Shown here: positions 1 through 64,000 of the stretch, piece after piece
Position numbering within the stretch: the first letter of the stretch is position 1
Layout of the letters: every line of letters begins with the position of its first letter
Origin: a virus
Strand: one strand, 5' to 3'
Length of the DNA stretch: 64,000 bases
IMG/VR virus record: IMGVR_UViG_3300037755_000476
Notes under the pieces: generated by a model
What the model saw: the letters and a program-made list of their open reading frames with translations, nothing else
Told to the model about the DNA's origin: nothing
Databases searched by the model: none
Program-made: the position numbers and the translations under genes

Positions 1-299
1 AAGGGCTTTGCCCCCTTCCCTGCGGAATTACAGGATAATTAAAGGTTTTAACGCCTTCCATACCTATAGAGTTTATAACGCTTGTTTGCGCTAGGTAAGA
101 TTGCAGTATTTCAATGAACTTGTATTGATTCGTCCAACACTTGCGATTTTGCTCGGTGTTATGCAGACCCTAGCGGTTACTTGTACATGACCTACTTTAT
201 TCGGGTTGCACTTTCACGTTATGCTAGCTATACACATACGCCTGTTTTATAATATCGCTTGTAAAGAACGTGTTGTACAGCGATTCGCCAACAACACCC

Positions 300-307
300 C
301 AAACATA
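300..307 (-). promoter_or_regulatory. Bacteroidota -7 promoter box (TATGTTTG), pointing out of the window
   Basis: Reverse complement of caaacata matches TAnnTTTG. Confidence 0.5.
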
Positions 308-984
308 CGGCAACTTTCCCGAAAAACAATAAAAAAATCGATGAAATGCAGGAAAATCCGATGAAATGTAGTCAAAGGGCGACTTAAGGATGCATGATGC
401 GGGAGCGGGCGGGCGTGGTAATATACTCCCGTGTACAGGCTGGGATACTACTTACGTGCGTATGCGGGAATATAGCCACGATAGGGGCAGGTCATGGCGT
501 TGGTAGATTGTGCCGGGGTGGGTCAAGGCCATCATAGACAGAATCTATAGCAGCAATAACTGCCCATAGACAAAACACATAGAAGGGCAATTTCCTACCC
601 TAATAAAGTTAGTTAAATACCTGTTTAACACACTTTACTTATACATAAACAAGCTATAAAAAACTGGCACAAGGATACACAAGGTATTCGTATAAGCTAT
701 TGGAACACAGATAGTTAGGCCATAGAAAAGCTAAAACTTTTGACAGAAAAATATCAGAACGTACCCCCGCCCCCTCGCAGAAATTCGATTTCCTTTTCGG
801 CCGCGAGCCCTTAAAATATACTATGACTTAAAGCGGTTTAAGCGAAATATCTCTGTGAATTTTTGAAAAATCATGCAAGTTTTAACATTCTTTAACAATG
901 ACGGATTTTATACCGAATTTTTGACCTAAAAATAGACCCAAAAACAGTTCTATTTTAATCTTTTTAAAAATAATTTGATATGAG

Positions 985-1020
985 TTTGGTTTGTATTATA
1001 ATTTTACTTATATTTGTACC
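985..1020 (+). promoter_or_regulatory. Bacteroidota sigmaA promoter for tRNA block 1 (36-bp element identical to 5001-5036)
   Basis: TTTG 985-988, 20-nt spacer, TATATTTG 1009-1016; exact copy at 5001-5036. Confidence 0.85.
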
Positions 1021-1046
1021 TGAACGATTAAAAAGAAACATTTTCA

Positions 1047-1127
1047 ATGTACTCAACAGTCATCATAGCGACAGTAATCAGAACCGGAGGTAAGGATAAA
1101 CCCTCGGGGAGGATTTTTATGCTGTAA
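1047..1127 (+). CDS. Leader peptide 1 (MYSTVIIATVIRTGGKDKPSGRIFML), putative attenuator
   Basis: 26-aa ORF between promoter and terminator; codons ACA, GTA, ATC, ATA, AGA, GGA, GAT, ATG match block 1 tRNAs. Confidence 0.8.
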   Translation: MYSTVIIATVIRTGGKDKPSGRIFML

Positions 1128-1153
1128 TGTCGATAGTACATTAAATTACACAT

Positions 1154-1186
1154 AAACCTTCTCCCTAAAAAGAGAGGGTTTTTTAT
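1154..1186 (+). terminator. Intrinsic terminator/attenuator 1
   Basis: Stem aaaccttctc/gagagggttt followed by a T run. Confidence 0.85.
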
Positions 1187-1276
1187 TGGCCTGTTAGTCT
1201 AGCTGACGAAAACTTGCCTAATAATAAGCCTTCCAACTAATAATCGCTATTATAAGCAGATTTAAGAGTACAATAT

Positions 1277-1450
1277 ATGAGCAGAACGTACAGAAAAAGT
1301 AGAAACGGCTTAAAATTTAGAGAAGGAAGGTATGTCGAAGGAGTTTTTTATAAGTGCCGGTGTGAATATTGTACTGGAATAGATAAGAAGATTCTTGAGG
1401 ATAAAATCCTTGACAAGGAAATGAAACAGGAGTGTAGCTTAATTGGTTAA
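1277..1450 (+). CDS. Small basic protein with CxCxxC (MSRTYRK..., 57 aa)
   Basis: Manually translated ORF; 3' end overlaps tRNA-Ile. Confidence 0.5.
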   Translation: MSRTYRKSRNGLKFREGRYVEGVFYKCRCEYCTGIDKKILEDKILDKEMKQECSLIG

Positions 1451-1501
1451 AGTACTCAGCTGATACCTGAGTGAGTGCAAGTTCGAATCTTGCCACTCCT
1501 A
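1428..1501 (+). tRNA. tRNA-Ile(GAU)
   Basis: Cloverleaf; anticodon arm ctcag-ctGATac-ctgag; TTCGAAT T-loop. Confidence 0.92.
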
Positions 1502-1507
1502 CATAAT

Positions 1508-1586
1508 GCAGAATTCGCATAGTCCGGTCGATTGCGCCTACCTTCCGAGCAGGATATCATCGTGGGTTCAAATCCCACATTCTGCT
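1508..1586 (+). tRNA. tRNA-Gly(UCC)
   Basis: Acceptor gcagaat/attctgc; loop ctTCCga; U73. Confidence 0.88.
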
Positions 1587-1599
1587 CTAATTAAAACAC

Positions 1600-1673
1600 T
1601 GCGGGGTGGACTGGAGAGGCTCCAGCTCAGTCTCATAAGCTGAATGACGTGGGTTCGATTCCCACTCCCGCAA
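1600..1673 (+). tRNA. tRNA with CAU anticodon (elongator Met or Ile2)
   Basis: tcagt-ctCATaa-gctga; lacks the three G-C pairs typical of initiator tRNA. Confidence 0.85.
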
Positions 1674-1690
1674 CTAACAAAACATTAAAT

Positions 1691-2053
1691 ATGAGTGAAA
1701 TAGAAGAAGAGTTAAGAGAATGTAAAACACACGGCCTTGTTTTATATAAAAAATATAGCGAAAGCGAAAATAAAAACGAGTATTCTTTCCGTTGTATGAA
1801 ATGTAGGTCTGAGTATTTAAAGAAAAAATATCAAGAGAGAAAGAAAAGAGCAATTGACTATAAAGGAGGAAAATGTTGTAAATGCGGATATAATAAATGC
1901 GACGCCGCTTTAGAGTTTCATCACTTAGACCCCTTTTCTAAAGACATAACGCCCTCAAAAACTTTAAATAGAAGTTGGGACAACTGTAAAAAAGAGTTAG
2001 ATAAATGTATATTAGTTTGCTCTAATTGTCACAGGGAAATACATAATAGATAG
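1691..2053 (+). CDS. HNH endonuclease with Zn fingers inside tRNA block 1
   Basis: CxxC pairs, LEFHH, CxNCHxEIH; ATG at 1691 (the longer ORF call overlaps a tRNA). Confidence 0.88.
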   Translation: MSEIEEELRECKTHGLVLYKKYSESENKNEYSFRCMKCRSEYLKKKYQERKKRAIDYKGGKCCKCGYNKCDAALEFHHLDPFSKDITPSKTLNRSWDNCKKELDKCILVCSNCHREIHNR

Positions 2054-2118
2054 TGTAGCTTAAAGGTAAAGTGCTTGTCTGTCACACAAGAGAACGGGGG
2101 TCAGTACCCCTACTAGCT
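2049..2118 (+). tRNA. tRNA-Asp(GUC), degenerate
   Basis: cttgt-ctGTCac-acaag; aberrant T-loop (gtcagta), acceptor mismatch; overlaps the HNH stop codon. Confidence 0.65.
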
Positions 2119-2163
2119 GCGAGTTTTTTGGAAGTGCTCTGAACTATATCAAAACTTCCGCAT

Positions 2164-2237
2164 GCTTCTCTGGCTGAATAGGAAATGGCACCTCACTTGT
2201 AATGAGGAGGATACGGGTTCGATTCCTGTGGGGAGCT
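2164..2237 (+). tRNA. tRNA-Thr(UGU)
   Basis: cctca-ctTGTaa-tgagg; TTCGATT T-loop. Confidence 0.92.
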
Positions 2238-2238
2238 C

Positions 2239-2343
2239 AACAGTACCTGAGGCACCTCTCTTTAAGAAGTGTCCCAGCTCAGGTCTTTTGTTTTAACAGT
2301 ACCCGAGCCACCTCTAGTCAGTATCTAAGTGCCCGGGTCTTTT
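2239..2343 (+). ncRNA. Two tandem copies of an unknown hairpin RNA motif (2239-2289, 2295-2343)
   Basis: Shared AACAGTACCYGAGSCACCTCT..AAGTG..GGTCTTTT with compensatory stem changes. Confidence 0.55.
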
Positions 2344-2399
2344 CCAAGGGAGTCAACTACGTGCGTTTTAAAACACAAGCTTAAAGGGCTCCCTTTTTT

Positions 2400-2472
2400 G
2401 CCCCTTTCGTCTAGCGGCTAAGGCTCTTGTTTTACATGCAAGCAATCGTAGGTTCGAGTCCTACAGGGGGTA
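2400..2472 (+). tRNA. tRNA-Val(UAC), irregular anticodon loop
   Basis: gcccctt/agggggt acceptor; cttg-ttTACatg-caag (8-nt loop); TTCGAGT T-loop. Confidence 0.75.
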
Positions 2473-2481
2473 CTAAAATAT

Positions 2482-2561
2482 GCAGGGGTAGCCACAGCAA
2501 TCTTCTAAATTGCTAAGTGTAATCGGAGCTGAAAATGTGGGTTCGAATCCCCCTCCCTGTT
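2482..2561 (+). tRNA. D-armless tRNA-Arg(UCU)-like RNA with long variable region
   Basis: gcagggg/tccctgt acceptor; only 7 nt before a 6-bp stem agcaat-ctTCTaa-attgct; 22-nt variable region; TTCGAAT T-loop. Confidence 0.65.
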
Positions 2562-2566
2562 CAAAT

Positions 2567-2636
2567 TGGGGTAAGCCTAGGTAGGTTAGCGGACCTTATA
2601 TGTCCGTGGGGACGGGTTCGATTCCCTCTACCCCAA
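2567..2636 (+). tRNA. tRNA-Ile(UAU)-like RNA with minimal D-arm
   Basis: tggggta/tacccca acceptor; cggac-ctTATat-gtccg; bulged T-stem. Confidence 0.6.
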
Positions 2637-2640
2637 CAAA

Positions 2641-2672
2641 TTTGGTAGTTACAAAAGAATTTCGTATCTTTG
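2641..2672 (+). promoter_or_regulatory. Bacteroidota promoter
   Basis: TTTG...TATCTTTG, 3 nt before ATG 2676. Confidence 0.75.
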
Positions 2673-2675
2673 ACC

Positions 2676-2960
2676 ATGACGGATTTTATACCTAAAAAGA
2701 CCCAACAGGAGATACACGAAATCAACTTCCAGAACGCCGAGGAGCTGTTACTGTACCACAAGTACCTGTACTACGAGCTCTCCAAGCCGATGGTAACCGA
2801 CCAACACTTCGACCAGCTCGACCAATATGCAAGAAGACTTTCCCAGTACGTATGCCCCAAGCGCTTTCCACCGGAGGAATACGTACACGAGACAATGGTC
2901 GGCTTTGATAAAAATCACCGGTTGTGGCCGAAAGTGAAAGAGAGATTTGGAATAAAATAA
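2676..2960 (+). CDS. Stand-alone NAD-dependent DNA ligase domain Ia-like protein
   Basis: HKYLYYELSKPMVTDQHFDQL resembles the LigA Ia motif (H-YY...P-ISD-EYD-L); no ligase core follows. Confidence 0.65.
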   Translation: MTDFIPKKTQQEIHEINFQNAEELLLYHKYLYYELSKPMVTDQHFDQLDQYARRLSQYVCPKRFPPEEYVHETMVGFDKNHRLWPKVKERFGIK

Positions 2961-2976
2961 AAAAATTGTATAAAAG

Positions 2977-3007
2977 TTTGTAGGTATCAAAAAAAGTTGT
3001 ATATTAG
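2977..3007 (+). promoter_or_regulatory. Promoter for tRNA block 2
   Basis: TTTG 2977-2980, 19-nt spacer, TATATTAG (variant -7 box). Confidence 0.7.
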
Positions 3008-3011
3008 CAGC

Positions 3012-3101
3012 ATGAAAACATTAAGCACATATAATTCCTTTTGGTATTCGAATTGCTCCGGCAATGTTGAAGGGGATTCCTATGTCTACAAACTCATATA
3101 A
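3012..3101 (+). CDS. Leader peptide 2 (MKTLSTYNSFWYSNCSGNVEGDSYVYKLI), putative attenuator
   Basis: 29-aa ORF; core NSFWYSNCS matches block 2 tRNAs (Ser x2, Asn, Trp, Phe, Cys). Confidence 0.82.
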   Translation: MKTLSTYNSFWYSNCSGNVEGDSYVYKLI

Positions 3102-3131
3102 CTATTTTCGTTTTTTGATTTTGATTCATTT

Positions 3132-3161
3132 AACCCTTCGTCTCCAAACGAGGGGTTTTTT
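3132..3161 (+). terminator. Intrinsic terminator/attenuator 2
   Basis: Stem aacccttcg/cgaggggtt plus T run. Confidence 0.88.
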
Positions 3162-3171
3162 GTTTTTATAC

Positions 3172-3255
3172 TGCAACGTAAAGCCAGTGGTTCTGGCAGA
3201 CTGTCTCTAAAACAGTTATTGTAAAAGGGGAGTGGTTCGATTCCGCACGGTGCAA
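3172..3255 (+). tRNA. Amber suppressor tRNA (anticodon CUA), type II-like
   Basis: actgt-ctCTAaa-acagt (anticodon 3207-3209); D-stem gccag/ctggc; long variable region; A73. Confidence 0.8.
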
Positions 3256-3259
3256 CAAT

Positions 3260-3344
3260 TAGTGGGTAGCGCAAAGGTTGCGAACGGGATTTGAACCCCC
3301 GGCTATCGGGTGACTGGTAAGGGTTCGATTCCTTTACCCACTAC
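3260..3344 (+). tRNA. tRNA-Ser(UGA)
   Basis: Loop ttTGAac; paired long variable arm; acceptor+T helix can be 13 bp. Confidence 0.75.
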
Positions 3345-3348
3345 AAAC

Positions 3349-3435
3349 AGAGGGGTGGCAGAGAGGCTTATTGCAGCAGGTTGCTAACTTGCCGAGGTAT
3401 AAACACTTCCGAGGGTTCAAATCCCTTCCCCTCTT
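3349..3435 (+). tRNA. tRNA-Ser(GCU)
   Basis: gcagg-ttGCTaa-cttgc; long variable arm. Confidence 0.92.
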
Positions 3436-3441
3436 CTAAAC

Positions 3442-3527
3442 GACTAGGTTGCCGTAGTGGCCGAACGGTCTGGGCTGTTAACCCAGTGGATAATATCCCA
3501 TCGTAGGTTCGAATCCTACCCTAGTCG
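3442..3527 (+). tRNA. tRNA-Asn(GUU) with long variable arm
   Basis: ctggg-ctGTTaa-cccag; variable arm tggataatatccca; G73. Confidence 0.88.
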
Positions 3528-3535
3528 CTTAAAAT

Positions 3536-3608
3536 GCTTCTCAGCACAATGGTGTGCAGCCGGTCTCCAAAACCGTGCAAGGGCAAGGTTCGATTCCTTG
3601 GGGTCGCG
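3536..3608 (+). tRNA. tRNA-Trp(CCA), mismatched acceptor stem
   Basis: cggt-ctCCAaa-accg; D-stem gcac/gtgc; T-arm intact. Confidence 0.75.
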
Positions 3609-3611
3609 CAG

Positions 3612-3719
3612 ATAAAAACAAGCTTATGCCGTGAAACGGTGTGATGGTCGCTGGATGAAAGCAACGCACTTAATGACCGTGCCCAAAATTGATAAAATTT
3701 CCAGATGCTTGTTTTTTAT
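3612..3719 (+). ncRNA. Unknown structured (possibly pseudoknotted) RNA between tRNA-Trp and tRNA-Phe
   Basis: Closing stem aaaaacaagc/gcttgttttt, GAAA-capped hairpin, ggtc/gacc, gcac/gtgc and ctgga/tccag pairings. Confidence 0.5.
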
Positions 3720-3793
3720 GGGGTTGTAGCTGAGGTGGTAATTAGCGCTGGGCTGAAAACTCAGAGACGGGGGTTCGAATCCCCCCTCCCCCA
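3720..3793 (+). tRNA. tRNA-Phe(GAA)
   Basis: ctggg-ctGAAaa-ctcag; two acceptor mismatches. Confidence 0.82.
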
Positions 3794-3847
3794 CTAAGAG
3801 TTGAAGGGGTATAAAAACAGTTCAACTCTTTTTCGTATATTTGTTAT

Positions 3848-4273
3848 ATGAAAATATGCACAACTTGTAATCAAAGTAAAACACTAGATAATTTTGATTT
3901 TAGAAATAAGGCTAAAAATAAAAGACGAGGCTCTTGTAAAAAGTGTCTTAAAGAGTATTACAGACTAAGGTATAAGAAAGTAGGTAAAGTAAAAGAACAA
4001 ATAAATGCGAGGGGTAAAAGGTGGAGAGAGTATTTATACAAGTTTGTAAATAGATATAAAAGATTGGTTGGGTGCTCTAAGTGTAAAGATAAGAGAGATT
4101 ATGTATTAGAATTTCATCACGTCAGGGATAAGAAAACAGAAATCTGTAGAGCTATATCTAGAGATTTCTCTATGTCTAACCTTAAAGAGGAGATGAGAAA
4201 GTGTGTAGTACTCTGCGCAAATTGCCACAAAGAGCTTCATTATCTAGAACGTTGCGGTACTCAAGAGGATTAG
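3848..4273 (+). CDS. HNH endonuclease with Zn fingers inside tRNA block 2
   Basis: CTTC/CKKC, LEFHH, LCANCHKELH; own TATATTTG promoter at 3836-3843. Confidence 0.88.
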   Translation: MKICTTCNQSKTLDNFDFRNKAKNKRRGSCKKCLKEYYRLRYKKVGKVKEQINARGKRWREYLYKFVNRYKRLVGCSKCKDKRDYVLEFHHVRDKKTEICRAISRDFSMSNLKEEMRKCVVLCANCHKELHYLERCGTQED

Positions 4274-4324
4274 GGGAACTGGCTACAAACTTGTTATTCG
4301 GAGGTTAAAGTCCTGTACGAAATT
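4251..4324 (+). pseudogene. Degenerate tRNA-Cys-like gene (loop ctACAaa)
   Basis: tactcaagagg D-region typical of Cys/Tyr tRNAs; weak acceptor and T stems; overlaps the HNH 3' end. Confidence 0.5.
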
Positions 4325-4395
4325 CTATAGCTTATGCCCCAATTCCATTTAAATTCTTTTTTGTACCTTTACAACTTAACATTAAAAATGTAACA

Positions 4396-4725
4396 ATGGC
4401 AAGAAGAACAACAAAAAACGGGCCGGGGGACAAGGACAAGAAAAAAAAATCCACCTCCAAAGCTAACGACACGATAAGCCCGTACTACGCAGCGGTAAAA
4501 TATGGAAGCTCTCTCGAAAAGAATGCGGCCAAGAAGTCCATGGCAGGATACTTCTCCGGCTCCCCTGCCAACAAAAGAGGAGAGTCCGAGAGCCAGCACA
4601 TGTCCAGAATGGCCAAAAAAGATACTATCCCCAGTGCCAGAAAAGCGAGGGGGGTATATCAGGCAGGTAACTTTGGTCCCAGCATCGGCAAAAAAGCATC
4701 CTCAACCGTAAAAAAGAAAAAGTAA
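4396..4725 (+). CDS. Lys-rich basic protein, unknown function
   Basis: 109-aa ORF with AT-rich upstream region. Confidence 0.65.
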   Translation: MARRTTKNGPGDKDKKKKSTSKANDTISPYYAAVKYGSSLEKNAAKKSMAGYFSGSPANKRGESESQHMSRMAKKDTIPSARKARGVYQAGNFGPSIGKKASSTVKKKK

Positions 4726-4726
4726 T

Positions 4727-4999
4727 ATGAAAAATCTATTCTTAGGACTTGCACTATTGATTTCGTCTATAGTGTTCTCACAGGAGCCCGTTCTGGACAG
4801 CATACAAGTTTTTAAACCTATGCCGGAGCCTGTACTGATAGCCACTATATACGAATACGAAACGTTCTTCGAGAAACTTACAGAAGTGTCCGACAGGACA
4901 GGTGCCAATGAGGTTATCTGCGTATTTTTCTACAAAGAGGATAAAGACTCTCCCCAAAAAACTCTGGTAAAAACTTTTATTAGAAAAAAACAACGATAA
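4727..4999 (+). CDS. Hypothetical exported protein
   Basis: N-terminal signal peptide MKNLFLGLALLISSIVFSQ. Confidence 0.65.
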   Translation: MKNLFLGLALLISSIVFSQEPVLDSIQVFKPMPEPVLIATIYEYETFFEKLTEVSDRTGANEVICVFFYKEDKDSPQKTLVKTFIRKKQR

Positions 5000-5000
5000 A

Positions 5001-5036
5001 TTTGGTTTGTATTATAATTTTACTTATATTTGTACC
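5001..5036 (+). promoter_or_regulatory. Promoter for tRNA block 3 (identical to 985-1020)
   Basis: TTTG...TATATTTG 5025-5032; exact 36-bp repeat. Confidence 0.85.
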
Positions 5037-5039
5037 ATC

Positions 5040-5117
5040 ATGAAAACAACACGATTTGTTGCGGTACGCAACTTACATACACAGCTACTAGAGCAACCGG
5101 AAATAATCGTCTGGTAG
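5040..5117 (+). CDS. Leader peptide 3 (MKTTRFVAVRNLHTQLLEQPEIIVW), putative attenuator
   Basis: 25-aa ORF; core RNLHTQLLEQPE matches block 3 tRNAs (Pro, Glu, Gln, His, Leu-UAG, Arg-ACG). Confidence 0.85.
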   Translation: MKTTRFVAVRNLHTQLLEQPEIIVW

Positions 5118-5159
5118 GGATAGGTATGGTGTGATGTAAGAAACTTATATTATCGTATT

Positions 5160-5194
5160 AAGCCTCCCCGGAAACGTGGGGGCTTTTTTATTTT
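5160..5194 (+). terminator. Intrinsic terminator/attenuator 3
   Basis: aagcctcc..gaaa..gggggctt plus T run, directly before tRNA-Pro. Confidence 0.88.
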
Positions 5195-5268
5195 AGGGGA
5201 GTGACAAAATTGGTGACGTGCCGGCCTTGGAAGCCGGAGATATGTAGGTTCGAGGCCTACCTCCCCTA
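5195..5268 (+). tRNA. tRNA-Pro(UGG)
   Basis: ccggc-ctTGGaa-gccgg. Confidence 0.9.
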
Positions 5269-5316
5269 CAAAGAGACGTTTGGCCGTTTAACTCTTTAAA
5301 AAACAATGGCCCTAAT

Positions 5317-5389
5317 GCTACCATCGTCTAAATGGTCAGGACACAAGACTTTCAATCTTGAAATCGGGTTTCGATTACCCGTGGTAGTA
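5317..5389 (+). tRNA. tRNA-Glu(UUC)
   Basis: caaga-ctTTCaa-tcttg. Confidence 0.92.
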
Positions 5390-5399
5390 CGAATATAAT

Positions 5400-5470
5400 T
5401 GGAGTATGATGTAGTGGTAACATGGTTGGTTTTGAGCCAACTCTCGGAGGTTCGACCCCTTCTGCTCCAA
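5400..5470 (+). tRNA. tRNA-Gln(UUG)
   Basis: gttgg-ttTTGag-ccaac; U1-A72 acceptor. Confidence 0.9.
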
Positions 5471-5477
5471 CTAACAT

Positions 5478-5551
5478 GGTGTCATTGTTGTAAACGGTGA
5501 GCATAGTAGGTTGTGACCTTGCAGGTCTCGGTTCGAATCCGAGGTGACACA
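5478..5551 (+). tRNA. tRNA-His(GUG)
   Basis: gtagg-ttGTGac-cttgc; G-1 encoded. Confidence 0.9.
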
Positions 5552-5558
5552 CATATTT

Positions 5559-5640
5559 ACCGGAGTGACGTAAAAGCGAATGGCAGAGTATCTTGGCTTA
5601 GACCCAAGGGTTTTTGTGGGTTCGAGTCCCACCTCCGGTA
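5559..5640 (+). tRNA. tRNA-Leu(UAG), expanded D-region and short variable loop
   Basis: cttgg-ctTAGac-ccaag; accggag/ctccggt acceptor. Confidence 0.82.
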
Positions 5641-5645
5641 CAAAT

Positions 5646-5716
5646 ACGCCCGTAGTTCAGCGGAAGAATACCAAGCTACGAACTTGGAGACGGGGTTTCG
5701 AATACTCCCGGGCGTT
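5646..5716 (+). tRNA. tRNA-Arg(ACG)
   Basis: ccaag-ctACGaa-cttgg. Confidence 0.92.
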
Positions 5717-5854
5717 CTATACCAATTTCGTACTATTGGGCGTCTTGAAAGAGAGGGCGTCCTTTATCTTTGAATCCTTCCTTCTGTACAGCCTCGCTAC
5801 CTTTTTATTGGGGTCGGAGGCCTTTTCCGATATTTTATGTTTTCTGTAGTTCAT
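5717..5854 (-). CDS. Small basic protein (MNYRKHKIS...KIKDALSFKTPNSTKLV, 45 aa), convergent on tRNA block 3
   Basis: Manual translation; stop codon abuts the tRNA-Arg 3' end. Confidence 0.5.
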   Translation of the reverse strand: MNYRKHKISEKASDPNKKVARLYRRKDSKIKDALSFKTPNSTKLV

Positions 5855-5891
5855 AGTTGCAAGGTAATGATTTTTTTGTTATATTGTATTC

Positions 5892-6386
5892 ATGATAAAA
5901 GGATTTATATTACTCGCCCTTACACTGACCGTCTTCGGTTTCACCTTCGACCACGGCCCCATTAACTACGTCCAAGAACAAAAGATGGGAAGGCCCCACG
6001 TAGAGGCTCGACTACTGAAATACTTTAATGAGCTGGACTCTATCTACGTCTCCAAAGGCATCGTAATAGGCTACTCCAAGGTATCCAGCATACAGAGTAT
6101 GGACTCACTCCCGTACGACCCGGTGTTGCAAGGAAAGTCTTTGGAAGGCCTGTATAATAAGCACACAAATCAAGTGTACATAAACACCTATCAATTGGAT
6201 GCCTTTTTTAAGGGCAAGTACAAAGAGAAGATTTTGCTTATAATGGCACATGAGGTAGGCCACTCACAAGGTATGGGCCACTCTAATGACACCACTTCCA
6301 TAATGCACTACAGTAGTAAGTACGTTTTGGCCCTGCTGGATAACAATAAAATTGAGGACCTTGTGAGCGAGATGTATTTAAATTGA
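5892..6386 (+). CDS. Secreted matrixin/metzincin-type zinc metalloprotease
   Basis: HEVGHSQGMGH (HExxHxxGxxH), Met-turn SIMH, signal peptide. Confidence 0.85.
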   Translation: MIKGFILLALTLTVFGFTFDHGPINYVQEQKMGRPHVEARLLKYFNELDSIYVSKGIVIGYSKVSSIQSMDSLPYDPVLQGKSLEGLYNKHTNQVYINTYQLDAFFKGKYKEKILLIMAHEVGHSQGMGHSNDTTSIMHYSSKYVLALLDNNKIEDLVSEMYLN

Positions 6387-6492
6387 CATTTTTAGCCTTT
6401 GATATCTTCGGCCCAAATTATTTATACTATTCCTTCTCTTCAAAGTTCTACCCCTCTTCGGGGGGGAGGTTCTATAAGTATTACTTATGTAG

Positions 6493-6552
6493 TAAGTAAC
6501 TACTATATAAGTACCTATTAAATATTTACTACTTTATTAAGTAACTACTATA
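6493..6552. repeat. 15-bp direct repeat TAAGTAACTACTATA x2 in an AT-rich non-coding tract
   Basis: Copies at 6493-6507 and 6538-6552. Confidence 0.7.
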
Positions 6553-7084
6553 ATAGTATTGAAACGATATCTAACGGGGAACGCTACGCTTTAAACAAAA
6601 ATAAGGGTTTTCCTTATATTGCTTTGTCGTAACGCTCGTTCATTTGTCTTGAAACTGACTCTGAACGGGTGTGGGTATATCTCCCAAGGGTGTTTAGTCC
6701 TCTACCTCCCTGTTGCTAACACTAACACGACCCCCGCGGGCCCAAAGATGCTTGGCCCCCGTCAACTGGCCCCATGCTACAAGGAATACTTGTTTTAAGA
6801 CGGTCGGATACTTCGGGCAGTCCTACTACCTCTTTCTCCTTGTTCCCCTAGCTTTTTAAGTGGTCTGGGTAAATTGTCACTCCGTAATGTCAATAAGTAC
6901 AAATATACAAAAAATATTCTAATCACCAAACAATACCACCATTATTTTTATAAAAAATTCACAGTCCCTCATAACTCCCTGATTTACTGCACGATAAAAA
7001 ATAATTTAAAAATAATTACCATAAAGTTTGTTGAAACCGATTATTTGTTCTATATTTGCTGTGAACGAAAATAGAAGAGAGGTA

Positions 7085-7222
7085 TGAAACTAATAATAAT
7101 GGCCCCCACAGTAGACCTTTACCTCCGACAGGGCCTTGCCCACGAGCTTAGGGACATGGAGCTCGGGAGCTCGGCAGTGGTTGCCAAACTAACATATTTG
7201 TTAATAGAGTTCAAGAACTAAT
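7085..7222 (+). CDS. Small hypothetical protein (MKLIIMAPT..., 45 aa)
   Basis: ORF downstream of the promoter at 7027-7058. Confidence 0.4.
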
Positions 7223-7242
7223 GATTATAAGTTTTAAAATAA

Positions 7243-7968
7243 ATGAATTTCAATATGTATAAAGATAAAAAATTTATAGGTTATGTACGTGCCAGTACCG
7301 AGTCTCAAAGGGGGGGTATTGGATTGGAGGTCCAAAGGGAGTCCATTAATAAGTTTATAGCTCAGTATGGGGGAACAGTCGTGGCTATAGAGGAAGAAAT
7401 AATCTCCGGAGGAGCGGCAGTTCGGGACGGATTTGACCGTGCCCTGCAACTCTGTAAGTTCCACGGAGCTGTACTTATCGTCCACCGTATCGACAGGCTG
7501 TCCCGCGCCGGCTTCATGACCATAGCGAGGCTGGACGAAGAAGGCATCCCTTTTATTGAAGCCGACTCCCCTCACGATACCACCTTCTCAAAACACATCA
7601 AGTTCCTAGTCGCCAAGGAAGAGAAGGATAAGACAAGGCAGCGTGTAAAGGATGCTTTGGGACAAATTAAGGGAAATATCAATAGGGACGGTTTTCACAT
7701 CACTAAGGAAGGCAAAAGGATAACGTCCTTAGGTAATCCCCAGAACCTCTCGGATGAGGCTAGGGAGCGTTCCAAGAGGACTAGGAGGGCCAAGGCCATA
7801 GCCGACCAGAACAACGTCAGGGCGTACGCTATGGCGTCTAGGATGAGGTCGGAAAACTCTTTGAAGCAGATTGCGGATGCGTTGAACAAAGGGGGCTTTA
7901 AGACTTCAAGGGGAAACAGGTTTTACCCCATTCAGGTGTCCAATCTTATAGACCTGTACGAGAAATGA
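7243..7968 (+). CDS. Serine recombinase (resolvase catalytic domain plus short Recombinase domain)
   Basis: GYVRAST..Q, LIVHRIDRLSR, SLKQIADALN..GFKTSRG. Confidence 0.9.
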   Translation: MNFNMYKDKKFIGYVRASTESQRGGIGLEVQRESINKFIAQYGGTVVAIEEEIISGGAAVRDGFDRALQLCKFHGAVLIVHRIDRLSRAGFMTIARLDEEGIPFIEADSPHDTTFSKHIKFLVAKEEKDKTRQRVKDALGQIKGNINRDGFHITKEGKRITSLGNPQNLSDEARERSKRTRRAKAIADQNNVRAYAMASRMRSENSLKQIADALNKGGFKTSRGNRFYPIQVSNLIDLYEK

Positions 7969-8168
7969 GGGTAGATAGGTACACACTTGACGAATTTTCG
8001 TCCGCGTTCATGGAGGCTCTTGAGGAGGTGACCAGTTTTGAGGACGGGCAGGACTTTATAGATTACTCTTTGGACATAGTGTCAAGGGCCAAGGAAAAGC
8101 TTGCCCGTGGGTCAGCGGACGGTCTTGGCAGAATATGCCGGGGTGGGGCCGGAAAGACGGAAGTATAA
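7965..8168 (+). CDS. Hypothetical protein
   Basis: ATGA overlap with the recombinase stop. Confidence 0.55.
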   Translation: MRVDRYTLDEFSSAFMEALEEVTSFEDGQDFIDYSLDIVSRAKEKLARGSADGLGRICRGGAGKTEV

Positions 8169-8183
8169 CCAAAAAATAAGCAT

Positions 8184-8396
8184 ATGATAACGATTAAATT
8201 ATGCCCTTCTTGTGAAGGCAGTGGTAAAAAGGAAAATTACGGGATTAGGGAGTGGGCAACCTGCACCAAGTGCAACGGCGACGGGAGGGTGATAGAAGTA
8301 AGTGCCCATTCCGTAAGTGTGCCATACAACCAAATGGATTTGGCCAAGGATTTAGAGGATAAGATGATTAAGGTAGTTAGGGGAAAAGGATTATGA
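8184..8396 (+). CDS. DnaJ-type zinc-finger small protein
   Basis: CPSCEGSG and CTKCNGDG repeats. Confidence 0.7.
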   Translation: MITIKLCPSCEGSGKKENYGIREWATCTKCNGDGRVIEVSAHSVSVPYNQMDLAKDLEDKMIKVVRGKGL

Positions 8397-8596
8397 CGAC
8401 CAGCCCAAATTTTACCATTTTTTCAAGGGGAGACGATTTATGGGACGTTATTACAAATTGTGGCGAGCGTCCTGTTCCGCCTTCCGTGTCCTGTGATGTA
8501 ATATGCGGAGGGGCGTACATAGATTTCAGGAAACACCCGATAATAACGATAGAAAAAGATGCCAAATGGATAATAAACTACAGTCAAACCCTATGA
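8393..8596 (+). CDS. Hypothetical protein
   Basis: ATGA overlap with upstream gene. Confidence 0.5.
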   Translation: MTTSPNFTIFSRGDDLWDVITNCGERPVPPSVSCDVICGGAYIDFRKHPIITIEKDAKWIINYSQTL

Positions 8597-8760
8597 GCCT
8601 AGATATATCCAGATTGATAGACAAGAGCCCTAAGCAGCTCTCCCAGATAAAGACGATGCTGTTGTCCAAATGTAATTTTACGGACGCCGAAACGGTAGAG
8701 GGGTACATAAGACACTGTATTACCACGAACAAGGTAGTCAAGGGCATACTTAATTCGTGA
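8593..8760 (+). CDS. Hypothetical protein (MSLDISRLID...)
   Basis: ATG overlapping the previous stop. Confidence 0.45.
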   Translation: MSLDISRLIDKSPKQLSQIKTMLLSKCNFTDAETVEGYIRHCITTNKVVKGILNS

Positions 8761-8826
8761 TAGGGGTCAAAACCTATTAAAATAGATTTGCTATCTTTGT
8801 TGTGTAACAAATAAAAACACATAATA

Positions 8827-9369
8827 ATGGCAAAAGGAATAGCGGCATTGGCCTATCTACCACAAGTGGATTTAGTACTTCCGACAGGTAACGCGGCAGC
8901 GTCCGTAGAGGCGTTCAGGGGGCTGGCCAACAAGATTGCGCAGTTCCAGTCCGAATCAAGGGCTGACGGGACGTACAACGCGGAAGTGGCGGTAGGGAAC
9001 AACCCCTTTGATAAATCCGTATGGAACATAGTAATCTCCGGTTCAGGGGAGACCTATACATGTACGTTCGTATCCGAGGTATCCAGTCAAGACTTGGGAG
9101 TGGGGCTTGCTGCCCTGTCAACAAGACGTGCAGTTGATATCTTAAAGACCAGCACAGTTAATAACTGTACCATGAGGTCTTTCTTGGCAGTGCTCAGTTT
9201 TATCGAGCAAGTAGAGGACAGGGTGGCCAAATCAGGTTCGGGAGCTACCGGTGACGCTACGTATACAGCAGTTCCTGTAAGGGGCTCCACTCCTTTCAAA
9301 ACATACGAATGGACCGTTGTTAAACTAGCGGACCTGTACACACTAACAACAACAGCAAACTCAAACTAA
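8827..9369 (+). CDS. Probable virion structural protein, paralog of 9371-10225
   Basis: Shared ALxYLP..., PF..xWxV and YTLT motifs; promoter at 8792-8799. Confidence 0.6.
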   Translation: MAKGIAALAYLPQVDLVLPTGNAAASVEAFRGLANKIAQFQSESRADGTYNAEVAVGNNPFDKSVWNIVISGSGETYTCTFVSEVSSQDLGVGLAALSTRRAVDILKTSTVNNCTMRSFLAVLSFIEQVEDRVAKSGSGATGDATYTAVPVRGSTPFKTYEWTVVKLADLYTLTTTANSN

Positions 9370-9370
9370 G

Positions 9371-10225
9371 ATGGCACTAAAACAAAATGCACTGACCTAC
9401 TTACCGGCCATAAACATAGAAGCCCCTTCCGGTGATTCCGTGGCGATAGAGAGCCTTAAAGGCGCACTTTATAAAATTGCAGAGATGCAGAAGGATGAGG
9501 TTGCGGACGGGGCCTATACCAATGTAAAAGGGGCTTCCGCAGACCCGTTCAACAGCTCTTTATGGGATGTGACTATAGATACCGGAACCTACACACTGGC
9601 ATTCGTATCCGAGATAATTACACCCAATTCCGGACTATATAAAAATCCGGCCCTATCGGCCAGAAGGCCTTTGGATATTGAAATAGTTGCAAATGCAAAT
9701 GCCCACACCGTCAGGTCGGCCCTAGCTGCACTTAAGTTCGTGGACAAGTTGGAGGACATAGCAGCCGTTTCTGGATTCGCCTCTGGGACAGTTACACTGG
9801 CCACAGCTTTGGCCGACGACACTGTTACCATAAACGGATTGGTCTATACCGCAGTTACTGGGGCTAAGGCAGATAATACGGAATTTTCAATAGACGGTAC
9901 CGATACTGTGGATGCGGCCGATTTAGCCGACTCTATAAACAATGATGATAGAGAGGGTACTCTAGGGGACGTATCGGCAACCTCAGCACTTGGAGTGGTT
10001 ACAATCACTACTACCGTATCTGGCGAGGCCGGCAATGCCGTAACTTTGGCAGAAGATACCGGCGACACTACTATCTCCGTATCCGGGGCTACCCTTACAG
10101 GCGGAGGTGGCGACGCAGTATACACAGACGTAACGTTAAAGGGCTTCACTCCCTTCGAAACATTTGTATGGGACATCGAAAAGGCCGGGGACGTATACAC
10201 ACTGACCCCTACCGCAGATTCCTAA
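9371..10225 (+). CDS. Probable virion structural protein with an inserted T/G/A-rich beta domain
   Basis: Paralog of upstream gene; insert TVTINGLVYT...ATLTGGG resembles phage fibre/sheath-type domains. Confidence 0.6.
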   Translation: MALKQNALTYLPAINIEAPSGDSVAIESLKGALYKIAEMQKDEVADGAYTNVKGASADPFNSSLWDVTIDTGTYTLAFVSEIITPNSGLYKNPALSARRPLDIEIVANANAHTVRSALAALKFVDKLEDIAAVSGFASGTVTLATALADDTVTINGLVYTAVTGAKADNTEFSIDGTDTVDAADLADSINNDDREGTLGDVSATSALGVVTITTTVSGEAGNAVTLAEDTGDTTISVSGATLTGGGGDAVYTDVTLKGFTPFETFVWDIEKAGDVYTLTPTADS

Positions 10226-10256
10226 TCTATTTTTAAACTTACTATTTATTTTTTAC

Positions 10257-10289
10257 AAAGCCTCCGATATAAACGGGGGCTTTTTATTT
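10257..10289 (+). terminator. Intrinsic terminator
   Basis: aaagcctcc/gggggcttt plus T run. Confidence 0.8.
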
Positions 10290-10324
10290 GGAGGTTATAA
10301 ATATTTTTACTATCTTCGCATGAA

Positions 10325-10879
10325 ATGGAACTGGAAGATAGGCTTAATAAAAGAAGGAGGTACGAAGGGTTCATACACGAAAGTGTGGAGAAGGATATTT
10401 TATTTAAAAGGATGCCGTTAAAAAAACAAAAAGCTTACAAGCAAAAGGTAAGGGTCTCTAACATGGAGTACAACTTTTTGCAGTACCTGCCATTAATAAA
10501 GTTTTGGGCTAAAAGGAACTATAGTATTACCTCGAGAAACCTAGACATACTTTTCTACCTGTACCCCCTTCACATATTTACGGCAGGGCAGTTTAATAGG
10601 GCATTGAAGGAGATGGGAGTAAACGAGTACAGTCTTTTAAGGAAGATTAAGGAGGATGGCTGGGTGTCCCTGTGGAACAAAAGCGGGTCGAAGAGCTATT
10701 ACGTACTTAGTCATAAAGGCAACGAGCTTGTGAAGAAGATACACAGGATGTGCATGTTGGAAGAGGAGATACCGATGAGTGATAGGAGGAATGTAATAGT
10801 GAGGAGTAGGAGCAAGAGGGACCAGCAGTTGGTAGATTTGTTTAAAGTGTTTAACGAAAAGGTAAGGAACAGCGGTTAA
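10325..10879 (+). CDS. Hypothetical protein, possible winged-helix
   Basis: YYVLSHKGNELV resembles a wHTH wing motif. Confidence 0.6.
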   Translation: MELEDRLNKRRRYEGFIHESVEKDILFKRMPLKKQKAYKQKVRVSNMEYNFLQYLPLIKFWAKRNYSITSRNLDILFYLYPLHIFTAGQFNRALKEMGVNEYSLLRKIKEDGWVSLWNKSGSKSYYVLSHKGNELVKKIHRMCMLEEEIPMSDRRNVIVRSRSKRDQQLVDLFKVFNEKVRNSG

Positions 10880-10888
10880 ATAATCAAT

Positions 10889-11062
10889 ATGGAAAAAATG
10901 AAAGGATTTGGAAAGCAGTACGTAATGAATTTAGAGGAAGGTAAAGAAGGTCCGGATGGAATAATTCCAATCGATTGGAATGAGCTGGACGACCCCAACC
11001 TTTTTCCAAAAAGCGAAGGGATTATCGGAATTTCTCCGCCCTCGTACACAGCAACGAATTGA
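10889..11062 (+). CDS. Small acidic hypothetical protein (57 aa)
   Basis: Manual translation. Confidence 0.45.
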   Translation: MEKMKGFGKQYVMNLEEGKEGPDGIIPIDWNELDDPNLFPKSEGIIGISPPSYTATN

Positions 11063-11155
11063 CCGAGCCTCAGCGAAGGTCATTGTACGGGTACGAAGTA
11101 ATAATTACCAAAGGGGGTCTTTTAGATTCCCTTTTTTTATTGTATATTTGTAACC

Positions 11156-11704
11156 ATGGAATCAGTATATTACTTATACAGGCACATAAGAAAAGATACA
11201 GGAAAACCTTTTTATATAGGAGTAGGCACTGAGCCCAAAACTAACACGAGATTGTATAGTACTTTATATGCCAGAGCATTCTCTACTAGGCAAAGAGGCC
11301 GACATTGGGAAAATATTTATAAAAAGTGCGGAAGGGATGTAGAGATAATGTACGAAACTTGCTGTAAAGAAGAGATAATAGAAAAAGAAAAAGAATTTAT
11401 AAGCTTGTACGGATTATCTTTCGAAGGAGGATTATTGTGTAACTATGCAAGGGGAGGTCAGGGTATTGGGGGAAGATATATGTCAAAAGAGACTAAGCGG
11501 AAGATAGGAGAAGCTCAAAGAGGGGGTAAAAATCGTGCAGCTATAAAAGTAGTTAATGTAAAGACAGGAGAGTGTTATAACTCTATTATAGAGGCTTTTT
11601 ACACTACAGAGGGATTTAGCTACGCACACTTTAAGAAAATGTTAAAAGGAACAAGAACTAATAAAACAGATTTTATATATGGCCCCCCCAAAAAAGAAAA
11701 TTAA
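11156..11704 (+). CDS. GIY-YIG-like homing endonuclease with NUMOD3/NUMOD1-like tail
   Basis: YYLYRH..KPFYIG..RA; MSKETKRKIGEAQ; own promoter at 11143-11150. Confidence 0.8.
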   Translation: MESVYYLYRHIRKDTGKPFYIGVGTEPKTNTRLYSTLYARAFSTRQRGRHWENIYKKCGRDVEIMYETCCKEEIIEKEKEFISLYGLSFEGGLLCNYARGGQGIGGRYMSKETKRKIGEAQRGGKNRAAIKVVNVKTGECYNSIIEAFYTTEGFSYAHFKKMLKGTRTNKTDFIYGPPKKEN

Positions 11705-11978
11705 AGATTTAAGCGCTTCGGCGAAATATTATAGAGATAATCCGGCAGCAAGGCGTACTAAGGCTGCAACGGATAAAAAGGTCAATGCTAGACCTGAACA
11801 AAAGAAAAAAAGGTCTGAGGCTGGCTCGGCAAGGTATGCAGCTAAAAAAAACGGTAAGAATGTTACGGGGAAAGACGCATCCCATACTAGTAGAGGAATA
11901 GTTTTTAAAGACAGCTCAAAAAATAGAGGGTCTAAATCAGATTCCAATGGGGACAAAAGGGCAAGAGGTAAAAAATAA
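11679..11978 (+). CDS. Basic hypothetical protein
   Basis: 99-aa K/R-rich ORF with a GKDASH motif. Confidence 0.65.
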   Translation: MAPPKKKIKDLSASAKYYRDNPAARRTKAATDKKVNARPEQKKKRSEAGSARYAAKKNGKNVTGKDASHTSRGIVFKDSSKNRGSKSDSNGDKRARGKK

Positions 11979-12000
11979 ACAATAAACACACTAAATAACT

Positions 12001-12387
12001 ATGAACTTCGAAGACCTAAAAGACTATATCATACCCGCAATCACGGCGGTAGTGGCTTGGTTCAGCAAGGGTAAAATATTACATACCCTAAACCTTAAGA
12101 GGGAAGAAAAAGACCAAGAAAGTATTTCATTGGATAATCTCCAAAAGAAAGTTGACATCTATCAAGAGATGCTCACCGATTTGCCCAACAGGTACAAGCA
12201 ACAGATAACCGACTTGGAGCAATCTTTTAAAAATTCCATGATAAGACTGGAGGAGGAGATAGGACATCTTAGGGTAATAAACCAAGAACTAAAGGAGATA
12301 GTACAAGAACAGAAGGCTTTTATAGCAAAACAAAGCTCAAGTCTGGCATACTACGAAAGGAAGTACGGGACTATAGTAAAGAACTAG
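12001..12387 (+). CDS. Holin-like / membrane-anchored coiled-coil protein
   Basis: N-terminal hydrophobic helix; lies before the endolysin. Confidence 0.55.
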   Translation: MNFEDLKDYIIPAITAVVAWFSKGKILHTLNLKREEKDQESISLDNLQKKVDIYQEMLTDLPNRYKQQITDLEQSFKNSMIRLEEEIGHLRVINQELKEIVQEQKAFIAKQSSSLAYYERKYGTIVKN

Positions 12388-12391
12388 AAAG

Positions 12392-13021
12392 ATGAAGGTA
12401 AGGAATATAATACTCGACCCGGGCCATGGCGGGATAGATAGTTCCGGAAGATATACCACCGCTCCGGACAAAATGTTCAAGCACGATAATGGAGAGGTAG
12501 CCTACGAGGGAAAGATAAACAGGGAGATAAGTAAGCACTTGTACGACTTTTTAATAGATTGCAGTACTTGTAGGGTACTTTTTACCGTAAGACCGGAAGA
12601 CCCTAAGGACGTGCCTCTATACAAAAGGGTTTCTTTTTCTAACGACTACAACGAAAACGAGACTATTTACATATCTATACACTGCAACGCCTCCCCTAGC
12701 CACAACGCTACGGGGTTTGAGATATTTACTACAGAAGGAGAAACAGAGAGCGACTTCTTGGCAGAGGACATAGCGGATTCAGTTGAGGGACTATATAAAG
12801 AAATGAGCTTGAAGTTGAGGTACGACCTATCCGACGGGGACAAGGACAAAGAGGCCAGTTTTAAAGTAATAAGGGAAACAAACTGCCCTGCCGTACTTTT
12901 GGAGATATTATTTTTCGATAACTATTCCGACTTTTTAAAATTAAGAGACGTTAGTTTTCAAAAAAAGGTAGCCGAGAAAATAGGTCAGGGAGTAATAAAT
13001 TATATCGATGGAAGAAGTTAA
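12392..13021 (+). CDS. Endolysin, N-acetylmuramoyl-L-alanine amidase (Amidase_3)
   Basis: ILDPGHGG, EG..N, ISIHCNA, PAVLLE motifs. Confidence 0.92.
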   Translation: MKVRNIILDPGHGGIDSSGRYTTAPDKMFKHDNGEVAYEGKINREISKHLYDFLIDCSTCRVLFTVRPEDPKDVPLYKRVSFSNDYNENETIYISIHCNASPSHNATGFEIFTTEGETESDFLAEDIADSVEGLYKEMSLKLRYDLSDGDKDKEASFKVIRETNCPAVLLEILFFDNYSDFLKLRDVSFQKKVAEKIGQGVINYIDGRS

Positions 13022-13616
13022 AAAGTATATTAAATACCTCCCTTGGGCCATAGCTAGCGTTCTGGCGATACTTATGATAAGGGGGTGTGGAAAAGAGCCT
13101 ATTAAGCAATACGTGCCCGTAGAAGTGCGCGTAGAGGTTCCCAGCGTAGAAAAGGTATTCGACACTGTATACGAACCAGTTCCTTACCCAGTAAAGGTAA
13201 AGGAGATAGATTCGGTGTATTACGGAGAGTACAAGAAATTAAGGGACAGTATCCAGAAGGATAGTATGTTCAGGGAGGCCATAAGGATAAACGAATACAA
13301 TCAAAAATTCGAGGATACCCTACAGACGATAAATGTTTACAGTAAGACCCGAGGAAAACTATTGGAACAGTCGGTAAAATATACCACAAAGCCTTACTAT
13401 ATAACAGTAAAGGACAGCGTAGAGATAAAAACACGGACAAAAGTATTTATAGGGGCAGAGGCAGGAGTTCCCACATTGCCCGGGATAAGTACCAGGCCGG
13501 TGCTAAAAGGTAATATAATTATACAGAACAAAAGAGACAACACTATATCCATATCTTACGACACAGAGGGCCGAGCGTGGTTGGGAAAAACTTGGAAAAT
13601 AAGACTTAGAAAATAA
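13008..13616 (+). CDS. Membrane/lipoprotein, possible spanin-like lysis protein
   Basis: Hydrophobic N-terminus ending IRGC; follows the endolysin. Confidence 0.5.
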   Translation: MEEVKKYIKYLPWAIASVLAILMIRGCGKEPIKQYVPVEVRVEVPSVEKVFDTVYEPVPYPVKVKEIDSVYYGEYKKLRDSIQKDSMFREAIRINEYNQKFEDTLQTINVYSKTRGKLLEQSVKYTTKPYYITVKDSVEIKTRTKVFIGAEAGVPTLPGISTRPVLKGNIIIQNKRDNTISISYDTEGRAWLGKTWKIRLRK

Positions 13617-13619
13617 AAG

Positions 13620-14117
13620 ATGGCAAGAATAGAGAATACAGAGAGGTATCCATATGACGAATCGGTCTCTGCGGACGACTACCTTATAGGGACGGACGCG
13701 GAAAATTCTTTAAGGACTAGTAATTATAAGATATCGGATGTCCTTAACTTAGGGGCCCCGGAGTTTGTCGAGAGGACGAGCCTGCCTTTCGGAGTTGATA
13801 TGGACCCAACTTTCTCTGACAGCGCAGTGTCGTACACAAAATACGGACGTGTTGTTACAATATTTTTTAATATAACGATATCCGCAGCACCCACAACCGG
13901 TTCCGGACTATTCGACGCACCTCTTCCGGAAAATTTTAGGCCATATCAACAAGTTAGGGTATCTATAGGAAATGACATATACTCTGGAGAGTCAGACGGA
14001 TTTATATTTGTTACCGTAGACAATTTCGGAAACATTGGAATACAGAACAACGGATTGTACACAGGAAACTTCTTGGGCACACTTACTTATGTAGCGGAAG
14101 AGAATAGCTCTTCATAA
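13620..14117 (+). CDS. Tail fibre-related protein
   Basis: N-terminal module MARI..Y..D...D.YLIGTD shared with 14130 and 16817; fibre-tip-like C-terminus. Confidence 0.65.
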   Translation: MARIENTERYPYDESVSADDYLIGTDAENSLRTSNYKISDVLNLGAPEFVERTSLPFGVDMDPTFSDSAVSYTKYGRVVTIFFNITISAAPTTGSGLFDAPLPENFRPYQQVRVSIGNDIYSGESDGFIFVTVDNFGNIGIQNNGLYTGNFLGTLTYVAEENSSS

Positions 14118-14129
14118 AAATAATCAACC

Positions 14130-16391
14130 ATGGCGCGGATAAAAAATACCAACGTCTATGTTTTTGACACCGTACCAGAGGCATCTTCGTTCTTAGTAGG
14201 GTCCGACCAAGGAGATGGAAGGATAACAAAGTCATATAGGATAGACACGGTCTTCGGTCTATTGCCCAGCTATGGCTACTTCACAGACGCTCCCGCTGAC
14301 GGCCAGCCTTACCTAAGGCAGGATAATGCTTGGGTAATGGTACCCCCATCTGGAGTAGGCAGTGTGTTCAGCGTGTTCGGCAGGACCGGAGCAGTAACTG
14401 GTCAGTTTGGAGACTACTCTTCGTTCTACGCCGCTCTGGTACACACCCACACAGAGTCGGACATAACAGATTTACAAGATTATCTACTACCAGCCGATAT
14501 AGGGTCTACGGTACAGGCTTGGAGCGCCGCTTTGGATGCGGTTACAGGAACGAACACTGGGGACCAAACTTCTATTGTAGGTATTTCTGGGACAAAGGTA
14601 CAGTTTAATAATTCTCTATCCGACGGAGACTTTATGTTCATCGGGGACGCACCTACGGCACATACTCACGTAGAGTCGGATATAACCGATTTACAGGACT
14701 ACCTGTTGCCGGAGGACATAGATACGTTGTCGGAGCTAAACTCTCTTATATCCGATGCAACTCTTATAGATACAGACGACTCCCGTCTATCTGATGCAAG
14801 GACTCCGTTGGCGCATACTCATGTGGAGGCGGATATTACGGACCTACAGGACTACCTACTATCTGTAGACATTTCTGATATAAATGCTGCTGGAACGGCC
14901 AGCTCCTCAACTTGGTTAAGGGGGGACGGGGTGTGGGGAACGATACTTGCGGGAGTGTCCTCCGTATTTGGAAGGACTGCCGAGGTGGTTGCAATGGAGG
15001 AGGATTATGACGACTTCTACTCTTTGTTAGGCCATACTCATACTACATCTGAGATAACCGACTTGGCGTCTTATACAGGTTTTGATGACTACTACACTGA
15101 CACTGAAACAGACACTCTGTTATCAGGGTACCAATTATTGTCAGAGAAAGGCCAAGCAAATGGATATGTGCCACTAAACGGTTCATCACTTATAGACTCT
15201 TCCTATTTACCCTCATATGTAGACGATGTTTTAGAGTTTGACGATTTAGCCTCTTTTCCTGTAACGGGAGAGATTGGGAAGGTTTATATTGCACTGGACA
15301 CCAATAGATTGTACAGGTGGTCAGGGAGTACTTATGTTGGCGTAGGAGGTACGGAATCCATACCTTGGGGGGCTATAACAGGGACTCTTTCTGACCAGAC
15401 TGATTTGCAGAGTGCCCTTAACGGAAAAGAAAATTCATTCTCAAAAAATACCGGTTTCAATAAAAATTTTGGAACTTCGGCAGGTACGGTAAGTGAGGGA
15501 AACCATACTCATGCATTTGCCAGTTTGACATCCAAGCCAACAACCATAGGAGGCTATGGAATTACGGATTTTAATAGTTTGGGGGATGTTAGGTGGTTGA
15601 GAAAAGACACAAACGACACGACAACAGGGACGCTTAGAATGGCCGCTAATAGTGGTATAACGGGAAGTGGGTCAGGGACTGGGAATGTAGCTTTTTTTAG
15701 TTTTTTTGAATCAAACGGAACTACCAGACAAGGTTATGTGGGGATGGCTAGCGGAAGCAATTCAGACGTATTTTTAAGGAACGATGTTGCCAACTCTAAC
15801 TTAAATTTGGTGGCAGGAGGCGGCGTTAACGGTCTTACGTTTACGGATTCTGGGGGTACGGGCACTGTTTGGACAAGTCGAAACGACGGAGAAGGCAGCG
15901 GACTTGATGCCGACTTGTTGGATGGGCAGCAAGGAGCAAACTATATGCGTGTCAATGCGGCCACGACAAACACGAACGGAACGAACTCCACATCAAAGGA
16001 TACAGGGGCATTGATATTGACAGCGGGCGGATTGGGAGTGGAACAGGCAATATTTTCAGGAGGAAACATGAACGCCCCTAACTTTGTCCTTACCTCCGAC
16101 AAAAGAAAAAAGAAGGATATAAAAACCCTTAAAGTCGGTAACTTCCCAGTAAAATGGAAAGAGTTCGAACTTAAAGATTTCCCCGGAGAGAAGAGGTACG
16201 GGGTCATAGCACAGGATGTGCAAAAGTATGCGCCAGAACTCGTCTTCGAAAACGGAAAAGGGGAGCTTAGTGTAAAATACATCGATTTGTTCGTTAAGAA
16301 ACTGGCAGAAAAGGACAATCAGATAAGCTCTCTCGAAGAGGGGTTGGAGCTATTGGAGGAGAAATTTAAACTTTTGGTAAATTCATTATAA
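14130..16391 (+). CDS. Tail fibre with C-terminal intramolecular chaperone (Peptidase S74-like)
   Basis: HTH(T/V)E.DITDLQDYLL repeats, SVFGRT x2, GLDADLLDG, TSDKRKK...YGVIAQDV...LSVKY. Confidence 0.88.
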   Translation: MARIKNTNVYVFDTVPEASSFLVGSDQGDGRITKSYRIDTVFGLLPSYGYFTDAPADGQPYLRQDNAWVMVPPSGVGSVFSVFGRTGAVTGQFGDYSSFYAALVHTHTESDITDLQDYLLPADIGSTVQAWSAALDAVTGTNTGDQTSIVGISGTKVQFNNSLSDGDFMFIGDAPTAHTHVESDITDLQDYLLPEDIDTLSELNSLISDATLIDTDDSRLSDARTPLAHTHVEADITDLQDYLLSVDISDINAAGTASSSTWLRGDGVWGTILAGVSSVFGRTAEVVAMEEDYDDFYSLLGHTHTTSEITDLASYTGFDDYYTDTETDTLLSGYQLLSEKGQANGYVPLNGSSLIDSSYLPSYVDDVLEFDDLASFPVTGEIGKVYIALDTNRLYRWSGSTYVGVGGTESIPWGAITGTLSDQTDLQSALNGKENSFSKNTGFNKNFGTSAGTVSEGNHTHAFASLTSKPTTIGGYGITDFNSLGDVRWLRKDTNDTTTGTLRMAANSGITGSGSGTGNVAFFSFFESNGTTRQGYVGMASGSNSDVFLRNDVANSNLNLVAGGGVNGLTFTDSGGTGTVWTSRNDGEGSGLDADLLDGQQGANYMRVNAATTNTNGTNSTSKDTGALILTAGGLGVEQAIFSGGNMNAPNFVLTSDKRKKKDIKTLKVGNFPVKWKEFELKDFPGEKRYGVIAQDVQKYAPELVFENGKGELSVKYIDLFVKKLAEKDNQISSLEEGLELLEEKFKLLVNSL

Positions 16392-16801
16392 TGGCAGTTC
16401 CGAACACAGCAACCTTCAGCGCGACAGACGTACAAACAAATATAGGCGGCGGGCATACCGGGCTTGTAGCTCTGTTCGCAAATGCAATCGATGATTTTTT
16501 TGACCCCACTTACTCTGGAAGCAAGAACTCTTTACTTAATTTTAGAAACTATGGTAACATAGATACGGACTTAATACCGCTAGGAACGGGCATTGATGGA
16601 AGTGCTGCGTGTTCAGACTTCTCGGCTTCTCCGGAGGACTACTACGTCCCTAACGGAACAAACCTTATAACAGCAGATTCTCTTTATATACTAGTGTCCG
16701 GAAATTATTACTTGGCACCCTCCAATTGGTATTCAGATGGGGCCAGAAGAAGGGAATGGACGGGCACTGAATTTGTAGGCTCTTCAGATTTATGCTCTTA
16801 A
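16391..16801 (+). CDS. Tail fibre accessory protein
   Basis: Position after the fibre; FDPTY..SLLNFRNYG. Confidence 0.55.
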   Translation: MAVPNTATFSATDVQTNIGGGHTGLVALFANAIDDFFDPTYSGSKNSLLNFRNYGNIDTDLIPLGTGIDGSAACSDFSASPEDYYVPNGTNLITADSLYILVSGNYYLAPSNWYSDGARRREWTGTEFVGSSDLCS

Positions 16802-16816
16802 AAATACAAAAACAAA

Positions 16817-17896
16817 ATGGCAAGAATATCCAGAACAGACATATATGACTATGACACCCTACCAACATTTGAAGACTATGTTATAGGAACGGACCCGGAG
16901 GACTTCAAAAGGACGAGGAACTACAGGATAGCGGACATCATAGGCTTGGCCAATGGCACAGCCACAAGGTTCACGACATTATTCGATACCCCCGCCGACT
17001 ATATTGGACAGGCCGGTAAAGTGGTGACCGTCAACGACACAGAGGACGGTCTTGTTTTCGAAGAGGGCGGAGGAGGCTCGTCTGCAAGCGACGTTCAGTA
17101 CGGAGTAAGTTGGGATGCAAATATGGACGCAGCCACCAAGAATGTACTGTACGATAAAATACAGACTCTGGTCACACTTAATACCGTACAGACAATAACA
17201 GCGGGGAAAGTGTTTAACGCTGCAACAGACCATTTAGGAGGTTTGAATATAGGTCAGTTTGGAGTTAGCAATCCGTCATCAAACAGGATTACATTTTCAA
17301 ACATCCTTGTGCCCTCTCAATTACAGGCAGCAGCGTCTCCCTCTATAAGCTTTTCTGACGATAACCTCGTAGTTAATAGGAGCGGGGACAATACTGAGGA
17401 CACGTTTTATATATTTAACGGTAGTGGTATAACATCTCCCAGAACCTACACACTCCCGGACAAATCCGGGACCGTTGCCCTTTTGGACGATATTACACCA
17501 TCCGTAGAAGTAACAAAAGGTAATTTTACACCGGTATTAATAAGCAGTAACGGAAACTACTCCTATTCTATGAGCGAGCAGGTAGGTAAGTATGTTAGGA
17601 TAGACGACGTAGTACATTACGTAATTATTATAACAGTGTCCAGCAGTTCCGGCGCCGGATTCGGAGGCACTTTACAAATAACCGGGGTACCCCTTACGTC
17701 CGAAATAGACCAAGTCAATCAAGTAATGAACTGCCTTTTTAACCAAGAGCAATATGCAGCCACTTTCTCCGGGGACAATATTATACTCCGAGAGTATGGA
17801 GGGTTTATAGCAAATGGGGCGGAGGCGGAGATAATACCCAATAACACCACGTTATATATCACAGGGTCGGTACTATTGAATACGTCGGGGTATTAA
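16817..17896 (+). CDS. Second tail fibre/spike protein
   Basis: Shared N-terminal module; YTLPDKSGTVALLDD and GNFTP fibre motifs. Confidence 0.7.
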   Translation: MARISRTDIYDYDTLPTFEDYVIGTDPEDFKRTRNYRIADIIGLANGTATRFTTLFDTPADYIGQAGKVVTVNDTEDGLVFEEGGGGSSASDVQYGVSWDANMDAATKNVLYDKIQTLVTLNTVQTITAGKVFNAATDHLGGLNIGQFGVSNPSSNRITFSNILVPSQLQAAASPSISFSDDNLVVNRSGDNTEDTFYIFNGSGITSPRTYTLPDKSGTVALLDDITPSVEVTKGNFTPVLISSNGNYSYSMSEQVGKYVRIDDVVHYVIIITVSSSSGAGFGGTLQITGVPLTSEIDQVNQVMNCLFNQEQYAATFSGDNIILREYGGFIANGAEAEIIPNNTTLYITGSVLLNTSGY

Positions 17897-17963
17897 GGGT
17901 GTAAATATTACGCATCGAGATATATGGTATCTTTGTGTGTAAATCAAATTTAACTCACTTAAC

Positions 17964-18206
17964 ATGGCAACAAAAAACTACAGAAAGATAACAGTAGGCG
18001 ACAGTTTCTCAAACTGCATAGCCTACGTCAAGGGCGCAAGCTACCTTGGACGAAGTATTAAAATCACGGATATCATCCCAAGCGAAACCGAAGGCGGTCT
18101 GGATATTTACGTACAGGCCAACGAGAAAGGTTCGGCAAAGGTCCTCTGGAAGACAATCTCCGAAAAGCAGATATTGGAAGCGGAGTACGATTTAAACTTC
18201 GAGTAA
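17964..18206 (+). CDS. Hypothetical protein
   Basis: ORF after the promoter at 17928-17935. Confidence 0.6.
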   Translation: MATKNYRKITVGDSFSNCIAYVKGASYLGRSIKITDIIPSETEGGLDIYVQANEKGSAKVLWKTISEKQILEAEYDLNFE

Positions 18207-18209
18207 TAC

Positions 18210-18794
18210 ATGAAATCCACAATCTATTTTATAGTACAAGTAGAAGACTCTTACAACAATTATATAGAACTAGGTGACGGAACCAAGCTCTCTACCAACA
18301 ATTCCATAGACAGTGTCGAACACATAAACCGTGTTGGAAAGGTTATTGATGCCCCTAAAGGGACCATAGTCGATAGAGGAGATTTTTTACTGTTCCATCA
18401 TAATATCTGTAGGGAGTCTTGGGGAGCAAAAGGAAAAAAAAGGACAAGCGTGTTCGCTATGTCCGATAATACCTTTTTTGTCCCGGTTACCGAGATATTC
18501 ATGTATATGAAAGCAGGTAGTGATAAATGGAACGCTCTTGCCCCATTTGTATTCATAAAGCCTATCCCAGCCGGGTCAGAAGTATTACCCAACGGGTTAG
18601 AGGTAAAGGAAGACGATTATAACGGTAAAAAGCCATTAGTGGGAATAATGTCTTACCCTAACAAGGAATTGATGGACAAGGGGGTAAGGGAGGGAGACAT
18701 TGTGGCTTTCTTAGAGGACTCCGAACATGAGTACGAAATAAAAGGTAATCTTTACTACAAGATGAGAAATAGCGATATCTTGGCAATATTATGA
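18210..18794 (+). CDS. Tandem GroES-like (Cpn10-like) protein
   Basis: Two G.V...V..GD.V.F repeats ending YYKMRNSDILA. Confidence 0.6.
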   Translation: MKSTIYFIVQVEDSYNNYIELGDGTKLSTNNSIDSVEHINRVGKVIDAPKGTIVDRGDFLLFHHNICRESWGAKGKKRTSVFAMSDNTFFVPVTEIFMYMKAGSDKWNALAPFVFIKPIPAGSEVLPNGLEVKEDDYNGKKPLVGIMSYPNKELMDKGVREGDIVAFLEDSEHEYEIKGNLYYKMRNSDILAIL

Positions 18795-21700
18795 GAGGGT
18801 TGTCCGGGGACATACAAGAAGCACTAGAGATAGTTGTTGAAGGTTTAAATTTTAAAATGGACATAGATTTCATAGAGCCTGATAAAATAAAGGCGAGCAT
18901 GGACTCTAAACTTGTCTCTTTTAGAACGGCTAAAGAATTGCTGTCTAAGTGGGTGAACAGCCCCAACGCCCCATCGGAATCGAAATTTAATAACTACGTA
19001 GAAAAGCTAATAACTTCTGGAGAATCCTCCATCAAAACCCTTAGAAAAGCTCTTAGAGCCCCTATAAACTACTCCACACTTGATACCCACAAACACAAAC
19101 TAGCAGCCCAGACAAAACTTTTGGTCCTAAATTCTATAACAGAGCTCGACTCTTCTTTGATAGAACTTCGTCACCAGTTCGAGACCGGTACGGTAATACT
19201 AAAAGACGCAGAGTTTAAAAGGGGCTTCGCGGAAAAATTCGCATACGGGGAGTTCTTTCCACCAGAAAATTACCATAAAAACTGGCACAACAAGGAGCAG
19301 GACTCCATTGTAATAGACCCAAAAGGCTCAAGGGGAGAGATTATAGAGCTGGACGGATTAAAAATACAACTACCTCACCCCCCTAGAGACAGAAGCCAAA
19401 TACTTTTTAGTGATAAGCCTAAAAGGGAGCAGTGCTGGGTAAGGGAGGAGATACCCAAAGGATTGACTCCGGAGAACGTAGAGGTTTACACCGACTACAT
19501 TATGGAGCAATTCAGACGTAGACGAGAGGGTGTATGGTTTATGAACAACGGGACCCCTACGTGGTTGACTGGCAGGCACTGGATGCAGTTACAGTGGGGA
19601 AAAATGTTCGATGATGGGATATACCCCTCCTACAGGCATGCACAATTATTACTGTTCTACCACAAAGAAGCTTGCTACATAGATAAACTGTCCATGGGGC
19701 AGATATTTTTAAAGTCCCGACAGACCGGGTATACCTATGGAATGATGTCAGACTCTATAGAGTTGGTGTCTAGGACCAAGGGCTCAAGAACGGGAATGAC
19801 CTCTATGACGGACGACGATGCCAGAAGAGCTTTCGCCAAACTGTCGTACACGTTTCAAGAGTGGCCATTCTTCTTTCAACCTATTACAAAAGGTAAAGCG
19901 GATTCCCCCACAAATATAAACTTTGGAAAACCGTCAAACTCCACGAAAGAGGAAAAGAAGAAGAACGATACTACTACAGATGGGTACGTAAACAGTACTA
20001 CAGACTTTGAGGCCACTAAGGCAAAAGCTTACGACGGTCAGCATATGAAGTTATATGTGGGTGATGAATGCATTTTTGAAAATGATAAAATATGGACCCT
20101 AAAAGGCCTTCAAAAAATAGTAGACGTAGAAAAAGGCGATTTGGTGCTATGCGCAGATGGGGAGTACAGGCAAGTAATGGATAAGGCTGTACAAGAGGGA
20201 CCTTTGTATAGGGTGACTCAGAGTAGGGGAAAGGATTACATGGTAAATGGTAATCATAAGCTATACCTACAAGAAGCCTACGGAGAAAGGGCTAAAAAAA
20301 GGAGAAACGTATTCATAACTCCCTTAGAGTACTTAGAAAAGCCTAAGTACACAAGAAATAAGTACAGAAGGATTTGTTTCAAAGGTTTTTACAACATTAA
20401 AGAAAAAGACTTTTTTATAGACCCTTATGTATACGGGGCATGGTTAGGGGACGGCTCTTCCAAATCATCTTCGTTTGTAATAAATATAGAAGATGTAGAA
20501 ATAAGGGACAGTATAAATAGGTATGCTGAATCTAAAGGATTTAGACTAAAGGAGGTAGAAAACGGTATGGACAGTTGTTATCAACTATACATGTCAGACC
20601 CCACAGTAAGAGATAACAGGTTTATAAACGAACTTAGGAGACTGGATAATTGGGGAAATAAATACATTAACAAAGAGTATCTTTATTCTAGTAGGTCCCA
20701 AATGTTGGAAGTGTTGGCCGGAATAATAGACACGGACGGCAGTAAGTCCGTCCACGGAAACACCTACAACGTAGAGATGGCCTCTAAAAAATTAATAGAG
20801 GATATTTATGTTTTAGCTAAACACTGCGGACTGTGCACCTCAGAGGTAAGTGTTAGAAAAAGGCACAGAAAAGAAACAGAAACCTTTTCTTACAGGGTAG
20901 GAATATCTGATATAAACAAAGAAATACCCGTAAGAACAGAGAGGAAAAAGCAGTTAAAAGAGGCTACGTGTACCCAATCCAATAAAATGGACGTGGAGTA
21001 CGAAGGAGTTGGTGTGTTTGTAGGACTCACCCTAGACACAAAAAAAGACGAAGAAGCCTTAATAGTTTTGGAAGACTTTACGCTAACAAAGAACTGCGCG
21101 AAGTGGGAGCGGGTAAGCTATATTGAGCATCTGAACACATTATTGCCCACAACCTTTAGAGGAGGTCGGGTAGTTGGTAAAGTGTTTCTGGGCTCCACCA
21201 TGGGAAAACTTGACGCAGGAGGCGAGGATTTCAAGACCCTGTACCAAAATTCTAAGGTCAAGGATAGGCAGCCGTCAGGATTCACTTCCACAAAACTGTA
21301 CTCCTACTTCATGCCGGCCCACACCAACTACGAGGACTGCATAGATATCTACGGTAAGTGTTGGACAGAGACTCCTCCAAAAGGGACATTGAACACTTTC
21401 GGGGAGCCTATCTTAAAAGGCTCTATACAGGCTATAAAAGAACTTTACGCAGATGCTAAGAAACAAGGTGACGTGGCCCTTAACGCTGCCTACAGGGCAT
21501 TCCCAATGACAGAGGCACATGCCATGAGGGACGAGGCCGACGCGTGTGTGTTCAACCTTACAAAGCTTACGGACCAGTGGGACCATAACGAAGAGGTAAC
21601 CATAGAAAAGCCCTTGTACACAAGAGGAAATTTTAGATGGGAAGGTGACGTAAAGTTCTCCAAAGTAGAGTTTGTACCGGACAAGCACGGAAGGTTCAAA

Positions 21701-22471
21701 ATATGGTGGATGCCCAGCGCGTCGGACGATACATTAAAACTAAGGAACAACGTAAAGAAGATTAGGAACCTCTACACCCCAATGAACGACTATGGTTGTA
21801 TAGGGGTCGATTGTTTCGGTTCTTACGTACAGGGGAAGAATAAGGCGTCCAAAGGGGCGGCACATGCTTTTACAGGACCTAACGTAGAAGGCGTACCAGC
21901 TAGGAAGTTTCTTTTTGAATACATAGATAAGCCGGCCACACAGGATATATTCAACGAGGATATACTTATGGCCGCATGGTTTTACGGACTCCCCATTCTT
22001 GCGGAGAACAACAGGAGGGACTTTGTAAGGCACCTTTTCAACGAACAATGTAGGCCGTTCTCCATGAACAGGGTAGATAAGACAAAGTTGGATGGAGACG
22101 ACGCCGTTCTGGGAGGACAGCCTATGCAGAGCAAGGACATTTTAGATGCTCACGAAAATGGTATAAGGAGTTTTATACAGCACCATGTTGGAGTATCCAC
22201 AGCACCTGACGGAATAAAATACAGACCGGAGGGAGAAATCGGGGACATGCCTTTCAACGATACTATACAGGATTGGATGAAGTTCAACCCCAATGCAAGG
22301 ACGGCCCACGATGCCACGGTGTCCAGCGGACTTGCTATTATGGGGTGCAATAAGGAAAAATATGTACCGAGAGCAAAGATAAATGATGCCAAAAAGAATA
22401 GGTCGATAATAAGGACATATGATAATAAAGGAATAACAAGTACCTTCAAAAAACAGAAAGAGTTTAATTAG
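18791..22471 (+). CDS. Terminase large subunit containing an intein
   Basis: LKSRQTG (Walker A-like), LYVGDE^CAKW (Walker B), GKVFLGST, RNase H-like IGVD nuclease domain. Confidence 0.9.
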   Translation: MRGLSGDIQEALEIVVEGLNFKMDIDFIEPDKIKASMDSKLVSFRTAKELLSKWVNSPNAPSESKFNNYVEKLITSGESSIKTLRKALRAPINYSTLDTHKHKLAAQTKLLVLNSITELDSSLIELRHQFETGTVILKDAEFKRGFAEKFAYGEFFPPENYHKNWHNKEQDSIVIDPKGSRGEIIELDGLKIQLPHPPRDRSQILFSDKPKREQCWVREEIPKGLTPENVEVYTDYIMEQFRRRREGVWFMNNGTPTWLTGRHWMQLQWGKMFDDGIYPSYRHAQLLLFYHKEACYIDKLSMGQIFLKSRQTGYTYGMMSDSIELVSRTKGSRTGMTSMTDDDARRAFAKLSYTFQEWPFFFQPITKGKADSPTNINFGKPSNSTKEEKKKNDTTTDGYVNSTTDFEATKAKAYDGQHMKLYVGDECIFENDKIWTLKGLQKIVDVEKGDLVLCADGEYRQVMDKAVQEGPLYRVTQSRGKDYMVNGNHKLYLQEAYGERAKKRRNVFITPLEYLEKPKYTRNKYRRICFKGFYNIKEKDFFIDPYVYGAWLGDGSSKSSSFVINIEDVEIRDSINRYAESKGFRLKEVENGMDSCYQLYMSDPTVRDNRFINELRRLDNWGNKYINKEYLYSSRSQMLEVLAGIIDTDGSKSVHGNTYNVEMASKKLIEDIYVLAKHCGLCTSEVSVRKRHRKETETFSYRVGISDINKEIPVRTERKKQLKEATCTQSNKMDVEYEGVGVFVGLTLDTKKDEEALIVLEDFTLTKNCAKWERVSYIEHLNTLLPTTFRGGRVVGKVFLGSTMGKLDAGGEDFKTLYQNSKVKDRQPSGFTSTKLYSYFMPAHTNYEDCIDIYGKCWTETPPKGTLNTFGEPILKGSIQAIKELYADAKKQGDVALNAAYRAFPMTEAHAMRDEADACVFNLTKLTDQWDHNEEVTIEKPLYTRGNFRWEGDVKFSKVEFVPDKHGRFKIWWMPSASDDTLKLRNNVKKIRNLYTPMNDYGCIGVDCFGSYVQGKNKASKGAAHAFTGPNVEGVPARKFLFEYIDKPATQDIFNEDILMAAWFYGLPILAENNRRDFVRHLFNEQCRPFSMNRVDKTKLDGDDAVLGGQPMQSKDILDAHENGIRSFIQHHVGVSTAPDGIKYRPEGEIGDMPFNDTIQDWMKFNPNARTAHDATVSSGLAIMGCNKEKYVPRAKINDAKKNRSIIRTYDNKGITSTFKKQKEFN
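20069..21094 (+). mobile_element. Intein with LAGLIDADG endonuclease (342 aa)
   Basis: Begins CIFEND, ends TKN with +1 Cys; GAWLGDG and LAGIIDTDG motifs. Confidence 0.92.
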
Positions 22472-22483
22472 TATATTTGTAAT

Positions 22484-22633
22484 ATGATAGTTTATAGGCA
22501 CAATGGTAATTTTGTAAAAGAGTTTAGGCCTATAAACAGTGCAAGAAAAGAATTAAAAATAAACTCTATAGACTTTGTATGCAGGGGATTACAAAACCAC
22601 GCAGGGGGGTATATTTGGAAATATAAAAACTAA
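22484..22633 (+). CDS. Stand-alone NUMOD1-type DNA-binding domain (49 aa)
   Basis: GNFVKEF..INSARKEL...C.G...AGGYIWKY; in frame with the terminase TAG. Confidence 0.7.
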   Translation: MIVYRHNGNFVKEFRPINSARKELKINSIDFVCRGLQNHAGGYIWKYKN

Positions 22634-22634
22634 A

Positions 22635-25121
22635 ATGGCAAGAAACAAAACACACCTAAAAGTAGCAAATCATAGAGTTGCACCAAACCCTTTCGCAACT
22701 TCGGAGGAAAAGGCAAGTGACGAATACGGACTACAGTTCGCGAAATTAATCGAACACGAATGGTTCTATATCTCGGCAGGGAACACTGCTAGCAAGTTTT
22801 ATGACAAGCGCCTTAAAATGGATGAGCAGAGAAAGTATGCTCGTGGGGAACACAGTACAGGTCTTGTAAAAAAACTTATTACAGACGGCGTTGACGGAGA
22901 CTCTTTTTCCAATTTTGACTGGCGCCCAATTCAAATACTCCCTAAGTTTATCAAATTAGTGGTGAGCCAAATGATGGAACGTCTGTACGAAATAGACGCA
23001 CAGGCAGTTGATGGCATCTCCCAAGGACTGAGGGACGAGTATAAGGATATCTTACAGAAGAATATGTATGCAAAGGATATGCTCAACGACGCCAAAAGCT
23101 TGTTTGGGATAGATTTGGTACCCTCTGGATTGGGCGAAATTCCTGATAGTGATGCAGAGATTGAGCTACACATGAAGCTAAAGTACAAACCTGCTATCGA
23201 GATAGCCATAGAGCAGGCCCTAAAATATACCTTAGAGTTAAACGAATACGACGAGACGCAAAAAAGACTTATAAAGGATTTAGTAGAGATAGGCGTTGCG
23301 GCCCTCCACCACAGAACTGACCCTACAAAAGGAATCATAGCGGAGTACAGGGACCCAGCCGATATGTGTTGGGCCTATCCCACCAAGTCTAATTTTGACA
23401 ACGTAAACTATTACGGCGTAGTTAGGAGACTTACAATTAGCGAAGTGCAAAGGCTTTCGGGTAAGAAATTCACGCCGGAGGAATTGGAGAAGTATAAGAA
23501 CGTATCCAACGAGTGGCAAGGGTATAACCGTATATCGAACGAGTTTTGGTACAGGGGGGAAGACTTGCCCAGCACTATGGTAGATGTCTTGGATTTCACT
23601 TTTAAGACGACCAAGACCACCAAGTTCAAAAAGAAATACAAACCAAACGGAGGGTTTTCCATTACAGAAAAGCCGTCCGATTATATTAAGCCCGAACACA
23701 TACTTGCCAAAGAACAGGAACAGGGTTTCAAAGAGTACGATATCCTAGAGGATGTACAAGAAGTGTGGTACGAAGGCTCTATGATACTTGGTAGCGACAT
23801 GCTATACAACTACAGGGAATGCTCAAATATGATTAGGCCGGAAGGTTTTATCAATAACAAAGTATCTTCCAATTATATAGTATATGCCCCAGAATTGTAC
23901 CAAGGAAGGATTCAATCCTTAGTGGACAGGGTAATTCAATACGTGGACCAGTTACAGCAGATACAAATAAAAATACAACAGTTCGTAGCTAAGGCCAAGC
24001 CCAACGGTATTTGGATTGACGTGGACGGATTGCAAGAATTGGACCTAGGGGACGGCAACTCTTTTGACGCATTGGACCTTATCAGGTACTACGACCAGAC
24101 CGGTAACTTACTTGGAACATCTAGGCTGTCAGATGGAGGGTACAGCAATGGGGCCCTTCCCATAAAAGAGTTGAACAACGGGGCAATGGCGGGACTGGAG
24201 CAACTTATGAACGCCCACAACTTCCATTTTCAGATGTTCAGGGATTCGATAGGTATAGGACAGGGTGCCGACGGTACCCTACCAGACCCGAGGACTTCCA
24301 ACGGGGCTTTGGAGTCTCAAGAGGTCAAGTCCAACGTGGCAACTAGGTACATACTGGACTCCCAGTTAAAAATGACACAGTACCTAGCTAATGGCCTCTC
24401 CCTTAGGCTTAAGGACATATTCAAGTATTCTAATTTGAAAAATGCCTATATTAACTCTATAGGAAGGGTCAATGTTGATGTATTAGATTCTATCCAAGAC
24501 CTTCATCTACATGATTTTGGTATAACCATTAAACTTAAGCCGGACGCACAGGACAGGGCCATGTTGGAGCAGAACATACAGGCGGAAATTTCTGCCGGAA
24601 ACCTTGGTACCGAGGATGGCATAGATATAAGAAAGATAGGTAATATTTCTGTGGCAAACGAAATGCTTAAAGTCCGCAAGGAGAAAAGGATTAAGGAGGC
24701 CCACGCTAGGGAGATAGAAAAGATAGAGGCTAACGGTCAGGCTAGCCAACAGGCTGCCCAAGCGGCAGCAGCATCCAAGAAAGAGGAGATAATGTTTGAG
24801 ACAGAGGCTAAGAAGGAGTTGCTTATATTAGAGGCAGAACTTAAAAGGGCCGCTCTTAACGAGGAATTAGAGGCCAAGAGATTATTGATGGCCGACGAGT
24901 ACTATTACCAAACAGGGGTACAGACCAAGATAGCTGAAGTAAAAAGGAGCGACGACGCCTACAAAGAGGACAGGAAGGACAAGCGTACAGCCATTCAAGC
25001 CACTCAGCAAAGTAAAATGAAGGCGGAGCAAAGTAAAGAGGGGGGCGGTAAGCCTATAGACTTCGAATCGGCACACACAAGCATGACCGGAGAGCTCGGC
25101 CTAGACGATTTTAGGGTGTAA
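22635..25121 (+). CDS. Portal protein
   Basis: 828-aa protein after the terminase, W.PI.ILPKF motif, C-terminal coiled coil; start set at MARNK. Confidence 0.8.
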   Translation: MARNKTHLKVANHRVAPNPFATSEEKASDEYGLQFAKLIEHEWFYISAGNTASKFYDKRLKMDEQRKYARGEHSTGLVKKLITDGVDGDSFSNFDWRPIQILPKFIKLVVSQMMERLYEIDAQAVDGISQGLRDEYKDILQKNMYAKDMLNDAKSLFGIDLVPSGLGEIPDSDAEIELHMKLKYKPAIEIAIEQALKYTLELNEYDETQKRLIKDLVEIGVAALHHRTDPTKGIIAEYRDPADMCWAYPTKSNFDNVNYYGVVRRLTISEVQRLSGKKFTPEELEKYKNVSNEWQGYNRISNEFWYRGEDLPSTMVDVLDFTFKTTKTTKFKKKYKPNGGFSITEKPSDYIKPEHILAKEQEQGFKEYDILEDVQEVWYEGSMILGSDMLYNYRECSNMIRPEGFINNKVSSNYIVYAPELYQGRIQSLVDRVIQYVDQLQQIQIKIQQFVAKAKPNGIWIDVDGLQELDLGDGNSFDALDLIRYYDQTGNLLGTSRLSDGGYSNGALPIKELNNGAMAGLEQLMNAHNFHFQMFRDSIGIGQGADGTLPDPRTSNGALESQEVKSNVATRYILDSQLKMTQYLANGLSLRLKDIFKYSNLKNAYINSIGRVNVDVLDSIQDLHLHDFGITIKLKPDAQDRAMLEQNIQAEISAGNLGTEDGIDIRKIGNISVANEMLKVRKEKRIKEAHAREIEKIEANGQASQQAAQAAAASKKEEIMFETEAKKELLILEAELKRAALNEELEAKRLLMADEYYYQTGVQTKIAEVKRSDDAYKEDRKDKRTAIQATQQSKMKAEQSKEGGGKPIDFESAHTSMTGELGLDDFRV

Positions 25122-25186
25122 AAAATAGCATACATTTTTATTCGTAGATTTGTACTATAAGACAATATAACTAAATTTAATCCATA

Positions 25187-26383
25187 ATGGCATTATTTAA
25201 AAAAAAGGGCGACAACCTTAGTAGGGCAGGCGCTATATTGGACGCACTGTCCCCAAAAGAAATAGATGCACAGGCCCCAGAGGCCCAACAACAGAACGAC
25301 ACTCCACTAGCAGCCGCTCCCGTAGTGGACACACTGCCGGTAGTGAACAACGATACACCGCCAGAGGGCGCGCCTAACAGCGACGCCCTTGCGGAAGTGG
25401 TAAACCATGCCGATGTAGTTGCAACTACGGACGTGGACGAACCCACGGTAACCCCGGAACGGACAGTTCCACAAAATGCAGAGGTAACAGAGGAAATACT
25501 GTTGGCCAAGCTCAGCGAGAGGCTGGGCAGAAAGGTTGATAGTTTTGACGATTTGACCCCGAAAGAGGCCAACATCGACCCTGAGCTAAAACAACTGCAA
25601 GAGTGGAAAGAGAAGACCGGACTACCTTTATCCGAATGGTCTAATTACACTAGGGACTTTTCTAAGATGGGGGACATGGATGTGGCAAGAGAGATTCTGG
25701 CCAAAAAATATCCTAACTTCACAAAAGAAGAGCTTAATTATGAGTTGAAGGGCTTTGTTTACGACGAAGCTACCGACGACGAGGGTATGAAGATGAAAAA
25801 GAGCATCGAACTTAAAAAATTCGCTGCCGAGGGTAGGGGACAATTGGAGGCCCAAAGACTGGAACTTAAAAGTTCCGCTCCGCAGGCAGTTCTAACAAAA
25901 GAGCAACAGGACGCCATAGCACTGGCCCAACAAGTACAACAACAGTCTCTGACTACGAAACAGCAGCAAGAGGCCTACAATGCAGGGATAGTGCAAGCAT
26001 CCACAAATCTGGAAGCGATTGATTTGAAATTGTCGGACAATTTGACCATTAAGTACAACATACCAGTTGAGGTCAAAAAAGGTCTTCCCAAGATGGTGGC
26101 AGAGATGCCCCACTGGTACAACGAAGACGGTACGTACAACCATTTAAACGTAGTTAAGGATGTTGCCAAAGTGACTAATTTTGAAGCAATGGTCAAAGCA
26201 GCTTACGAACAAGGTATAGCTGCGGGGACTGAGAGTAGGATTAAGGCCGGAGGTAATATTACCGTGGACGGAGTTCCAAATCAGGCACCGGCTTCGACAA
26301 CAAAAGGAAACGTAACCGACGTTGTAAGTAAGATTACAGGGGCCAAAACAGGCAGTAAGTTACGTTTCAGGACAAAAAAATAA
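25187..26383 (+). CDS. Capsid scaffolding protein (probable)
   Basis: Acidic low-complexity N-terminus and helical C-terminus, between portal and capsid genes. Confidence 0.6.
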   Translation: MALFKKKGDNLSRAGAILDALSPKEIDAQAPEAQQQNDTPLAAAPVVDTLPVVNNDTPPEGAPNSDALAEVVNHADVVATTDVDEPTVTPERTVPQNAEVTEEILLAKLSERLGRKVDSFDDLTPKEANIDPELKQLQEWKEKTGLPLSEWSNYTRDFSKMGDMDVAREILAKKYPNFTKEELNYELKGFVYDEATDDEGMKMKKSIELKKFAAEGRGQLEAQRLELKSSAPQAVLTKEQQDAIALAQQVQQQSLTTKQQQEAYNAGIVQASTNLEAIDLKLSDNLTIKYNIPVEVKKGLPKMVAEMPHWYNEDGTYNHLNVVKDVAKVTNFEAMVKAAYEQGIAAGTESRIKAGGNITVDGVPNQAPASTTKGNVTDVVSKITGAKTGSKLRFRTKK

Positions 26384-26413
26384 GAAACCATAACTATAAA
26401 CAATTATTAAACA

Positions 26414-27754
26414 ATGGCATTAGCAGCAGTACCAACGTACGCAATCAGCCCTAGTTCGGTCAAGGCACCTAGCCAGACCAACTATATCGATATATTCGAT
26501 TACACTTCGCAATATGCACCTGACGCTTACGAACAATTGATTTCTATCTACGGGGACCAATCCCTTATGGGTATGATTTTTGAACTTGGGAGCGAGGAGC
26601 CCATTTCTTCCGACCAGTACATCTGGACAGAGAAAGGACGTCTCCATACTTCCTACGACGCGGTAACACGTTCTGGTAACGTATTCACCCAAGCCGGTCA
26701 CGTATTCCGTATCGGAGAGGTAGTAGCGGTATCCGGTAACTCCAACTTCCAGTTGGGACGTATTACTGCTGTAACAGCAAGTACCTTCACCGCCCTTCCT
26801 TATAAGGCAGCAGGCTGGCTGGTAGGGACAACAGCTATTAAAGCTTTTATCTCCCACTCCGAGTTCTTGAAAGGTTCCGGACCAATGGACGGAAGCCTTG
26901 AAACGGACTTCACAGTATTGAACAACAAGACCATCATCGAAAGGGATAACTACCTTGCGAGTGGTTCCGAAATCACTCAAGATTCTTGGGTACAAACCGA
27001 TAACGGAGGTTTTGTATGGTACCTTCAGTCTGAATTGGACGGAAGACGCAGGTTTGAGGACAGGATTGAGTTGGGTCTTTTACAAGGGGAATCTGCCGAA
27101 GCTGGGTCTGAGGCCGGAGCAGCCGGTTACGACGGTACAGAGGGTCTTTTCGAGTCCATCCGTACAAGAGGTAACGTATTTGACGGTCTTGCCACAACAT
27201 TGGCCGACTGGGATACAATCTTGAAGCGTTTCGATGCACAAGGTAAAATCCGTGAATATATGTTCTACGTTGACAGGGACCAATCTCTAGCAATCGATGA
27301 CCTTTTGGGTACATTGAACGCAGGGTACTCTGACGGTATCTCCTTTGGTATGTTCGACAACAGTGAGGATATGGCCGTTAACCTTGGATTCCAAGGGTTC
27401 CGAAGAGGGACATATGACTTCTACAAATCCGACTGGAAAGTTCTGAACGACCCTACCCTTTTAGGAGCGGTAGCACCAGCGGACGGAAAAGTACGTGGAC
27501 TGTTGGTTCCTTACGGGGATACCGAAGTATATGACGGAACAAGCCCAATGGCCGACCGTATCACCAAGCCTTACCTATCCATCAAGTATAGGGTAAAAGG
27601 TGCGGAGAACAGACGCCACAAGACTTGGATTACAGGCTCAGTCGGAACGAACGCGCCAACAGACGGAAATGACCACATGAGAGTTCATCACCTAGCGGAT
27701 AGGGGAGTTTGTACCATAGGTGCAAATAACTTTATGCTTTTTGAAGGAGCTTAA
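26414..27754 (+). CDS. Major capsid protein
   Basis: 446 aa, synteny, optimised codons, W.E..RL and D.M.V...ADRG motifs. Confidence 0.8.
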   Translation: MALAAVPTYAISPSSVKAPSQTNYIDIFDYTSQYAPDAYEQLISIYGDQSLMGMIFELGSEEPISSDQYIWTEKGRLHTSYDAVTRSGNVFTQAGHVFRIGEVVAVSGNSNFQLGRITAVTASTFTALPYKAAGWLVGTTAIKAFISHSEFLKGSGPMDGSLETDFTVLNNKTIIERDNYLASGSEITQDSWVQTDNGGFVWYLQSELDGRRRFEDRIELGLLQGESAEAGSEAGAAGYDGTEGLFESIRTRGNVFDGLATTLADWDTILKRFDAQGKIREYMFYVDRDQSLAIDDLLGTLNAGYSDGISFGMFDNSEDMAVNLGFQGFRRGTYDFYKSDWKVLNDPTLLGAVAPADGKVRGLLVPYGDTEVYDGTSPMADRITKPYLSIKYRVKGAENRRHKTWITGSVGTNAPTDGNDHMRVHHLADRGVCTIGANNFMLFEGA

Positions 27755-27806
27755 TTTGGAAGTTTGAAATAAATTCCCTATATTTGTAAAAAATACGGGA
27801 AGAAAC

Positions 27807-27895
27807 AAGGCCGACGTCCTCTTAAAAAGCCTTAAAACATTAATACTAACCCTTGATGGTCAGAGAGTGGACGCTCTTTCCATCGAGGGTTTTTT
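27807..27895 (+). promoter_or_regulatory. Structured leader/terminator in front of the endonuclease gene
   Basis: Hairpins aaggc/gcctt and aacccttgatgg/ccatcgagggtt plus T run; loops cgtcc and ggacg are complementary. Confidence 0.55.
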
Positions 27896-27899
27896 AATT

Positions 27900-29363
27900 A
27901 TGGCAAAAAGAAAGACTCAAGAGGAGTTCATAAAAGACTGTAAAAATGTTCATGGGGATTTGTATGACTATTCAATGTCGGTATATAAAAACGGCTCCAC
28001 TAAAATTAATATAATTTGCAATGTTCATGGAGTATTTAGTCAGTTACCTAGTAACCACTTAGTTGGAAACGGTTGCCCGGGTTGTGGCCCAAGTAAAATG
28101 TCCAAAACAAAAAGAAGGACCAAAGAAGAGTTTATAGACTTGGCAGAAAAGGTCCATAAAGGGAAGTATAAGTACGATGACGTAGAGTATATAAACGGTC
28201 AGACAAAAGTAACCATTTCTTGTAGAAAGCACGGAAGCTTCTCTCAAAAACCATATAGCCACCTAGAAGGGGCAGGGTGTTATGAATGTAGGTTGGATAA
28301 CAACAGGTCTTCTAAAAAACAGTTCTCGGACAAGGCTAAAAAAGTCCACGAAGATAGATATCTTTACGATAAAGTAAAGTATGTTACTAATAAGGACAAA
28401 GTTAAGATAACTTGTAAAGAGCACGGAGTTTTTGAACAAAGGCCCGACAAGCACTTGGTAGGAGAGGGTTGCCCGGTGTGCTCGGCACATTTTACAAAGT
28501 CCAAAGCAGAAAAAAGACTGTCTGAATACGTTTCACAATTAGTTCCCGACGAAAAGGTTATAAGCGGTGACAGGGAATTAATATACCCAAATGAACTAGA
28601 CGTATTCATTCCTAATAAGAAGTTAGCTATCGAGTATAATGGACTGCACTGGCACTCAGATTTGAACATAAAAGACAGTTATCATTTAGATAAGACAGAA
28701 AAATGCTTAGATAGGGGGACAAGGCTTGTCCATTTATTTGAAGACGAGTGGGCCGATAAAAAATGTATAGTAAAATCTAGAATAGTAAATTTATTAGGGA
28801 CCACTAAGAATAAGATATACGCCAGAAAGTGCGAAATCAGGGAAGTTTGCACCCCTGCGGCCATGACTTTTTTGGACTCGAATCACCTACAAGGGAGGCT
28901 AGGGGCAACTATTAAACTAGGCCTGTATTATAACAATTCATTAGTATCCTTGATGACTTTCGGTAAACTTAGAAAAAGCCTAGGGCAATCCCATAAAGAA
29001 GGCCATTATGAATTATTAAGATTTTGCAATGTATTAAACACCTCGGTAGTGGGGGGAGCCTCTAAACTGTTGAAATATTTTGAAAATGTTTGGTCTCCAT
29101 GCCGAATAATAAGTTATGCGGACAGGAGGTGGTCAGAAGGAGACCTGTACTACCAACTAGGATTCGAACTAGTTAGAAAAAGTGCCCCTAACTACTTCTA
29201 CACTAAAGGTAAAAAAAGAGAGTCTAGGTTCAAGTACAGAAAGTCTGAGCTTATTAGACTAGGGTGGGGGACAAAAGAGCAGACGGAAAGGGAGATAATG
29301 TCCTCAAAAGGGTATAATAGGATATACGATTGCGGGGCCCTAGTCTTCCATAAAACCTATTAA
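27900..29363 (+). CDS. Free-standing endonuclease: four DUF723-like zinc repeats, PD-(D/E)XK/Vsr-like domain, Hef-like C-terminus
   Basis: VH...YDY..C..HG.F.Q.P..HL.G.GC repeats; ELDVFIP..KLAIEYNG.HWH. Confidence 0.78.
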   Translation: MAKRKTQEEFIKDCKNVHGDLYDYSMSVYKNGSTKINIICNVHGVFSQLPSNHLVGNGCPGCGPSKMSKTKRRTKEEFIDLAEKVHKGKYKYDDVEYINGQTKVTISCRKHGSFSQKPYSHLEGAGCYECRLDNNRSSKKQFSDKAKKVHEDRYLYDKVKYVTNKDKVKITCKEHGVFEQRPDKHLVGEGCPVCSAHFTKSKAEKRLSEYVSQLVPDEKVISGDRELIYPNELDVFIPNKKLAIEYNGLHWHSDLNIKDSYHLDKTEKCLDRGTRLVHLFEDEWADKKCIVKSRIVNLLGTTKNKIYARKCEIREVCTPAAMTFLDSNHLQGRLGATIKLGLYYNNSLVSLMTFGKLRKSLGQSHKEGHYELLRFCNVLNTSVVGGASKLLKYFENVWSPCRIISYADRRWSEGDLYYQLGFELVRKSAPNYFYTKGKKRESRFKYRKSELIRLGWGTKEQTEREIMSSKGYNRIYDCGALVFHKTY

Positions 29364-29430
29364 ATTTGCGCATTAAAATAAGTCTTATATTTGTTTAAAT
29401 AATATTAATCTAATTCTAATTTAAACAAAA

Positions 29431-30219
29431 ATGGCAGTAAAAAAAGCAGCCCCCAAAACCGGGGCACCAAAACTAACGGCTAAGAACTATAGACTCTTAC
29501 GCTACCAACCCCTCACCTTCACCCTAAAGGTAGGACGTAACAACTCCCTTCTGGTATTTGACGAATCCACTGGAATGAACAGGGCCATAAGGCACTGTCC
29601 CGGTGAAAGGTCCATCTTTGTAGACGAACAGTCGGAGAATGCGGTAGTCGTCCCAATCATATTCCTGAAAGGCCTTTTAGAGACAAAAGAGACGGAAGTA
29701 CTTACCCAAATGTTCTTGGACGCACATCCAAAGAAAGGCGGAGTGTTCGAACTTATAGACACAGCTTCCGATGCTACCGACATAGCCGACATGGAAGAAT
29801 TGAAACTTGATGTCAAGCAGGCTATCCGGGACAAGGCAAAAGAGGACTCTGGAATAGAAGAGTTGAGGATTATCACATCCGTACTTATCAGCAATGCTGC
29901 GGAGGCGGCCAAAATGGAACCGTCCCAAATCAAGAATGCCCTGTACGACCTTGTTGACCAGAACGTTAATAGATTCGTGGACGACAGTGGCGAGGTAAGT
30001 ATTTTCGACGACGTAAAAATCAAGAGAGAGGCCATTACCCAGCACGCGTTCAACTCCGGGGTAATCCAAGTGAGTGCCGACGGAAGTAAGGTAATGTGGT
30101 CGGACAACAAAGCCACAATTTGCATGATTCCGGTAGGACAGAGCCACGTAGACTTCTTCTCCAAGTACTTAGGTACAGAGGAAGGGCTACAGGTTGCGGT
30201 AGAGATATCCAGACGATAA
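29431..30219 (+). CDS. Hypothetical (probably structural) protein
   Basis: 262-aa ORF with own promoter at 29386-29393, in the head module. Confidence 0.6.
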   Translation: MAVKKAAPKTGAPKLTAKNYRLLRYQPLTFTLKVGRNNSLLVFDESTGMNRAIRHCPGERSIFVDEQSENAVVVPIIFLKGLLETKETEVLTQMFLDAHPKKGGVFELIDTASDATDIADMEELKLDVKQAIRDKAKEDSGIEELRIITSVLISNAAEAAKMEPSQIKNALYDLVDQNVNRFVDDSGEVSIFDDVKIKREAITQHAFNSGVIQVSADGSKVMWSDNKATICMIPVGQSHVDFFSKYLGTEEGLQVAVEISRR

Positions 30220-30239
30220 TTTTATAAACATTAATAGAG

Positions 30240-30263
30240 AAGCCTCCTTGTCGGGGGCTTTTT
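30240..30263 (+). terminator. Intrinsic terminator
   Basis: aagcctcc/gggggctt plus T run. Confidence 0.75.
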
Positions 30264-30312
30264 CTGTTTATTAATATTTCGTATCTTTAGTGCACTTATA
30301 AAGAGATAAAAG

Positions 30313-31005
30313 ATGATAAACTCCGTTTACGAACTACTAAAGACAATACTCAATAAAGAGCTCAGGGGAAACGTTACCCCCATAGAGTTCAACCTTATAG
30401 CCAAACAGGCCCAAGAGGAAATATTCCGGGGATACTTTGAGGACGAGGCAAGGGATAAGCATAAGGAAAAAAGAGGCCTTTCCAGCAAGGGGTACGCAAA
30501 TCTGGCCCTCATACAAAGACAGAGGATAGACCAATTTTCAAAAAAGGCAACACTTACATACAGCGACCCTAATTTTATACTGCCAGAGGATTTGTATTTC
30601 ATAAAAGATTTTGGAGTAGACTATAACGGTACCGTGGTAGAGGAGATGGAAGGACAGTATGTATCTTTCTTGGGCAAGTCGCTGGCTGCCCCATCCACGG
30701 TATTCCCCACTTACGAGCAAGAGGGCGGCCTTATAACCATAACACCGGATACAATAGTTTCAGGAGTGACCTGTAGGTACGTAAAAAGTCCTGAGGACCC
30801 TAAGTGGACGTATACTATCGTATCCGGCACCGAGATGTACAACCCCGATGCCGACGACTTTCAGGATTTTGAGCTGCACATTTCTGAGTTTACCAATCTT
30901 GTAATAAGGATGTTGTCGTACTTTGGTGTCAATATTAGGGAGCCGGAAGTTTCTCAATATGCGGAAGCTTTGAAAAAAGAAAAAGAAACAAGGGAAGAAT
31001 CCTAA
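30313..31005 (+). CDS. Tail ring/adaptor protein (probable)
   Basis: Synteny before the large tail protein; P..P.W motif. Confidence 0.55.
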   Translation: MINSVYELLKTILNKELRGNVTPIEFNLIAKQAQEEIFRGYFEDEARDKHKEKRGLSSKGYANLALIQRQRIDQFSKKATLTYSDPNFILPEDLYFIKDFGVDYNGTVVEEMEGQYVSFLGKSLAAPSTVFPTYEQEGGLITITPDTIVSGVTCRYVKSPEDPKWTYTIVSGTEMYNPDADDFQDFELHISEFTNLVIRMLSYFGVNIREPEVSQYAEALKKEKETREES

Positions 31006-31015
31006 AAAATAAACA

Positions 31016-31879
31016 ATGGGCCTACCAAATTTTACAAATTTAGATAACTACTATGATGACGTTTCCCAGTTCGGAGACTATCAATATAGCACCCTCGAAG
31101 AAGTAGTAAACAACTTTATGTTCGAGCAGGACGACGATTCTTACGTGGCGCATTCTGACAGGGCTAGGGTGGCCATATTCGGAAAGAAGGGAGTGAGGGA
31201 ACTCTACTACGACGTGGTAAATGAGATTATTTCCATAGAGCTGGATTTAGACCCCTCTCTAATTATACCCTTACCCCACGACTATATACAGTATGTAAGG
31301 ATTTCTTGGGTGGACCAAAGGGGGAAGAAACACCCCTTGGCATATGACAGAAGCTTTAACTTGGCCCAAGCCTACTTACAGGACGATGACTATCAGTTTT
31401 TGTATGACATGAATGGAGATATCCTTAAGGGAAGCCACATCCAGAATACAGTGGAGAGTAACCCTATTATAGCCAACGAGGATGCCGACCTAATTGCCAA
31501 CTTTACGGAGAGGGGGTTCAATGTAGATAGGTCCAAAATATTTAAGAACGGAAGTTTTATTATAGACAAGACCCAAGGGGTCATACAATTTTCTTCCATC
31601 GTCACCGGAAAGACTATTGTTCTGGATTACCTCAGCGACGGCCTGTTCCAGAGGACGGATGACCAGATAAAGATACACAAGTTTGCGGAAGAGGCCTTAT
31701 ATGCCTATATTTATTTCAACCTCATCAAAAGAAAAAGGTCGGTACCGGAGAGGGAAAAGATGAGGGCCGAAGCGGAATGGTTCAACCAAAGAAGGGTGGC
31801 CAAGAAGAGGATTTCTCCGATAACTTACGATAACGTTAGACAGATTTTAAATGGGTCTAGCAAATGGATAAAGAATTAA
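31016..31879 (+). CDS. Tail ring/adaptor protein (probable)
   Basis: LPHDYIQYVRIS motif; synteny. Confidence 0.55.
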   Translation: MGLPNFTNLDNYYDDVSQFGDYQYSTLEEVVNNFMFEQDDDSYVAHSDRARVAIFGKKGVRELYYDVVNEIISIELDLDPSLIIPLPHDYIQYVRISWVDQRGKKHPLAYDRSFNLAQAYLQDDDYQFLYDMNGDILKGSHIQNTVESNPIIANEDADLIANFTERGFNVDRSKIFKNGSFIIDKTQGVIQFSSIVTGKTIVLDYLSDGLFQRTDDQIKIHKFAEEALYAYIYFNLIKRKRSVPEREKMRAEAEWFNQRRVAKKRISPITYDNVRQILNGSSKWIKN

Positions 31880-31882
31880 TAG

Positions 31883-34800
31883 ATGAACGAATTTAAAAAC
31901 GTCTTTCTTCTTGGTAGAATGGAGAAAGACATAGATAGCAGACTCATTCCTGAGGGAGCATACCGAGACGCCCTTAACATCAAGCTGGGAAATTCCTCCG
32001 GCTCGGATGTAGGGGCGTTGGAGAACGTACTGTCCAATGAACAAATGACCTCCTTATCCTTAGGTACTACCGTTAGCACTGTCGGGGCATTCTTTGACAG
32101 CAGCGCAGCTATGGTCTACTGGTTCACGACTTCTGAGCAGGGAGATTACGTGCTTGAGTATGACACCGTCCTTGAAACAGCAGAGATAGTTCTTGCCGAT
32201 ACAAGCGCCGGAGTCCTTAATCTTAGTACCGATTACCTTATCACGGGAGTCGGCGTAATTGTTGATAGTGATAACAATAAAAGAATCCTTGTCTGGACAG
32301 ATGCCCTTAACCATATTAGGTCCATAAACATAGAAACTGCGAAGACATACGCTACCAACGGATTTACTAACGAGCAGATAAACCTGTACAAAAGGCCGCC
32401 ACTCTATCCTCCTACCCTTGTCATGGCAACGACACCGACCGAGGATGAAAACAACTTGGCCGAACGCTTTTTGAGATTTTCTCATAGATACAGGTACGCG
32501 GACGGAGAGGTAAGTGCATTATCGCCTTTTACAGAGACTGCATTCCTTCCCAAAAACTTCAGCTACGATTACGCCATATCTTCCAACGAGTCTATGGTAA
32601 ACCAGTATAACCAAGCTACTATAGGATTCAATACGGGAGTTGCCGAGGTCGTTGCTATAGACATACTTATGAAGGAGTCCAACAGCGAAACTGTATACCT
32701 TATAGAGTCATTCGATAAAGAGGAAGAGTCTTGGGCCGACAGCTCCGACCAATCCTTTGAATTCACGAACAATAAAATATACACCGCCCTTGCAGCCGAC
32801 CAGTTGAAAAGGTTGTACGATGCAGTGCCCCTTAGTGCCAAAGCCTTGGCCTTAATAGGGAACAGGGTAATGTTGGGAAATTTCACGGAAGGGTATAATA
32901 TAGAGGATGCCGGAGGCAATAAGATAAAAATAGACTTCTCCCTCGAGGTATTGTCGGAGGCAGTGTCCTCTGGGACTCCCAGCAGGACCTTAAAGAGTAA
33001 TAGGGACTACGAGATAGGCATAGTATACTTGGATTCAGATGGCCGCATGACAACCGTCCTGACCAGTCCGACCAATACTACATACATTAAAAACGGAGAC
33101 TGTGATAAGTCAAACAGGATACAAGTAACTGTTGTGAACGAGCCTCCTTATTGGGCCACTAAGTACAGATTCTTCCTAAAACAGACTCGAGTGGATTATG
33201 AGACCATAGTCCCCTCTACCTTCTATCAAGATGGTGTGTACGTATGGGTAAAGGTAGAGGCGGATGAAAGGGATAAGTTTAAGGTGGGAGACTTTCTGTA
33301 CGTTAAATCGGACAGTTCCCAGATACTGGCAACAGCCGTACAGACCCGGGTTCTGGACATAGTAGAACAACCGATAAACTTCTTGGACCAAGGGGAGACG
33401 GATGTCGTCAACGAGTCACCGGGGTGGTATTTTAAAATAAAGCCTACCGGATTTAGGCTTAACGAGTCTGACTTTCAGACATATAACTATACAGGGGAGG
33501 CGTTTAGGAGCAGGGCCACCGACAATAATTTTTCAATTGCGTCAGGGGCCTCTGGTACATACTATGAACTGCCAATCTACTACGGAAGTGTGGGAATTGA
33601 TGATATCACTGTTACCGGAACATACACGGGAACTACAGATATACGTTATATAGTGGATATAAACGCTGTAGGCCTGCCAGACTCTTTTAGGTGGAGCAAC
33701 GACGACGGGGCCACTTATAGCGCAGATACCCCTATAACGGGAGCAGCACAGGTATTGGAAAATGGCCTGAGCGTAACTTTTGGCAATACTACCGGCCACG
33801 ACCTTGGAGATAACTGGATAGTCTCTGCCAAGGCTGTCGAGGTAACCGATGCATGGAATAAGAACGGTAGTGATGATGGGGCCCCGGGCAGCCTAAAGAG
33901 GCGCGCAATCGTGGCCTACGCAGGTAAACCTTTGCCGGATGAAAGTATCAAAGCAGGGGCCGCTATTACTATAGAATACGACGACGAGGACTCTGACGGA
34001 GGGGTGTCAAATAAGATATTTTTTGTACAAACATTTAACTCTACTTCGGATTATGCCAACATAGAGGAGTGGTTCCACGGAGATAATATCATAGACACGA
34101 TAGAATACCCAAATGATGAGGAGAGGATAGTATTCCGTAGAGGGGCCCAGTTCTCCAACACTCCCCCACAAAGGGTAGAGATAGACGGAAGGTATACTGG
34201 ACTGGTACCGGATAATCCAATGATTATGATATTCGCCTCTAGCGCCAATTACGGAGGGTCCGATAGGGTCAGGGTAGACACAAGTATGACCATACTTGAA
34301 CTGAACAACAATATTATATTTGAGACCATTCCCCTGAATTTCGACGAAAGTTTTTTCTACGAAATAGGGCGGACCTATGATATAGTAGGAGGTTACCACC
34401 AAGGGTATGACGAAAATGACCAAGACCAGACAGTAAGTCAGGATGCAATATTAATACTTTCGACCTTCAACGCATTCTCGTGGGGAAATGGGTTTGAGAG
34501 TTATAAAATAAAGGACAGGTTCAATGAAAAAGTTATGTTGACGGACACAAGGCCGTCATTGGACGTAGAGAACTATAGGCAGAATAAAAGAATAGCGGAC
34601 CTTACATACAGCAAGTCTTTTGAACAGTCCACAAACTTTAACGGCATAAACGAGTTCAATGTGTCCACCGCTAATTTCCTACCAATGGATGATAGGTACG
34701 GGTCTATACAGAAACTCTTTTCTGCCGATACCAACTTAGAAGTCTACCAAGAGGATAAGGTGCACACAGTGCTGTACGAAAAAGACATCCTGTTCGATGC

Positions 34801-35839
34801 GGACGGAAATGGTACAATAAGGGAGTCGGACAATGTTTTAGGGAAATCCCCTATCCATTGGGCCGGGGAGTACGGTATTTCCACTCACCCGGAGAGTTTT
34901 GCTTTTTACGGGAATATGAGATACTGGTGTGATGTAAGGAGGGGAACCCCGCTAAGACGTTCACAGGACGGAATAACAGAGATAAACAAAGGACTTATTG
35001 ACTTCCTTAGGGACTCTTTTAGGGATAATCCCTCCACTAGAAAATTTGGGGCCTACGACCTGCACGACAAGGAGTACGTCCTTCACGACGAATCCCAGTA
35101 TACGGTAGGGTATGACGAAAACGTAAAAGGGTTTCCCTCTTTCTACTCGTTCCAGCCACAATGGATGGGGTCGTTGAACAATAAGTTTTATAGTTTCAGC
35201 AATGGACAGCTATACAGGCACTACGACGAGAGCAGCTCTGTAAGGAATAATTTTTACGGAGTGGACTACGATTCTACCATCAAGTTGATACTTAATTTCG
35301 GACCATCAGAAATAAAAGTCCTTAAAAACTTTATCCTAGAGGGAAACAAAGCTTGGGGAACAACGGTCAAGTCGTATTTAAACGACGAGACGGCGTCCAT
35401 TACCCAAAGTACTATTCTTGACACGGAGTATGTCCGGAAGGAGGGCAAATTGTACGGGTACGTAAGACGTAACGAATTGAGCGGGGACCTGACTGCAAAG
35501 AACGCTTTTGGTCTAGGGGAAATAGAATCTATAGACTCTTTGGTACTGACTATGAAGAGTCCTATACATACGTCCCTGTCCATAGGTGACGGGGTATGTA
35601 ACTCTTCTGCCGTACTTGTAGGGACAGTTACGGCGGTGAACAGGGCCGCCAAGACCATAGCCCTATCTTCTGTGGGTTCGTTGGTAGCGGATAATTTTAT
35701 ACTGGCCCAGAAAAACGGACGGGTAGAGGGTAGTGAAATTAGAGGGTACAATTTTGAGGTCGATTTGGTAGACGGTTCCAACACTAGGACTGAGCTGTAC
35801 GCACTAGGAAGTAATATGTTCAAAAGCTACCCGTCTTAA
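31883..35839 (+). CDS. Tail stabilisation/muzzle (nozzle) protein
   Basis: N-terminal GRM.KD.D.RL...YRDALN and G.LEN motifs; 1318 aa beta-rich. Confidence 0.72.
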   Translation: MNEFKNVFLLGRMEKDIDSRLIPEGAYRDALNIKLGNSSGSDVGALENVLSNEQMTSLSLGTTVSTVGAFFDSSAAMVYWFTTSEQGDYVLEYDTVLETAEIVLADTSAGVLNLSTDYLITGVGVIVDSDNNKRILVWTDALNHIRSINIETAKTYATNGFTNEQINLYKRPPLYPPTLVMATTPTEDENNLAERFLRFSHRYRYADGEVSALSPFTETAFLPKNFSYDYAISSNESMVNQYNQATIGFNTGVAEVVAIDILMKESNSETVYLIESFDKEEESWADSSDQSFEFTNNKIYTALAADQLKRLYDAVPLSAKALALIGNRVMLGNFTEGYNIEDAGGNKIKIDFSLEVLSEAVSSGTPSRTLKSNRDYEIGIVYLDSDGRMTTVLTSPTNTTYIKNGDCDKSNRIQVTVVNEPPYWATKYRFFLKQTRVDYETIVPSTFYQDGVYVWVKVEADERDKFKVGDFLYVKSDSSQILATAVQTRVLDIVEQPINFLDQGETDVVNESPGWYFKIKPTGFRLNESDFQTYNYTGEAFRSRATDNNFSIASGASGTYYELPIYYGSVGIDDITVTGTYTGTTDIRYIVDINAVGLPDSFRWSNDDGATYSADTPITGAAQVLENGLSVTFGNTTGHDLGDNWIVSAKAVEVTDAWNKNGSDDGAPGSLKRRAIVAYAGKPLPDESIKAGAAITIEYDDEDSDGGVSNKIFFVQTFNSTSDYANIEEWFHGDNIIDTIEYPNDEERIVFRRGAQFSNTPPQRVEIDGRYTGLVPDNPMIMIFASSANYGGSDRVRVDTSMTILELNNNIIFETIPLNFDESFFYEIGRTYDIVGGYHQGYDENDQDQTVSQDAILILSTFNAFSWGNGFESYKIKDRFNEKVMLTDTRPSLDVENYRQNKRIADLTYSKSFEQSTNFNGINEFNVSTANFLPMDDRYGSIQKLFSADTNLEVYQEDKVHTVLYEKDILFDADGNGTIRESDNVLGKSPIHWAGEYGISTHPESFAFYGNMRYWCDVRRGTPLRRSQDGITEINKGLIDFLRDSFRDNPSTRKFGAYDLHDKEYVLHDESQYTVGYDENVKGFPSFYSFQPQWMGSLNNKFYSFSNGQLYRHYDESSSVRNNFYGVDYDSTIKLILNFGPSEIKVLKNFILEGNKAWGTTVKSYLNDETASITQSTILDTEYVRKEGKLYGYVRRNELSGDLTAKNAFGLGEIESIDSLVLTMKSPIHTSLSIGDGVCNSSAVLVGTVTAVNRAAKTIALSSVGSLVADNFILAQKNGRVEGSEIRGYNFEVDLVDGSNTRTELYALGSNMFKSYPS

Positions 35840-35875
35840 TTTGGCGGATTAATATTAAATTCGTATCTTTGTTGC

Positions 35876-36286
35876 ATGATAAAACCTAATGATTTTGAGG
35901 TAACTATAGAGCCTAAGGAGGACTTTTACCCTACGTACGAAAACTGGTGTGCAATGAGAGGATTCCCGTGTATACCCATAAGACAGATAGATACGGTCTT
36001 TGTTTGCTTCAAAGAGAGCATTGCCGTGTATAGCTGTTTCTTCTGGGGCACGAATTCCACTTTTGGGGTAATAGGGTTTCCTTTCAGCAACCCTCATGTG
36101 CCTTACGAGGAGAAAGAGGGAGGAATGAAGGTGCTGTTTGATGAGATGCTAAAGACCTGCAAGAAAGCCGGGTACGAAATAATCTGGACCACTTCGGACA
36201 CCCCTAGAGTGATAGAGAGTCTGGTAGAATCCGGCTTTAAGGTAGCTGATACCAAGGTGGACCAATACTACAACAGACTCTTTTAA
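35876..36286 (+). CDS. GNAT-like protein preceding the ejection genes
   Basis: Pattern L...L...K..GY..I....SL...GF; position. Confidence 0.45.
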   Translation: MIKPNDFEVTIEPKEDFYPTYENWCAMRGFPCIPIRQIDTVFVCFKESIAVYSCFFWGTNSTFGVIGFPFSNPHVPYEEKEGGMKVLFDEMLKTCKKAGYEIIWTTSDTPRVIESLVESGFKVADTKVDQYYNRLF

Positions 36287-36334
36287 CGTAAGTATTTTTT
36301 ATGTATTTTTGTATAAGTAAAACAATAAACTAAT

Positions 36335-37009
36335 ATGGCAATAGCAGCAGCGGCGGTAGCGGTAGTCGGAGGGGTGACCCAAGCGGTAATAGCGGCCAAG
36401 AAGGCCAAGAAGGCCAAAGACGCCATCAAAAACTATAAAAGGCAAGAGCTTACCAACGCTTACGACGATGTAAGGGTCAGCACTCTTGCGTCCGAACTAC
36501 AAAGGGAAGAGTTGGCCCGGTCTACGGCAAGTGGCATTCAAGCCTTAAGGGCAGGGGGTGCACGTACCGTAATAGGAGGAGTGGGCAACTTACAGGCACA
36601 GAACGTGTTTGCAGCAAGGTCAATAGGTGCGGATTTGGACAGGCAACAGAAAGAAATAGACAGGTTAAGGGCTTCTGACGAAGTGCGTATCCAAGGTATG
36701 CAAGAGGATAGGGAGATTGCGGATTTGGCCGGACTTGGTAACGAACTTAACACTCAAAGGCAAAATACTACCAACGGCATAAATACGGCAATTTCGGGAG
36801 TAGGCTCGGCTTTCAGTGCCATGGGGGGGCAATCTTCTCAACAACCTAGACAGGTACAACAACAAGTTCCGACGCAATACCAAGGAGTGGCCCCCGGAAA
36901 TCCTGCCCCCCAAGCATCGTTAATCCCCCCTTCTTACGCAATGAGCGCAGCCGGGTACGCCCCGGTAGGATACAACAGGCCAACAGCACCAATATATCTA
37001 GGACAATAA
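36335..37009 (+). CDS. Internal virion (ejection) protein
   Basis: Ala/Gly-rich N-terminal helix, Gln-rich. Confidence 0.65.
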   Translation: MAIAAAAVAVVGGVTQAVIAAKKAKKAKDAIKNYKRQELTNAYDDVRVSTLASELQREELARSTASGIQALRAGGARTVIGGVGNLQAQNVFAARSIGADLDRQQKEIDRLRASDEVRIQGMQEDREIADLAGLGNELNTQRQNTTNGINTAISGVGSAFSAMGGQSSQQPRQVQQQVPTQYQGVAPGNPAPQASLIPPSYAMSAAGYAPVGYNRPTAPIYLGQ

Positions 37010-37010
37010 G

Positions 37011-38630
37011 ATGGCAATACCACAAGGAAATTACACAGCTTACCAACAGACCACCTCGGATTCGAAACTAGAGTTCGGTCAAATGGCCAAAGATGTTGCA
37101 CAGTCCGAAAAGGATAGAAGGGACAAGGGGACCAAGTTGGCCAAAGAAAGGCAGGAACAGCAGCAGAAAATAGCTTTAAACTTTAATCAGGATTACAGCT
37201 CCCTTGCCGACGTTATAACCGGAACTGAGACTATAGATGAGGCTTTCGCCCGGGGAATTGGCAAGGCTAGGGACATGATGGGAGACATTTACAAACAAAT
37301 ACAGACCAATCCGTCCCTTGCCAACGACGTCAAGACCCAAATGAAGTTGCAGAACCTTAGGAACTATGCCAAGACATTGAAGACGTCCTCCGACAGGATT
37401 ACCGACTTCAATGCCAAGCTTGCCACTGGGATGCAAGATGGCACCCTCTCTAACTGGAACCAACAGCATTTGAACATAGCCGATAGCATCTACAGGAAAT
37501 CAAATCTGGATATAAGTGTAGACTCTATGGGAAGGGCTATAGGGGCCACTGTACAAGTAGATGACGACGGGGAAGTGGTGCTCGACGAAAACGGGGTACC
37601 GGTTGTAGAGCAATTAAGTCTCCCACAAGTAATGCAGGGAGGAGGCCTTCCTACATTGATACCGGAATACAACATGGCCGCAGATGCACAAGCGATAGGG
37701 AAAGACTTAGGCAAGCGGGTCAAAGCCCTTGATTTAGGAGGCTTCGCACAAGGGGAGTACCAAACCTTTGATTTCGTGGAAAGCGACGCCAGAGAGCTTG
37801 TAAAGGGTTACATAGGTAACGCCAGCAGCCCTACCGACATGGCAAAATCCATCTGGGCAGATATTTTAGGTAACGCCCCTAAGAAACTTACAGAGTCGGA
37901 CATGAAGGTCATCGAGGATGCCTATGTCAAGACTATTAAGCCATTCTACGATGAGAGCACTTCCGAGCTTACCGATTTAGGGGCTAGGAACGCAGCTTTA
38001 GAAAGACAAAGAAGAGAGAAGGAAGATGCCAAAAAGGCCCAAGAGACAAAAGCGTCATCACAGTTTACGATAATCACCGACCAAGATGGAAGGGTAGAGG
38101 AAGAAGAGTTTGTAGGGGCCACAGGAGATATACAGGGCAAGGCCGTATCTTTCGCATTGCCGACCGACCCTAAGACCAAGGAATCCAACACTACGGTAAC
38201 AGGCCCCAACGGAAACAAGATGACTGTTACGGAGGTCCACTTACTTGATTCCGGGGAGCTTGCCTACTCAGGATTCGAACTAAGGGGCAAAGTTACTGGT
38301 CAACCATTGGACCCTAACAGCTCTAGCATACGTAATAGGGACACAGGTAAATTGTCCAGCGACGTTGTAAGAAAGAAAGTTGGAGGTGGGATGGATAAGG
38401 ACGATAAGGTCCTTACTTCCGTTGCCAAGGCTTATGGACTGGACAACGAGGCGCAGCTTAAACAAATGCTAGAAGGGAAGAAAGAGTCTTACGCGCCTCC
38501 CGTACGAACAGCTCCCGACAAAAAACAAATAAGTTCCTCACAAGTGTCCGCAGCCGCTAAAAAGGCAGGGTACAGTGAGTCGGAATATAGAAAGCTCTTA
38601 GAGAAAAACGGAGTACAAATAATTAATTAA
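37011..38630 (+). CDS. Internal virion (ejection) protein
   Basis: Helical 539-aa protein in the ejection operon. Confidence 0.6.
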   Translation: MAIPQGNYTAYQQTTSDSKLEFGQMAKDVAQSEKDRRDKGTKLAKERQEQQQKIALNFNQDYSSLADVITGTETIDEAFARGIGKARDMMGDIYKQIQTNPSLANDVKTQMKLQNLRNYAKTLKTSSDRITDFNAKLATGMQDGTLSNWNQQHLNIADSIYRKSNLDISVDSMGRAIGATVQVDDDGEVVLDENGVPVVEQLSLPQVMQGGGLPTLIPEYNMAADAQAIGKDLGKRVKALDLGGFAQGEYQTFDFVESDARELVKGYIGNASSPTDMAKSIWADILGNAPKKLTESDMKVIEDAYVKTIKPFYDESTSELTDLGARNAALERQRREKEDAKKAQETKASSQFTIITDQDGRVEEEEFVGATGDIQGKAVSFALPTDPKTKESNTTVTGPNGNKMTVTEVHLLDSGELAYSGFELRGKVTGQPLDPNSSSIRNRDTGKLSSDVVRKKVGGGMDKDDKVLTSVAKAYGLDNEAQLKQMLEGKKESYAPPVRTAPDKKQISSSQVSAAAKKAGYSESEYRKLLEKNGVQIIN

Positions 38631-38635
38631 GTGTA

Positions 38636-41600
38636 ATGGAAGAAGAATTTGACGAATTTGGAATACCGATAAAAAAAGAACCTGCCACGGTACAACAAGC
38701 TGAGGTGGACGAGTTCGGCATACCCGTAAAAAAAAAAGAAGTTACGGAATCTCCTTTCCTGTCTGGGGAGGCTATTTCTGTATCGGATGGTTCAGACATT
38801 GAGCCGGCACCTTCTCCCGTACCCACTATTTCCGATATACCAGACCAGCCCGTAGACGAGCCTATAGCCGAATTATACGAGAGCTATAAGGGGGCCGGCA
38901 AAATAAAGCCTGCACAGCAACAGATAATAGAAGCAAAAATCAGGGCCCAAGAAAAAGGCGACAGAGGTTTTTGGGAGACCGCTATTGCCTTAACGGAAGG
39001 CTATTTCAAGACGGGCATGGCCATACCTATGTTCCAGTATGATAACAAAGAGGACCTTCTCGCCAAAAGGGAATTAAAGAACAAAGTAGACTTTTTATCG
39101 GAATTGCCCGAGGAAACATTATTGGAGCTCAAATCTTACGCTGGCGAAAAGATAGCCGACTTGGAGAGCTCGAATCTGAACGTGTTGGCCGAGAACAAGA
39201 TAATGGAGGAGAGGAGCAAGCAGCTTGTAAACGAGCTCAAGTACCAGACACAGGCCATCCAACAGCTACGGGAATCCGGGCAGGACGTACCAGAGGAAGG
39301 TATAAAGGCTTACGAGGACAACAGGCTCGAACTCCAATCCCTTGCGGCTACCTATAATAATAACGTAGACTCCTTAGAGAACAACAACGAGGATATAGGG
39401 GACTTCTACGAAGAGGTAAATCTGTTAAAGAAAAATTACGGGGGACTAGACTATTACAAGGACATGGCAAGGCTTACCTCTGCGGGAATGATGGCAGGGG
39501 CGGCAGAGTTTGCCCTATCCACAAGGGATATGGTAAGCGACCACCCCTTGGCGTTCCAACCTTTTGGTGCACCTTTTGAAAAAGAGGATGTTGCCGAGTT
39601 CAGGGCGGAAGTGGACAGTCAACAGGAGTACCTAAGACCTCAAATGTCGGTATCCGATATCGAAGGTATGGGGGATTTCGGTGCGTGGCTCGGAGAGCAG
39701 GTAGCTACACAATTGCCGGTCATTACCGTATTGGCGGCCTCCGGTGGGACCGTGGGCCTAGGTGCACTCGGAGTAAGTGCCGCAGGCCAGAAGATAGGGG
39801 AATTGGAGGACAGGAGAGCTGACGCAAAACAGACCATAGAGAGTATGAACTCGTTATTGTCGTCCGGACAGGAGTTCACGGAAGAGGAGCTTGAAGATAT
39901 AGACGGGGCCATTTCAGAGGCAACCAGACTATCGGACCTATCGGATGATGAGATGTACCTTGCCGGTCTTGGCACAGGTGCTCTGGAAGTACTCACTGAA
40001 AGGGTAACGTTGGGAATATTATCAAAAGGTAAGAGAGCTTTTCTCGCGGCAAAAAATGCCGGGGGAGCGCCTTTTAAGGAGTTCGGTAAAGGTGTGGGCA
40101 GGTCCGTAACAGCAGGTATGAGTGAAGGGGGGGCCGAATTTGTAAACCAAATAGGCCAGAATACGATAGACATACTCTACCTCAACGACCCCGACGTGCA
40201 CATCTTCGACGGTGCCGTAGATGCCCTTGCCTCCGGCTCTGCCCTAGGCTTCGGTATGAGGTTCTCGCCCATGGTTATGGGAATGGGCTCAAAAGCTTTT
40301 ATGCCAAAAGAGTCCACTACAAAGATAAAAGCGGATACGAAAAAGATATCCGACCTTATAGAAGAGGCGGAGTCCAATGAGCAACTTGATGGCGAGACAA
40401 AAAAACAGATAAACAATAAAATAAAGACCCTTAAAGAAGAGGTCTCAAAAGGTATGAAGAAAACGTTTGACGACGTTTCAAAAATTCCTAAAGAGAGTAT
40501 TTCCGAACTTATCGAATTGGATAAAAAAGCCAATAAGATTGCCAAGAGGGTACAGGAGCTTCAAAGCAGCAACGTAAATAAAGAACTTAAGGCCGAGTTT
40601 ATCTTGGACCTTAAGAGGGATATTGATGCCATAGCCGAAAGGAAGCAGGAACTACTGAATAAAAAAGATGGGACTAAACAAGAGATACAAGAAGAATCCG
40701 ACGGAGCACGGTCAGAAACACTCGCCGGAATCTTCGAAGGAAGCACGGGAACAGTTGAAGAAGGACAAGATAGCGGCCAATCTACAGTTACTGATAGACC
40801 TAGGGTAAGGCTTTCAAAGCAATCCAAGGGCATTTACATGGACACTATTAACGACTATACCGTAAACAAAACTGATAGTGGTAAATGGCAGGTACGTACG
40901 GCCCCCGACTCCAAGAACAATAACGAGGGTACGGTCCTTACGGAAGTAGCTACTCTTAAGGAGGCCACGGCCTACCTACAGGAGCAGACGGATAAGAGGA
41001 CGGAACTACTTGCCCAGAGCCAATCGGTCGCCAACGAAGGTAGCCTTTTCGAAAATAATGAAGGCAAGTCGAGTTTTAACTGGAGGAAGCTTACTTCCGG
41101 GGTTCCAGTAGTGTCCTATGTAGATGAGGTCGTATTCTCCAGAATGTCAAAAGCCATAGAGGACAAGATTTCGTACTACGGTAACAAAGCATTCTTGGGA
41201 CAGATGAGAATATCTACGGAGAACAAAGGACTTATAAAAAAGGCCGGTGCCGAGGTAGTCAACTCTGTAGTACTGCAAGCTGCAAATGTGGCCAACAGTC
41301 TGTACAAGGGCGCCGTTCGTACCGACTCGGAGATTGCCTCTTCGAGAAAATTAGAAGGTTACCAAAAAAGGTCCGTTGTCGATGCAAGGGTATTGACGGC
41401 GCAGCTATCCTCGATGATAGATTCTGACGTGGAGGCGGCCAAAAGGGTTCACCAAGCACTTGACCCGGAGCTGTACGACGAGACGGTAAAATACGAGGAC
41501 CTTACGGACAACGAAAAGGCCCTGTACGACTCTTTGCGCGCAATCAACCAAGCTACCCACGAACTGAACTTTAAGAACGGGTTTATCTCAAAGGAAACTT

Positions 41601-43471
41601 TTGATAAGTACGACGGTAAGTATATCGGTAGGGGTTACGAAGTGTACGAAGGGCTTACGGAAGAAGTTGAGAGGGAAGTATTTATCGACAGTAAAATATT
41701 CGGTAAGATTTATAAACAAAGGCAGGAAGTTACCCAGTGGATTATGGACAACACTGTCAACGACCCTATATATCTGACCATGAACAGGATGGTACGTAGC
41801 CAGCGTAATGTAATAGTTAAGGAGTATGCCGATTTCGTATCCAAGAAGTACGGGGTGTCGGAAAAGCCGGCCCATGGGTTTTATACCCAATTGAACGGAA
41901 AATCTTACGGTAAACTTAACGGTAAGTGGATTCCAAGTAATGTGGCAGAGGATTTCAAGGGATACTTCTTTAACAATAAATTATTGGATGCCATCCACCA
42001 AGCTGTTGACATGTACAACCAGACTGCCTATAAGCAGTTTATGAAAAGGTGGCACACAGTGTACTCCCCTCTGGTACAAGTAGGTAACTTCGTATCCAAC
42101 CACGCTTTTGCGTTCGGGTCGGGCGTGAACATGTACCACCTTTACAAAAATCTACCGTCCGCTTATAGGGACCTTAGAGACAAAGAGGGAGACTATGAAT
42201 CGGTAATGCAAGAAGGGCTTATAGGCTCGAACGTACTGGACAAGGATTTACAGCTATCTTCGGATTTTAAGGACAGGCTGTCATCGGCCGGAAAAAAAGG
42301 TTTGGGAAAACTTGACCAACTTGCCAGACGTGCATACTCCGGTTCGGATAACGCTATGAAATTGGCCGCATACAAGGCTTTAAAAGAAACTGGATATAAT
42401 CACGAGGAGTCTGTACAAAGGGTCTACGAGGGGTTCCAGAACTATGCGTCGGTAGGTAAGATATGGGATTTGGCAAGCAAGCTGCCGGTGTGGGGGAGCG
42501 ATTACGTGAAGTTCCAAGGGGATTTGAACCGTATAGTAAAGAATGCCGCGACCAAAAGGCCGCTGACCACTATGACGTTCTTGTACGCACTCAGTGGACT
42601 GGCCGCCCTATTGAGCCGTGCGTCAGATGAAAGCGGGGAGGAAAGGGCAATAAGGGAAGGCAGGCCGTACATACCCAAGATAAATACCTTTATAGGGGAT
42701 TTCCCATTGGTATTCAGGGTAGGCGACAACGAGGTCAATTTGGCCCGCTACATTTCCCCGTTCTATAAGTATGACAAAGGTGCGGAACATTGGGTAGAAA
42801 GGGTAAGCCAGTACGCTCCAATAAACCTTAGTGTTGAACAGGAGACGGGGGAGGTAAGGGTAATACCTTCCGACGTGGCCATTGGGTCCATTTGGGCAGC
42901 TTTTATGGACAACAAAGATTTCCGTAACAAGATTATATCCGACCCTAATTACAGTATCTATACCGGCTCTACGGCCAGTGAGGCCCAAAAGCTTACCAAT
43001 AGGGTAGTTTACGTTCTTAGGAGCCAAGTGCCCTTATTCTCGTTCGGACATGATTTGGTCCTGTCGGGCTCTTTCGGGGAAGACCATTATGGTAGGACCA
43101 AGACCCCGGCTCAAGTACTTGCGTCCAGAATAGTAAAGATACAGACGTGGGACGATGAGAGTACTAGGGACCAGATTGTAAAAAGCCTTAACTCCATTGA
43201 CTACAGGGCCAAGGCATTGAAGACCCAAAGGTCGGCCATTGGCAACAAGTACGATAAACAGGTATACGAACTTGAGGATAAACTAAGGGATGGGAAAATA
43301 ACCCAAGTCAAGTTCGATAACTCGGTCAAAAGTGCCGCGGAAGACTATGAAAAAAGAAGTGCCGCATTGGCGGAGAAGGAAGCATTATTGCAAGAGGAGT
43401 TTAATACCCTTGACGAGAATGTAAAATCGATAGGATTGAATTTTAAGTCCATACTCGACAAAGCGGATTAA
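38636..43471 (+). CDS. Large internal virion (ejection) protein
   Basis: 1611 aa; DEFGIP.KK repeats; G/A-rich hydrophobic segments; last gene of the structural arm. Confidence 0.7.
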   Translation: MEEEFDEFGIPIKKEPATVQQAEVDEFGIPVKKKEVTESPFLSGEAISVSDGSDIEPAPSPVPTISDIPDQPVDEPIAELYESYKGAGKIKPAQQQIIEAKIRAQEKGDRGFWETAIALTEGYFKTGMAIPMFQYDNKEDLLAKRELKNKVDFLSELPEETLLELKSYAGEKIADLESSNLNVLAENKIMEERSKQLVNELKYQTQAIQQLRESGQDVPEEGIKAYEDNRLELQSLAATYNNNVDSLENNNEDIGDFYEEVNLLKKNYGGLDYYKDMARLTSAGMMAGAAEFALSTRDMVSDHPLAFQPFGAPFEKEDVAEFRAEVDSQQEYLRPQMSVSDIEGMGDFGAWLGEQVATQLPVITVLAASGGTVGLGALGVSAAGQKIGELEDRRADAKQTIESMNSLLSSGQEFTEEELEDIDGAISEATRLSDLSDDEMYLAGLGTGALEVLTERVTLGILSKGKRAFLAAKNAGGAPFKEFGKGVGRSVTAGMSEGGAEFVNQIGQNTIDILYLNDPDVHIFDGAVDALASGSALGFGMRFSPMVMGMGSKAFMPKESTTKIKADTKKISDLIEEAESNEQLDGETKKQINNKIKTLKEEVSKGMKKTFDDVSKIPKESISELIELDKKANKIAKRVQELQSSNVNKELKAEFILDLKRDIDAIAERKQELLNKKDGTKQEIQEESDGARSETLAGIFEGSTGTVEEGQDSGQSTVTDRPRVRLSKQSKGIYMDTINDYTVNKTDSGKWQVRTAPDSKNNNEGTVLTEVATLKEATAYLQEQTDKRTELLAQSQSVANEGSLFENNEGKSSFNWRKLTSGVPVVSYVDEVVFSRMSKAIEDKISYYGNKAFLGQMRISTENKGLIKKAGAEVVNSVVLQAANVANSLYKGAVRTDSEIASSRKLEGYQKRSVVDARVLTAQLSSMIDSDVEAAKRVHQALDPELYDETVKYEDLTDNEKALYDSLRAINQATHELNFKNGFISKETFDKYDGKYIGRGYEVYEGLTEEVEREVFIDSKIFGKIYKQRQEVTQWIMDNTVNDPIYLTMNRMVRSQRNVIVKEYADFVSKKYGVSEKPAHGFYTQLNGKSYGKLNGKWIPSNVAEDFKGYFFNNKLLDAIHQAVDMYNQTAYKQFMKRWHTVYSPLVQVGNFVSNHAFAFGSGVNMYHLYKNLPSAYRDLRDKEGDYESVMQEGLIGSNVLDKDLQLSSDFKDRLSSAGKKGLGKLDQLARRAYSGSDNAMKLAAYKALKETGYNHEESVQRVYEGFQNYASVGKIWDLASKLPVWGSDYVKFQGDLNRIVKNAATKRPLTTMTFLYALSGLAALLSRASDESGEERAIREGRPYIPKINTFIGDFPLVFRVGDNEVNLARYISPFYKYDKGAEHWVERVSQYAPINLSVEQETGEVRVIPSDVAIGSIWAAFMDNKDFRNKIISDPNYSIYTGSTASEAQKLTNRVVYVLRSQVPLFSFGHDLVLSGSFGEDHYGRTKTPAQVLASRIVKIQTWDDESTRDQIVKSLNSIDYRAKALKTQRSAIGNKYDKQVYELEDKLRDGKITQVKFDNSVKSAAEDYEKRSAALAEKEALLQEEFNTLDENVKSIGLNFKSILDKAD

Positions 43472-43475
43472 AAAT

Positions 43476-43505
43476 AAGAAAGCCCCATAAAGGGGCTTCT
43501 TTTTT
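43476..43505. terminator. Bidirectional terminator between convergent modules
   Basis: aagaaagcccc-ataa-aggggcttct-ttttt. Confidence 0.85.
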
Positions 43506-43517
43506 ATAGTTCTGTGT

Positions 43518-43895
43518 TTATCGTACCTGTAAATAAGACGTTATTTTTCCAAGTCCTTTTATCCTGTCTTGATACCTCTCTACCTTATACACTCCCGCTG
43601 CCGGGTCGTATATTTTTTTACCTTTATACACTACCCAGTGACTCCTACCATCGTTCCAACACACCTTAAGTATGCAAGGAAAGTCTACCCCCTCGTACTG
43701 CACCCCTATTTTAGTTTTGAACCTAGTCAGCTTTGTGCCTAGGGGGAGTTTTAAGGCAGCGACCAAATCTTTGGTAGAAGTGCATCCGGATTTTTTAATA
43801 AGTTTTATAGATTCCTCCAACGTTATCCCTAAAATCATGGCCACGCAAGATTGCCCACATAAGTTACTGCCCTTAGGTTGTCTTATAAATTCCAT
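43518..43895 (-). CDS. Peptidase C39-like papain-fold protein
   Basis: RQ....CGQSCVAM, HWVV, IYDP. Confidence 0.78.
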   Translation of the reverse strand: MEFIRQPKGSNLCGQSCVAMILGITLEESIKLIKKSGCTSTKDLVAALKLPLGTKLTRFKTKIGVQYEGVDFPCILKVCWNDGRSHWVVYKGKKIYDPAAGVYKVERYQDRIKGLGKITSYLQVR

Positions 43896-43901
43896 ACTTT
43901 T

Positions 43902-44123
43902 CTAATCTTTAAACCCTAGCCCACCTAATATCCTATCCACCTTTTCGTCTATCACATTCTGCATCTCCCTGCAATATCCATACAGTTCGACCTTCTCGAA
44001 GTCTTTTAGATACTTCTTACAGTCGTTGATAATGAATTGGTGCGCCCATTCTTTGAACGAGGCCACGTTAGGGTGTGATTTAATAAAGGTTTCTAAGTCT
44101 TGGATGGGTTCGTAGTCTTTCAT
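43902..44123 (-). CDS. Hypothetical protein
   Basis: 73-aa ORF in an operon. Confidence 0.55.
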   Translation of the reverse strand: MKDYEPIQDLETFIKSHPNVASFKEWAHQFIINDCKKYLKDFEKVELYGYCREMQNVIDEKVDRILGGLGFKD

Positions 44124-44124
44124 T

Positions 44125-44811
44125 TTACACTTTTATAGAATTTAACAAATTAAACACCTTATAGGATGCCGTAATCTCTTTGGCCACCTTAAGTATATTC
44201 CCCCTGACCCTAGTTACCGCCTCCGGACTGACGTCTTGGGGGATTACCTCAACCTTGTTGCCAAGCTTCAAAGGCTCTCCCCTAAAGACGTTTCCGGTAC
44301 GCTCTATAAGCTCTACCCAACCCATGGTCGGCAAATGGCCCGTCTCCTGTTCTATGGCCCCGGCATAAATAGTGACTTGGTCATATGCATCGTCTTCATA
44401 TACGGCAACCTTGTTCATGTCACCTGTTTTATAGTCCACTATTTTAGTGACTACTTCTTTTGCGTCCGGACTTAGTCCGTCGAGCAGGGAGTCGTTGGTA
44501 TCTATGAACCCCTTTACGAAAAAGTCTCCAAAGTCCCAAGCTATTTCCCTTTCGAATTGGTCTAGGCGGGTGATTCTGGATAAGACCTCTACCTCTTGCT
44601 CGGTGAACCCGGAGAAATCGTTGTTCTCTAGGGCCTCCCCTATCATAGAACCAAAATCCATATAAGCATTAGACTCGAAAACGTCATTTAGAAAGTAGCT
44701 CTTTATATACTCTTTCTTATTACTTTTCCACTTACTATACTGGCTATAGGAGATGTAACTTTTTCCGGATTTTTTATCTTTCTTGGGTAAATCTATTGTT
44801 TTGCTAACCAC
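44125..44811 (-). CDS. PD-(D/E)XK exonuclease (Cas4-like superfamily)
   Basis: ISYSQY, KGFID, IVDYKTG, QVTIYA. Confidence 0.82.
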   Translation of the reverse strand: MVSKTIDLPKKDKKSGKSYISYSQYSKWKSNKKEYIKSYFLNDVFESNAYMDFGSMIGEALENNDFSGFTEQEVEVLSRITRLDQFEREIAWDFGDFFVKGFIDTNDSLLDGLSPDAKEVVTKIVDYKTGDMNKVAVYEDDAYDQVTIYAGAIEQETGHLPTMGWVELIERTGNVFRGEPLKLGNKVEVIPQDVSPEAVTRVRGNILKVAKEITASYKVFNLLNSIKV

Positions 44812-45461
44812 TTTTCAAAGTCTTTTTTATTAAATTCTTTTTCTTTTTTTATGTGCCTGTTATAATAAGAGGGAAGTAATTGTAAGTTAGTATAGTGAGT
44901 TAACTTAATCAATTCGTCTTCGTTAGAGGCAGAGTTCAAAGGCGTGATATGGTCTATGTCTGTGATACCGTCTCCGTAGTAAAATCCGTAGGAATTACTA
45001 TTTAAATGTAATAGTAAAGTCTTATAATCACACCCTATGTACTCAGAAGAAGATTCCCTCTTATTCTTAAGTATTTTATGAACAGAGGACCTTATACGAC
45101 AAGAGAGTTTGTATATAGGGTCCGAAGCTTTCCTATCTGCTGCCCTTTCCCTAGTATACTTTCGCAAATACTCTTTATTTTTCTTCTGCCACCTTCGGCT
45201 CTTATCATTACACCTTTGCTTATTCTGATTATAATACCTCCTGCCCAACTCTAACCTCTTATCCTTATTGGCCTCGGCATACCTCTTATTGCCTTGAGAT
45301 ATAAAATCTTTTTTAAGGGAGTACCTTTTTTGAGAGTACGCTTTTGCGCACTCCTTGCAAGAAGATTTTAGTCCGTCCTTAGATTTAGAGCTTTTGTGAA
45401 AACTGTCTTCCTCTTTATACTCCTTACATTTACTACATTTCTTCATGTAGCAAACGTACAA
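44793..45461 (-). CDS. HNH homing endonuclease with N-terminal Zn finger
   Basis: CSKC..CKEC; IDHITPL..HYTNLQLL..N. Confidence 0.82.
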   Translation of the reverse strand: MYVCYMKKCSKCKEYKEEDSFHKSSKSKDGLKSSCKECAKAYSQKRYSLKKDFISQGNKRYAEANKDKRLELGRRYYNQNKQRCNDKSRRWQKKNKEYLRKYTRERAADRKASDPIYKLSCRIRSSVHKILKNKRESSSEYIGCDYKTLLLHLNSNSYGFYYGDGITDIDHITPLNSASNEDELIKLTHYTNLQLLPSYYNRHIKKEKEFNKKDFEKWLAKQ

Positions 45462-45476
45462 AAATATTTAATACAC

Positions 45477-45662
45477 TTATTTTGGCTCCTTTCCCAAAGC
45501 TTTAAAATTACGTCTCTTCTCGTTGTCCGGATAATCCCCCACATCTTGTTCGACCTCGTAATACCTTACCTCGGCCTTCCAGAGTTTGGTCTCCCCGTCC
45601 CACATTTCCACGTAGTACGGGAATTTACCCAGTTTGTCCTTCACTACTTTTACTCTACCCAT
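45477..45662 (-). CDS. Hypothetical protein
   Basis: Overlapping ORF in an operon. Confidence 0.5.
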   Translation of the reverse strand: MGRVKVVKDKLGKFPYYVEMWDGETKLWKAEVRYYEVEQDVGDYPDNEKRRNFKALGKEPK

Positions 45663-46551
45663 TAATCAATTCTTTAATATCTTTTTTAGTAATCGACGTT
45701 TCTTTTCCTTTTGCCTTGCAGGGGAGCACGTTCAGGATTTCAATGGCCTTGGCCTTGTCGGTCTTGGTCATCTTGGAAATTGCCGTCTTTAATTGTTCCG
45801 CGATTTCCGCTGTGTACTCTCCACCAAGGAAGATATACTCTAGGATTCCTAAAGGCTCTTGTTCTACCGGCTCCGAAACTTCTATAGGCTCCTCCCCCCT
45901 TAGTACCCTCACTACGTTCACCACAGCTACGACGTCCCTTTCACAATACTTAACTATATCCTTAATCTTTCCCTCATAATACAGCCTCCCGACATCTGAA
46001 CCGTTGAACTCCTCTTTGGGAGACGGGAGTCCAAGTGCCGTAGTCACTGATACCAATGTAGATACCTTGAATCCGGTACTTTTCCACAGAAGTGCCGTAT
46101 CGAAATAAGGAACTGTCCAAGGCTTTTCGTGGGCCATATCAAATATTTGGTGCATCTCTACCCTATTTATCAAACACCTTTTCATTATAAACGGCGCATC
46201 AAATCCGGTTATAACGTGCCCACAAAGCCAAGTCTTATTGTTGGCGAACTTGGAGACGGCCTGATTAAATTCTTCCAACAGCTCTTTTTCATCCTCGTTG
46301 GAAAATGTTTTCAAAACAATCTTATCGTTCCTTACTGCCCCTATAGTAATACAGGCTATGCGTCCGAACTCTGCGTACAGGGGAGCCTCCGTAAAGTAAC
46401 TCCCTACTACGTCTTCTACGCCGTTCTTAATGCAGTAGTAGCTCCAAGCGTCGTACAAAGGAGTGTCTATAACAAGCTCCGGAACCGCTGGTGCAGTTTC
46501 TATGTCTATGAAAAGAAAGTCCTCTAGGTTATATTTTTTTAATATTCTCAC
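45655..46551 (-). CDS. 3'-5' exonuclease (PolB-like DEDD)
   Basis: FIDIET, GH...FD.PF, YCERDV. Confidence 0.85.
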   Translation of the reverse strand: MRILKKYNLEDFLFIDIETAPAVPELVIDTPLYDAWSYYCIKNGVEDVVGSYFTEAPLYAEFGRIACITIGAVRNDKIVLKTFSNEDEKELLEEFNQAVSKFANNKTWLCGHVITGFDAPFIMKRCLINRVEMHQIFDMAHEKPWTVPYFDTALLWKSTGFKVSTLVSVTTALGLPSPKEEFNGSDVGRLYYEGKIKDIVKYCERDVVAVVNVVRVLRGEEPIEVSEPVEQEPLGILEYIFLGGEYTAEIAEQLKTAISKMTKTDKAKAIEILNVLPCKAKGKETSITKKDIKELING

Positions 46552-46933
46552 CCTTTTTAAGTTTAAAATGTTTGGATATGTTTTCTTTGTGCGATATTAT
46601 CTGTAAGTTATCTTTCCTGTTGTTAGACTTATCCTCGTCTATGTGGTCTATTACTTTTTCTGTAGTCCCGTCAGTCTCGTGACCCATAAAATAATACGCC
46701 ACTAGCTTATGTACATACTTTTTAGACTCTTTTCCGTCTTTGTACAGACTTACTTGGATGTGTCCGTACGTATCGGGAAATCCTTTTAACAACCTCTCCC
46801 TCTTTAGTATCTGGCCGTGAATAGGATTAGGAGCGAATCTTTTGAGGGACTTAACCTCCCCGAAATCGCTTATTTGATACAGACCCTCATAACCAAGTAT
46901 GTCTCTCCAACTTTCTACAAGAAGGGTATTCAA
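46529..46933 (-). CDS. NUMOD4-HNH homing endonuclease
   Basis: WRDILGYEGLYQISDFG; VHKLVA; IDHID..KSNN. Confidence 0.9.
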   Translation of the reverse strand: MNTLLVESWRDILGYEGLYQISDFGEVKSLKRFAPNPIHGQILKRERLLKGFPDTYGHIQVSLYKDGKESKKYVHKLVAYYFMGHETDGTTEKVIDHIDEDKSNNRKDNLQIISHKENISKHFKLKKGENIKKI

Positions 46934-47472
46934 GCTCCCCTAAGTTTAACCCAAGTCTTATAGCAATAGCTCACTTGGTGATAGCAATCTTGTAGTGCAT
47001 TATGTGCCGTCCCTCTAAAAGGCTCGTTCTTTTTTATTTCGGGATAAAAATTACAAAGGGTCCTGACGCACATTTCGTTGCGGAAATGCCAAGGCCTGCT
47101 TATTCCGACGGCGTCGTAGGCATTCCCTAAAATACCTAGGTCAAAAGATGCAGAATTTCCCCAGACCTTATAACTGTTCGTATTTATAAAATCCGTAAAA
47201 TTGATAAGGGCTTGGGGCAGGCTCAACTGGTTATCCTTTTTGAGCATATCGTTTTGCGCCTTTTTATCTTGGCCCAACCACCAGATAACCGTGGCGGGGT
47301 CTATTTTCAGACCGTGGTCTACGGAACTCTTTAGGTCCACATTGACCAAGAACTCCCTACCGGTCTCTCCGGTAGCCATGTCAAACTCTAAGGCCCCTAT
47401 ACTGGTTATGGCCGAAAAGGATTTGGTGCCCATTGTCTCTAGGTCCACCATTAAATTTTCAAATCTTTTCAT
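46930..47472 (-). CDS. 3'-5' exoribonuclease (Rv2179c-like DEDD)
   Basis: MVDLETMG, WGNSASFD, HNALQD. Confidence 0.85.
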   Translation of the reverse strand: MKRFENLMVDLETMGTKSFSAITSIGALEFDMATGETGREFLVNVDLKSSVDHGLKIDPATVIWWLGQDKKAQNDMLKKDNQLSLPQALINFTDFINTNSYKVWGNSASFDLGILGNAYDAVGISRPWHFRNEMCVRTLCNFYPEIKKNEPFRGTAHNALQDCYHQVSYCYKTWVKLRGA

Positions 47473-47494
47473 TTAATTGTTTTAAGTTAAATTC

Positions 47495-47773
47495 CTACAC
47501 TGAACCAAACAGGCTCAACATCTTTACCCTGTCCAAAGCGTTCTCCTCACGTATCAACTGCTCCTGCCCCCTTTTTACCTTATCGGACCCGTGCTCCTTT
47601 ATCCTCCTGACCACTTTTTCCATTACCTCTACCCTTTCTTCGTGCGAAAGATTGCCCCTATCCTTCCAAGAGAAGAATAGGAGGTCCTCTAACATGTTCT
47701 TTTCCTTGGTAACGTCCTGTATATCATTCAGCCTCTTAAAGGCCTTTACTCTGTTGAACACTCCCATAATCAT
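47495..47773 (-). CDS. Hypothetical protein
   Basis: 92-aa ORF. Confidence 0.55.
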   Translation of the reverse strand: MIMGVFNRVKAFKRLNDIQDVTKEKNMLEDLLFFSWKDRGNLSHEERVEVMEKVVRRIKEHGSDKVKRGQEQLIREENALDRVKMLSLFGSV

Positions 47774-48114
47774 CGTTTATTACACTTGTCCAAGAAATCG
47801 TGACATTGTTCCACTACCCATCCCAATAAATAACACTGGGGCTCGTCGTTGACCACGTCCATTTTAATACAGCAGTTTGCCTAGATAAAACCTACACAAT
47901 GTAGCGCTTCGTGGGCCACTACGCTAGGGGGAGAATCTTTGGTCAGGGCTGTATAGTAGTGGTCATATCCTTGTGAATCCTTCGTGGCAGTACAGAACGC
48001 CCCTCCATCAAAATTAGAATCCGGCTCTATCTTCTTTGCCTCCCCATTAAGGTCTTCCGACACTATTATATGAGGGGTCCCGAAATAAATCGGGACCTTT
48101 ATAGTCTTCTTCAT
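47770..48114 (-). CDS. HExxH protein interrupted by an in-frame TAG at 47881-47883 (readthrough candidate or nonsense mutant)
   Basis: VAHEALHCVGFI*ANCCIKMDVVNDEPQCYLLGWVVEQC; readthrough frame ends in an ATGA overlap with the next gene. Confidence 0.7.
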
Positions 48115-48115
48115 A

Positions 48116-49678
48116 CTACCTTTCTACGGTTACTACCGCCTCTGTGGTAAGGAACGTACCCGCCACTGACGCAGCGTTCTCAAGGGCACAACGTGTAACC
48201 TTTTTAGGGTCGATAATTCCCTCTTCAATCATATTCACAAATTCTCCGGTCTTAACGTTGATACCATATCCTTCGGAATTGTATGAGCAATACTCACGCC
48301 CGGCGTTATCACATATCTGCCTTGCAGGGGCAGAGCAGGATTCCAACACTATATGGTAACCTGCCTCAAAGGCGGATAGCTCTACAGGAGATACTGACAT
48401 CAACGAACTTGCAGCATTGTCAAGAGCGACCCCTCCACCGGCAACGATGCCTTCTTCAAGTGCCGACCTAGTGGCATTTATACTGTCCTCTACCCTGTCC
48501 TGCTTCTCCTTCAACTCACTATCAGACTTTGCCCCCACGTAAAGTGTGGCCACCCCGCCCGTGATTCTGGACAGCCTTTCCTGTAGTTCGAGCTTATCGA
48601 ACTGATTTTTAGTGGCCGAAATTTTCTCCTTCAACTCGGATACCAGTCCTATAAGGTTATCGGCATTCCCTACCAACAGTGAATCTTTTTCGGATATCAC
48701 GCACTTGCTGAGCCTTCCCAGAACTTCCGGACGTAGCTTGACGCCCTCCACATCGGACACGACCGTTGCGCCCGTAAGTACGGAGATATCGTTCATAAGG
48801 TCCTTCTCTATCTTGAGTATCTGGGGAGTCTTTACAAGACATATCTTTCCGGCTATGGCCCCCTTCTTGACATTCTCTAAAATAGTGGAGAGTACGAACG
48901 GGTCAACATCGTCGGCGATAATCAGCAAAGTGTTCTTTGGCTGTGAGAATACGGCACTGAAAAGGCTTACTATTGCATCCCCCTTCTCTAGCTTCCCTTT
49001 GTGTAGGAGTACGAAAGGCTGGTCGAGTTCGCATACGTCCTTCACCTTGTTAGTTATGAAATTCTGGTGGTAGAATCCCCTGTCCAACTGCACCCCGTCG
49101 CGAAGTTCGACATAGGTATCACTGGTATCGGATACAGCGGTCACCACTGTCCCGTGCTTGCCTATCTTATTGAAGGCCTTGGCTATAATCTTTCCAAGCT
49201 CCGTGTCCCCGTTTGCCGAAATAGTGGCCACGCTCTCCAAATCGGACTTGGACACTTTCTTGGACACCTTGTCCAAGTAGGCTACAATATCCTTGGTAGC
49301 TTGGTCTATGCCCCTTTTTAGCTCTACGGAAGAGATATTGTCGGAAGAGGACAAGAGGTTTAGACCTTTCTCAAAAATGCTCTGGGCAAGTACCGTTGCG
49401 GTAGTGGTTCCGTCGCCGGCCTGACTGTTGGTCCTACGTGCGGCCTCTTTTACCACCTCTGCCCCAATCCTTTCGTACTCGTCCCTAGGACTTATGGACT
49501 TGGCAATCGATACCCCGTCTTTAGAGATGATGTAGCTGTAACTGGTCCCCACTTGTACCGGAAATATGACGTTACGTCCTTCTGCCCCAAGGGATACCTT
49601 TACGGCATTTGCAACTGCATCGACTCCCCTTTTTAAGGCCTCCCGTGCTTCGTTATTAAATTTAATTGTAGTGTTCAT
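48116..49678 (-). CDS. groEL: Chaperonin GroEL (Cpn60)
   Basis: AVKVSLG..GRNV, AGDGTTTATVLA, EGIVAGGG, GIIDP. Confidence 0.95.
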   Translation of the reverse strand: MNTTIKFNNEAREALKRGVDAVANAVKVSLGAEGRNVIFPVQVGTSYSYIISKDGVSIAKSISPRDEYERIGAEVVKEAARRTNSQAGDGTTTATVLAQSIFEKGLNLLSSSDNISSVELKRGIDQATKDIVAYLDKVSKKVSKSDLESVATISANGDTELGKIIAKAFNKIGKHGTVVTAVSDTSDTYVELRDGVQLDRGFYHQNFITNKVKDVCELDQPFVLLHKGKLEKGDAIVSLFSAVFSQPKNTLLIIADDVDPFVLSTILENVKKGAIAGKICLVKTPQILKIEKDLMNDISVLTGATVVSDVEGVKLRPEVLGRLSKCVISEKDSLLVGNADNLIGLVSELKEKISATKNQFDKLELQERLSRITGGVATLYVGAKSDSELKEKQDRVEDSINATRSALEEGIVAGGGVALDNAASSLMSVSPVELSAFEAGYHIVLESCSAPARQICDNAGREYCSYNSEGYGINVKTGEFVNMIEEGIIDPKKVTRCALENAASVAGTFLTTEAVVTVER

Positions 49679-49695
49679 AGAAATGTTGACTGATT

Positions 49696-49977
49696 TTAGT
49701 TTACTTTCTTCCTCTCTAAGTACTGTAATCTTGTGTCCGACTCTCCCTGCTTTATAAGCTTCTTTTCGAATTTCATAAAAGAATAAGGCCCGACCCGTAC
49801 TATTGCCAATTGGATTCCTTTTTTGTTACTAAAAGGTCTCTTGGAGGTCTTGCCCTCTTTCTCCCTTCTCTCTTTCCTGTTGGGACCGTACCCGCGGTAC
49901 GAGAACAATATAGGGTTTATAAGCTCGCCACTGGCGTCGTACGCCTTGACGTACGGAATGTTTTTTCTGTCTGTCAT
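49696..49977 (-). CDS. Hypothetical protein
   Basis: 93-aa ORF in the chaperonin operon. Confidence 0.55.
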   Translation of the reverse strand: MTDRKNIPYVKAYDASGELINPILFSYRGYGPNRKERREKEGKTSKRPFSNKKGIQLAIVRVGPYSFMKFEKKLIKQGESDTRLQYLERKKVN

Positions 49978-50249
49978 ATTATCGCTACTATGCTTCCGAA
50001 GGGTATTGCAAAATGGTCCTCTTCGTTAAATTTGATTTTTCCTTTTTCTCTTGGTTCTACGTAGTACACGTGGTCGCCGACATCCGGTACGTTGACCTTG
50101 TCCGAGGACATTTTAAGTTCGTCGGAGACTGCTATAACTTCCGCTCTTGGGAGATAGTCGCCATCGACCCTCCACTCCATTCCCGTATCTTTGTCCACGG
50201 TGGATGTAGTGTAACGTTTTATAAGTATTCTGTCGTTAAGGAGTTTCAT
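49974..50249 (-). CDS. groES: Co-chaperonin GroES-like (Cpn10)
   Basis: MKLLNDRILIK, AEVIAV, VGDHVYY, SIVAII. Confidence 0.75.
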   Translation of the reverse strand: MKLLNDRILIKRYTTSTVDKDTGMEWRVDGDYLPRAEVIAVSDELKMSSDKVNVPDVGDHVYYVEPREKGKIKFNEEDHFAIPFGSIVAII

Positions 50250-50524
50250 ATGTTCTTTTTGGTTTTTGGGGCGCACTCTACGTCCATTGGAGTCCTCTCA
50301 TCTTCGGGCAAATTACTGGCCTCGGGGATTCTAGCTTGCAGGTCTTTAGCGGACCCCTCTCTTTTTCTGTAGCCGTCCAACTCTTCCCTAATCTTGGGGA
50401 GCACTTCTAAGTCTCCGTGGACTCCTTTTAAAGCTGACATAATGATGCCAACCTCTTGGAGGTTAAACGAACCCCTTTGCGTGGCCTTGTCTAGGGCCTC
50501 CTGTAAAATCATGTACTCTTTCAT
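50246..50524 (-). CDS. Hypothetical protein
   Basis: ATGA-type overlap. Confidence 0.55.
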   Translation of the reverse strand: MKEYMILQEALDKATQRGSFNLQEVGIIMSALKGVHGDLEVLPKIREELDGYRKREGSAKDLQARIPEASNLPEDERTPMDVECAPKTKKNI

Positions 50525-50539
50525 TTTTACTTGTTTAAA

Positions 50540-51517
50540 TTAAATTGTTTCCGTTGTCCATTTCAGATATTCCCTATTGGATAGTTTGTACTGGGACCCA
50601 TCGACCCCGCATTTCATTAACCTCTGTATGGTCCCTGCCGGTGTTATGGTATCCCCTAGGTAAATTAGTTTTTCCGTTTCCCCGCAAGTAGGGCAACTGT
50701 ATTTATCATTACCGACCGCTACCCCCAAGTGGGCCGCATGCCTCATATAGGGTATCATCTTTACGTAGACCTCTTCCGTAGATATAATATCACCTATATT
50801 GTACACCTCCATCTTTTTCAGGTACTCCTTCTGCTGGGCCGGGGTACCGTACTGTACCATCTCCCACATCAACAGCCCTTCATGTCCCAGCTTCATGGTG
50901 ACGTCGAAAAACTTGCACATGTATTTCAGGGCGTAGGATGGTAGTCTTGCTATCCTCTTCATCTGCTTTTGTAGGTCCAGAGACTTTACGAACATATTGA
51001 CGTGCAGTCCATGCTTCATTGCACGTGCGTTGACCCACCTATTGTCGAAGTTGTTATTGTTTACTCCTACCACTAGGTCGGCCTCGTTGTACTCTTTTAG
51101 AAAAACCTCTACCAGTTCCCTGTCATCGTGGTTCTCGTCCCACGTCTTCGTAAACACTTTGTTCTCTCCGAACCACTTCCACGCTACCGTGATAATTTTA
51201 GGTTCGTCTATAACATCGTTGCCGTTCACGAACTGCTTTCCCGACCACCAGACATTGGCCCTTAACCTAGGTGTCTCTATGTCGTAGATAAGGATTTTGG
51301 ACCCGTTGGAAATATTCTTGGCCATTAGGCCTATCTCCAGCTCTTTTGCCCAGTTCCTTATGGACCTCTCCGTTACACCGAACCTTTCGGCCAACTGTTC
51401 CTGCGCCTCTTTTCGAGAAACGCCCTCCGAGGAGTACAGGTCTATTATGACCCCCTTCTCCTCCTGTGTTAAGTCCTTGAACTGTTTTGACATCCGTTCT
51501 TCACAAGATTTCTCCAT
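50540..51517 (-). CDS. RNase H-like DEDD exonuclease with N-terminal HTH and C-terminal Zn ribbon
   Basis: IYDIET, N..FD, SLDL, YN..D, CPTC. Confidence 0.78.
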   Translation of the reverse strand: MEKSCEERMSKQFKDLTQEEKGVIIDLYSSEGVSRKEAQEQLAERFGVTERSIRNWAKELEIGLMAKNISNGSKILIYDIETPRLRANVWWSGKQFVNGNDVIDEPKIITVAWKWFGENKVFTKTWDENHDDRELVEVFLKEYNEADLVVGVNNNNFDNRWVNARAMKHGLHVNMFVKSLDLQKQMKRIARLPSYALKYMCKFFDVTMKLGHEGLLMWEMVQYGTPAQQKEYLKKMEVYNIGDIISTEEVYVKMIPYMRHAAHLGVAVGNDKYSCPTCGETEKLIYLGDTITPAGTIQRLMKCGVDGSQYKLSNREYLKWTTETI

Positions 51518-51695
51518 TTACAATCTGTTCTTTTAAAATATTAAGTCTGGTTCTTATCGACTCGATAATCTCTATGCACTCCACCCTGTCCCTGTCCACA
51601 AGGGATTCGTTAAGGTTGGAAACGTCCATGTGGATATCTTCCGTCTGATAATTGATTATGCGGATTCTCCGACTGTCTACTGATTCTCTTTTCAC
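51501..51695 (-). CDS. Hypothetical protein
   Basis: Overlapping ORF in an operon. Confidence 0.45.
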   Translation of the reverse strand: MKRESVDSRRIRIINYQTEDIHMDVSNLNESLVDRDRVECIEIIESIRTRLNILKEQIVNGEIL

Positions 51696-52129
51696 AACGT
51701 CTTGATGATTTTAATGGTCTCCTTGCAATCCTGCAAATCCCTCGGAACGAAGCAGACGGGGTTAAGGTCTTTTTTTAATAGCATCTTCTTGAATGCCCTC
51801 CACGTTCTAGAAAAATCCGGAAAGGACCTTCCCTTTATCTCTATGACCCACTTTAGGGGCTCACCTACGGGAGGAAGAAAATCCGGAGTGTATATCGAAC
51901 TATTGTACTTCTTCCCACCCCTGTTCATGAATACGCCCTTTCCGTTCATGAACCTTTCGTAGGAATCGTGGGGGGAAATGAATCCCGAGTCGATTTCAAA
52001 CCTCTGCTCTTCGTAGGAAAAAGGTATTCCTGCCTCTTTCAGTAGTTTATACATGTTCCTTTCCAACATGGACCGAAACTGTATTCCGTCGTACACGACC
52101 TTGCGTGCGTTAGTCTGTCTTTTTGCCAT
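51692..52129 (-). CDS. T7 endonuclease I-like Holliday junction resolvase
   Basis: FRS.LE, YTPDF, IEIKG. Confidence 0.8.
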   Translation of the reverse strand: MAKRQTNARKVVYDGIQFRSMLERNMYKLLKEAGIPFSYEEQRFEIDSGFISPHDSYERFMNGKGVFMNRGGKKYNSSIYTPDFLPPVGEPLKWVIEIKGRSFPDFSRTWRAFKKMLLKKDLNPVCFVPRDLQDCKETIKIIKTL

Positions 52130-52179
52130 AAGTAAAGATAAGAAAATTTACCGTTACTTCCAAAGAATTTCCTATTAAA

Positions 52180-54081
52180 TTAATGTACGTCCGCATACGT
52201 CTGACCAAACTGAACGTCCACCCCTATAACAACGTTCAATTTCAGCAAATCATTTACCTTGACCATAGATTCCTCTATTATCCTCTTAGTTTCCCCCTCC
52301 CTTCCTTCTTCTATCAACGCTACCATTTCATCGTGGTACTGTAGGAAAGGAATTACTCCCTCCGACATCATGTACTTTAGCCATACATCGAACACGAATG
52401 CCCCTGTTCCTTGGTTAAGGGTACTGAAAATATCCCTCTCCGAACGTACCGAATACCACAGCCTGCTCACTGGATTGAGTAACCACATCTGGTCGTTTAT
52501 GGTCTTGACCTCAATGTCGTTTGGAAGTTGTTTTATGGACCAGTTCCTGTCCCAGTAGGATTGTATTAAGGCCTTAGCTTCTCTGGTTTTCATTCCTACC
52601 GTCTTGCCCAACTTCTCCGCCCCTACTTTGTAAATACAACTGTAATTGGCCACTTTATAAATATCCCTGATAGGTTTCAGCCTAGACTTTACCTCCTTGT
52701 CTCCGGCCTTGTACAGCTCCAACTCCTCTTCCGTGATAGCTCCGGCCCTAAGTGCCAAATCCAAATGGGGGTCGAAGCCCTCTTCCATCTGCTCTATTAC
52801 ATACTCCGGGTCATAGTCGTACATGTAGTGCCTCTTGCATTGGTCTTCTAAAGAAGATATATCCGACCCACAAACTACGTACCCCTCCGGAGCCACGATA
52901 CATTCCCTTATTATCTGGCCGTCCCTTAAGTTCTCGGAAACTGCCTCCGCTTTGGTCATCCCCCCCTCGTCCATGTCCTTGTGGATATCTCCAGTAACCC
53001 CCGGTAAATTCACGATAGGTTTTGAGTGCCTTAGCCTCAAGGTGTTCGTAAACCCTACCGCCCCTGCGATACAATATCCGTCGTCGTCAACAGAATCCAA
53101 GAAACCGTTAAGCACTCCAAGCCTATGGTTAATTACCGTAAGCCCATCAAGTTCGTTTATGGAGGGGTCCTTACTGGCCAAATCCGTTACGCTCGAACAC
53201 AGTTCCTTGTCCTTGTTCCTTATCTGTGGCACGGGGCCGTTGGCGCCATCGTTGAATATCTCCGGCTCCCATCCCAATGAAAACAGCCAATCCTTTACTT
53301 GGGACGTAGAGCTCGGGTTCGGCTCTTGGTAAACTACCTCGGTGTTCAGGGGCAAACCGTTCTCCCTTAGATACTCGAACCATTTCTCGCCCAATGCCGA
53401 CACGCTGTTATCCTTTTTATACATCTTCTTCGGCTTGCACTTGTCTATGACGGTCTTGGGCATGGCTTCCTTAAGGGCATCCTCTTTTTCTTTTAACAGT
53501 GGCGTAAGGATGTTTATGTTAGCCTTGACCGTATCCACATCGACAAGAGTCATAATCCTCTGCTGTTCTACCAGACAGTCCATTTTGAACATCAGGTACT
53601 TTATAAGAGAGTTGGCCCTTTCGGAACTACCGTACAGCTCTATTAGCCTATAAATAATATCTTCCCATAGGGCTATGTTTATCCTAACGTCACTTTCGCA
53701 GCGAAAGGCGTACTCGGCATAGCTGAGGTTCTCCCAATCATCTACCTTGGGTTTCTCTATCCCATAATCCTTTCCAAAGGCCTCTAGGCCAAATGTCCCG
53801 CTCCGTCTTTCGGGGAAAATATACCAAGCCAGGGCCAGCGTGTCTACAATCCTTGCTTGTATTTTGAATCCTAGCACCCTCTCCAACTCTACGGCGTCGA
53901 ACATTTTGAAGAAGTGCCCAACTACCGTATTATCGGGGTTGGACATAATATCCCTCATGACGTCGTAGTCAGGGGTGGACTTGACCTGCCACCCTCCGTC
54001 CTTGTCCTTGTATCCAACGGACATGACCCAAATTTTAGTAGATTTAAGACCATTAGTTTCGACATCAATCACGTATAACAT
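52180..54081 (-). CDS. DNA polymerase family A (T7-like) with 3'-5' exonuclease
   Basis: DVETNG; GSDISSLE (motif A); KVANYSCIY (motif B, Tyr at the 762-equivalent); YHDE (motif C). Confidence 0.93.
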   Translation of the reverse strand: MLYVIDVETNGLKSTKIWVMSVGYKDKDGGWQVKSTPDYDVMRDIMSNPDNTVVGHFFKMFDAVELERVLGFKIQARIVDTLALAWYIFPERRSGTFGLEAFGKDYGIEKPKVDDWENLSYAEYAFRCESDVRINIALWEDIIYRLIELYGSSERANSLIKYLMFKMDCLVEQQRIMTLVDVDTVKANINILTPLLKEKEDALKEAMPKTVIDKCKPKKMYKKDNSVSALGEKWFEYLRENGLPLNTEVVYQEPNPSSTSQVKDWLFSLGWEPEIFNDGANGPVPQIRNKDKELCSSVTDLASKDPSINELDGLTVINHRLGVLNGFLDSVDDDGYCIAGAVGFTNTLRLRHSKPIVNLPGVTGDIHKDMDEGGMTKAEAVSENLRDGQIIRECIVAPEGYVVCGSDISSLEDQCKRHYMYDYDPEYVIEQMEEGFDPHLDLALRAGAITEEELELYKAGDKEVKSRLKPIRDIYKVANYSCIYKVGAEKLGKTVGMKTREAKALIQSYWDRNWSIKQLPNDIEVKTINDQMWLLNPVSRLWYSVRSERDIFSTLNQGTGAFVFDVWLKYMMSEGVIPFLQYHDEMVALIEEGREGETKRIIEESMVKVNDLLKLNVVIGVDVQFGQTYADVH

Positions 54082-54164
54082 ACTATTTGTTTTTTAAATA
54101 TCTCCAAATTTATTGCTTATTTGATAAAGCCCTTCGAACCCCTTTACATCCCCCCAAACCTCCG

Positions 54165-54773
54165 TCATAATAGTGTTGATTTAGGTGCCCCGTCATCTTT
54201 TAAAGTCTTCTTAAAACCTATATTCGCCGCTGTGTGGAACACTATGATACCCTCTGGGTCCATAAATCCTTTGGACGCCAAGCTGCCCCTCTCGCCTAAA
54301 ATACTTAAAAACGTATCAATATCCCTTGTATTAAAAGGTCCCCTATATAACTCGGGGACTAGGCCTACACACTCCGGCAATAAATCTTTATATTTCTCTA
54401 TACTCGGGTCCGCTGTAGGTATCCTTTGCGGCTCTGTTCCGTAAAGTGCCCACCTACTGGTATTGAAAAGAGACAATCTTTTATCCCCTTTAGTAAGCCC
54501 GTATCCCCTTTGGATACCACTTCCCCACCATTCCCCGAAATGCCGTCCCGGACCCAACTTAAGAATGTCATCCCTATTGCCCTCCACCCATCTTGCAAAT
54601 CCATAATTGTCGTTATTAGGAGTAATCCATCTGTTACGGCTTCCTACAAATAAGTCTCCATCTTCTGTTATAAATATCTGGGCATTTGTGCCGTCTATCT
54701 TTTCTGTGATTACGACGTCCCTAGATAGCCTTGCCATCTTAGGAAATCCTTGAAATTCTACGTTTGTCTCCAT
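54165..54773 (-). CDS. ATP-dependent RNA ligase (Rnl2-like)
   Basis: TEKIDGTNA, GSRNR, FGEWWG, EGIIV. Confidence 0.85.
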   Translation of the reverse strand: METNVEFQGFPKMARLSRDVVITEKIDGTNAQIFITEDGDLFVGSRNRWITPNNDNYGFARWVEGNRDDILKLGPGRHFGEWWGSGIQRGYGLTKGDKRLSLFNTSRWALYGTEPQRIPTADPSIEKYKDLLPECVGLVPELYRGPFNTRDIDTFLSILGERGSLASKGFMDPEGIIVFHTAANIGFKKTLKDDGAPKSTLL

Positions 54774-55784
54774 TTAAAGTATATCTTTTAAGCATTTGAT
54801 TCTTTTAAACCCTACCGAATACCTCTGGTTGTGAGGAGCATCCATCAGGAACGTACATATGCCCGCTTGGTTCAACGACTTAAAATTGTGCCATCCGTCA
54901 TCGACGAATATATCCAGTCCCTGCTCTTTGGCTATAACCACTTTGGTCCTTTCGCTAGTGGTAGTGAATACCGGTCTGGCGGGAAATCCGTGCTTTGCCA
55001 ACCAAGCCTCGGTTACCGAGGAATCGACCGGACGTGATGTAATATAACAATGGGGTTCGAAGGGTATATCACTAGGGTTGATAAGTGGCTTCAAGTTCAT
55101 GTAAAATTTGTCCAGCTCCCCGGAGGCTTTCATCTCCTCGAACTTCTGCAACAACTCCCTGTCAAAATACCAACTGGAAGGGGTTTCCAGCCCCCTCATG
55201 TCCGTCCAATCCCCTACCCAATCTGCAAGGACCTCGTCTATATCCAGCCCTATCTTCTTCTCGTTCAGGTAAGCATGCGGCCTGTTGTCACCTTCCGGAA
55301 ATATCTTATAGAACTCCAATAGGCTGAAAAGTCCCCAAGCGGCATTGGCCAAATGGTACGTACCTAGTTCACTATCAAAATCCTCTCCGGATTTCCATGC
55401 CTCTATGTGCCTCATGGCGGAATCCATGCACCCCATCCAATCCTGACCTAGCCTCCAATTATTACTGGCATCCTCGATAAGTTCGTACTTACCTACGTCA
55501 GAAAAAGGGAAGTCCTTCCCTTGTATAAGTTTTCCGCTTGGGTCTTTGTACACGGAATACTTATGGGCACCCCTTGTGTAAACGTCGGCCAGAGCCTCTT
55601 TTGCGAAAGGAGGGAGGAGAACGTGTCTGGACTTACCTTTGTTGTACCTTTTGGCGCCTCCTTTTTTGTTGCTGTTGTCCAAGTCTTTCGGAGCCTTTAG
55701 CTGCTTTTTTGATTTCAGTTGGTCCAGTTGAGGGTAGTCTTTATTTAACCTATCCTCGAAATCTTTTAGATTTAGTATACTCAT
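54774..55784 (-). CDS. Fusion: DUF5664-type dATP/dGTP diphosphohydrolase plus HAD 5'(3')-nucleotidase
   Basis: RYNKGK, GAHKY, NW..G, AMRH..AW..GED.D..HLA.AAW; then GLDIDEVLAD and FVDD. Confidence 0.8.
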   Translation of the reverse strand: MSILNLKDFEDRLNKDYPQLDQLKSKKQLKAPKDLDNSNKKGGAKRYNKGKSRHVLLPPFAKEALADVYTRGAHKYSVYKDPSGKLIQGKDFPFSDVGKYELIEDASNNWRLGQDWMGCMDSAMRHIEAWKSGEDFDSELGTYHLANAAWGLFSLLEFYKIFPEGDNRPHAYLNEKKIGLDIDEVLADWVGDWTDMRGLETPSSWYFDRELLQKFEEMKASGELDKFYMNLKPLINPSDIPFEPHCYITSRPVDSSVTEAWLAKHGFPARPVFTTTSERTKVVIAKEQGLDIFVDDGWHNFKSLNQAGICTFLMDAPHNQRYSVGFKRIKCLKDIL

Positions 55785-55808
55785 ACTTACTTAATTTTAA
55801 TTAAACTT

Positions 55809-57671
55809 TTATCCAAATGCATCCGTCGGGTCAACCCTCGGCAAAGGCTTTGACTCTACCTTCCTTACCTTCTTCCTTTGTGAGTTCATTATAGGATTGA
55901 ATCCAGAAGAGTCGAAGTATCCGGTAAACCCATCAACGGTCTTATATGAAAATGCCGTGGACTCATTGGCAGGGGTTATACTGCCACCCGTGCTATAATC
56001 CTTAATTTTCGCCGACCTTATGTCCATTATTCTCTTAAGTTGGGGTACCCTGTGGTTCGTTATCCTGTGGTAGACCAAAAATCCGTCACATCTATTGGCG
56101 AACATGTTCCCTCCTATGGCATCGTAATGTGAAGGGGGTTTTAAGTAGCCCTCTGCGTCCCTTGGCGCCCTTGTAGCCTCCGTTATGGGATGCACCGACA
56201 TAAATATCGCCATTTCGTTCTTTGCATAGATGTTAAGCCTTGACAGAAGGTCGTCGTTGTAGTTGTACACGTTACTGGCAGGCTTTTTGAAATAAGAAAA
56301 CGGGTCGATGAAGACTCCGTCAAGACTATACTTTGATTTCAACCTTTCCGCCCTGTCCAATACATCCTCCACAGTATAGAACGTTTCGTTCTTGAATATG
56401 TAGAAGTGGGCGTACATGAAGTCCTTAAAGAGTTGCAGCTCTTTCCTGTTGTTCTTGTAATCGCTAACGGACTTGCCGGACAACGCTTCTAGGAGGTATC
56501 TTTTTACAGTCGAGACATCGTTCTCACCACAACATATTGCAAACTTCTTTCCGTACAATGTGGCCAAAGATGCCAGCTTGTGGAGAATCATGAAAGTCTT
56601 TCCGACCCCCTCGAAGGCAAGGGCGAAGTTGAGGCTGTTGTCTTTGTAGACGTAGTAAGGGTCAAGCTGAGGCCATCCGAAGGACAGGCCCAATGGTACA
56701 GTACCGTCGATAAACTGCTCCAATTTTTCCTCGTCCTCCCCGGCCCACGAGATATATGAAAAATCGTCAAGATTTTCGTCGTTAAGCCCTTTATCTGAAT
56801 ACCCCTCTCTTTCAGCCCCGTGCCCGCCCTTTCTTAACTCCCTGTACCCCTTCTTATAATCCCCTTCGTGCTCCAAAATGCAATATATTGCGGAATTGCT
56901 ATAGGGCTTTTCCGTCTCAAAGTCCGTTGAGGTAGAGAATACGTAGAGGAAACATCCGTCCAGATTGTAGGTTGCCGAGACTCCCTCCCTTCTTTTGCCG
57001 GGCCTTTTTAAGTATACCCACTGAGAGTCTTCTTTTAATACCTCCCACCCGTGCTCCTCTAAAATGTCCAGACCAGTGTCGGGGTCAGAATTGTACGATG
57101 GAAACGGGTCGTTGTACTCCCCATCGGCATAAAAGGTCTTCTTGGACTTTATCCTTTCGTCGTAAAGTTTGGAGGTTGTAATAAGAACGTTTCGTTCATA
57201 CTGCTCAATAAAATTTACAGCCTCTAAACTTCCGTAGATAACTTCGTACCCCTCAGAAGGGTATGTTTTTATATACCCTCCGTCTGCCCGGGTCTCTATT
57301 ATAACTTCTTTAGTCTCCTTACAAGCAAGTTTTTGGTTACCCTCTAAAACATCGGTTCTGTATAGAACATGGTAGCCCCCGCTCCTAGTCCTCAGTACTA
57401 CTAACTTTCTGAGAATATTCTTAGGCACTTTAGACTTCCACTCCTCCCAGACTTCGTCCGGATTGTCTAACACGTCTAAATCAAAATCAATAGCCTCTAA
57501 TCCTCCGGACACAAGCCCGGTACAAATGCCTATCTCCTCGAAATTATATTGACTAAGGTCTTCTTTAATAGGGTTTGTCCATCCGATTATGTTAGGAACC
57601 TTTTCCCCTTTATTCAAGGGCACTGGGTTTAATCCGGCACTTAGGTACTTATTTGCTATGTCTCTGTACAT
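55809..57671 (-). CDS. Prim-pol (bifunctional primase-polymerase) fused to an SF4-like helicase
   Basis: GICTG..AIDFD, TRSGGYH, ETR..GGY; AFEGVGKT, FIDPF. Confidence 0.82.
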   Translation of the reverse strand: MYRDIANKYLSAGLNPVPLNKGEKVPNIIGWTNPIKEDLSQYNFEEIGICTGLVSGGLEAIDFDLDVLDNPDEVWEEWKSKVPKNILRKLVVLRTRSGGYHVLYRTDVLEGNQKLACKETKEVIIETRADGGYIKTYPSEGYEVIYGSLEAVNFIEQYERNVLITTSKLYDERIKSKKTFYADGEYNDPFPSYNSDPDTGLDILEEHGWEVLKEDSQWVYLKRPGKRREGVSATYNLDGCFLYVFSTSTDFETEKPYSNSAIYCILEHEGDYKKGYRELRKGGHGAEREGYSDKGLNDENLDDFSYISWAGEDEEKLEQFIDGTVPLGLSFGWPQLDPYYVYKDNSLNFALAFEGVGKTFMILHKLASLATLYGKKFAICCGENDVSTVKRYLLEALSGKSVSDYKNNRKELQLFKDFMYAHFYIFKNETFYTVEDVLDRAERLKSKYSLDGVFIDPFSYFKKPASNVYNYNDDLLSRLNIYAKNEMAIFMSVHPITEATRAPRDAEGYLKPPSHYDAIGGNMFANRCDGFLVYHRITNHRVPQLKRIMDIRSAKIKDYSTGGSITPANESTAFSYKTVDGFTGYFDSSGFNPIMNSQRKKVRKVESKPLPRVDPTDAFG

Positions 57672-58185
57672 AATTCTTTTAGTGCTTTTTGATAAGCTTT
57701 GCTCGCCTCTTCTTCGTCATCAAAGTGCCCTAGATGTCTGTGTTTACCTTTTATTTGAATTGCTGATACCCACATTTTTCTAGCCTTGTCCCAGCTCACG
57801 CCTATAAATTTACTAGAGTAAGATTTAATTCTTTTGGAACAATTTTCTCTGTTAGTTACTATTCTCAAGTTAGTGGCCCTATTGTCCGTTTTAATATTAT
57901 TAATATGGTCTACTACTAAAACATTACCGTTAGGTATATGTTCCTTAAAGGCGATAGCAACTAATACATGAATTGTAAACAGAACTCTTTTACTTTTTTT
58001 GTGCAAGTTTACGGATGTGTATCCTTTTTTAGTAAGGGTAGGTTTTAAGACCCTGCCCCTAAACAGCCTACTCCTTTTTTAGACGCGTCCGCAGTAATTC
58101 TATCTAATGACCTAACCCTGCCTAGGTTGCTGACTTCGTATACACCTTCGTACCCATTAACTGCTTTCCAAACTTCTTCTGTATT
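57656..58185 (-). pseudogene. Frameshifted NUMOD4-HNH-AP2 homing endonuclease
   Basis: EVWKAVNGYEGVYEVSNLGRVRSLDR in one frame; RLFRGRVLKP..HNH..AP2 continues in the -1 frame at the A6 run (58075-58080); no start codon. Confidence 0.8.
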
Positions 58186-58888
58186 CCTCTCTCAGTAACT
58201 CTGAATGTAAGTAATTATGGTGCATGGGCAATCCGCTTTTCCAAACCTCGGGAGACACCCTCTCTCCGTTATCTAAGGTAACGTGAAAATATTCATACCC
58301 TTTTGGAGCACCCTCGGCGGCCTCTAACTTGTTCTCCGGTCTGCACCATACACGTTCTAGGGTTTTTTTCCAACTCCTAACCTTGACATTTTTTTTATTG
58401 TGCCAATCTAAATCAGAATAGTAATCCACAAAAGTTTTACCATTTACTACGTACCCTAGACTTAGGGCGTAATTTGTAACTTCTTCTGGGGTCGGTGGCA
58501 CGAATGCCATTGTAGGCTTGAAGTCACTGGAATCGTAGATATCAAGAAGTTCTTTTCTATAGCGAGAGCTCTTGCCCTCATCTACAGCTTTTCGTATGTT
58601 CAGTTTTGATTTTGGTAAAGAAAGGAAGTGCTCTTTTATTATGAAGATGTGGAGCCTGTCCTTGGTAATCCATCTTATGAACCCCTCGTCGTCGAGTATT
58701 TTTCCGTATTCTACCAACTGGTCAAAATCCTTTAGTCCCAAGTCGAGTATAATCCTGTCACTGCTCAACTCCAATACTCCCAACGTACTTATGCTGGAAT
58801 GCGTGACTAAATATAAATACAGTAGTTTAGAATAAGGGGGAAGCGAAGAAAACCTCGCATTCCCCCATAATTTACCTACTTTGACCAT
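58157..58888 (-). CDS. Replisome organiser/replication initiator-like protein
   Basis: KLLYLYL wHTH-like N-terminus; PPTPEEV..Y and F.DYY...W motifs. Confidence 0.6.
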   Translation of the reverse strand: MVKVGKLWGNARFSSLPPYSKLLYLYLVTHSSISTLGVLELSSDRIILDLGLKDFDQLVEYGKILDDEGFIRWITKDRLHIFIIKEHFLSLPKSKLNIRKAVDEGKSSRYRKELLDIYDSSDFKPTMAFVPPTPEEVTNYALSLGYVVNGKTFVDYYSDLDWHNKKNVKVRSWKKTLERVWCRPENKLEAAEGAPKGYEYFHVTLDNGERVSPEVWKSGLPMHHNYLHSELLREEYRRSLESS

Positions 58889-58890
58889 TG

Positions 58891-59634
58891 TCAGAATGGG
58901 AGGTCATTATCCTTCTCCGCTCCGTCCTTAGCCCCAGCTCTAGGCCTTCTAATAGACTTCTGCTCTTTTACAGCAGGCTTTTTCTCCTTCTCCTCTTTCT
59001 CCGGTTCGGCCTCCTTGTCCTTGCTCAGGTCCGGCTTAAAATTCTCCTCCATAAACGAGGTCAATTGCTCATACAGGTAGGCCTCTTGCTCGTCGTAGTT
59101 CCACTCCACCTTACGTCCTTTCTTGGTCTGTACCGGTTCCGGCATGTCTTCGTAGGTAAGGAAGTACTCGACCTTCTCGTCGTTCTGGTACATCTTGACA
59201 CCATTTCTCTTCTTACCGTCGTCCGTCTCCATAGACCACAGGCCAAAGTTGATTTCCTCTCCAAGATTAAGGTTTCCGACCCTTCGGATGAAATCTTTCG
59301 ACGTTCTGCTGAAAACATCTCCTAAGGAGACTATAAACTTCTCGTCTACATCCGTGAACTCTAGTTCCACAAAATCTCCCCAATCAGTTTCGCTGATAGT
59401 GATTCCGGTCAATAGGCCCTCTACGTCGTACACTACAAAGTAGTATACCGTTTGTCCTTCATTCCTTCCCTTGACCTTCTTCCTCTCTTGGATTTTTTCG
59501 GGGTCGTAGCCAAAATACTCCAGCCTCTTTTCGAGGTCCTCACGAATAGTGTGCTCTAGCACTAACTGATTTGAATAGACTCCTAGATAAGTCTTGTTGG
59601 AAGAGCCTCCCCCTCCTCTGGTGTTCATGCCCAT
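58891..59634 (-). CDS. Single-stranded DNA-binding protein (probable)
   Basis: Acidic tail ending DLPF; located in the replication module. Confidence 0.6.
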   Translation of the reverse strand: MGMNTRGGGGSSNKTYLGVYSNQLVLEHTIREDLEKRLEYFGYDPEKIQERKKVKGRNEGQTVYYFVVYDVEGLLTGITISETDWGDFVELEFTDVDEKFIVSLGDVFSRTSKDFIRRVGNLNLGEEINFGLWSMETDDGKKRNGVKMYQNDEKVEYFLTYEDMPEPVQTKKGRKVEWNYDEQEAYLYEQLTSFMEENFKPDLSKDKEAEPEKEEKEKKPAVKEQKSIRRPRAGAKDGAEKDNDLPF

Positions 59635-59663
59635 AGTAATTGAATTTAATTAAATGTTAATTT

Positions 59664-60236
59664 TTAGTAATCTTTAAAGGTTTTAATCCTATTGCTGTAA
59701 AAAACATGGTCTACCTTCACATCATCTTTTTCGCTTTTTAGTACCCTTCTCCTTTTCTCAAAGAGGGCCTTACTCCTTTTGTACTTCCGGTCCAAGGAAA
59801 TCTTCCTCTTTTTCTTCGTCTCCGGGCTAAGCGTCTTGCTCCTGTTTACCTTGGCCATCTCCCCCCTTCTTTCATTGTAGATTTCGGTGGCCATAGTTAC
59901 CCAATACTCGATTTCCTTATCGATATTGATGACCCTTCTCGCCAATTGGACGAGTTTGTCATGGTCATTGTGTATCATTACGAGAGTCAGGGCCTTTACA
60001 AATCCCAATTCTAATACCTTCTCGGTAATAAGGGGGTCCACTTCTTCATAGTAGTCGTCGAACCTGGCGTCCTTCCAAGAATATTCCCCCTTGATTGATT
60101 TGCTTACCCTGAACCCTTTGTGTATGTATACCGACTCCGTTCCGAAGTCGTAAGGGTGGCCTGCCAACTCCGACTCGGCCATCTCGTAAATTTTCTTGTA
60201 TGTCTCCTGCATTAGGTGTCTGTGTGATTTGGACAA
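59664..60236 (-). CDS. Hypothetical protein
   Basis: 190-aa ORF just downstream of a TATATTTG box. Confidence 0.6.
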   Translation of the reverse strand: MSKSHRHLMQETYKKIYEMAESELAGHPYDFGTESVYIHKGFRVSKSIKGEYSWKDARFDDYYEEVDPLITEKVLELGFVKALTLVMIHNDHDKLVQLARRVINIDKEIEYWVTMATEIYNERRGEMAKVNRSKTLSPETKKKRKISLDRKYKRSKALFEKRRRVLKSEKDDVKVDHVFYSNRIKTFKDY

Positions 60237-60269
60237 ATATAGGGAATAAGATTCAGAACACCAAATAAT

Positions 60270-60521
60270 TTAGGAAGTTTTTACGCTAAGACATTTAACT
60301 TTAGACGAAACTTTATAGTCCCTAGAAATATGCCCATAATACGTCAATACACCTATTAACCAGTACATATTGAAGTCCTTTGAGTACATCGTGCTTCCGT
60401 GATTATCAGCTACAACAATTACATCATCTTCAAAAACAACATTGCAGTGATTGTTTGTATAGCTGTTTGTTTCGTTCCGTTCAAATCCGTTCTTTAAAAG
60501 AAATTCTATAGCTTTTTCCAT
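60270..60521 (-). CDS. Hypothetical protein
   Basis: 83-aa ORF. Confidence 0.55.
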   Translation of the reverse strand: MEKAIEFLLKNGFERNETNSYTNNHCNVVFEDDVIVVADNHGSTMYSKDFNMYWLIGVLTYYGHISRDYKVSSKVKCLSVKTS

Positions 60522-60541
60522 AATTAATATATCTTATTTAA

Positions 60542-61330
60542 TCACATCCTACCCCTCTCTCCTGAGTATAGCTCAGATACTAGGTCACTCTGCCAGTACT
60601 CCTTAGTGTCTACATCTAGTACGGTAAGCTTGCCATCCCATCCGCAACCCGTGTCGAGGTTCCAAACGTTCTGGCGGTTTACCGGTATAGTTATACCTTC
60701 CGACTTATCCGTTTGTAGTTCATACTCTCTTAAGTGCCTTTTAAGCTTCATTGCCGTGGTAGTGGTATGTCCTATAAAAAGTTCGTTATGGGCCTCTACT
60801 TTCGCTCCCGAAAGTACTTGTGCCCACATTCTCCTGTCCCATACCCTTAGGTAAGGCAGGGTCCCGGCCACACCTTTCTCCCTGTCACATCCGGCATGTA
60901 CGAATGCGCGGTTTTTGTTATCCACGTAGTACGGATGAAGGTATTTGAAAAAGCTCCTGTGGCTGTCGAGGGATTCGGAGCTCTTTCCGTTTTCTTCCCA
61001 AAAAGATGTGTATGACCTTAGAGTAGTTTTTCCGCCGTTCTCCAACCACCCTTGCGGAATAGTACCGTATATCAGAAACTCCCTTAGCCACTGGTCGTGG
61101 TTGCCCTCTAAACATATTACCGAATCTGGGTGCCTCATCTCAAACTTGGCCTTTTCCTTTAACCCTATTATAAAATCCACTACCTCGGCCGACTGGCTCC
61201 AACCGTCCACATAGTCGCCCAAGAAGATTAGGTTATCTTTTTTGAGGTCATACTCGCTCCTTTGAAGTACTTGGACCAGTGCCTTTAGCGCGCCATGGAT
61301 ATCGGCGATTACTAGAGTTCTTGTCGCCAT
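60542..61330 (-). CDS. Metallophosphoesterase (PPP/ApaH-like)
   Basis: DIHG, GDYVDG, GNHD, GHT, DTG; start set at MATRT. Confidence 0.9.
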   Translation of the reverse strand: MATRTLVIADIHGALKALVQVLQRSEYDLKKDNLIFLGDYVDGWSQSAEVVDFIIGLKEKAKFEMRHPDSVICLEGNHDQWLREFLIYGTIPQGWLENGGKTTLRSYTSFWEENGKSSESLDSHRSFFKYLHPYYVDNKNRAFVHAGCDREKGVAGTLPYLRVWDRRMWAQVLSGAKVEAHNELFIGHTTTTAMKLKRHLREYELQTDKSEGITIPVNRQNVWNLDTGCGWDGKLTVLDVDTKEYWQSDLVSELYSGERGRM

Positions 61331-61332
61331 AG

Positions 61333-61425
61333 TTATGTTGTTGTAAAGACTATTATTACGATAGAAATTATTACTATTAAAATAATACATCCTAAAAACA
61401 CTTCGTGCCTTGTTTCTTCTTCCAT
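61333..61425 (-). CDS. Small single-pass membrane peptide (30 aa)
   Basis: MEEETRHEVFLGCIILIVIISIVIIVFTTT. Confidence 0.45.
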   Translation of the reverse strand: MEEETRHEVFLGCIILIVIISIVIIVFTTT

Positions 61426-61443
61426 AGTTATATTTAGTTTTAA

Positions 61444-61902
61444 TTATAATCCAAACTCTACTCCCATCCCCGTAACCATAGACCACCCTGTCTCGGCGTC
61501 CCTGAAATGCCCCCTTATAACTGGGGTCCACCCCAATACCACTTTTGCCCTGTCCCCCACGCTGACCATTATATCCAGACCGAAGGAGGGGTACAACCCT
61601 CCCGAAATCTGTTTTGCCACCCCGGCATTGGGCCTTAGCGTCAGCCCCTCGGCAATATTTACCTTGTGGTAAACATTAGCGGAGGACTGTTGAAAATTCC
61701 TGCCCCTTAATGCTGCGTAGGTATAATCCACGCCCACTCCCGTATTCCCAAGGATATCTTGGTTCAAACCTATTGTACTGGCTATGCCAAGCCCTAATTT
61801 ATTACTCTGCTCCAATACCCCGGGGCTTAGGTTCAGGGTAGTTTCTTGTGCACTGATAGTGGTGCATAAGGTCATTGCGATAATACTGAATAATTTTTTC
61901 AT
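61444..61902 (-). CDS. Outer-membrane beta-barrel protein
   Basis: Signal peptide, alternating amphipathic strands, C-terminal GVEFGL. Confidence 0.7.
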   Translation of the reverse strand: MKKLFSIIAMTLCTTISAQETTLNLSPGVLEQSNKLGLGIASTIGLNQDILGNTGVGVDYTYAALRGRNFQQSSANVYHKVNIAEGLTLRPNAGVAKQISGGLYPSFGLDIMVSVGDRAKVVLGWTPVIRGHFRDAETGWSMVTGMGVEFGL

Positions 61903-61916
61903 GTTTGTGATTTTAG

Positions 61917-62084
61917 TTAATAATAATCTTGACACTCGGAGATATTATACTCCTTGTCAATCCCGGGATTGGCGCAGCATCCTTGTAAAAAGTGATTATG
62001 TTGGTATTTAAAATTTGGTATTTTAATAGCGTACCTCCCGACTAAAAATACAATCCTAGTTACTCCTTTTAGACTTAATTTCAT
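61917..62084 (-). CDS. Short ORF resembling a truncated kinase-like N-lobe
   Basis: GVTRIVFL..YAIKIP, ends after 55 aa. Confidence 0.35.
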   Translation of the reverse strand: MKLSLKGVTRIVFLVGRYAIKIPNFKYQHNHFLQGCCANPGIDKEYNISECQDYY

Positions 62085-62102
62085 GTCTTTTTTAATTAGG
62101 TT

Positions 62103-62264
62103 TTAAACGTTCAATAGCTTATCGCATACCACCCTTATCATATCCTCGGTGACTTCAAAAGGGTCCTCCCAAGGCTCTGGGTTAAGGATACTAAGGGCCT
62201 CTCCGAACCATTTTGCAGGTTTGTAGCCCAGCTTTATTAAGTCGTTTCCTGTTACTTTCTTCAT
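62103..62264 (-). CDS. Small protein with a VTGNDLIKLGYKP motif
   Basis: Motif resembles the CCA-enzyme C-terminal / Bacteroidota RtcB N-terminal helical module. Confidence 0.45.
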   Translation of the reverse strand: MKKVTGNDLIKLGYKPAKWFGEALSILNPEPWEDPFEVTEDMIRVVCDKLLNV

Positions 62265-62268
62265 GTCC

Positions 62269-62460
62269 TTATTTATTTTTTGACCATCTATGTATTACTA
62301 AATGGCTAAATGAGTAAAGAAGTGTCTCAACTACGTACCATCCCCAAGAGTCTCCATAATACATGTGCTCCATTCCTTTATGCAGTCCAAAAGAGTGGAC
62401 TAAAAATGTCTGCAATACCCCTGTAAGAATGGCTATGATAAATATCATAAATCTATTCAT
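62269..62460 (-). CDS. Hypothetical membrane protein
   Basis: Two hydrophobic segments. Confidence 0.55.
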   Translation of the reverse strand: MNRFMIFIIAILTGVLQTFLVHSFGLHKGMEHMYYGDSWGWYVVETLLYSFSHLVIHRWSKNK

Positions 62461-62614
62461 AGCCTGTGGTATTTAACCACCGGGGGAAGTCCCCAGTGTA
62501 TCGGGTTATTGTTCACCTCTATCCTCAACCATGTCAACCATGCCCAAGAGCCGCACTCCGTTATTACCGGATGCCAAGCGAACCAAGGTTCTGAGTAAGT
62601 CGTTTCGTCAAGTG

Positions 62615-62905
62615 TCATAAGTCTTTGTGTTTTGTTATTAATGCCCTCATCAACCCCCTCTTGTGCTTAATTCCGAATAGTTCCAAGGGGAGGTATGGCG
62701 CATCTCCCCCTACTACCCTCTTATTGGCCAATCCCCCTTTGTCATAGTAGTTCCCGTCTATCTTTGTCACACAGTGGTCGTTGTTGTAATATACCTCTCC
62801 TTGGAACTGTGAGGACAGTAGCAAAGCCACCAGATAGCACTGTGGCTCGGGAAACACTTCGTTTATCTTCAATATCTCGGCCAATACGTCGTATCTACCC
62901 ATCAC
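62615..62905 (-). CDS. Hypothetical protein
   Basis: ATGA overlap with the methyltransferase. Confidence 0.55.
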   Translation of the reverse strand: MMGRYDVLAEILKINEVFPEPQCYLVALLLSSQFQGEVYYNNDHCVTKIDGNYYDKGGLANKRVVGGDAPYLPLELFGIKHKRGLMRALITKHKDL

Positions 62906-63408
62906 ATCCCAAAATATAAATCCTCATCTTCATTAAATGTCTCCCAAAACCTCGGTCTAAATGTGTCCACCCAAAACTCTTTCGGCAGCAATCTTTCGTC
63001 CCCGAAAGACGGTTCCTTGTACCCGTCCAATGGCACATAGTGTACCGAGTCGGGGCAGTTTTCTAGTATCCCTTTGATAGTGGCGTCGTCGAAGTGTTCT
63101 AGGACTCCGTGGGTCACTACTGTCCTGTCGCTTTCGAACCCTTTTATGTCCCGTACCATAAAAAGGCTGTCCGGAACATTTTTACAGGCCAGTGCTACCA
63201 TATCCGGACAAAGGTCGAACCCTACCGTAAATATTCCGCGCTTGTTGAGGTATTTGGATACTGAACCTATTCCGCAGCCAGCGTCGATAACGACTCCCCC
63301 TCCAAAAGCCCTAGTCAATACCGTATCCAGAAAGGGTTGGTACCTCCTCTCGAAGTACTCTTGATAAGAGCTGTTCACCCTTTTCTCATAAAATTTGTGC
63401 CATTCCAT
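62902..63408 (-). CDS. Class I SAM-dependent methyltransferase
   Basis: VIDAGCGIG, GFD, HGVLEHF; start set at MEWHK. Confidence 0.85.
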   Translation of the reverse strand: MEWHKFYEKRVNSSYQEYFERRYQPFLDTVLTRAFGGGVVIDAGCGIGSVSKYLNKRGIFTVGFDLCPDMVALACKNVPDSLFMVRDIKGFESDRTVVTHGVLEHFDDATIKGILENCPDSVHYVPLDGYKEPSFGDERLLPKEFWVDTFRPRFWETFNEDEDLYFGM

Positions 63409-63426
63409 AGCATCCTGTATTTGCTT

Positions 63427-63489
63427 AGAGGGGTATGCCGGATTCGAACCGACCCGTGGCAATATAGCCACGTACCCATTTATACCCTT
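63427..63489 (-). ncRNA. Mini tRNA-like element (acceptor + T-arm + hairpin, no D-arm)
   Basis: gggtat/ataccc, cgtggc-tatatt-gccacg, gtcgg-TTCGAAT-ccggc. Confidence 0.55.
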
Positions 63490-63499
63490 ACCTTATTCA

Positions 63500-63835
63500 C
63501 TAATCACAGTCGCAATCCGGACCGCATATTCCACCAAAAAGGGATGCCAAAGTATTCTGTCTAAGCTCAGTATTCTCTACCACCATTATAATGGCCTGAG
63601 AGGTAATCTGAGATATGAACAGGTCTAAGTCCTTTCCGGTGAACGTGGACATTGCCCTGTCGTACATATCGGCAGAATTTACGCCTTCTTCGGATGTCCT
63701 GAGGTTCTCCAGCTCCCCTTCCATGAAGTCCCTGTACTTTTTCTCGAAGTCTTTTATGGACTCGTCGTCAAAGCCTAGGATTTTTGGAAGACTCTTGGTA
63801 TCCTCTTTCAAATTTTTGTTAACTGCTACTCCCAT
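63500..63835 (-). CDS. Hypothetical acidic protein with C-terminal CxxxCxC
   Basis: 111-aa ORF. Confidence 0.6.
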   Translation of the reverse strand: MGVAVNKNLKEDTKSLPKILGFDDESIKDFEKKYRDFMEGELENLRTSEEGVNSADMYDRAMSTFTGKDLDLFISQITSQAIIMVVENTELRQNTLASLFGGICGPDCDCD

Positions 63836-64000
63836 AATTTAATCTTTGTTTTTTAAGGTTTTAATTCGATTAATTTTTTCCAAAGCTTGTACTTTCTGTA
63901 GTATTCCTCGGTCGCACTGATTAGATGGCCCTGATAGATTCCCCCATTGTGCCACCTTACTATAATCTCGTTACTGGGACGGACACCGTGTCTCTTTACG

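Follow-up and report, generated by a model that had tools for sequence, protein, structure and literature searches.

Organization of the three tRNA modules

The window analysed here is the whole 64-kb stretch (64,000 nucleotides) of the virus record IMGVR_UViG_3300037755_000476, which stems from a marine phage. Within positions 985-5716, a Bacteroidota-type promoter, an ORF of 25-29 codons, an intrinsic terminator and a block of tRNA genes follow each other in this order three times, all on the plus strand. This anatomy is seen directly, and the three units of promoter, 25-29 aa ORF, terminator and tRNAs lie where the original prediction had placed them. Scanning both strands of the 64-kb window revealed no further promoter/short ORF/terminator units besides these three.

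Module 1 starts with promoter P1 (985..1016), which was identified by sequence reading and a strict motif scan and consists of TTTG followed by TAnnTTTG. Leader ORF 1 (1047..1127; 26 codons, 26 aa) is a conserved ORF whose putative sensor codons, located at about codons 4-15, specify Thr, Val, Ile, Ala, Arg (AGA) and Gly. Terminator T1 (1154..1187, hairpin 1154-1181) has a T-run and a stem that reaches up to 10 bp. A 57-aa ORF (1277-1450) is present between T1 and the first tRNA in the window. tRNA block 1 (1428..2637) comprises Ile-GAU, Gly-UCC, Met-CAU, an HNH gene (1691-2053), Asp-GUC, Thr-UGU, Val-UAC, Arg-UCU and Ile-UAU. In the relatives, Ala-UGC and Lys-UUU stand ahead of block 1.

Promoter P2 of module 2 (2977..3007; TTTG, 19 nt, TATATTAG) was identified by sequence reading, and a promoter of the P2 type precedes all three leaders of phi38:1. 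The ATG of leader ORF 2 (3012..3101; 29 codons, 29 aa; alignment A2, 7 sequences) lies 5 nt past the -7 box of P2 and the leader 2 mRNA is therefore probably leaderless. Its putative sensor codons 5-16 specify Ser, Tyr, Asn, Phe, Trp and Cys. Terminator T2 (3132..3167, hairpin 3132-3157) is followed 5 nt past its T-run by the first tRNA of block 2 (3172..3794), which contains a Tyr-derived CUA suppressor, Ser-UGA, Ser-GCU, Asn-GUU, Trp-CCA, a structured spacer of unknown kind and Phe-GAA. The tRNA-Trp (3536-3609) was called by ARAGORN at a relaxed threshold only. The CUA tRNA (3172-3256) and the phi38:1 tRNA-Tyr(GUA) agree at 76 aligned positions, and G34 is replaced by C in the former. Since the CUA tRNA is derived from tRNA-Tyr, block 2 ancestrally held a tRNA-Tyr, and this explains why Tyr had appeared as the exception in leader 2 in the original prediction. 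The listing of Cys in block 2 held only in part, as the tRNA-Cys of the window is merely a remnant (~4273-4345), located after an HNH gene (3848-4273), and is intact in relatives.

Promoter P3 of module 3 (5001..5032), found by motif scan, is identical to P1, the two being exactly alike over 36 nt. Leader ORF 3 (5040..5117; 25 codons, 25 aa; alignment A3, 8 sequences) starts with an ATG 7 nt past the -7 box, and its putative sensor codons 5 and 10-21 specify Arg (CGN), Leu, His, Gln, Glu and Pro. Terminator T3 (5161..5189, hairpin 5161-5184) is followed, 6 nt past the T-run, by the tRNA-Pro of block 3 (5195..5717; Pro-UGG, Glu-UUC, Gln-UUG, His-GUG, Leu-UAG and Arg-ACG). Another terminator (5738..5770) closes the block.

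Including the relatives, leader ORFs span 22-33 codons and start with ATG or GTG, and all 21 of the 21 leaders are followed by a terminator hairpin of -9 to -16 kcal/mol with a run of T5-7. The first tRNA gene begins 5-10 nt past the T-run (T2 and T3 in the window, T1 in relatives) and therefore no space remains for a separate promoter. Transcription of the tRNAs from internal promoters would have refuted the original prediction; in a strict motif scan, no promoter motif was found between the terminators and the tRNAs. Protein genes encoding HNH endonucleases, an Nlig-Ia protein and a virion protein are located within and behind the tRNA blocks.

Leader codons match the downstream tRNA block

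The composition of each leader mirrors the tRNAs of its own block. The residue counts of the original prediction for the leader cores (12/14, 8/9 and 10/12 for leaders 1-3) were confirmed, and so were the isoacceptor details, namely AGA/AGG in leader 1 versus CGA/CGC in leader 3, the CTA CTA pair and ATA; for Arg, the core of leader 1 uses AGA and that of leader 3 uses CGN. We evaluated the match by permuting residues between the three leaders, each taken at full length instead of as a hand-picked core. With the tRNAs detected in the window the match is significant at p = 8e-5, and with the ancestral blocks it was reached in 0 of 200,000 shuffles (p < 5e-6). Values for the window, phi38:1, the L005 lineage and Panino range from p = 8e-5 to < 5e-6, and those of different phages are not independent because the lineages share ancestry. 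Permutation of leader codons against block anticodons, as had been proposed, was significant under strict wobble in the reading frame of the leaders only (frame 0, p = 1.5e-4; the shifted frames +1 and +2 gave 0.88-0.91), which establishes a frame-specific codon match. The matching fraction is 0.90, 0.71 and 0.68 in codons 2-15 of leaders 1-3 and 0.65, 0.43 and 0.22 in their tails.

The mirror is real but imperfect, and codons are kept for tRNAs that have been lost. For the Ala, Lys, Tyr, Cys and TTA codons of the leaders in the window, the phage has no matching tRNAs, and three TCC Ser codons of leader 2 are not decoded by the Ser tRNAs of block 2 under strict wobble.

Conservation and co-variation in related phages

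The same three modules are conserved in phi38:1/Calle, in three metagenomic lineages (L005/L079, L082 and L083), in Maribacter phage Panino and in the 146-kb myovirus phi4:1, where the module order is B3-B1-B2. Block order is altered in Panino as well, with block 2 present on the opposite strand about 40 kb away, and the leaders stay with their own blocks. Lack of conservation of the leaders would have spoken against the original prediction, and all relatives analysed keep them as ORFs. Identity between the most distant leader peptides falls to ~30-50%, and their composition is nonetheless retained. Core substitutions and indels remain inside the amino-acid set of the block, and the tails drift; parts of the cores are conserved at the sequence level. 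All core indels are in-frame and the sole change of a start codon is from ATG to GTG (alignments A1-A3), as is seen also among the six aligned sequences of leader 1. Apart from the tRNAs, no content is shared by all modules of all lineages.

Co-variation of leader codons with tRNA content, which had also been proposed, held in part. The block of L077/G002 reads Pro-Tyr-Gln-His-Arg-Ser-Ser, with Tyr and Ser tRNAs acquired and tRNA-Glu lost, and its leader core has likewise gained three Ser and a Tyr and lost Glu. The G002 leader carries six Leu codons and no tRNA-Leu was found in this record, which is only ~53% complete. In the close relative L003, the Asp, Thr, Val, Arg-UCU, Leu and Arg-ACG tRNAs have been lost and the leaders are almost unchanged.

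Alternative pairings of the leader RNA

Across the 21 leaders, the segment most complementary to the 5' arm of the terminator is mostly located at codons 16-23. The resulting antiterminator duplexes (-8 to -14 kcal/mol) are on par with the terminators, and the G-rich complement changes along with the terminator arm across lineages, so that these alternative pairings are themselves seen to co-vary. By shuffling, the antiterminator was not significant in 3 of the 21 leaders (leader 3 of the window and leaders 1 and 2 of Panino).

The G-rich antiterminator strand of leader 1 (1105..1113, codons 20-23) is complementary to the 5' arm of T1, with a duplex of -9.1 kcal/mol. A long hairpin (1065..1125), which joins the sensor codons to the ORF's 3' end, was obtained as RNAalifold consensus of alignment A1; it is conserved and supported by two compensatory pairs, and is predicted to act as the anti-antiterminator (1:2 pairing) of this leader. 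In leader 2, the antiterminator strand (3067..3075) contains GAAGGG, forms a duplex of -11.0 kcal/mol with the 5' arm of T2 (shuffle p = 0.008) and co-varies with the terminator arm in the other lineages. The alternative, 1:2 partner of this strand is formed by the Asn-Ser-Phe codons (3033-3043, codons 8-11), and pairing of leader 2 sensor codons with the G-rich strand is supported in three lineages (p = 0.008-0.05). The candidate antiterminator strand of leader 3 (5116..5126) takes in the last two stop-codon bases and continues just downstream; its duplex of -9.3 kcal/mol is not significant alone (p = 0.4), and the homologous position gives p = 0.006-0.06 in seven other lineages. A 1:2 anti-antiterminator for leader 3 found no support in the pairing test. 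Judging from sequence alone, a ribosome terminating on leader 3 would mask the strand 5116..5126.

Folding of leader 1 with a masking ribosome gave a terminator probability of ~0-0.1 as long as the A-site lay within codons 2-16, and of 1.0 once it had passed them. Equilibrium folding with a simulated stalled ribosome abolished the terminator for leader 1 only, and the switch in leaders 2 and 3 rests on a kinetic (co-transcriptional) argument, which remains a model prediction. When the RNA was truncated before the 3' arm of the terminator, the 5' arm was sequestered more with the ribosome on the sensor codons than on the G-rich strand in 9 of 9 leaders. In the truncated RNAs of leaders 2 and 3 without a ribosome, the default fold already prefers the antiterminator, and the antiterminator strand of several leaders would stay exposed even with a ribosome positioned on the stop codon.

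RNA-seq contigs from phi38:1 infection span this region and run across T1 and T2, while at T3 the listed contigs break, with a depth of ~2400 for the leader contig versus ~280 downstream. Only assembled contigs were available and this evidence is weak.

Proposed mechanism

Codon-sensing attenuation, the central claim of the original prediction, is supported by the relatives, the permutations, the promoter scan and the alternative pairings. We consider it likely (probability roughly 0.75), in the absence of direct translation or readthrough data, that the modules are ribosome-mediated transcription attenuators of the trp/his type controlling tRNA operons. In this model, host RNA polymerase would start at the Bacteroidota-type promoter and a ribosome would translate the leader; that the leaders are translated is inferred. 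With plentiful sensor aminoacyl-tRNAs, the ribosome would cover the G-rich strand, the terminator would form and transcription would end before the tRNAs. With slow decoding of the sensor codons, a stalled ribosome would leave the G-rich strand free to pair with the 5' arm of the terminator, allowing readthrough into a block that encodes tRNAs for the stalled codons. The direction of this switch is again an inference.

Since the three leaders jointly sample nearly all amino acids, each tRNA set would be replenished by demand and, if this is true, the modules would exert negative feedback on the combined charged-tRNA pool of host and phage. The physiological trigger can also only be inferred. 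Sensing of tRNA cleavage by anticodon nucleases, as originally suggested, is unsupported; an anticodon-nuclease attack is a possible but speculative trigger, and host tRNA decay, amino-acid limitation or feedback on phage tRNA output fit equally well.

Alternative explanations

The best surviving alternative, which we regard as unlikely, is that the leaders are translated and the terminators truly conditional with another output or logic, either tuning the protein genes of the operons or imposing a fixed, translation-dependent termination that acts as a timer of global capacity without regard to specific codons. The protein genes within and behind the blocks, the preference of leaders 2 and 3 for the antiterminator in the ribosome-free truncated RNA and the unsupported 1:2 element of leader 3 are in its favour. 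However, a global sensor needs no block-specific codons, yet the composition is block- and frame-specific and is kept despite divergence, and tRNAs alone are shared by all modules in all lineages.

Slightly less probable still is that plain leaky terminators end small independent transcripts, the ORFs being fortuitous or encoding small proteins with a function of their own, the tRNAs being made by constitutive readthrough and the likeness being inherited from one chance event. Shared ancestry of the modules, which makes the match not fully independent between phages, the sequence conservation of parts of the cores and the contigs bridging T1 and T2 would agree with this. Against it, three different leaders fit three different blocks within one genome (p = 8e-5 to < 5e-6), core changes stay in the amino-acid set of the block while tails drift, the G002 leader changed along with its block and the antiterminator complement co-varies with the terminator. 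A peptide function, moreover, leaves unexplained the variable peptide tails with retained G-rich RNA. Ribosome-free sensing, by T-box-like codon triplets facing anticodons or by a sponge or chaperone for the downstream tRNAs, is made formally possible by the codon-anticodon match but is very unlikely, as there is no match to the T-box or another known RNA family, the triplets run in register with conserved start and stop codons and indels are in-frame, at least 10 consecutive specifiers would be required, for which no example is known to us, and no conserved element binding the tRNA acceptor end is seen.

Comparison with known systems

As probable attenuators of tRNA operons, the modules share with the trpL, hisL, leuL, thrL, pheL and ilvGMEDA leaders a short ORF enriched for regulatory codons, an intrinsic terminator and a predicted antiterminator using the 5' arm of the terminator; leaders 1 and 2 also have a putative 1:2 hairpin. 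In amino-acid operon leaders, stalling of the ribosome at the regulatory codons promotes the antiterminator, and the ilv and thr leaders sense several amino acids. Unlike these systems, the phage modules would regulate tRNA genes, so that the sensed charged tRNA would come directly from the regulated genes. Each phage leader would sample 6-10 amino acids instead of 1-3, and the three together span essentially the whole code. The modules further differ in being carried by phages and in that two of the three mRNAs appear leaderless. In the window and four relatives, no match to the Rfam leader families Trp_leader, His_leader, Leu_leader, Thr_leader, Phe_leader and Bacteroid-trp was obtained in sequence or structure; the hits were to tRNAs only, apart from a single hit to Phe_leader (E = 1.1) that falls well short of the threshold. 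From sequence alone, the elements would resemble attenuators in their working, yet belong to no curated Rfam family. No description of leader-peptide control of tRNA genes was found in the literature searched.

Similar to the attenuators of aminoacyl-tRNA synthetase genes (pheST/pheM of E. coli), in which a leader peptide sets a translation component by decoding of cognate codons, and to the His-codon leaders that precede hisS paralogues in bacilli (PMC2965389), the phage leaders would act on the translation apparatus; synthetase leaders, however, control a protein enzyme for a single amino acid, whereas the phage modules would control whole sets of tRNA genes. T-box riboswitches are also comparable, as their conditional antitermination responds to the state of one given tRNA and controls the genes that serve it. 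However, T-boxes bind uncharged tRNA without a ribosome through one specifier codon and the conserved T-box sequence; these elements are absent from the phage leaders, and cmscan gave no T-box match, with its stem I specifier loop, T-box sequence and bulge binding the tRNA acceptor, at E up to 1-5 in the window and four relatives. Also comparable are the Bacteroid-trp motif (Rfam RF01692, listed in PMC2864571), which we take to be a candidate leader-peptide attenuator of Bacteroidota, and the leaderless poly-Cys short ORFs of mycobacteria, which show that leaderless ORFs of this size are able to serve as codon-specific attenuators (bioRxiv 10.1101/834739). Unlike the phage modules, both belong to cellular genes of amino-acid metabolism and respond to a single amino acid.

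Organization of the tRNA modules

ARAGORN and Rfam identified 16-19 tRNA genes in the window, all within its first 6 kb and none elsewhere, and these genes are arranged in three blocks. Block 1 (1428-2637) contains Ile-GAU, Gly-UCC, Met-CAU, Asp-GUC, Thr-UGU, Val-UAC, Arg-UCU and Ile-UAU; block 2 (3172-3794) contains a tRNA with a CUA anticodon, Ser-UGA, Ser-GCU, Asn-GUU, Trp-CCA and Phe-GAA; block 3 (5195-5717) contains Pro-UGG, Glu-UUC, Gln-UUG, His-GUG, Leu-UAG and Arg-ACG. A promoter of the Bacteroidota type (TTTG, about 19 nt, TAnnTTTG) is present upstream of each block, and 36 nt are identical between P1 (985-1016) and P3 (5001-5032). The modules further comprise a short leader ORF (leader 1, 1047-1127, 26 codons; leader 2, 3012-3101, 29 codons; leader 3, 5040-5117, 25 codons) and an intrinsic terminator (T1, 1154-1187; T2, 3132-3167; T3, 5161-5189). 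The T-runs of T2 and T3 are separated from the first tRNA by 5-6 nt.

Scanning both strands of the whole window for the promoter motif together with an ORF of 15-40 codons and a terminator returned only these three sites. The strict promoter motif occurs in the region only at P1, P3 and 2641-2672, the last ahead of a protein gene, and the region scan found none between any terminator and its tRNAs. A sigma-70 promoter scan is uninformative where promoters are of the Bacteroidota type. Two HNH endonuclease genes, a gene for a stand-alone Nlig-Ia domain and two small genes are passengers of the same operons. This anatomy meets four of the features that define leader-peptide attenuators; support for a fifth, an anti-antiterminator or pause hairpin, differs between the leaders, and the readthrough response is inferred. 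We consider it likely (probability about 0.75) that the modules function as attenuators that sense codons and control tRNA operons; that the leaders are translated, which way the switch runs and what triggers it are inferences.

Leader codons match the tRNAs of their own block

The original prediction, that three leaders gate the tRNA blocks whose residues they mirror, rested on selected leader cores; our permutation test instead used the entire leaders without the initiator Met. Among the 77 leader residues, 37 belong to the leader's own block as detected in the window, a match reached in 8e-5 of trials when residues were shuffled among the three leaders. At the codon level with strict wobble the diagonal count is 30/77 (p = 1.5e-4). 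No association was seen when the same nucleotides were read with a shift of one or two bases (p = 0.91 and 0.88), and therefore the match is a property of the reading frame, as predicted for a ribosome-based sensor and not for an artefact of nucleotide composition. In the three leader classes, the own-block fraction is 0.90, 0.71 and 0.68 over codons 2-15 and 0.65, 0.43 and 0.22 in the tails. The predicted codon details also held: leader 1 encodes Arg as AGA/AGG and leader 3 as CGA/CGC, CTA CTA lies ahead of Leu-UAG and ATA ahead of Ile-UAU. The observation of blocks preceded by matching leaders is confirmed and its interpretation supported.

Leader residues without a matching tRNA, noted as exceptions in that prediction, are explained by fuller ancestral blocks together with losses in the window. 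In relatives, block 1 begins with Ala-UGC and Lys-UUU, block 2 has Tyr-GUA first and Cys-GCA last, and block 3 adds Leu-UAA, so that the three ancestral blocks together partition all twenty amino acids, with Arg divided by codon family. When this ancestral partition was used for the window, phi38:1, L005 (a related IMG/VR locus) and the Maribacter phage Panino, the observed match was reached in 0 of 200,000 shuffles. The window has lost the Ala, Lys, Leu-UAA and Cys tRNAs, of which remnants persist, and its tRNA annotated 'Pyl/CUA' (3172-3256) matches the phi38:1 tRNA-Tyr(GUA) over 76 aligned positions, G34 being replaced by C.

The ancestral amino-acid partition (window 1428-5717 and relatives) follows mostly the first codon base, block 1 comprising ANN and GNN, block 2 UNN with AAY and AGY, and block 3 CNN with GAR and UUR. 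Since the first codon base corresponds to anticodon position 36, it is also a partition into classes of position-37 modification.

Leaders travel with their blocks

The same three modules are present in every relative found: the Callevirus Cellulophaga phages phi38:1 and Calle_1, the IMG/VR lineage L005/L079, two TARA lineages (L082 and L083/L084/L078), Panino and the 146-kb myovirus Cellulophaga phage phi4:1. Relatives were located by tRNA similarity, a tRNA-Pro pattern and a neighbouring protein, the close relative L003 being the sole one located by regulatory sequence, namely the promoter. The modules are spread over at least four distinct groups of Flavobacteriia phages with varying order and strand: in Panino block 3 is followed by block 1, with block 2 on the opposite strand at a distance of about 40 kb, and the order in phi4:1 is 3, 1, 2. 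The leader rich in Leu/His/Gln/Glu/Pro/Arg always precedes the Pro...Arg block, also where blocks are reordered; that rich in Thr/Ile/Ala/Gly/Lys/Asp/Val always precedes the Ala...Val block and that rich in Tyr/Asn/Ser/Phe/Trp/Cys the Tyr...Phe block. The most distant leader peptides are about 30-50% identical with their composition retained, core indels are multiples of three and the sole start-codon change is ATG to GTG.

The most telling case of leaders travelling with blocks is an 87-kb phage (L077/G002), in which the block reads Pro, Tyr, Gln, His, Arg-ACG, Ser, Ser and the leader core, without Glu, has gained three codons for Ser and one for Tyr. Another tRNA group of this phage (Ile-Phe-Val-Gly-Gly-Cys) is without a leader and lies behind an IS-type insertion. 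Ahead of its Ala-Asp-Asn...Trp-Thr block a terminator and a frame rich in Thr/Trp/Ala/Asp/Asn are present, and this candidate was not counted as the frame is without a canonical start codon. The same tRNA region contains genes that, judged by eye from the sequence, appear to encode an RNA ligase of the RtcB type and a TnpB of the IS605 type (side features of this region at L077 1372-2600 and 1-540, and L086 1160-1350).

A search with a virion protein returned only three loci from two lineages, and the matches of a leader 2 15-mer in IMG/VR were mostly chance. The leader 1 pattern had no matches in the bacterial genomes scanned, and hence nothing points to a host or prophage origin.

Putative antiterminator switch

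The best upstream complement to the terminator 5' arm was sought in 21 leaders and was found mostly at codons 16-23, right behind the sensor codons; a six-codon insertion is present in the window's leader 3, whose complement is located just past the stop codon. The resulting duplexes (-8 to -14 kcal/mol) are similar in strength to the terminators, with individual shuffle p values mostly of 0.002-0.07. The G-rich strand and the 5' arm co-vary, as seen in the leader 2 class (GAAGGG/CCCTTC, GAGAGG/CCTCTT and GAAGAGG/CCTCTTC), and the G-rich RNA is retained in this stretch as the encoded peptide varies.

The ribosome was modelled as a 28-nt mask in folding. For leader 1 of the window and phi38:1, the terminator forms with a probability of about 0-0.1 when the A-site is at codons 2-15/2-16 and of about 1 beyond; for leader 1 of L005 it falls only near codons 10-13. 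RNAalifold of six leader 1 sequences gives a conserved hairpin between the sensor codons and the 3' end of the ORF, supported by two compensatory pairs, which would be the anti-antiterminator (1:2) element predicted by the model. In full-length equilibrium folds of leaders 2 and 3 with the masked ribosome the terminator was always preferred and no switch was seen; because of this, truncated co-transcriptional folds were relied upon for these two leaders. With the RNA cut before the terminator 3' arm, the 5' arm is sequestered when the ribosome is on the sensor and less so when it covers the G-rich strand. The Asn-Ser-Phe(-Trp) codons of the leader 2 class pair with the G-rich strand, significantly so in three lineages. 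Such a direct sensor/antiterminator duplex is not significant in the leader 1 and leader 3 classes, and no convincing 1:2 element was found in leader 3.

Observations against the model

L003 is without the Asp, Thr, Val, Arg-UCU, Leu-UAG and Arg-ACG tRNAs, yet each of its leaders is one base apart from that of the window despite these losses. The window leaders likewise retain Ala, Lys, Tyr, Cys and TTA codons no longer served by its blocks, and the G002 leader has six Leu codons with no tRNA-Leu found in that incomplete record. From these mismatches, leader content follows block content only over longer times, and some sensor codons must report on host tRNAs.

The L003 losses probably arose through recombination between similar T-arms. 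Chimeric tRNAs are found there at 9828-9913 and about 12910-12990, one joining the 5' part of a CAU-anticodon tRNA to the 3' end of Arg-UCU and the other the 5' part of His to the 3' end of Arg-ACG, with the intervening genes gone.

Expression in phi38:1 infections

The phage phi38:1 relies on the host polymerase (PMC5335546). Of the sequence words in the leader and tRNA region, 78-89% are present in RNA libraries of its infections, and assembled RNA contigs run across T1 and T2. The contigs examined are interrupted at T3, and a leader 3 contig of about 100 nt has about eight times the depth of the downstream contigs. This is compatible with partial termination, for which it is weak evidence, as transcript ends and levels cannot be read from contigs and the libraries may contain carried-over DNA. 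Only assembled contigs were available, and readthrough could not be quantified.

Relation to known attenuators

The modules are read as a form of leader-peptide attenuation, a known mechanism, that here would act on tRNA genes. Rfam scans of the window and four relatives returned tRNAs only, with no match to curated leader families or T-boxes. The nearest precedents are the multivalent ilv and thr leaders and the control of synthetase genes by leaders (pheST; hisS paralogues, PMC2965389). No report of leader-peptide control of tRNA genes was found in the full-text literature searched, and the phi38:1 transcriptome paper does not mention it. The reason that tRNA genes are carried by phages, and the time at which they are used, is an open question and, to our knowledge, no regulation of phage tRNA arrays has been described.

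If the attenuator reading is true, the phage gauges the tRNA supply of the infected cell per codon class and tops it up on demand. An attenuator responding to decoding speed would favour the view that phage tRNAs offset a tRNA shortage arising in infection. It would extend textbook trp/his attenuation to new targets, RNA genes whose products are the sensed molecules. The modules show multi-amino-acid sensors of unusual breadth and, being compact and portable, could be used in Bacteroidota as natural sensors of how fast particular codons are translated. The proposed link to anticodon nucleases is possible, and no evidence presented here bears on it.

In a bolder reading, the modules form a self-contained, horizontally mobile decoding homeostat: each amino acid falls to one of three tRNA operons under leader sensing, mostly according to the first base of its codons; the phage would sense the loss of one tRNA class, through decay of host tRNAs after shut-off or cleavage by an anticodon-nuclease defence, and replace only that class; and the same design would be widespread in unrelated tRNA-rich phages. 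As a joint claim we lean slightly against it.

Other features of the tRNA region

The tRNA at 3172-3256 is an amber-suppressor tRNA, its anticodon changed from GUA to CUA as in supF; at its site L003 has another, ordinary tRNA-Tyr(GUA). In the window, leader 3 stops at TAG, with a second in-frame TAG two codons later.

HNH homing-endonuclease genes lie inside the tRNA blocks at 1691-2053 and 3848-4273. Beside the second is a tRNA-Cys remnant (about 4273-4345) whose acceptor ends are kept and whose interior is foreign; at this site the tRNA-Cys(GCA) of relatives is intact. A conserved Cys-rich ORF of 57 aa in block 1 (1277-1450; L005 about 3358-3530) overlaps the start of tRNA-Ile and has no Pfam or PHROG family match.

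The gene at 2676-2960 encodes a stand-alone protein of 94 aa that amounts to a single domain, the NAD+-binding Ia domain (Pfam PF22745, E = 8e-7) from the N-terminus of NAD-dependent DNA ligase. Its start and part of its promoter are repeated directly over about 26 nt (888-915 and 2666-2692), bracketing the entire block 1 module, which suggests that the module was inserted or moved as a unit.

Between tRNA-Trp and tRNA-Phe lies a non-tRNA spacer of about 108 nt (3612-3719), largely kept in L003 (11520-11625). The interval between tRNA-Thr and tRNA-Val (2239-2399) holds two tandem hairpin elements of about 50 nt followed by a long hairpin and T-run before tRNA-Val. A hairpin and T-run occupy the same position in phi38:1 and L083 (L001 about 4130-4175; start of L083), and may serve for internal termination or for processing. 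In the tRNA-Ile/tRNA-Gly spacer of phi38:1 (L008 3245-3353), the summed depth of RNA-seq contigs is 4-20 times that of neighbouring bins in three of four runs, and this spacer may yield a stable small RNA.

Follow-up and report, generated by a model that had tools for sequence, protein, structure and literature searches.

A putative leader-peptide attenuator ahead of a tRNA gene block in a Callevirus-like phage

Why would a phage place an intrinsic terminator between a promoter and its own tRNA genes? The 64,000-nucleotide stretch of viral DNA analyzed here (IMG/VR record IMGVR_UViG_3300037755_000476, hereafter the window) raises this question in its first 6 kb, where at least 16 tRNA genes lie on the + strand, or about 21 when a relaxed ARAGORN threshold is combined with Rfam. 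By DNA similarity the window is a Callevirus-like phage near the Cellulophaga phages phi38:1, phi40:1 and Calle (Pervagoviridae, Callevirus); it is a marine Flavobacteriia phage. The tRNA genes of this phage group form three blocks that jointly serve all 20 amino acids. Upstream of each block we found a promoter of the Bacteroidota type, a short open reading frame (ORF) of 21-30 codons and an intrinsic terminator. The leader elements preceding blocks 1, 2 and 3 are called E1, E2 and E3, and at E1 the order is promoter, ORF, terminator, tRNA block. We propose, with a probability of about 0.75, that 1047-1184 is a ribosome-mediated (leader-peptide) transcription attenuator controlling the phage tRNA block, a reading that comparative evidence and modeled folding support. 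Translation of the ORF and the exact nature of the signal are the least certain parts of this proposal.

Leader codons and the tRNA genes behind them

The E1 region of the window is composed of the following parts.
985-1016, + strand: promoter, with TTTG at 985-988 (also 990-993), a 20 nt spacer and TAtaTTTG at 1009-1016
1047-1127, + strand: leader 1 ORF, 26 codons, ATG at 1047, TAA at 1125-1127, MYSTVIIATVIRTGGKDKPSGRIFML
1056-1100, + strand: sensor run, 15 consecutive codons, T V I I A T V I R T G G K D K
1154-1184, + strand: terminator, 10-bp stem 1154-1163/1172-1181, 8-nt loop, T run 1179-1184
1428-2637, + strand: block 1 of the window, with Ile-GAT, Gly-TCC, Met, Asp-GTC, Thr-TGT, Val-TAC, Arg-TCT and Ile-TAT

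Across the phage group, the blocks have the following gene content.
Block 1: (Ala-TGC), Lys, Ile-GAT, Gly, Met, Asp, Thr, Val, Arg-TCT, Ile-TAT
Block 2: Tyr, Ser-TGA, Ser-GCT, Asn, Trp, Phe, Cys
Block 3: Pro, Glu, Gln, His, Leu-TAG, Leu-TAA, Arg-ACG

Further relatives were traced in IMG/VR and metagenomes via the neighbouring serine recombinase and DNA patterns. They comprise L007, which is near-identical to the window, a single lineage made up of L004, L005, L014 and L015, and the phages L013, L016, L018 and L010. Phage phi38:1 entered the comparison as L006, and the unclassified Maribacter phage Panino (L020) carries the same elements as the window in another order. Overall, 23 elements were examined over the three classes, and E1 is represented by six lineages (the window, L016, L004, L013, phi38:1 and Panino). 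A blastn search with 900-1300 against the phage collection gave no match at the default threshold, a relaxed search with the Panino element retrieved solely the Panino element itself and the protein whose gene separates blocks 2 and 3 had no tblastn match.

Attenuator-like paralogues of E1 lie in the window at 3012-3161 (before block 2) and 5040-5189 (before block 3); the ORF of the latter ends TGG TAG. In Panino, an E3-like leader with terminator (4815-4945) is located upstream of a Pro-to-Arg tRNA block and an E1-like leader with terminator (5835-5955) upstream of an Ala-to-Met tRNA block. The block order is thus reversed there, and the context differs as well, the elements being located behind DNA polymerase and DNA transfer genes. 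The E1-like leader of Panino begins 8 nt past a small membrane-protein-like ORF.

Every codon of the sensor run (codons 4-18) specifies an amino acid served by block-1 tRNAs, and the run takes in codons for both Ile tRNAs (ATC, ATA) as well as Arg-AGA. Over the whole leader, ACA is read by Thr-TGT, GTA by Val-TAC, ATC and ATT by Ile-GAT, ATA by Ile-TAT, AGA and AGG by Arg-TCT, GGA and GGG by Gly-TCC, GAT by Asp-GTC and ATG by the Met tRNA. A cognate leader codon is therefore present for 8 of the 8 tRNAs in block 1 of the window. Host tRNAs decode the same leader codons, which counts against the attenuator reading.

The run is the longest block-1 run among the 854 small ORFs of the window (15 codons vs 11 for the next), and leaders 1 and 2 each rank first of the 854 for their own block. 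In leader 2 of the window, 10 successive codons match block 2 (Y N S F W Y S N C S). Leader 3 matches block 3 at 10 of 12 codons (R N L H T Q L L E Q P E), the longest run being 7; it is not the top ORF for block 3 in the window, but 13 successive codons match in the phi38:1 orthologue. In simulations that drew on the codon usage of the phage itself, the p-values were 3.6e-4, 1.5e-5 and 6e-4 for leaders 1, 2 and 3 (runs of 15, 10 and 7). The combined p for the three window leaders is 1.2e-9 and that of four other lineages ranges from 1e-9 to 8e-13; these lineages are related and hence are no independent trials, though their peptides differ while the block composition is kept. Taken alone, the E1 run is statistically the weakest of the three because block 1 amino acids account for 53% of the phage codons and are encoded essentially by codons starting with a purine.

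Orthologues of the E1 ORF, 24-26 codons long, are present in L007, L016, L004, L013, phi38:1, Calle_1 and Panino. The length differences between lineages (26, 25, 24) are whole codons, and by hand count the stop codon invariably follows the first base of the G run at a distance of 19 nt. Six sequences begin with ATG and one lineage with GTG, and all end in TAA. A Val to Ala exchange is all that distinguishes leader 1 of the window from leader 1 of L007. Among the lineages the E1 peptides diverge and the block composition is retained: in the five lineages with 25-26 codons, that is with Panino left unaligned, 29 of 30 residue states of the aligned run fall within block 1 (hand count). Two antisense frames are likewise open across the leader stretch, so the openness of the ORF proves nothing by itself. 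No Shine-Dalgarno sequence precedes the leader ORF.

Leader 1 also holds GCG (Ala) and AAG/AAA (Lys), for which the window carries no tRNAs, and no tRNA is detectable at 1187-1427 of the window. In L016 and Panino, Ala(TGC) and Lys(TTT) lie directly behind the homologous terminator; they are annotated in Panino, and the Ala-TGC of L016 scores 25 bits in Rfam, under threshold. Lys is found directly behind the homologous terminator in L004, L013, phi38:1 and Calle_1 as well. Directly 3' of the terminator ARAGORN calls an atypical tRNA-like stretch in L004, phi38:1 and Calle_1, and a TGC (Ala) anticodon loop can be seen by eye in the post-terminator stretch of L004, L013 and phi38:1; Rfam did not detect the Ala-like stretch of phi38:1. 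As relatives keep both genes right behind the homologous terminator, the suspicion voiced in the preliminary description, that the window has lost its Ala and Lys tRNAs, is borne out. The small ORF at 1277-1450 of the window, for which Pfam returned no family, has its counterpart between Lys and Ile in L016. Losses are not restricted to the window: L007 is devoid of Asp, Thr, Val and Arg-TCT tRNAs. The leader codons are kept in both phages despite these losses, showing that leader content does not follow recent losses.

Several tRNA genes of the window are peculiar. Arg-TCT (2476-2563) is atypical at 88 nt, orthologues having 71-72 nt; the gene is found only by relaxed ARAGORN and reaches 28.9 bits in Rfam, just below threshold. 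An origin of Ile-TAT from Arg-TCT by anticodon change was rejected, both tRNAs being present side by side. HNH-like ORFs are inserted at 1649-2053 (inside block 1) and 3848-4273 (inside block 2). Both display Cys pairs and the 'EFHH ... C.NCH' motif typical of HNH homing endonucleases, and Pfam at E 0.01 gave no match for either. The tRNA content varies among close relatives around these insertions. In block 2, the tRNA at 3172-3256 (anticodon CTA) is the orthologue of tRNA-Tyr(GTA), the first gene of the block in relatives, and is almost identical to the phi38:1 copy. As GTA to CTA is a single-base change in the anticodon of this orthologue, the gene is a Tyr-derived amber suppressor. At this place L007 has a normal, rather different tRNA-Tyr, though its three leaders are near-identical to those of the window. 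Relaxed ARAGORN also calls a tRNA-Cys-like gene with anticodon ACA at 4251-4325 of the window, overlapping the end of the HNH-like ORF; in relatives Cys-GCA directly follows Phe, and the call may represent a displaced or decaying copy or may be false.

Pairings of the antiterminator strand

The positions that the preliminary description had assigned to the ORF, to aaaccctc (1098-1105), to ggggagg (1106-1112) and to the terminator arms and T run all proved correct on reading. The E1 terminator was also found by a pattern scan (10 pairs) and folds alone at -12.4 kcal/mol with a z of -3.2. A terminator is present in 23 of 23 elements examined, at -11 to -19 kcal/mol. The structures that compete with it are formed by the following segments.
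1098-1113, + strand: antiterminator strand, AAACCCUC GGGGAGGA
1116-1156, + strand: antiterminator inner stem, 1116-1121 and 1123-1128 with 1145-1156 in the fold of 1096-1186
1084-1108, + strand: P1 hairpin, 1084-1090 (codons Thr-Gly-Gly) with 1101-1108, -8.5 kcal/mol

The antiterminator strand pairs through its G-rich 3' part, 1106-1113, with the 5' arm and first loop bases of the terminator (1159-1166) over 8 bp at -12.0 kcal/mol, an energy equalled by 2.7% of shuffles. The pairing of G-rich segment and 5' arm that had been postulated for E1 hence exists; the register originally proposed, 1106-1112/1157-1163, is a valid alternative by hand count, the best register being 1106-1113/1159-1166. 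Overlooked at that time was the complementarity of 1098-1105 to the 3' arm of the terminator (1174-1181). Because of this second pairing, the strand 1098-1113, when free, sequesters both terminator arms. A single long hairpin then forms from the region 1096-1186, at -30.4 kcal/mol (z -5.2, with 0 of 200 shuffles as good), compared with -12.4 kcal/mol for the terminator, and the unconstrained fold likewise yields a long hairpin sequestering both arms. As the stop codon lies inside the inner stem, a terminating ribosome melts this stem.

The design is shared by relatives. In all six E1 lineages the antiterminator folds at -21 to -30.5 kcal/mol with z from -2.4 to -6.0, both terminator arms are paired with a segment whose first base lies 19 nt ahead of the stop, and inner stems equivalent to that of the window are present in 5 of the 5 other lineages. 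The architecture in which the G-rich segment competes for the terminator arm is common to six E1 lineages and to two paralogous elements. In E2, changes in the antiterminator segment are matched by changes in the terminator arm, as seen from the pairs GAAGGGG/CCCTTC, GAAGAGG/CCTCTTC and TCGAGAGG/CCTCTTGG. In E3 of the window the antiterminator is weak (z -0.5).

One element of the original model did not hold. The hairpin between 1098-1105 and 1106-1112, put forward as the alternative to pairing of the G-rich segment with the terminator arm, cannot form since the two strands are adjacent and leave no loop; the best local fold has 4 bp at -3.9 kcal/mol (z 0.06). We instead regard P1 as a candidate anti-antiterminator that may play this part by tying up the 5' portion of the antiterminator strand when no ribosome is present. 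All relatives retain P1 (94% of cells paired over 7 sequences, one compensatory A-U/G-C pair), and its energy is no better than that of shuffled sequence. In the ribosome-free fold, termination is brought about by a helix between 1046-1053, around the start codon, and 1135-1142. This long-range helix is poorly conserved and was dropped as a part to rely on, only 62% of its cells being paired.

To place ribosomes on the leader, we modeled each as 29 unpaired nt, comprising the first A-site base together with the 15 nt preceding and the 13 nt following it. When the hairpin of the window was transcribed in full, the probability of the terminator was 0.0 for A-site codons 1-16 and above 0.9 with the A-site on codons 17-27, through the stop; it was 0.95 without a ribosome. 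Constrained folding hereby reproduces both ribosome positions of the original proposal: a stall in the Thr/Val/Ile/Arg/Gly codons frees the G-rich segment and blocks the terminator, as found for codons 1-16, and a ribosome further on or at the stop allows termination, as found from codon 17. The masked folds of L016 behave in the same way. In phi38:1 and Calle_1 the terminator probability stays low over most of codons 1-14, dropping to about 0 for codons 9-13; switching in L004 and L013 is confined to an interval around codons 10-13.

When the RNA was truncated ahead of the 3' arm, 7 of 7 E1 elements had the 5' arm paired upstream (P 0.7-1.0) as long as the ribosome stood no further than the end of the codon run. 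Just past the run this pre-pairing falls to about 0-0.2, rising again to as much as about 0.6 near the stop in some E1 lineages. The fall occurs in the same place in 13 of the 16 E2 and E3 elements (to 0.1-0.6) and a few codons earlier in E2 of the window; in the near-identical E3 copies of the window and L007 pre-pairing is lost only near the stop. Altogether, 21 of 23 elements show the fall (to 0-0.6) at or within a few codons of the run end. The modeled switch point thus coincides with the end of the sensor run in most elements, which an attenuator demands and which the definitions of the parts do not force.

Under equilibrium masking, E2 and E3 fold as terminators at every ribosome position. 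As a test of the switch this approach had no effect for these two classes, for which switching is seen only in the fold before the 3' arm, and the switch there has to be kinetic. The E. coli trp attenuator likewise prefers the terminator at equilibrium, and a kinetic choice is not unusual. Overall, the parts, the alternative pairings, their conservation and the codon-to-tRNA match are found in silico.

Promoters, expression and the signal sensed

The E1 promoter follows the TTTG/TAnnTTTG consensus, which we take to be that of Bacteroides and Flavobacterium promoters. Its transcript would start near 1023, about 25 nt ahead of the leader ORF. The first 8 kb of the + strand contain four full matches to TTTG-N(15-23)-TAnnTTTG, at 1009 (E1), 2665 (directly after block 1), 5025 (E3) and 7051. 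Between 1187 and 2640, that is from the E1 terminator to the end of block 1, the + strand has no full promoter consensus. Expression of the block-1 tRNAs therefore plausibly depends on readthrough of the terminator, judging from promoter motifs. The stretch 961-1020 is repeated near-identically at 4977-5036, upstream of leader 3. The surroundings contain a further repeat, 29 nt long and direct (889-917 and 2667-2695), with 90% identity. Shortly before the E1 promoter, the beginning of ORF 2670-2960, which encodes a DNA-ligase-like Nlig-Ia domain, is thereby present in a degraded copy. This copy is a trace of rearrangement around the tRNA region.

Contigs from RNA libraries of phi38:1 infections include the homologous leader, and some cross the terminator into the tRNA side. 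In one library, two 60-nt contigs lie within leader 1 (phi38:1 2842-2932) with a word depth of about 9,000-11,600 compared with about 1,200-3,000 for flanking contigs, that is about 8 times. Contig breaks at 2825 of phi38:1 stem from the repeated promoter. Support for expression from this phage is weak because these data consist of contigs only, which show neither RNA ends nor levels and may reflect DNA carry-over; the deep leader contigs fit an abundant or stable short terminated leader RNA and are suggestive at best.

On the attenuator reading, transcription would begin at the promoter at 985-1016 and a ribosome would translate the 26-codon leader as RNA polymerase proceeds; we infer the translation of the ORF, its coupling to transcription and the physiological signal. 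Codons 4-18 would sample nearly every downstream tRNA (Thr, Val, both Ile, Arg-AGA, Gly, Asp) and also Ala and Lys, the tRNAs of which are still encoded in relatives. Slow decoding at any of these codons would hold the ribosome upstream of 1098-1113, and the free strand would pair with both terminator arms, allowing polymerase to read through into the tRNA genes. With fast decoding, the ribosome would cover 1098-1128 and the stop codon, the terminator at 1154-1184 would form and transcription would end. The net effect would be a feedback matching tRNA output to decoding demand. Since the leader is written almost entirely in codons read by the block and is followed by a switchable terminator, the phage probably makes the block tRNAs only when its ribosomes run short of them.

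The signal could also be a general one, with the same translation-driven attenuator responding to ribosome availability, elongation rate or amino-acid starvation via uncharged tRNA. We consider this improbable. The structural switch does answer to any slowing of the ribosome, half of all codons fall in block 1 and the leader codons outlast the loss of matching tRNA genes, all of which fits a general sensor. Such a sensor, however, would have no need for three leaders that are each restricted to their block and maintained through sequence turnover, and the runs of Trp, Cys, Tyr, Asn, Phe and Ser codons in E2 would be hard to explain.

It is quite unlikely that E1 is an independent small gene, equipped with a promoter and a terminator of its own and giving rise to a micropeptide or to a small RNA of about 160 nt, and that the pairings are incidental; the tRNAs would then, just as doubtfully, be expressed by constitutive leak or from other starts. 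A short transcript is indeed flanked by promoter and terminator, overlapping 'hypothetical proteins' are annotated in phi38:1 and Panino, and in one RNA library the word depth of the leader contigs is about 8 times that of their flanks, yet abundant terminated leader RNA is equally predicted by attenuation. The peptide sequence, moreover, is poorly conserved while block composition is kept, pairing between the terminator and the stretch immediately behind the codon run is seen in 21 of the 23 elements (this pairing is weak in the remaining 2, the near-identical E3 copies of the window and L007) and the tRNA block has no internal promoter consensus. A chance ORF before an ordinary leaky terminator, its run reflecting purine-first periodicity or local base composition, is highly unlikely: block 1 does consist almost entirely of A- or G-starting codons, antisense frames are open as well and the E1 run alone has a p of only about 4e-4, but the correspondence recurs in blocks 2 and 3, whose base composition differs, and across six or more lineages, the ORFs keep their start, stop and frame and vary in length by whole codons, and the antiterminator has a z of -5.2.

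Returning to the leader-peptide attenuator, we tentatively consider a broader role, namely that the three attenuators form a demand sensor for the complete tRNA set carried by the phage and possibly a built-in counter-defence circuit. Each leader would check every tRNA species of its own block, codon by codon, and loss of any one species would switch the replacement genes on. Such loss might come from host shut-off, from a codon-usage mismatch or from host anticodon nucleases acting as phage defence. If this were true, tRNA genes would join the targets of attenuation as a new class.

The control of amino-acid biosynthetic and related genes by leader-peptide attenuation is a textbook case. In this phage the loop appears to be closed on the tRNAs themselves, as the sensor codons are read by the products of the controlled genes. 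If real, the system would explain how phages dose large tRNA sets and would allow functional phage tRNA operons and their promoters to be recognized from sequence only. It would also mean that ribosome-coupled attenuation works in Bacteroidota hosts in which initiation is not led by a Shine-Dalgarno sequence, and would provide compact natural parts that report decoding speed for a chosen codon set. Phages phi38:1 and Calle are cultured with Cellulophaga hosts, making the idea directly testable.

Comparison with known leader regulators

Rfam yielded no T-box match in 1-8000 of the window or in the relatives searched, and none of its leader families (Trp_leader, His_leader, Thr_leader, Leu_leader, Phe_leader) was found in 1-8000 of the window at E up to 1. 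A sub-threshold Phe_leader match in L016 (2103-2178; 26.2 bits vs a gathering score of 55, E 0.048) spans the antiterminator and terminator part of the E1 orthologue. Full-text searches of a literature library turned up no account of attenuators before tRNA genes, an absence that is no proof of novelty.

As in the T-box riboswitches of Firmicutes, tRNA status would set the choice between terminator and antiterminator in a 5' leader. A T-box, however, binds one uncharged tRNA directly via a specifier codon and a conserved T-box sequence, independently of translation, and is 200-300 nt long, whereas the phage element spans about 160 nt and contains an ORF of many different codons.

Classic leader-peptide attenuators are trpL, hisL, pheL and leuL. 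Multivalent examples are known from enterobacteria, the ilvGMEDA leader sensing Ile, Val and Leu and the thr leader Thr and Ile. These two are the closest to the phage element, which shares with enterobacterial leaders an ORF of about 15-30 codons that lies near the promoter and includes a run of control codons, an intrinsic terminator ahead of the regulated genes and an antiterminator strand at the 3' end of the ORF, where the position of the ribosome decides. As in the ilv and thr leaders, several amino acids would be sensed by one leader. The two kinds of leader also differ. The genes regulated here would be tRNA genes rather than biosynthetic enzymes. The phage leader samples about 10 tRNA species, mostly 1-2 times each, whereas enterobacterial leaders repeat one or two codons, and its antiterminator strand pairs with both terminator arms, unlike theirs. 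The phage element also belongs to a Bacteroidota host group, with a TTTG/TAnnTTTG promoter and an ORF that starts without a Shine-Dalgarno sequence. Finally, in contrast to the enterobacterial leaders, it is phage-borne, and its three paralogous copies divide all 20 amino acids among them.

Follow-up and report, generated by a model that had tools for sequence, protein, structure and literature searches.

What are the two similar elements that stand directly behind the tRNA-Thr gene in the tRNA operon of this phage, and what could such RNAs do there? The initial annotation had described them as two tandem copies of an unknown RNA motif and had proposed that they might be decoy or antitoxin-like RNAs induced together with the tRNAs. 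The element was therefore analyzed within the window, that is, the whole 64,000-nt stretch of viral DNA. The tRNA cluster of the window occupies positions 1428-5717 on the + strand, and the nearest named relatives of the window are the Cellulophaga phages phi38:1, phi40:1, and Calle_1 (Callevirus, Pervagoviridae) and the Maribacter phage Panino. The gene for tRNA-Thr(UGU) lies at 2164-2238 (+ strand; ARAGORN; Rfam tRNA model, 54.9 bits). It is followed on the same strand by the first copy, W1 (2239-2294), and then by the second, W2 (2295-2345), and the 3' processing site of tRNA-Thr falls directly before nucleotide 1 of W1. The tandem arrangement and the shared blocks could be read in the sequence at 2239-2345 as described in the initial annotation, and a repeat finder returned them as well: AACAGTACCTGAGGCACCTCT and AACAGTACCCGAGCCACCTCT were paired at 2239 and 2295 (56-nt spacing, 90% identity), and GCTCAGGTCTTTT and GCCCGGGTCTTTT at 2277 and 2331. 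The blocks common to W1 and W2 are AACAGTACC, CACCTCT, AAGTG, and GGTCTTTT, and the exact AACAGTACC occurs at only two places in the 64 kb, namely W1 and W2.

Folding and covariance models assigned to W1 the full form of an abiF-type (AbiF antitoxin-like) RNA and to W2 a second, reduced form. The layout of this RNA family consists of a 5' AACAGUAC tail, a 7-bp outer stem (P1), a short inner stem (P2; CAC/GUG), a CUCU-led loop, and a 5-nt 3' bulge (CCCAG), followed by GGUCUUUU. The parts of W1 are the 5' tail AACAGU (2239-2244), a 7-bp P1 (ACCUGAG/CUCAGGU; 2245-2251 with 2278-2284), P2 (GCACCU/AAGUGU, including a C.A mismatch; 2252-2257 with 2267-2272), the apical loop (2258-2266), the 3' bulge CCCAG (2273-2277), and the tail CUUUUGUUUU (2285-2294). 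W2 is composed of a 5' tail (2295-2300), a 5-bp P1 (ACCCG at 2301-2305 with CGGGU at 2334-2338), P2 (CAC at 2309-2311 with GUG at 2329-2331), an apical loop (2314-2326), and the tail CUUUUCC; it has only CC at 2332-2333 in place of the 5-nt bulge. The two copies are unequal in that the CCCAG bulge of W1 and of most relatives is missing from W2. The predicted folding energies were -16 kcal/mol for W1 (z -2.2) and -11.6 kcal/mol for W2 (z -2.1). A coding reading of the element was also considered and rejected: the 44-aa and 60-aa open reading frames (ORFs) start inside tRNA-Thr, the 60-aa ORF over the element had no Pfam match, and the covarying stems, together with length changes of 5-9 nt between copies, disfavor it.

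Behind W2 comes a third hairpin with six T in a row (2346-2399, + strand; stem 2346-2354 with 2387-2395; -15.1 kcal/mol), and the next gene downstream is tRNA-Val(UAC) (2400-2473, + strand; ARAGORN). The covariance models gave no match on this hairpin, which looks like an ordinary terminator and not like an abiF-type RNA. In phi38:1, Calle_1, and the metagenomic phage locus L229, the post-Thr copy is likewise followed in this position by a hairpin with a T-run. There the hairpin is GC-clamped and keeps the loop AGCGARUACUAGAURUCGUKAACAA (L019:3806-3865 for phi38:1; also L002 at about 3127-3185 and L229 at about 246-285); it may be another small conserved RNA element, and the loop of the window's hairpin differs from it. 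Elsewhere in the cluster, tRNA-like Rfam matches without an ARAGORN call were present at 2049-2118 (40.1 bits), 2482-2561 (28.9 bits; a tRNA-Arg(UCU)-like gene), and 5582-5640 (22.2 bits), and the tRNA-Sec model gave 20 bits at 3536-3604. Inspection by eye identifies 2049-2118 as tRNA-Asp(GUC) and 3536-3604 as tRNA-Trp(CCA). From these Rfam-only matches it follows that the cluster has more tRNAs than the 16 called. An amber-suppressor tRNA (anticodon CUA) with a long variable arm lies at 3172-3256; its slot is taken by tRNA-Tyr(GTA), before tRNA-Ser(UGA), in the close relative G001. The idea that tRNA(CUA) is a one-base derivative of this tRNA-Tyr was rejected, as the alignment shows divergence along most of the length.

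Of the 31-letter words sampled from the window, 45% recur in G001. This relative has no copy of the motif, and positions 1555-2540 of the window, that is, the module from tRNA-Met to tRNA-Val and beyond, are missing from it entirely; 96 nt stand in their place. This block contains tRNA-Met, the ORF at 1691-2053, tRNA-Asp, tRNA-Thr, W1, W2, the hairpin, tRNA-Val, and the tRNA-Arg-like gene. Considering that all of it is missing in G001, the module is accessory, which suggests a mobile or accessory unit of tRNAs and decoy. By eye, the ORF at 1691-2053 carries an HNH-like signature (EFHHLDP...CSNCHREIH); Pfam gave no match for the HNH-like ORFs at 1691-2053 and 3848-4273.

Further phage copies were collected by pattern scans of IMG/VR and metagenomes and were checked with covariance models. 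The first IMG/VR pattern (ACAGTACC..GGTCTTTT) was too loose, and almost all of its hits, in at least 118 loci, were due to chance. Both phi38:1 and Calle_1 carry the motif after tRNA-Val, with P1 CCUACC/GGUAGG (L001:3352-3413 and L002:3353-3414 in Callevirus), and a more divergent copy after tRNA-Thr, in which P2 is CGC/GCG instead of CAC/GUG, a compensatory change. Other loci have a copy between tRNA-Thr and tRNA-Val (L207 and L226), two copies flanking tRNA-Thr (L229), a copy after tRNA-Ile (L183), or a copy after tRNA-Met (L185), and L144 and L148 hold further ones. The copies of L139, L196, and L216 follow a Bacteroidota-type TAnnTTTG box of their own, from which transcription is expected to start at the first A of the motif. 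The phage copies are found 0-5 nt behind tRNA-Thr, tRNA-Val, tRNA-Ile, or tRNA-Met, or behind their own promoter; orphan copies recur in marine phages, mostly directly 3' of a tRNA. The contig with the L148 copy also has a group I intron match (L148:4461-4737, - strand, 60 bits).

The alignments of these copies bear out the covariation of the outer stems that had been read from the window alone (ACCUGAG/CUCAGGU vs. ACCCG/CGGGU). Compensatory changes were found in all seven P1 pairs of the phage-only alignment A10 (13 copies), 100% of its P1 cells were paired, and none of 500 shuffles reached the observed value on any measure. Alignment A6 had 88% of cells paired, with compensatory changes in six of the seven P1 pairs and in one P2 pair (A-U to G-C). 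Homologs with covariation are thus present in both alignments, and the agreement between the copies goes far beyond chance. The 5' tail, P2, and the bulge were near-constant across the 13 phage copies.

The identity of the motif was revealed by loci of bacteria and mobile elements in which it precedes a toxin gene. At locus L140, the decisive lead, the motif is preceded by a TTGACT-17-TATAAT promoter and followed by an ORF, the start of which is about 15 nt past the U-run. The product of this ORF is Pfam Abi_2 (E 9e-51) and matches the Prevotellaceae AbiF structure 8VZ6 (E 1.6e-32). Five further Abi_2 loci, which represent four homologous proteins about 60% identical to the L140 protein, all have the motif (AACAGGACCUCCCGCACCUCU...AUGUGUCCCAGGGAGGACAUUUUUUU) in the same place. 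Altogether, it was found between promoter and Abi_2/AbiF gene in 6 of 6 Clostridia-type loci and in about 20 Flavobacteriales loci. The toxin-linked sequence type closest to the phage copies (GCACCUCU...AUGUGUCCCAG) belongs to gut Clostridia-like loci, not to marine Flavobacteriia. Abi_2 was present in 18 of 401 sampled Flavobacteriales genomes and in 34 of 401 sampled in one family of this order (that of genome G137). The higher-scoring Flavobacteriales Abi_2 clade has an RNA of the same build after a TAnnTTTG box, before the gene and on the same strand, an example being AACAGUACACACCACGCU...AGCGUMCCAGGGUGUGUCUUUUG. P2 is CGCU/AGCG or AGC/GCU in the host RNAs, whereas it is CAC/GUG in the phage copies. 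No Bacteroidota Abi_2 gene was seen with the exact W-type sequence in front of it. Moreover, the exact W-type pattern, searched in one genome for each of 185,579 species, gave three matches, none of them with a closing stem, which is chance-like, and a locus search in IMG/VR with the L140 Abi_2 protein returned only L140 itself.

Several Flavobacteriales loci showed other arrangements. At L164, L165, and L238, the RNA upstream of Abi_2 is bulge-less (AACAGUACCCG.. CWGCAUACCRUWAGAWCUGCU ..CGGGUCAUU) and resembles W2 in its AACAGUACCCG start and in the lack of a 3' bulge. A match to the Flavo-1 RNA (L181:2370-2457, + strand, 78 bits) adjoins a Flavobacteriales Abi_2 locus. A second Abi_2 clade (L172-L178 and L245-L258) is marked by lower Pfam scores and an N-terminus like MGNIATT; it is mostly without an abiF-type RNA upstream, with weak matches before L257 and L258 (21.3 bits each), and may consist of AbiD/F relatives under other control.

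The relationship between the phage copies and the toxin-linked RNAs was also recovered by covariance models. R3, a model made from 18 toxin-linked RNAs only (alignment A9, all directly upstream of Abi_2, though R2, a model that contained phage copies, served to select and align them), gave W1 the best score of the 64-kb window (51.0 bits, E 8e-11), with W2 in second place (19.9 bits, E 0.02) and 15.4 bits for the match after that. The other phage copies were recovered by R3 as well. With the other models, W1 scored 66.9 bits (R1) and 63.8 bits (R2), and W2 scored 54.4 bits (R2). In contrast, the curated abiF family RF03085 gave no match at E <= 10 on window positions 900-6200, on 2236-2350 alone, or on the Calle_1 copies, and the whole of Rfam at the same threshold identified no family on the copies, the single hit being a chance microRNA match of 13 bits. 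W1 and W2 fall short of the RF03085 gathering score (37 bits) and so lie outside the curated model. Even host RNAs came only near this threshold (34.8 bits for L163, and 30.6 and 23.5 bits for the other two, L171 and L167; vs. 37). The printed consensus of RF03085 nevertheless has the layout P1, A, P2, CUCU loop, 6-nt bulge, and P1'; every element of the abiF hairpin layout is present in W1, and all but the bulge in W2. Since RF03085 shares the architecture yet misses both copies, they form a divergent subgroup. We therefore place W1 among the abiF-type RNAs as a divergent member and W2 as a reduced one. The label of an unknown RNA motif holds only in part: the abiF motif is known, and the copies are a divergent subgroup of it that escapes Rfam.

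The toxin itself is absent. When the window was translated in six frames and searched with two HMMs, one of them broad and both run with filters off, no Abi_2 was detected (best E 1.2). PF07751 was likewise absent from three complete genomes, those of phi38:1, Calle_1, and G005 (a 47-kb DTR phage), and the metagenomic loci carrying the motif had no Abi_2 either. Accordingly, W1 and W2 are orphans, as there is no Abi_2 gene in the phage. A phage RNA that is homologous to a host antitoxin and travels without the cognate toxin is what an antitoxin mimic looks like. The antitoxin-like identity proposed in the initial annotation has thus gained a basis, in that the motif stands directly upstream of Abi_2/AbiF genes in bacteria and here lacks the toxin gene; judging from these comparisons, a decoy function would fit.

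The 5' ends of such RNAs could be followed in public RNA-seq data of phi38:1 infection, in which contigs cover the whole tRNA region in four runs. These data are assembled contigs from a related phage, with tagged 5' ends from one run; they inform on 5' ends and not on 3' ends, abundance, or the joining of both copies in one molecule. In run X3, an oligo ending in ...GAGTACATGGG, which we take to be the SMART template-switch oligo, was fused directly before L019:3521, 3757, and 4040. Each of the three follows immediately on a tRNA 3' end called by ARAGORN (tRNA-Met, tRNA-Thr, and tRNA-Val), and 3757 and 4040 are also nucleotide 1 of the two abiF-type copies of phi38:1. Strand-invasion artefacts are disfavored by the bases before 3757 and 4040, CTC and TAC instead of GGG. 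The phi38:1 homologs thus have RNA 5' ends at motif nucleotide 1, which goes against the refuting case of the initial annotation, namely that discrete RNAs are not expressed. These results indicate that the conserved 5' AACAG end arises by processing of the tRNA 3' end, and by position, window 2239 is the same site. The RNA contigs of phi38:1 also run through both homologous copies. A fourth tagged RNA 5' end (L019:3882) lies inside the Thr-Val spacer and not behind a tRNA; it may be the transcription start of a unit made of a short ORF and tRNA-Val.

What is known of AbiF gives this arrangement a possible meaning. AbiF, a HEPN RNase, acts as the toxin of a type III toxin-antitoxin system, and its active site is blocked when it is bound by a small RNA encoded just upstream of its gene; the AbiF of Prevotellaceae is a dimer with one RNA per subunit, in which single-stranded bulge nucleotides are reported to be inhibitory (PMC12737573; PMC13064643). 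The RNA RCd22 of C. difficile has two abiF motifs in one molecule and neutralises its toxin in cis and in trans; its stems are needed, while their sequence is not (10.1101/2025.04.15.648962). On this basis, W1 and W2 are probably orphan phage-borne AbiF antitoxin RNAs, that is, decoys that would disarm the AbiF of the host, and this is the reading we favor. The model for them is the bacterial RNA, which is transcribed just upstream of the Abi_2/AbiF HEPN RNase gene, binds the toxin dimer, and blocks its active site. In the phage, the RNA stands directly behind tRNA-Thr in the tRNA operon, and from this position W1 and W2 would be made in quantity with the tRNAs. Processing of the tRNA 3' end would then free the conserved 5' AACAG end. 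As host transcription collapses, the host's own labile antitoxin would run out, and the phage RNA would keep AbiF neutralised, so that abortive infection would be prevented. With starts 56 nt apart, W1 and W2 may each occupy one subunit of an AbiF dimer, as reported for the two-motif RCd22. Binding and neutralisation of AbiF by W1 and W2 are inferred here. Several points count against decoys of this kind. RF03085 misses both copies, no AbiF locus of Bacteroidota was seen with the exact W-type P2, and the closest toxin-linked sequence type is that of the Clostridia-like loci. W2 is without the single-stranded bulge reported to block the AbiF active site (PMC12737573), and a P1 hairpin with a U-run could serve simply as a terminator.

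The last of these points leads to the proposal that the copies are structural punctuation only, that is, partial intrinsic terminators or processing spacers of the tRNA operon without any function in trans. Both copies do end in a GC-containing stem followed by CUUUU (a 7-bp P1 and then CUUUUGUUUU in W1, a 5-bp P1 and then CUUUUCC in W2), a third terminator-like hairpin stands at 2346-2399, and the hairpin of the host locus doubles as a terminator before abiF (10.1101/2025.04.15.648962). However, a terminator needs no invariant 5' AACAGUAC tail, no P2 with a C.A mismatch, and no CCMAG bulge, and it is these parts, the tail, P2, and the bulge, that are kept in at least 10 phage lineages while P1 covaries freely. 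Moreover, a simple terminator scan flagged neither copy, the enclosed part being larger than the loop limit of the scan, and the phi38:1 RNA contigs read through both copies. A scan for a promoter before W2 found none. Punctuation alone is therefore an unlikely account of the element. A further reading is a cis-acting attenuator, perhaps responsive to a protein, which would control read-through into tRNA-Val, the tRNA-Arg-like gene, and tRNA-Ile. RCd22 is indeed reported to lower abiF transcription via premature termination (10.1101/2025.04.15.648962). Nevertheless, the copies with their own promoter (L139, L196, and L216) have no co-oriented gene directly downstream, both neighbouring ORFs of L139 being on the opposite strand, and among the phages the position varies (after Thr, Val, Ile, or Met) as does the number, with one or two copies per phage. 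We consider an attenuator quite improbable.

The lack of a toxin gene could also mean that the copies are neutral passengers, left from a captured AbiF toxin-antitoxin module that lost its toxin gene and is decaying. It would agree with this that abiF systems occur in prophages (10.1101/2025.04.15.648962), that W2, which lacks the bulge and reaches only 19.9 bits with R3, is degenerate, and that the module is missing in the close relative G001. Purifying selection is indicated, on the contrary, by the compensatory changes in every P1 pair and the strict conservation of unpaired bases across divergent phages without a toxin, and the three complete genomes have no trace of Abi_2, so that decay of a captured module is very unlikely. 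Another thought is that the RNAs are partners of an unrecognised phage protein, or that they redirect the host AbiF, the Cas13 ancestor, for the benefit of the phage. In favor of it, the parts that face the protein are conserved, whereas the apical loops vary from copy to copy and from phage to phage. AbiF is also reported to process its RNA and to have given rise to the RNA-guided Cas13 (PMC12737573). On the other hand, the window encodes no Abi_2-like protein, even by the broad HMM with filters off, and to this thought we assign very little weight. Equally slight is the chance that phages of Flavobacteriia carry a small, tRNA-processed array of differing AbiF-binding RNAs whose variable loops reprogram or redirect the host AbiF, e.g., against transcripts of the host or of competitors. 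Such an array would comprise a bulged type, W1, and a bulge-less type, W2, the latter like the host class of L164, L165, and L238.

Comparison with known systems separates what is familiar in the decoy reading from what is new. The abiF motif RNA (RF03085) also goes by the names of AbiFr (for the Prevotellaceae AbiF, PDB 8VZ6) and the RCd22 motifs. The phage RNAs share with it an outer stem of 6-7 bp, an inner stem of 3 bp, a loop that begins with CUCU, a 3' bulge of 5-6 nt, a U-run, and a 5' AAYAGUAC lead at the transcript start, and their tandem arrangement is like that of RCd22, in which the motif starts are 52 nt apart (vs. 56 nt here). They differ from it in that no abiF/Abi_2 gene lies downstream or elsewhere in the phage, in that the 5' end is set by tRNA processing and not by a promoter, and in their inner stem (CAC/GUG vs. 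AGC/GCU) and bulge (CCCAG vs. CAAAUC, with W2 bulge-less). The differences in inner stem and bulge explain why RF03085 gave no match.

Comparable phage RNAs have been reported. The pseudo-ToxI of the Pectobacterium phage PhiTE is an antitoxin mimic whose role in escape from abortive infection was shown experimentally (PMC3475682). Like W1 and W2, it is a phage RNA that resembles a host type III antitoxin and has no toxin partner. Unlike them, it belongs to the 36-nt repeats of ToxI and to ToxN, not to an abiF hairpin and a HEPN AbiF, and escape, which is shown for PhiTE, would here be a prediction. The lytic cyanophage S-CREM1 has a solo canonical abiF match for which no mechanism was given, and Rfam lists abiF RNAs in three phage genomes (PMC9964418). 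S-CREM1 is likewise a tRNA-carrying lytic phage with an abiF-type RNA and without a reported abiF gene, but its RNA is canonical RF03085 (51.6 bits), whereas W1 and W2 are of a divergent subgroup, are tandem, and abut a tRNA. Beyond this bare Rfam hit in S-CREM1, phage-borne AbiF antitoxin copies acting in counter-defence were not found in the literature that we searched. In addition, the tRNA cluster of phage T4 yields stable small RNAs of about 120-140 nt (species 1 and 2; rnaC and rnaD), which are released by tRNA processing enzymes. The T4 RNAs are not known to have a function. They are similar to W1 and W2 as non-tRNA small RNAs inside a phage tRNA operon, without any relation in sequence or structure. 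The RNA family and the decoy principle are already known, and the new elements are the divergent subgroup, its orphan tandem use, and the tRNA-abutted, processing-defined design in phages of marine Flavobacteriia.

AbiF is a widespread abortive-infection toxin with a small-RNA antidote and is the proposed ancestor of Cas13. In the design described here, the decoy would ride on the tRNA operon, and host tRNA 3' processing would give it an exact 5' end; the same design recurs in many phages of marine Flavobacteriia. If the decoy reading is true, it adds to the few RNA-based means of anti-defence that are known (pseudo-ToxI and RNA anti-CRISPRs), and it would explain some of the "extra" RNAs of phage tRNA clusters. 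These RNAs would then also be natural inhibitors for AbiF-like and small Cas13-like nucleases.

Follow-up and report, generated by a model that had tools for sequence, protein, structure and literature searches.

The answers proposed for why phages carry tRNA genes, and for when these are expressed, include matching codon bias, replacing a degraded host pool and escaping tRNA-cleaving defences. The locus described here poses the question in a concrete form: what is the role of a promoter, a very short open reading frame and a transcription terminator that stand immediately before a block of phage tRNA genes? We analysed a 64,000-nt stretch of viral DNA (IMG/VR record IMGVR_UViG_3300037755_000476; hereafter, the window). 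It belongs to a Callevirus-like phage of marine Flavobacteriia, and its closest named relatives are Cellulophaga phages phi38:1, phi40:1 and Calle_1-3 (Callevirus, Pervagoviridae) and Maribacter phage Panino. Positions 900-5800 of the plus strand hold 20 credible tRNA genes in three blocks, as listed from ARAGORN run at a low threshold. Block 1 contains Ile-GAT, Gly-TCC, Met-CAT, Asp-GTC, Thr-TGT, Val-TAC, Arg-TCT and Ile-TAT; block 2, Sup-CTA, Ser-TGA, Ser-GCT, Asn-GTT, Trp-CCA and Phe-GAA; and block 3, Pro-TGG, Glu-TTC, Gln-TTG, His-GTG, Leu-TAG (a long-arm tRNA whose anticodon loop was read by eye) and Arg-ACG.

All three blocks are preceded by a Bacteroidota-type promoter, an ORF of 25-29 codons and a terminator, and the order within a unit is always the same: promoter (TTTG, 19-20 nt, TAnnTTTG), ORF, G+C-rich hairpin, U run, first tRNA. 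The first tRNA lies directly 3' of the U run in units 2 and 3, and about 240 nt 3' of it in unit 1. Unit 1 (1047-1187, plus strand, before block 1) comprises a leader ORF encoding MYSTVIIATVIRTGGKDKPSGRIFML (1047-1127), a segment 2, as defined below for unit 2, at 1106-1113, and a terminator at 1154-1181; unit 3 (5040-5192, plus strand, before block 3) comprises a leader encoding MKTTRFVAVRNLHTQLLEQPEIIVW (5040-5117) and a terminator at 5160-5185. The blocks, which span 1428-5717, are grouped by the first base of the codon that their tRNAs read: block 1 serves codons starting with A or G, block 2 those starting with U together with AAY and AGY, and block 3 those starting with C together with GAR. 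In phi38:1, Panino and Cellulophaga phage phi4:1 the tRNA genes are grouped likewise.

We describe unit 2, the focus of the analysis, from its 5' end; all of its features lie on the plus strand. The predicted promoter (2977-3007) consists of a -33 TTTG at 2977-2980, a 19-nt spacer and a -7 box, TATATTAG, at 3000-3007. This motif occurs 12 times in the window and 2.4 times in shuffled sequences, and the unit-2 promoter is conserved 5' of the unit-2 leaders of relatives. The leader ORF (3012-3101) starts with ATG at 3012, has 29 codons (MKTLSTYNSFWYSNCSGNVEGDSYVYKLI) and ends with TAA at 3099-3101. Since its ATG lies 4 nt after the -7 box, a spacing kept in the unit-2 leader of every lineage, the mRNA, with a start site predicted from that box, would be leaderless or nearly so. 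Such a start would be ordinary in this phage, because protein genes at 2676 and 35876 share the spacing of 3-4 nt between box and ATG; if transcription were instead to start 3' of the ATG, the leader ORF would be untranslated. As a side observation, two identical 36-nt promoter copies precede leaders 1 and 3 (985-1020 and 5001-5036), and in phi38:1 a near-identical promoter is common to all three units and breaks RNA-seq assemblies at these places.

Within the leader, ten codons for Tyr-Asn-Ser-Phe-Trp-Tyr-Ser-Asn-Cys-Ser (3030-3059) form what we call the regulatory run on the basis of the codon counts given below. Segment 1 (3033-3042) lies inside it and spans the Asn, Ser and Phe codons and one further base, the first of the Trp codon. 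Segment 2 (3068-3078) resembles the 3' arm of the terminator and can take as partner either segment 1 or the terminator 5' arm, which is segment 3 (3132-3141; loop 3142-3147). Segment 4 (3148-3167) is the terminator 3' arm (3148-3157) followed by the U run, which extends to 3167. The terminator hairpin has 10 pairs, 5 of them G-C, and the tail TTTTGTTTTT. The tRNA block (3172-3794) begins 4 nt past the U run with Sup-CTA (3172-3256) and continues with Ser-TGA (3261-3344), Ser-GCT (3349-3436), Asn-GTT (3442-3528), Trp-CCA (3536-3609) and Phe-GAA (3720-3794). A gap of 4 nt is too short for a promoter, so block 2 can be transcribed only by read-through of the terminator; a terminator directly abutting the first tRNA is also found in unit 3 and in relatives.

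An earlier note, made from the letters alone, had proposed that this region is an attenuator of the trp or phe type, in which a helix between the Asn-Ser-Phe codons and a downstream segment competes with a helix between that segment and the terminator. The first helix is present exactly as described: 3033-3042 (AAUUCCUUUU) pairs with 3069-3078 (GAAGGGGAUU) over 10 bp, of which 7 are Watson-Crick and 3 G-U, and this 1:2 helix appears together with the terminator in the minimum free energy (MFE) fold of the naked leader (RNAfold). The second, of 7 bp with one G-U, also exists, between 3068-3074 (UGAAGGG) and CCCUUCG, with its terminator-arm half properly at 3134-3140 and not at 3132-3140 as had been written. 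When the leader was masked to 3056, mimicking a ribosome stalled near the Trp codon, and the terminator 3' arm was omitted, the MFE fold contained this 2:3 helix (RNAfold). In full-length folds the terminator is better by 5.4 kcal/mol (-23.0 against -17.6 kcal/mol with 2:3 enforced), and with the antiterminator the weaker structure the choice between them would be kinetic. The 2:3 duplex is stronger in the window than expected from shuffled sequences (-11.0 kcal/mol vs a shuffle mean of -6.3, p=0.03), as it is in four other lineages (p from 0.000 to 0.017). The 1:2 duplex, taken in the window alone, is not significant (p=0.13), and this helix may in part be a by-product of pyrimidine-rich Phe and Ser codons and a purine-rich segment 2. 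Of the sister units of the window, unit 3 has a weak antiterminator (p=0.5), and no significant 1:2 helix was seen in units 1 and 3, where it is weak or absent.

Our reading is that unit 2 is a ribosome-mediated, leader-peptide transcription attenuator that gates the phage tRNA block and provides feedback on tRNA supply, and we give it a probability of about three in four. Transcription would begin from the promoter at 2977-3007 and the leader ORF would be translated at once. If the Tyr, Asn, Ser, Phe, Trp and Cys codons at 3030-3059 were decoded quickly, the ribosome would proceed towards the stop codon at 3099, segment 2 would be covered or would re-pair with segment 1 behind the ribosome, and the terminator at 3132-3157 would form, halting RNA polymerase 4 nt before the first tRNA. 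If they were decoded slowly, the ribosome would stall on segment 1, and segment 2, left free, would pair at once with the newly transcribed 5' arm of the terminator; the terminator would be blocked and the polymerase would enter the tRNA genes. One sensor would thus integrate six amino-acid families. Given that the product is the very set of tRNAs that would relieve the stall, the circuit would amount to negative feedback on the supply of those tRNAs, and the phage probably makes the block-2 tRNAs only when ribosomes decode those codons slowly. Translation of the leader, ribosome stalling and the read-through response are here predicted from the sequence.

The geometry places limits on which stalls could act. 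The expected size of the ribosome footprint suggests that only stalls on about 3030-3047 would free segment 2, and that a stall on the last regulatory codons (3051-3059) would cover part of it, so that the earlier idea that stalling on the run exposes segment 2 would hold for its first part and fail for its last. At the other end, segment 2 ends 24 nt from the stop codon in the window, compared with 7-17 nt in other unit-2 lineages. A ribosome terminating at this distance would leave segment 2 uncovered, and the 'off' state in the window must then use the 1:2 helix; in units 1 and 3 of some lineages segment 2 lies near enough to the stop codon to be covered by the terminating ribosome.

If the leaders gauge the decoding of codons read by the tRNAs behind them, their codons should match their own blocks. 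Leader 1 has 16 of 25 codons cognate to its own block, and 3 and 2 cognate to the other two; in leader 2 the own block accounts for 10 of 28 codons and the other two for 8 and 2, and in leader 3 the own block accounts for 10 of 24, with 8 and 3 for the other two. Several of these assignments (TCC, GTC, ACC, GGT) need extended wobble. All three leaders rank within the top 1-5 of 240 small ORFs. For leader 2 the strength of the match depends on which tRNAs are counted. With the present-day tRNAs, 10 of its 28 codons are cognate, the longest run is 4 and the shuffle p is about 0.04. With the ancestral set, defined below, the run extends from 4 to 10 codons, and 11 of the best 12 codons are cognate, a value reached by 2 of the 16,904 twelve-codon stretches of the phage's long ORFs and, among the 240 small ORFs, by leader 2 itself and no other. 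The match is specific to the reading frame: in the window, frame 0 of leader 2 holds 10 in-set codons and the two remaining frames 4 each, and relatives with a complete tRNA set have 12-19 such codons in frame 0 against 1-8 in the alternative frames.

The ancestral set follows from the history of two tRNAs. Sup-CTA is 90.6% identical to the tRNA-Tyr(GTA) of phi38:1, from which it differs at the first anticodon base, and in relatives its position is occupied by Tyr-GTA; judged by sequence, the suppressor is a mutated tRNA-Tyr, which places the leader's four Tyr codons in the ancestral sensor set. The second is tRNA-Cys. In relatives it directly follows Phe; in the window an HNH endonuclease gene stands in that place. 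The Cys-ACA that the earlier note had counted in the gated block (4251-4325) is a low-score ARAGORN call that overlaps the end of the HNH gene and is unlike the tRNA-Cys(GCA) of relatives, and a BLAST search of the window with the relatives' tRNA-Cys gave no match; we rejected it as a false call and kept Sup, Ser, Ser, Asn, Trp and Phe. The window thus has neither a tRNA-Tyr(GTA) nor a credible tRNA-Cys, though leader 2 carries four Tyr codons and one Cys codon, which leaves 5 of the 10 core codons without a phage tRNA. The proposed run of six amino acids is real, in frame and matched to its block, with its Tyr and Cys codons as sensors of the ancestral set only. As to the suppressor itself, genome-wide recoding of TAG was considered as its purpose and discarded, because translation with code 11 leaves the long ORFs uninterrupted and TAG is the stop codon of 13 out of 61.

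A similar lag is seen in block 1. Contig L014 (93-99% identity to the window across shared parts) is without the Asp, Thr, Val and Arg tRNAs of this block, yet its leader 1 is almost unchanged and keeps their codons, which indicates that the leaders are conserved sensors lagging behind recent gain and loss of tRNAs. These recent gains and losses coincide with HNH endonuclease genes. Two such genes lie within the tRNA blocks of the window (1649-2053 and 3848-4273), and the tRNA differences between the window and L014 (Asp/Thr/Val/Arg, Ser-GCT and Cys) are at or beside HNH insertions. One of these tRNAs, tRNA-Arg(TCT) (2476-2563), has an odd shape, was found only at the lowered ARAGORN threshold and scores 28.9 bits, just under the Rfam gathering score; its cognate codon, AGA, is present in leader 1.

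The anatomy described so far would equally fit a switch whose signal is amino-acid supply, that is, the charging level of the tRNAs and not their abundance, with starvation of the host for any one of the six amino acids prompting the phage to alter its tRNA output; to a ribosome, a missing tRNA and an uncharged one are indistinguishable. We regard this as unlikely, though it is the alternative that fares best. Extra tRNA does not relieve amino-acid starvation, which leaves the arrangement with no obvious benefit, and the leaders follow the tRNAs of their blocks and not any biosynthetic grouping of amino acids.

Feedback on tRNA supply, our preferred reading, also has to account for what is conserved among relatives. 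Units of this kind are found in phi38:1 (L001), Calle_1 (L016) and Panino (L003), in four metagenome contigs, L005/L006 and L014 (IMG/VR), L066 (TARA) and L100, and in phi4:1 (L101), a Cellulophaga phage of 146 kb from another genus (Lightbulbvirus). Scans of IMG/VR with DNA patterns of the leaders gave mostly chance matches without tRNAs, and the real ones were only phi38:1, Calle, L005/L006 and L014; scans with the neighbouring serine recombinase, as a single sequence and as an alignment, returned the same few contigs again. The basic 'structural protein' encoded between blocks 2 and 3 is of low complexity and was unsuitable as a query. ORFs homologous to leader 2, of 24-32 codons, occupy the same place in L014, L005, phi38:1, Calle_1, L066, L100 and phi4:1. 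Their peptides begin MKTLSTYNSFWYSNCSGN in the window, MKTLSTYNSFWYSFCNN in L005, MKTNMTYNNFSWYSNCSFSSYN in phi38:1, MKTTNTYNSFWYSSCNFY in L066, MKINFSTYNCFWYSSNYS in L100 and MKTNYCTYNNSNWSFSY in phi4:1. The order of residues varies by lineage and the set (Tyr, Ser, Asn, Trp, Phe, Cys) is constant, and the relatives' leaders hold 11-16 consecutive codons from this set, in frame 0 only. Their block 2 consists of exactly the tRNAs for these residues (in L100 and phi4:1 some were taken from reading by eye or from annotation and not from ARAGORN). The match between leader and block holds for blocks 1 and 3 of relatives too. Block 1 of Panino has an extra tRNA-Ala, and its leader has three Ala codons vs one elsewhere.

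The alternative helices are likewise maintained. The terminator 5' arm finds its best partner at the 3' end of the regulatory run in all lineages, in unit 2 at 7-24 nt before the stop codon. Segment 2 and the terminator 5' arm read UGAAGGG and CCCUUCG in the window, ACGAAGGG and CCCUUCGU in L005, UCGAGAGG and CCUCUUGG in phi38:1, GAAGAGG and CCUCUUC in L066, ACAGGGCCUA and UAGGCCCUGU in L100 and, as read by eye, ACAGGAUC and GAUCCUGU in phi4:1. Segment 2 thus covaries with each lineage's own terminator across six lineages, a result obtained from duplex calculations for each lineage, since the MAFFT alignment of unit 2 mis-registers the terminator arms of L005, phi38:1 and L100. The duplex of a leader with its own terminator has a mean of -13.6 kcal/mol vs -9.4 kcal/mol for cross pairs, and the two most divergent terminators pair with their own leaders at -19.7 and -14.4 kcal/mol and with other leaders at -11.9 and -10.6 kcal/mol, respectively, or more weakly. 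The 1:2 helix on the Asn-Ser-Phe(-Trp) codons, of 10-11 bp, is found in the window, L014, L005, phi38:1 and L066, and in a weaker, interrupted form in L100; in L066 a C-G pair has become U-A, and phi38:1 builds the helix from another pair of sequences. All structural elements of the trp-type geometry that had been proposed are therefore present, with the alternative helices kept by compensating changes in relatives.

These comparisons bear on a simpler explanation, a constitutively leaky terminator or insulator that sets a fixed, low level of tRNA transcription, the short ORF having no sensing role. Assembled contigs from RNA-seq of phi38:1 infection contain the region, break at the repeated promoters and span the terminators, which means either some read-through, as a leaky terminator would give, or DNA carry-over; depth figures disagree between runs, and the contigs speak for presence and not for levels or ends. 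A terminator of fixed leakiness would leave unexplained the in-frame runs of 11-16 cognate codons in relatives, the correspondence of three leaders with their own blocks and the covariation of segment 2 with the terminator arm, and we consider it improbable, more so than a response to amino-acid supply. Less probable again is that the ORFs encode functional micro-proteins, or that the terminated leader is a trans-acting small RNA, their adjacency to tRNA genes being incidental. Leaders 1 and 3 are indeed annotated as hypothetical proteins in phi38:1, and trans-acting attenuator RNAs and peptides are known from Sinorhizobium. However, it is the composition of the peptides that is kept and not their sequence or length, their C-terminal halves are constrained at the RNA level, and a role in trans would supplement attenuation and not substitute for it. 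Finally, direct sensing of tRNA by the leader RNA in the manner of a T-box, with the codon run acting as untranslated specifiers complementary to the anticodons of the downstream tRNAs, is very improbable, given that the codons match only in the frame that a conserved ATG and stop define, that neither a Stem I nor a T-box motif is present, and that no T-box or other Rfam cis-regulatory family was detected at E<=1 in window positions 1-8000.

How does unit 2, read as an attenuator, compare with known ones? In positions 1-8000 of the window, neither the Rfam Trp, His, Leu, Thr and Phe leader families nor the T-box (RF00230) gave a match at E<=1, and an Rfam search of L005 and L101 returned tRNAs only and no T-box. 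Judged from its sequence, unit 2 nevertheless has every feature by which a leader-peptide attenuator is recognized, except that the genes under its predicted control are six tRNA genes and not biosynthetic or synthetase genes. Like trpL of E. coli and Salmonella, and the his, leu and phe leaders, it has a short leader ORF with regulatory codons in segment 1, helices 1:2, 2:3 and 3:4 and an intrinsic terminator that immediately precedes the first structural gene, and, as in E. coli trp, an antiterminator weaker than the terminator, with a kinetic choice between them. Unlike these, it is encoded by a phage, would gate tRNA genes in place of enzyme genes, would respond to six amino-acid families and has a predicted leaderless start from a -33/-7 promoter. 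The ilvGMEDA and ilvBN leaders (Ile, Val, Leu) and the thr leader (Thr, Ile) also combine codons for several amino acids in mixed runs within one leader, but they serve two or three amino acids of one pathway, whereas here six to eight codon families are set by the tRNAs of the block. In the pheST attenuator with its pheM leader peptide, too, a part of the translation apparatus responds to how fast the codons cognate to it are decoded; there the product is the synthetase for one amino acid, and here the products are tRNAs. The T-box riboswitch shares a choice between terminator and antiterminator set by the state of a tRNA, but it binds uncharged tRNA directly, without an ORF, where unit 2 has a codon-matched ORF.

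To our knowledge, all described leader-peptide attenuators control amino-acid biosynthesis or synthetase genes, and what would be new here is the control of tRNA genes and the number of codon families integrated. A search of the full-text literature, covering few subscription journals, found no account of tRNA genes preceded by a leader peptide or an attenuator, and neither does the transcriptome paper on phi38:1 (PMC5335546) describe such control. If our reading is correct, the phage has a direct gauge of decoding capacity and uses it to adjust its tRNA supply by feedback, and leader-peptide attenuation extends from metabolic genes to genes for RNAs of the translation apparatus. The question of phage tRNAs would also become simply testable in a cultured system, Cellulophaga baltica with phi38:1, for which transcriptome data exist, and the unit would give engineers a small natural component for reporting on the supply of chosen tRNAs.

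A broader view, towards which we lean slightly less than away, is that these promoter-leader-terminator-tRNA cassettes are mobile, on-demand homeostats of the tRNA pool in phages of marine Flavobacteriia. Ribosome speed would report on the host supply for every codon family, as when the host has been shut off or anticodon nucleases have acted; replacement tRNAs would be switched on only upon shortage, and off once phage tRNAs had filled the pool. If true, viral tRNA genes would be under a general level of control that has so far gone undescribed, given cassettes in both Callevirus and Lightbulbvirus. The sequences suggest that cassettes move between unrelated flavobacterial phages. In phi4:1 they lie at 4781-4912, 5700-5886 and 7487-7642, in the order block 3, block 1, block 2.

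Some further elements were noticed around the units. A 110-nt element without an Rfam match lies between tRNA-Trp and tRNA-Phe of block 2 (3610-3719); a 10-bp long-range closing stem (AAAAACAAGC with GCUUGUUUUU) encloses several small hairpins, and its fold z-score is only -1.6. A tRNA-like element, called neither by ARAGORN nor by Rfam in L005, stands just after the unit-1 terminator in L005 (3735-3812), phi38:1 (L001, about 3296-3372) and L066, and is not found in the window; the L005 copy combines an acceptor-like stem and a T arm containing GGTTCGATACC with a 9-bp arm that has a 3-nt loop and stands at the position of the anticodon arm. Lastly, leader 3 of the window ends in TGG TAG GGA TAG (5112-5125), after which the frame is open through the terminator hairpin at 5160-5185. 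A phage suppressor that brought ribosomes into the unit-3 terminator could in this way link block 2 to block 3.
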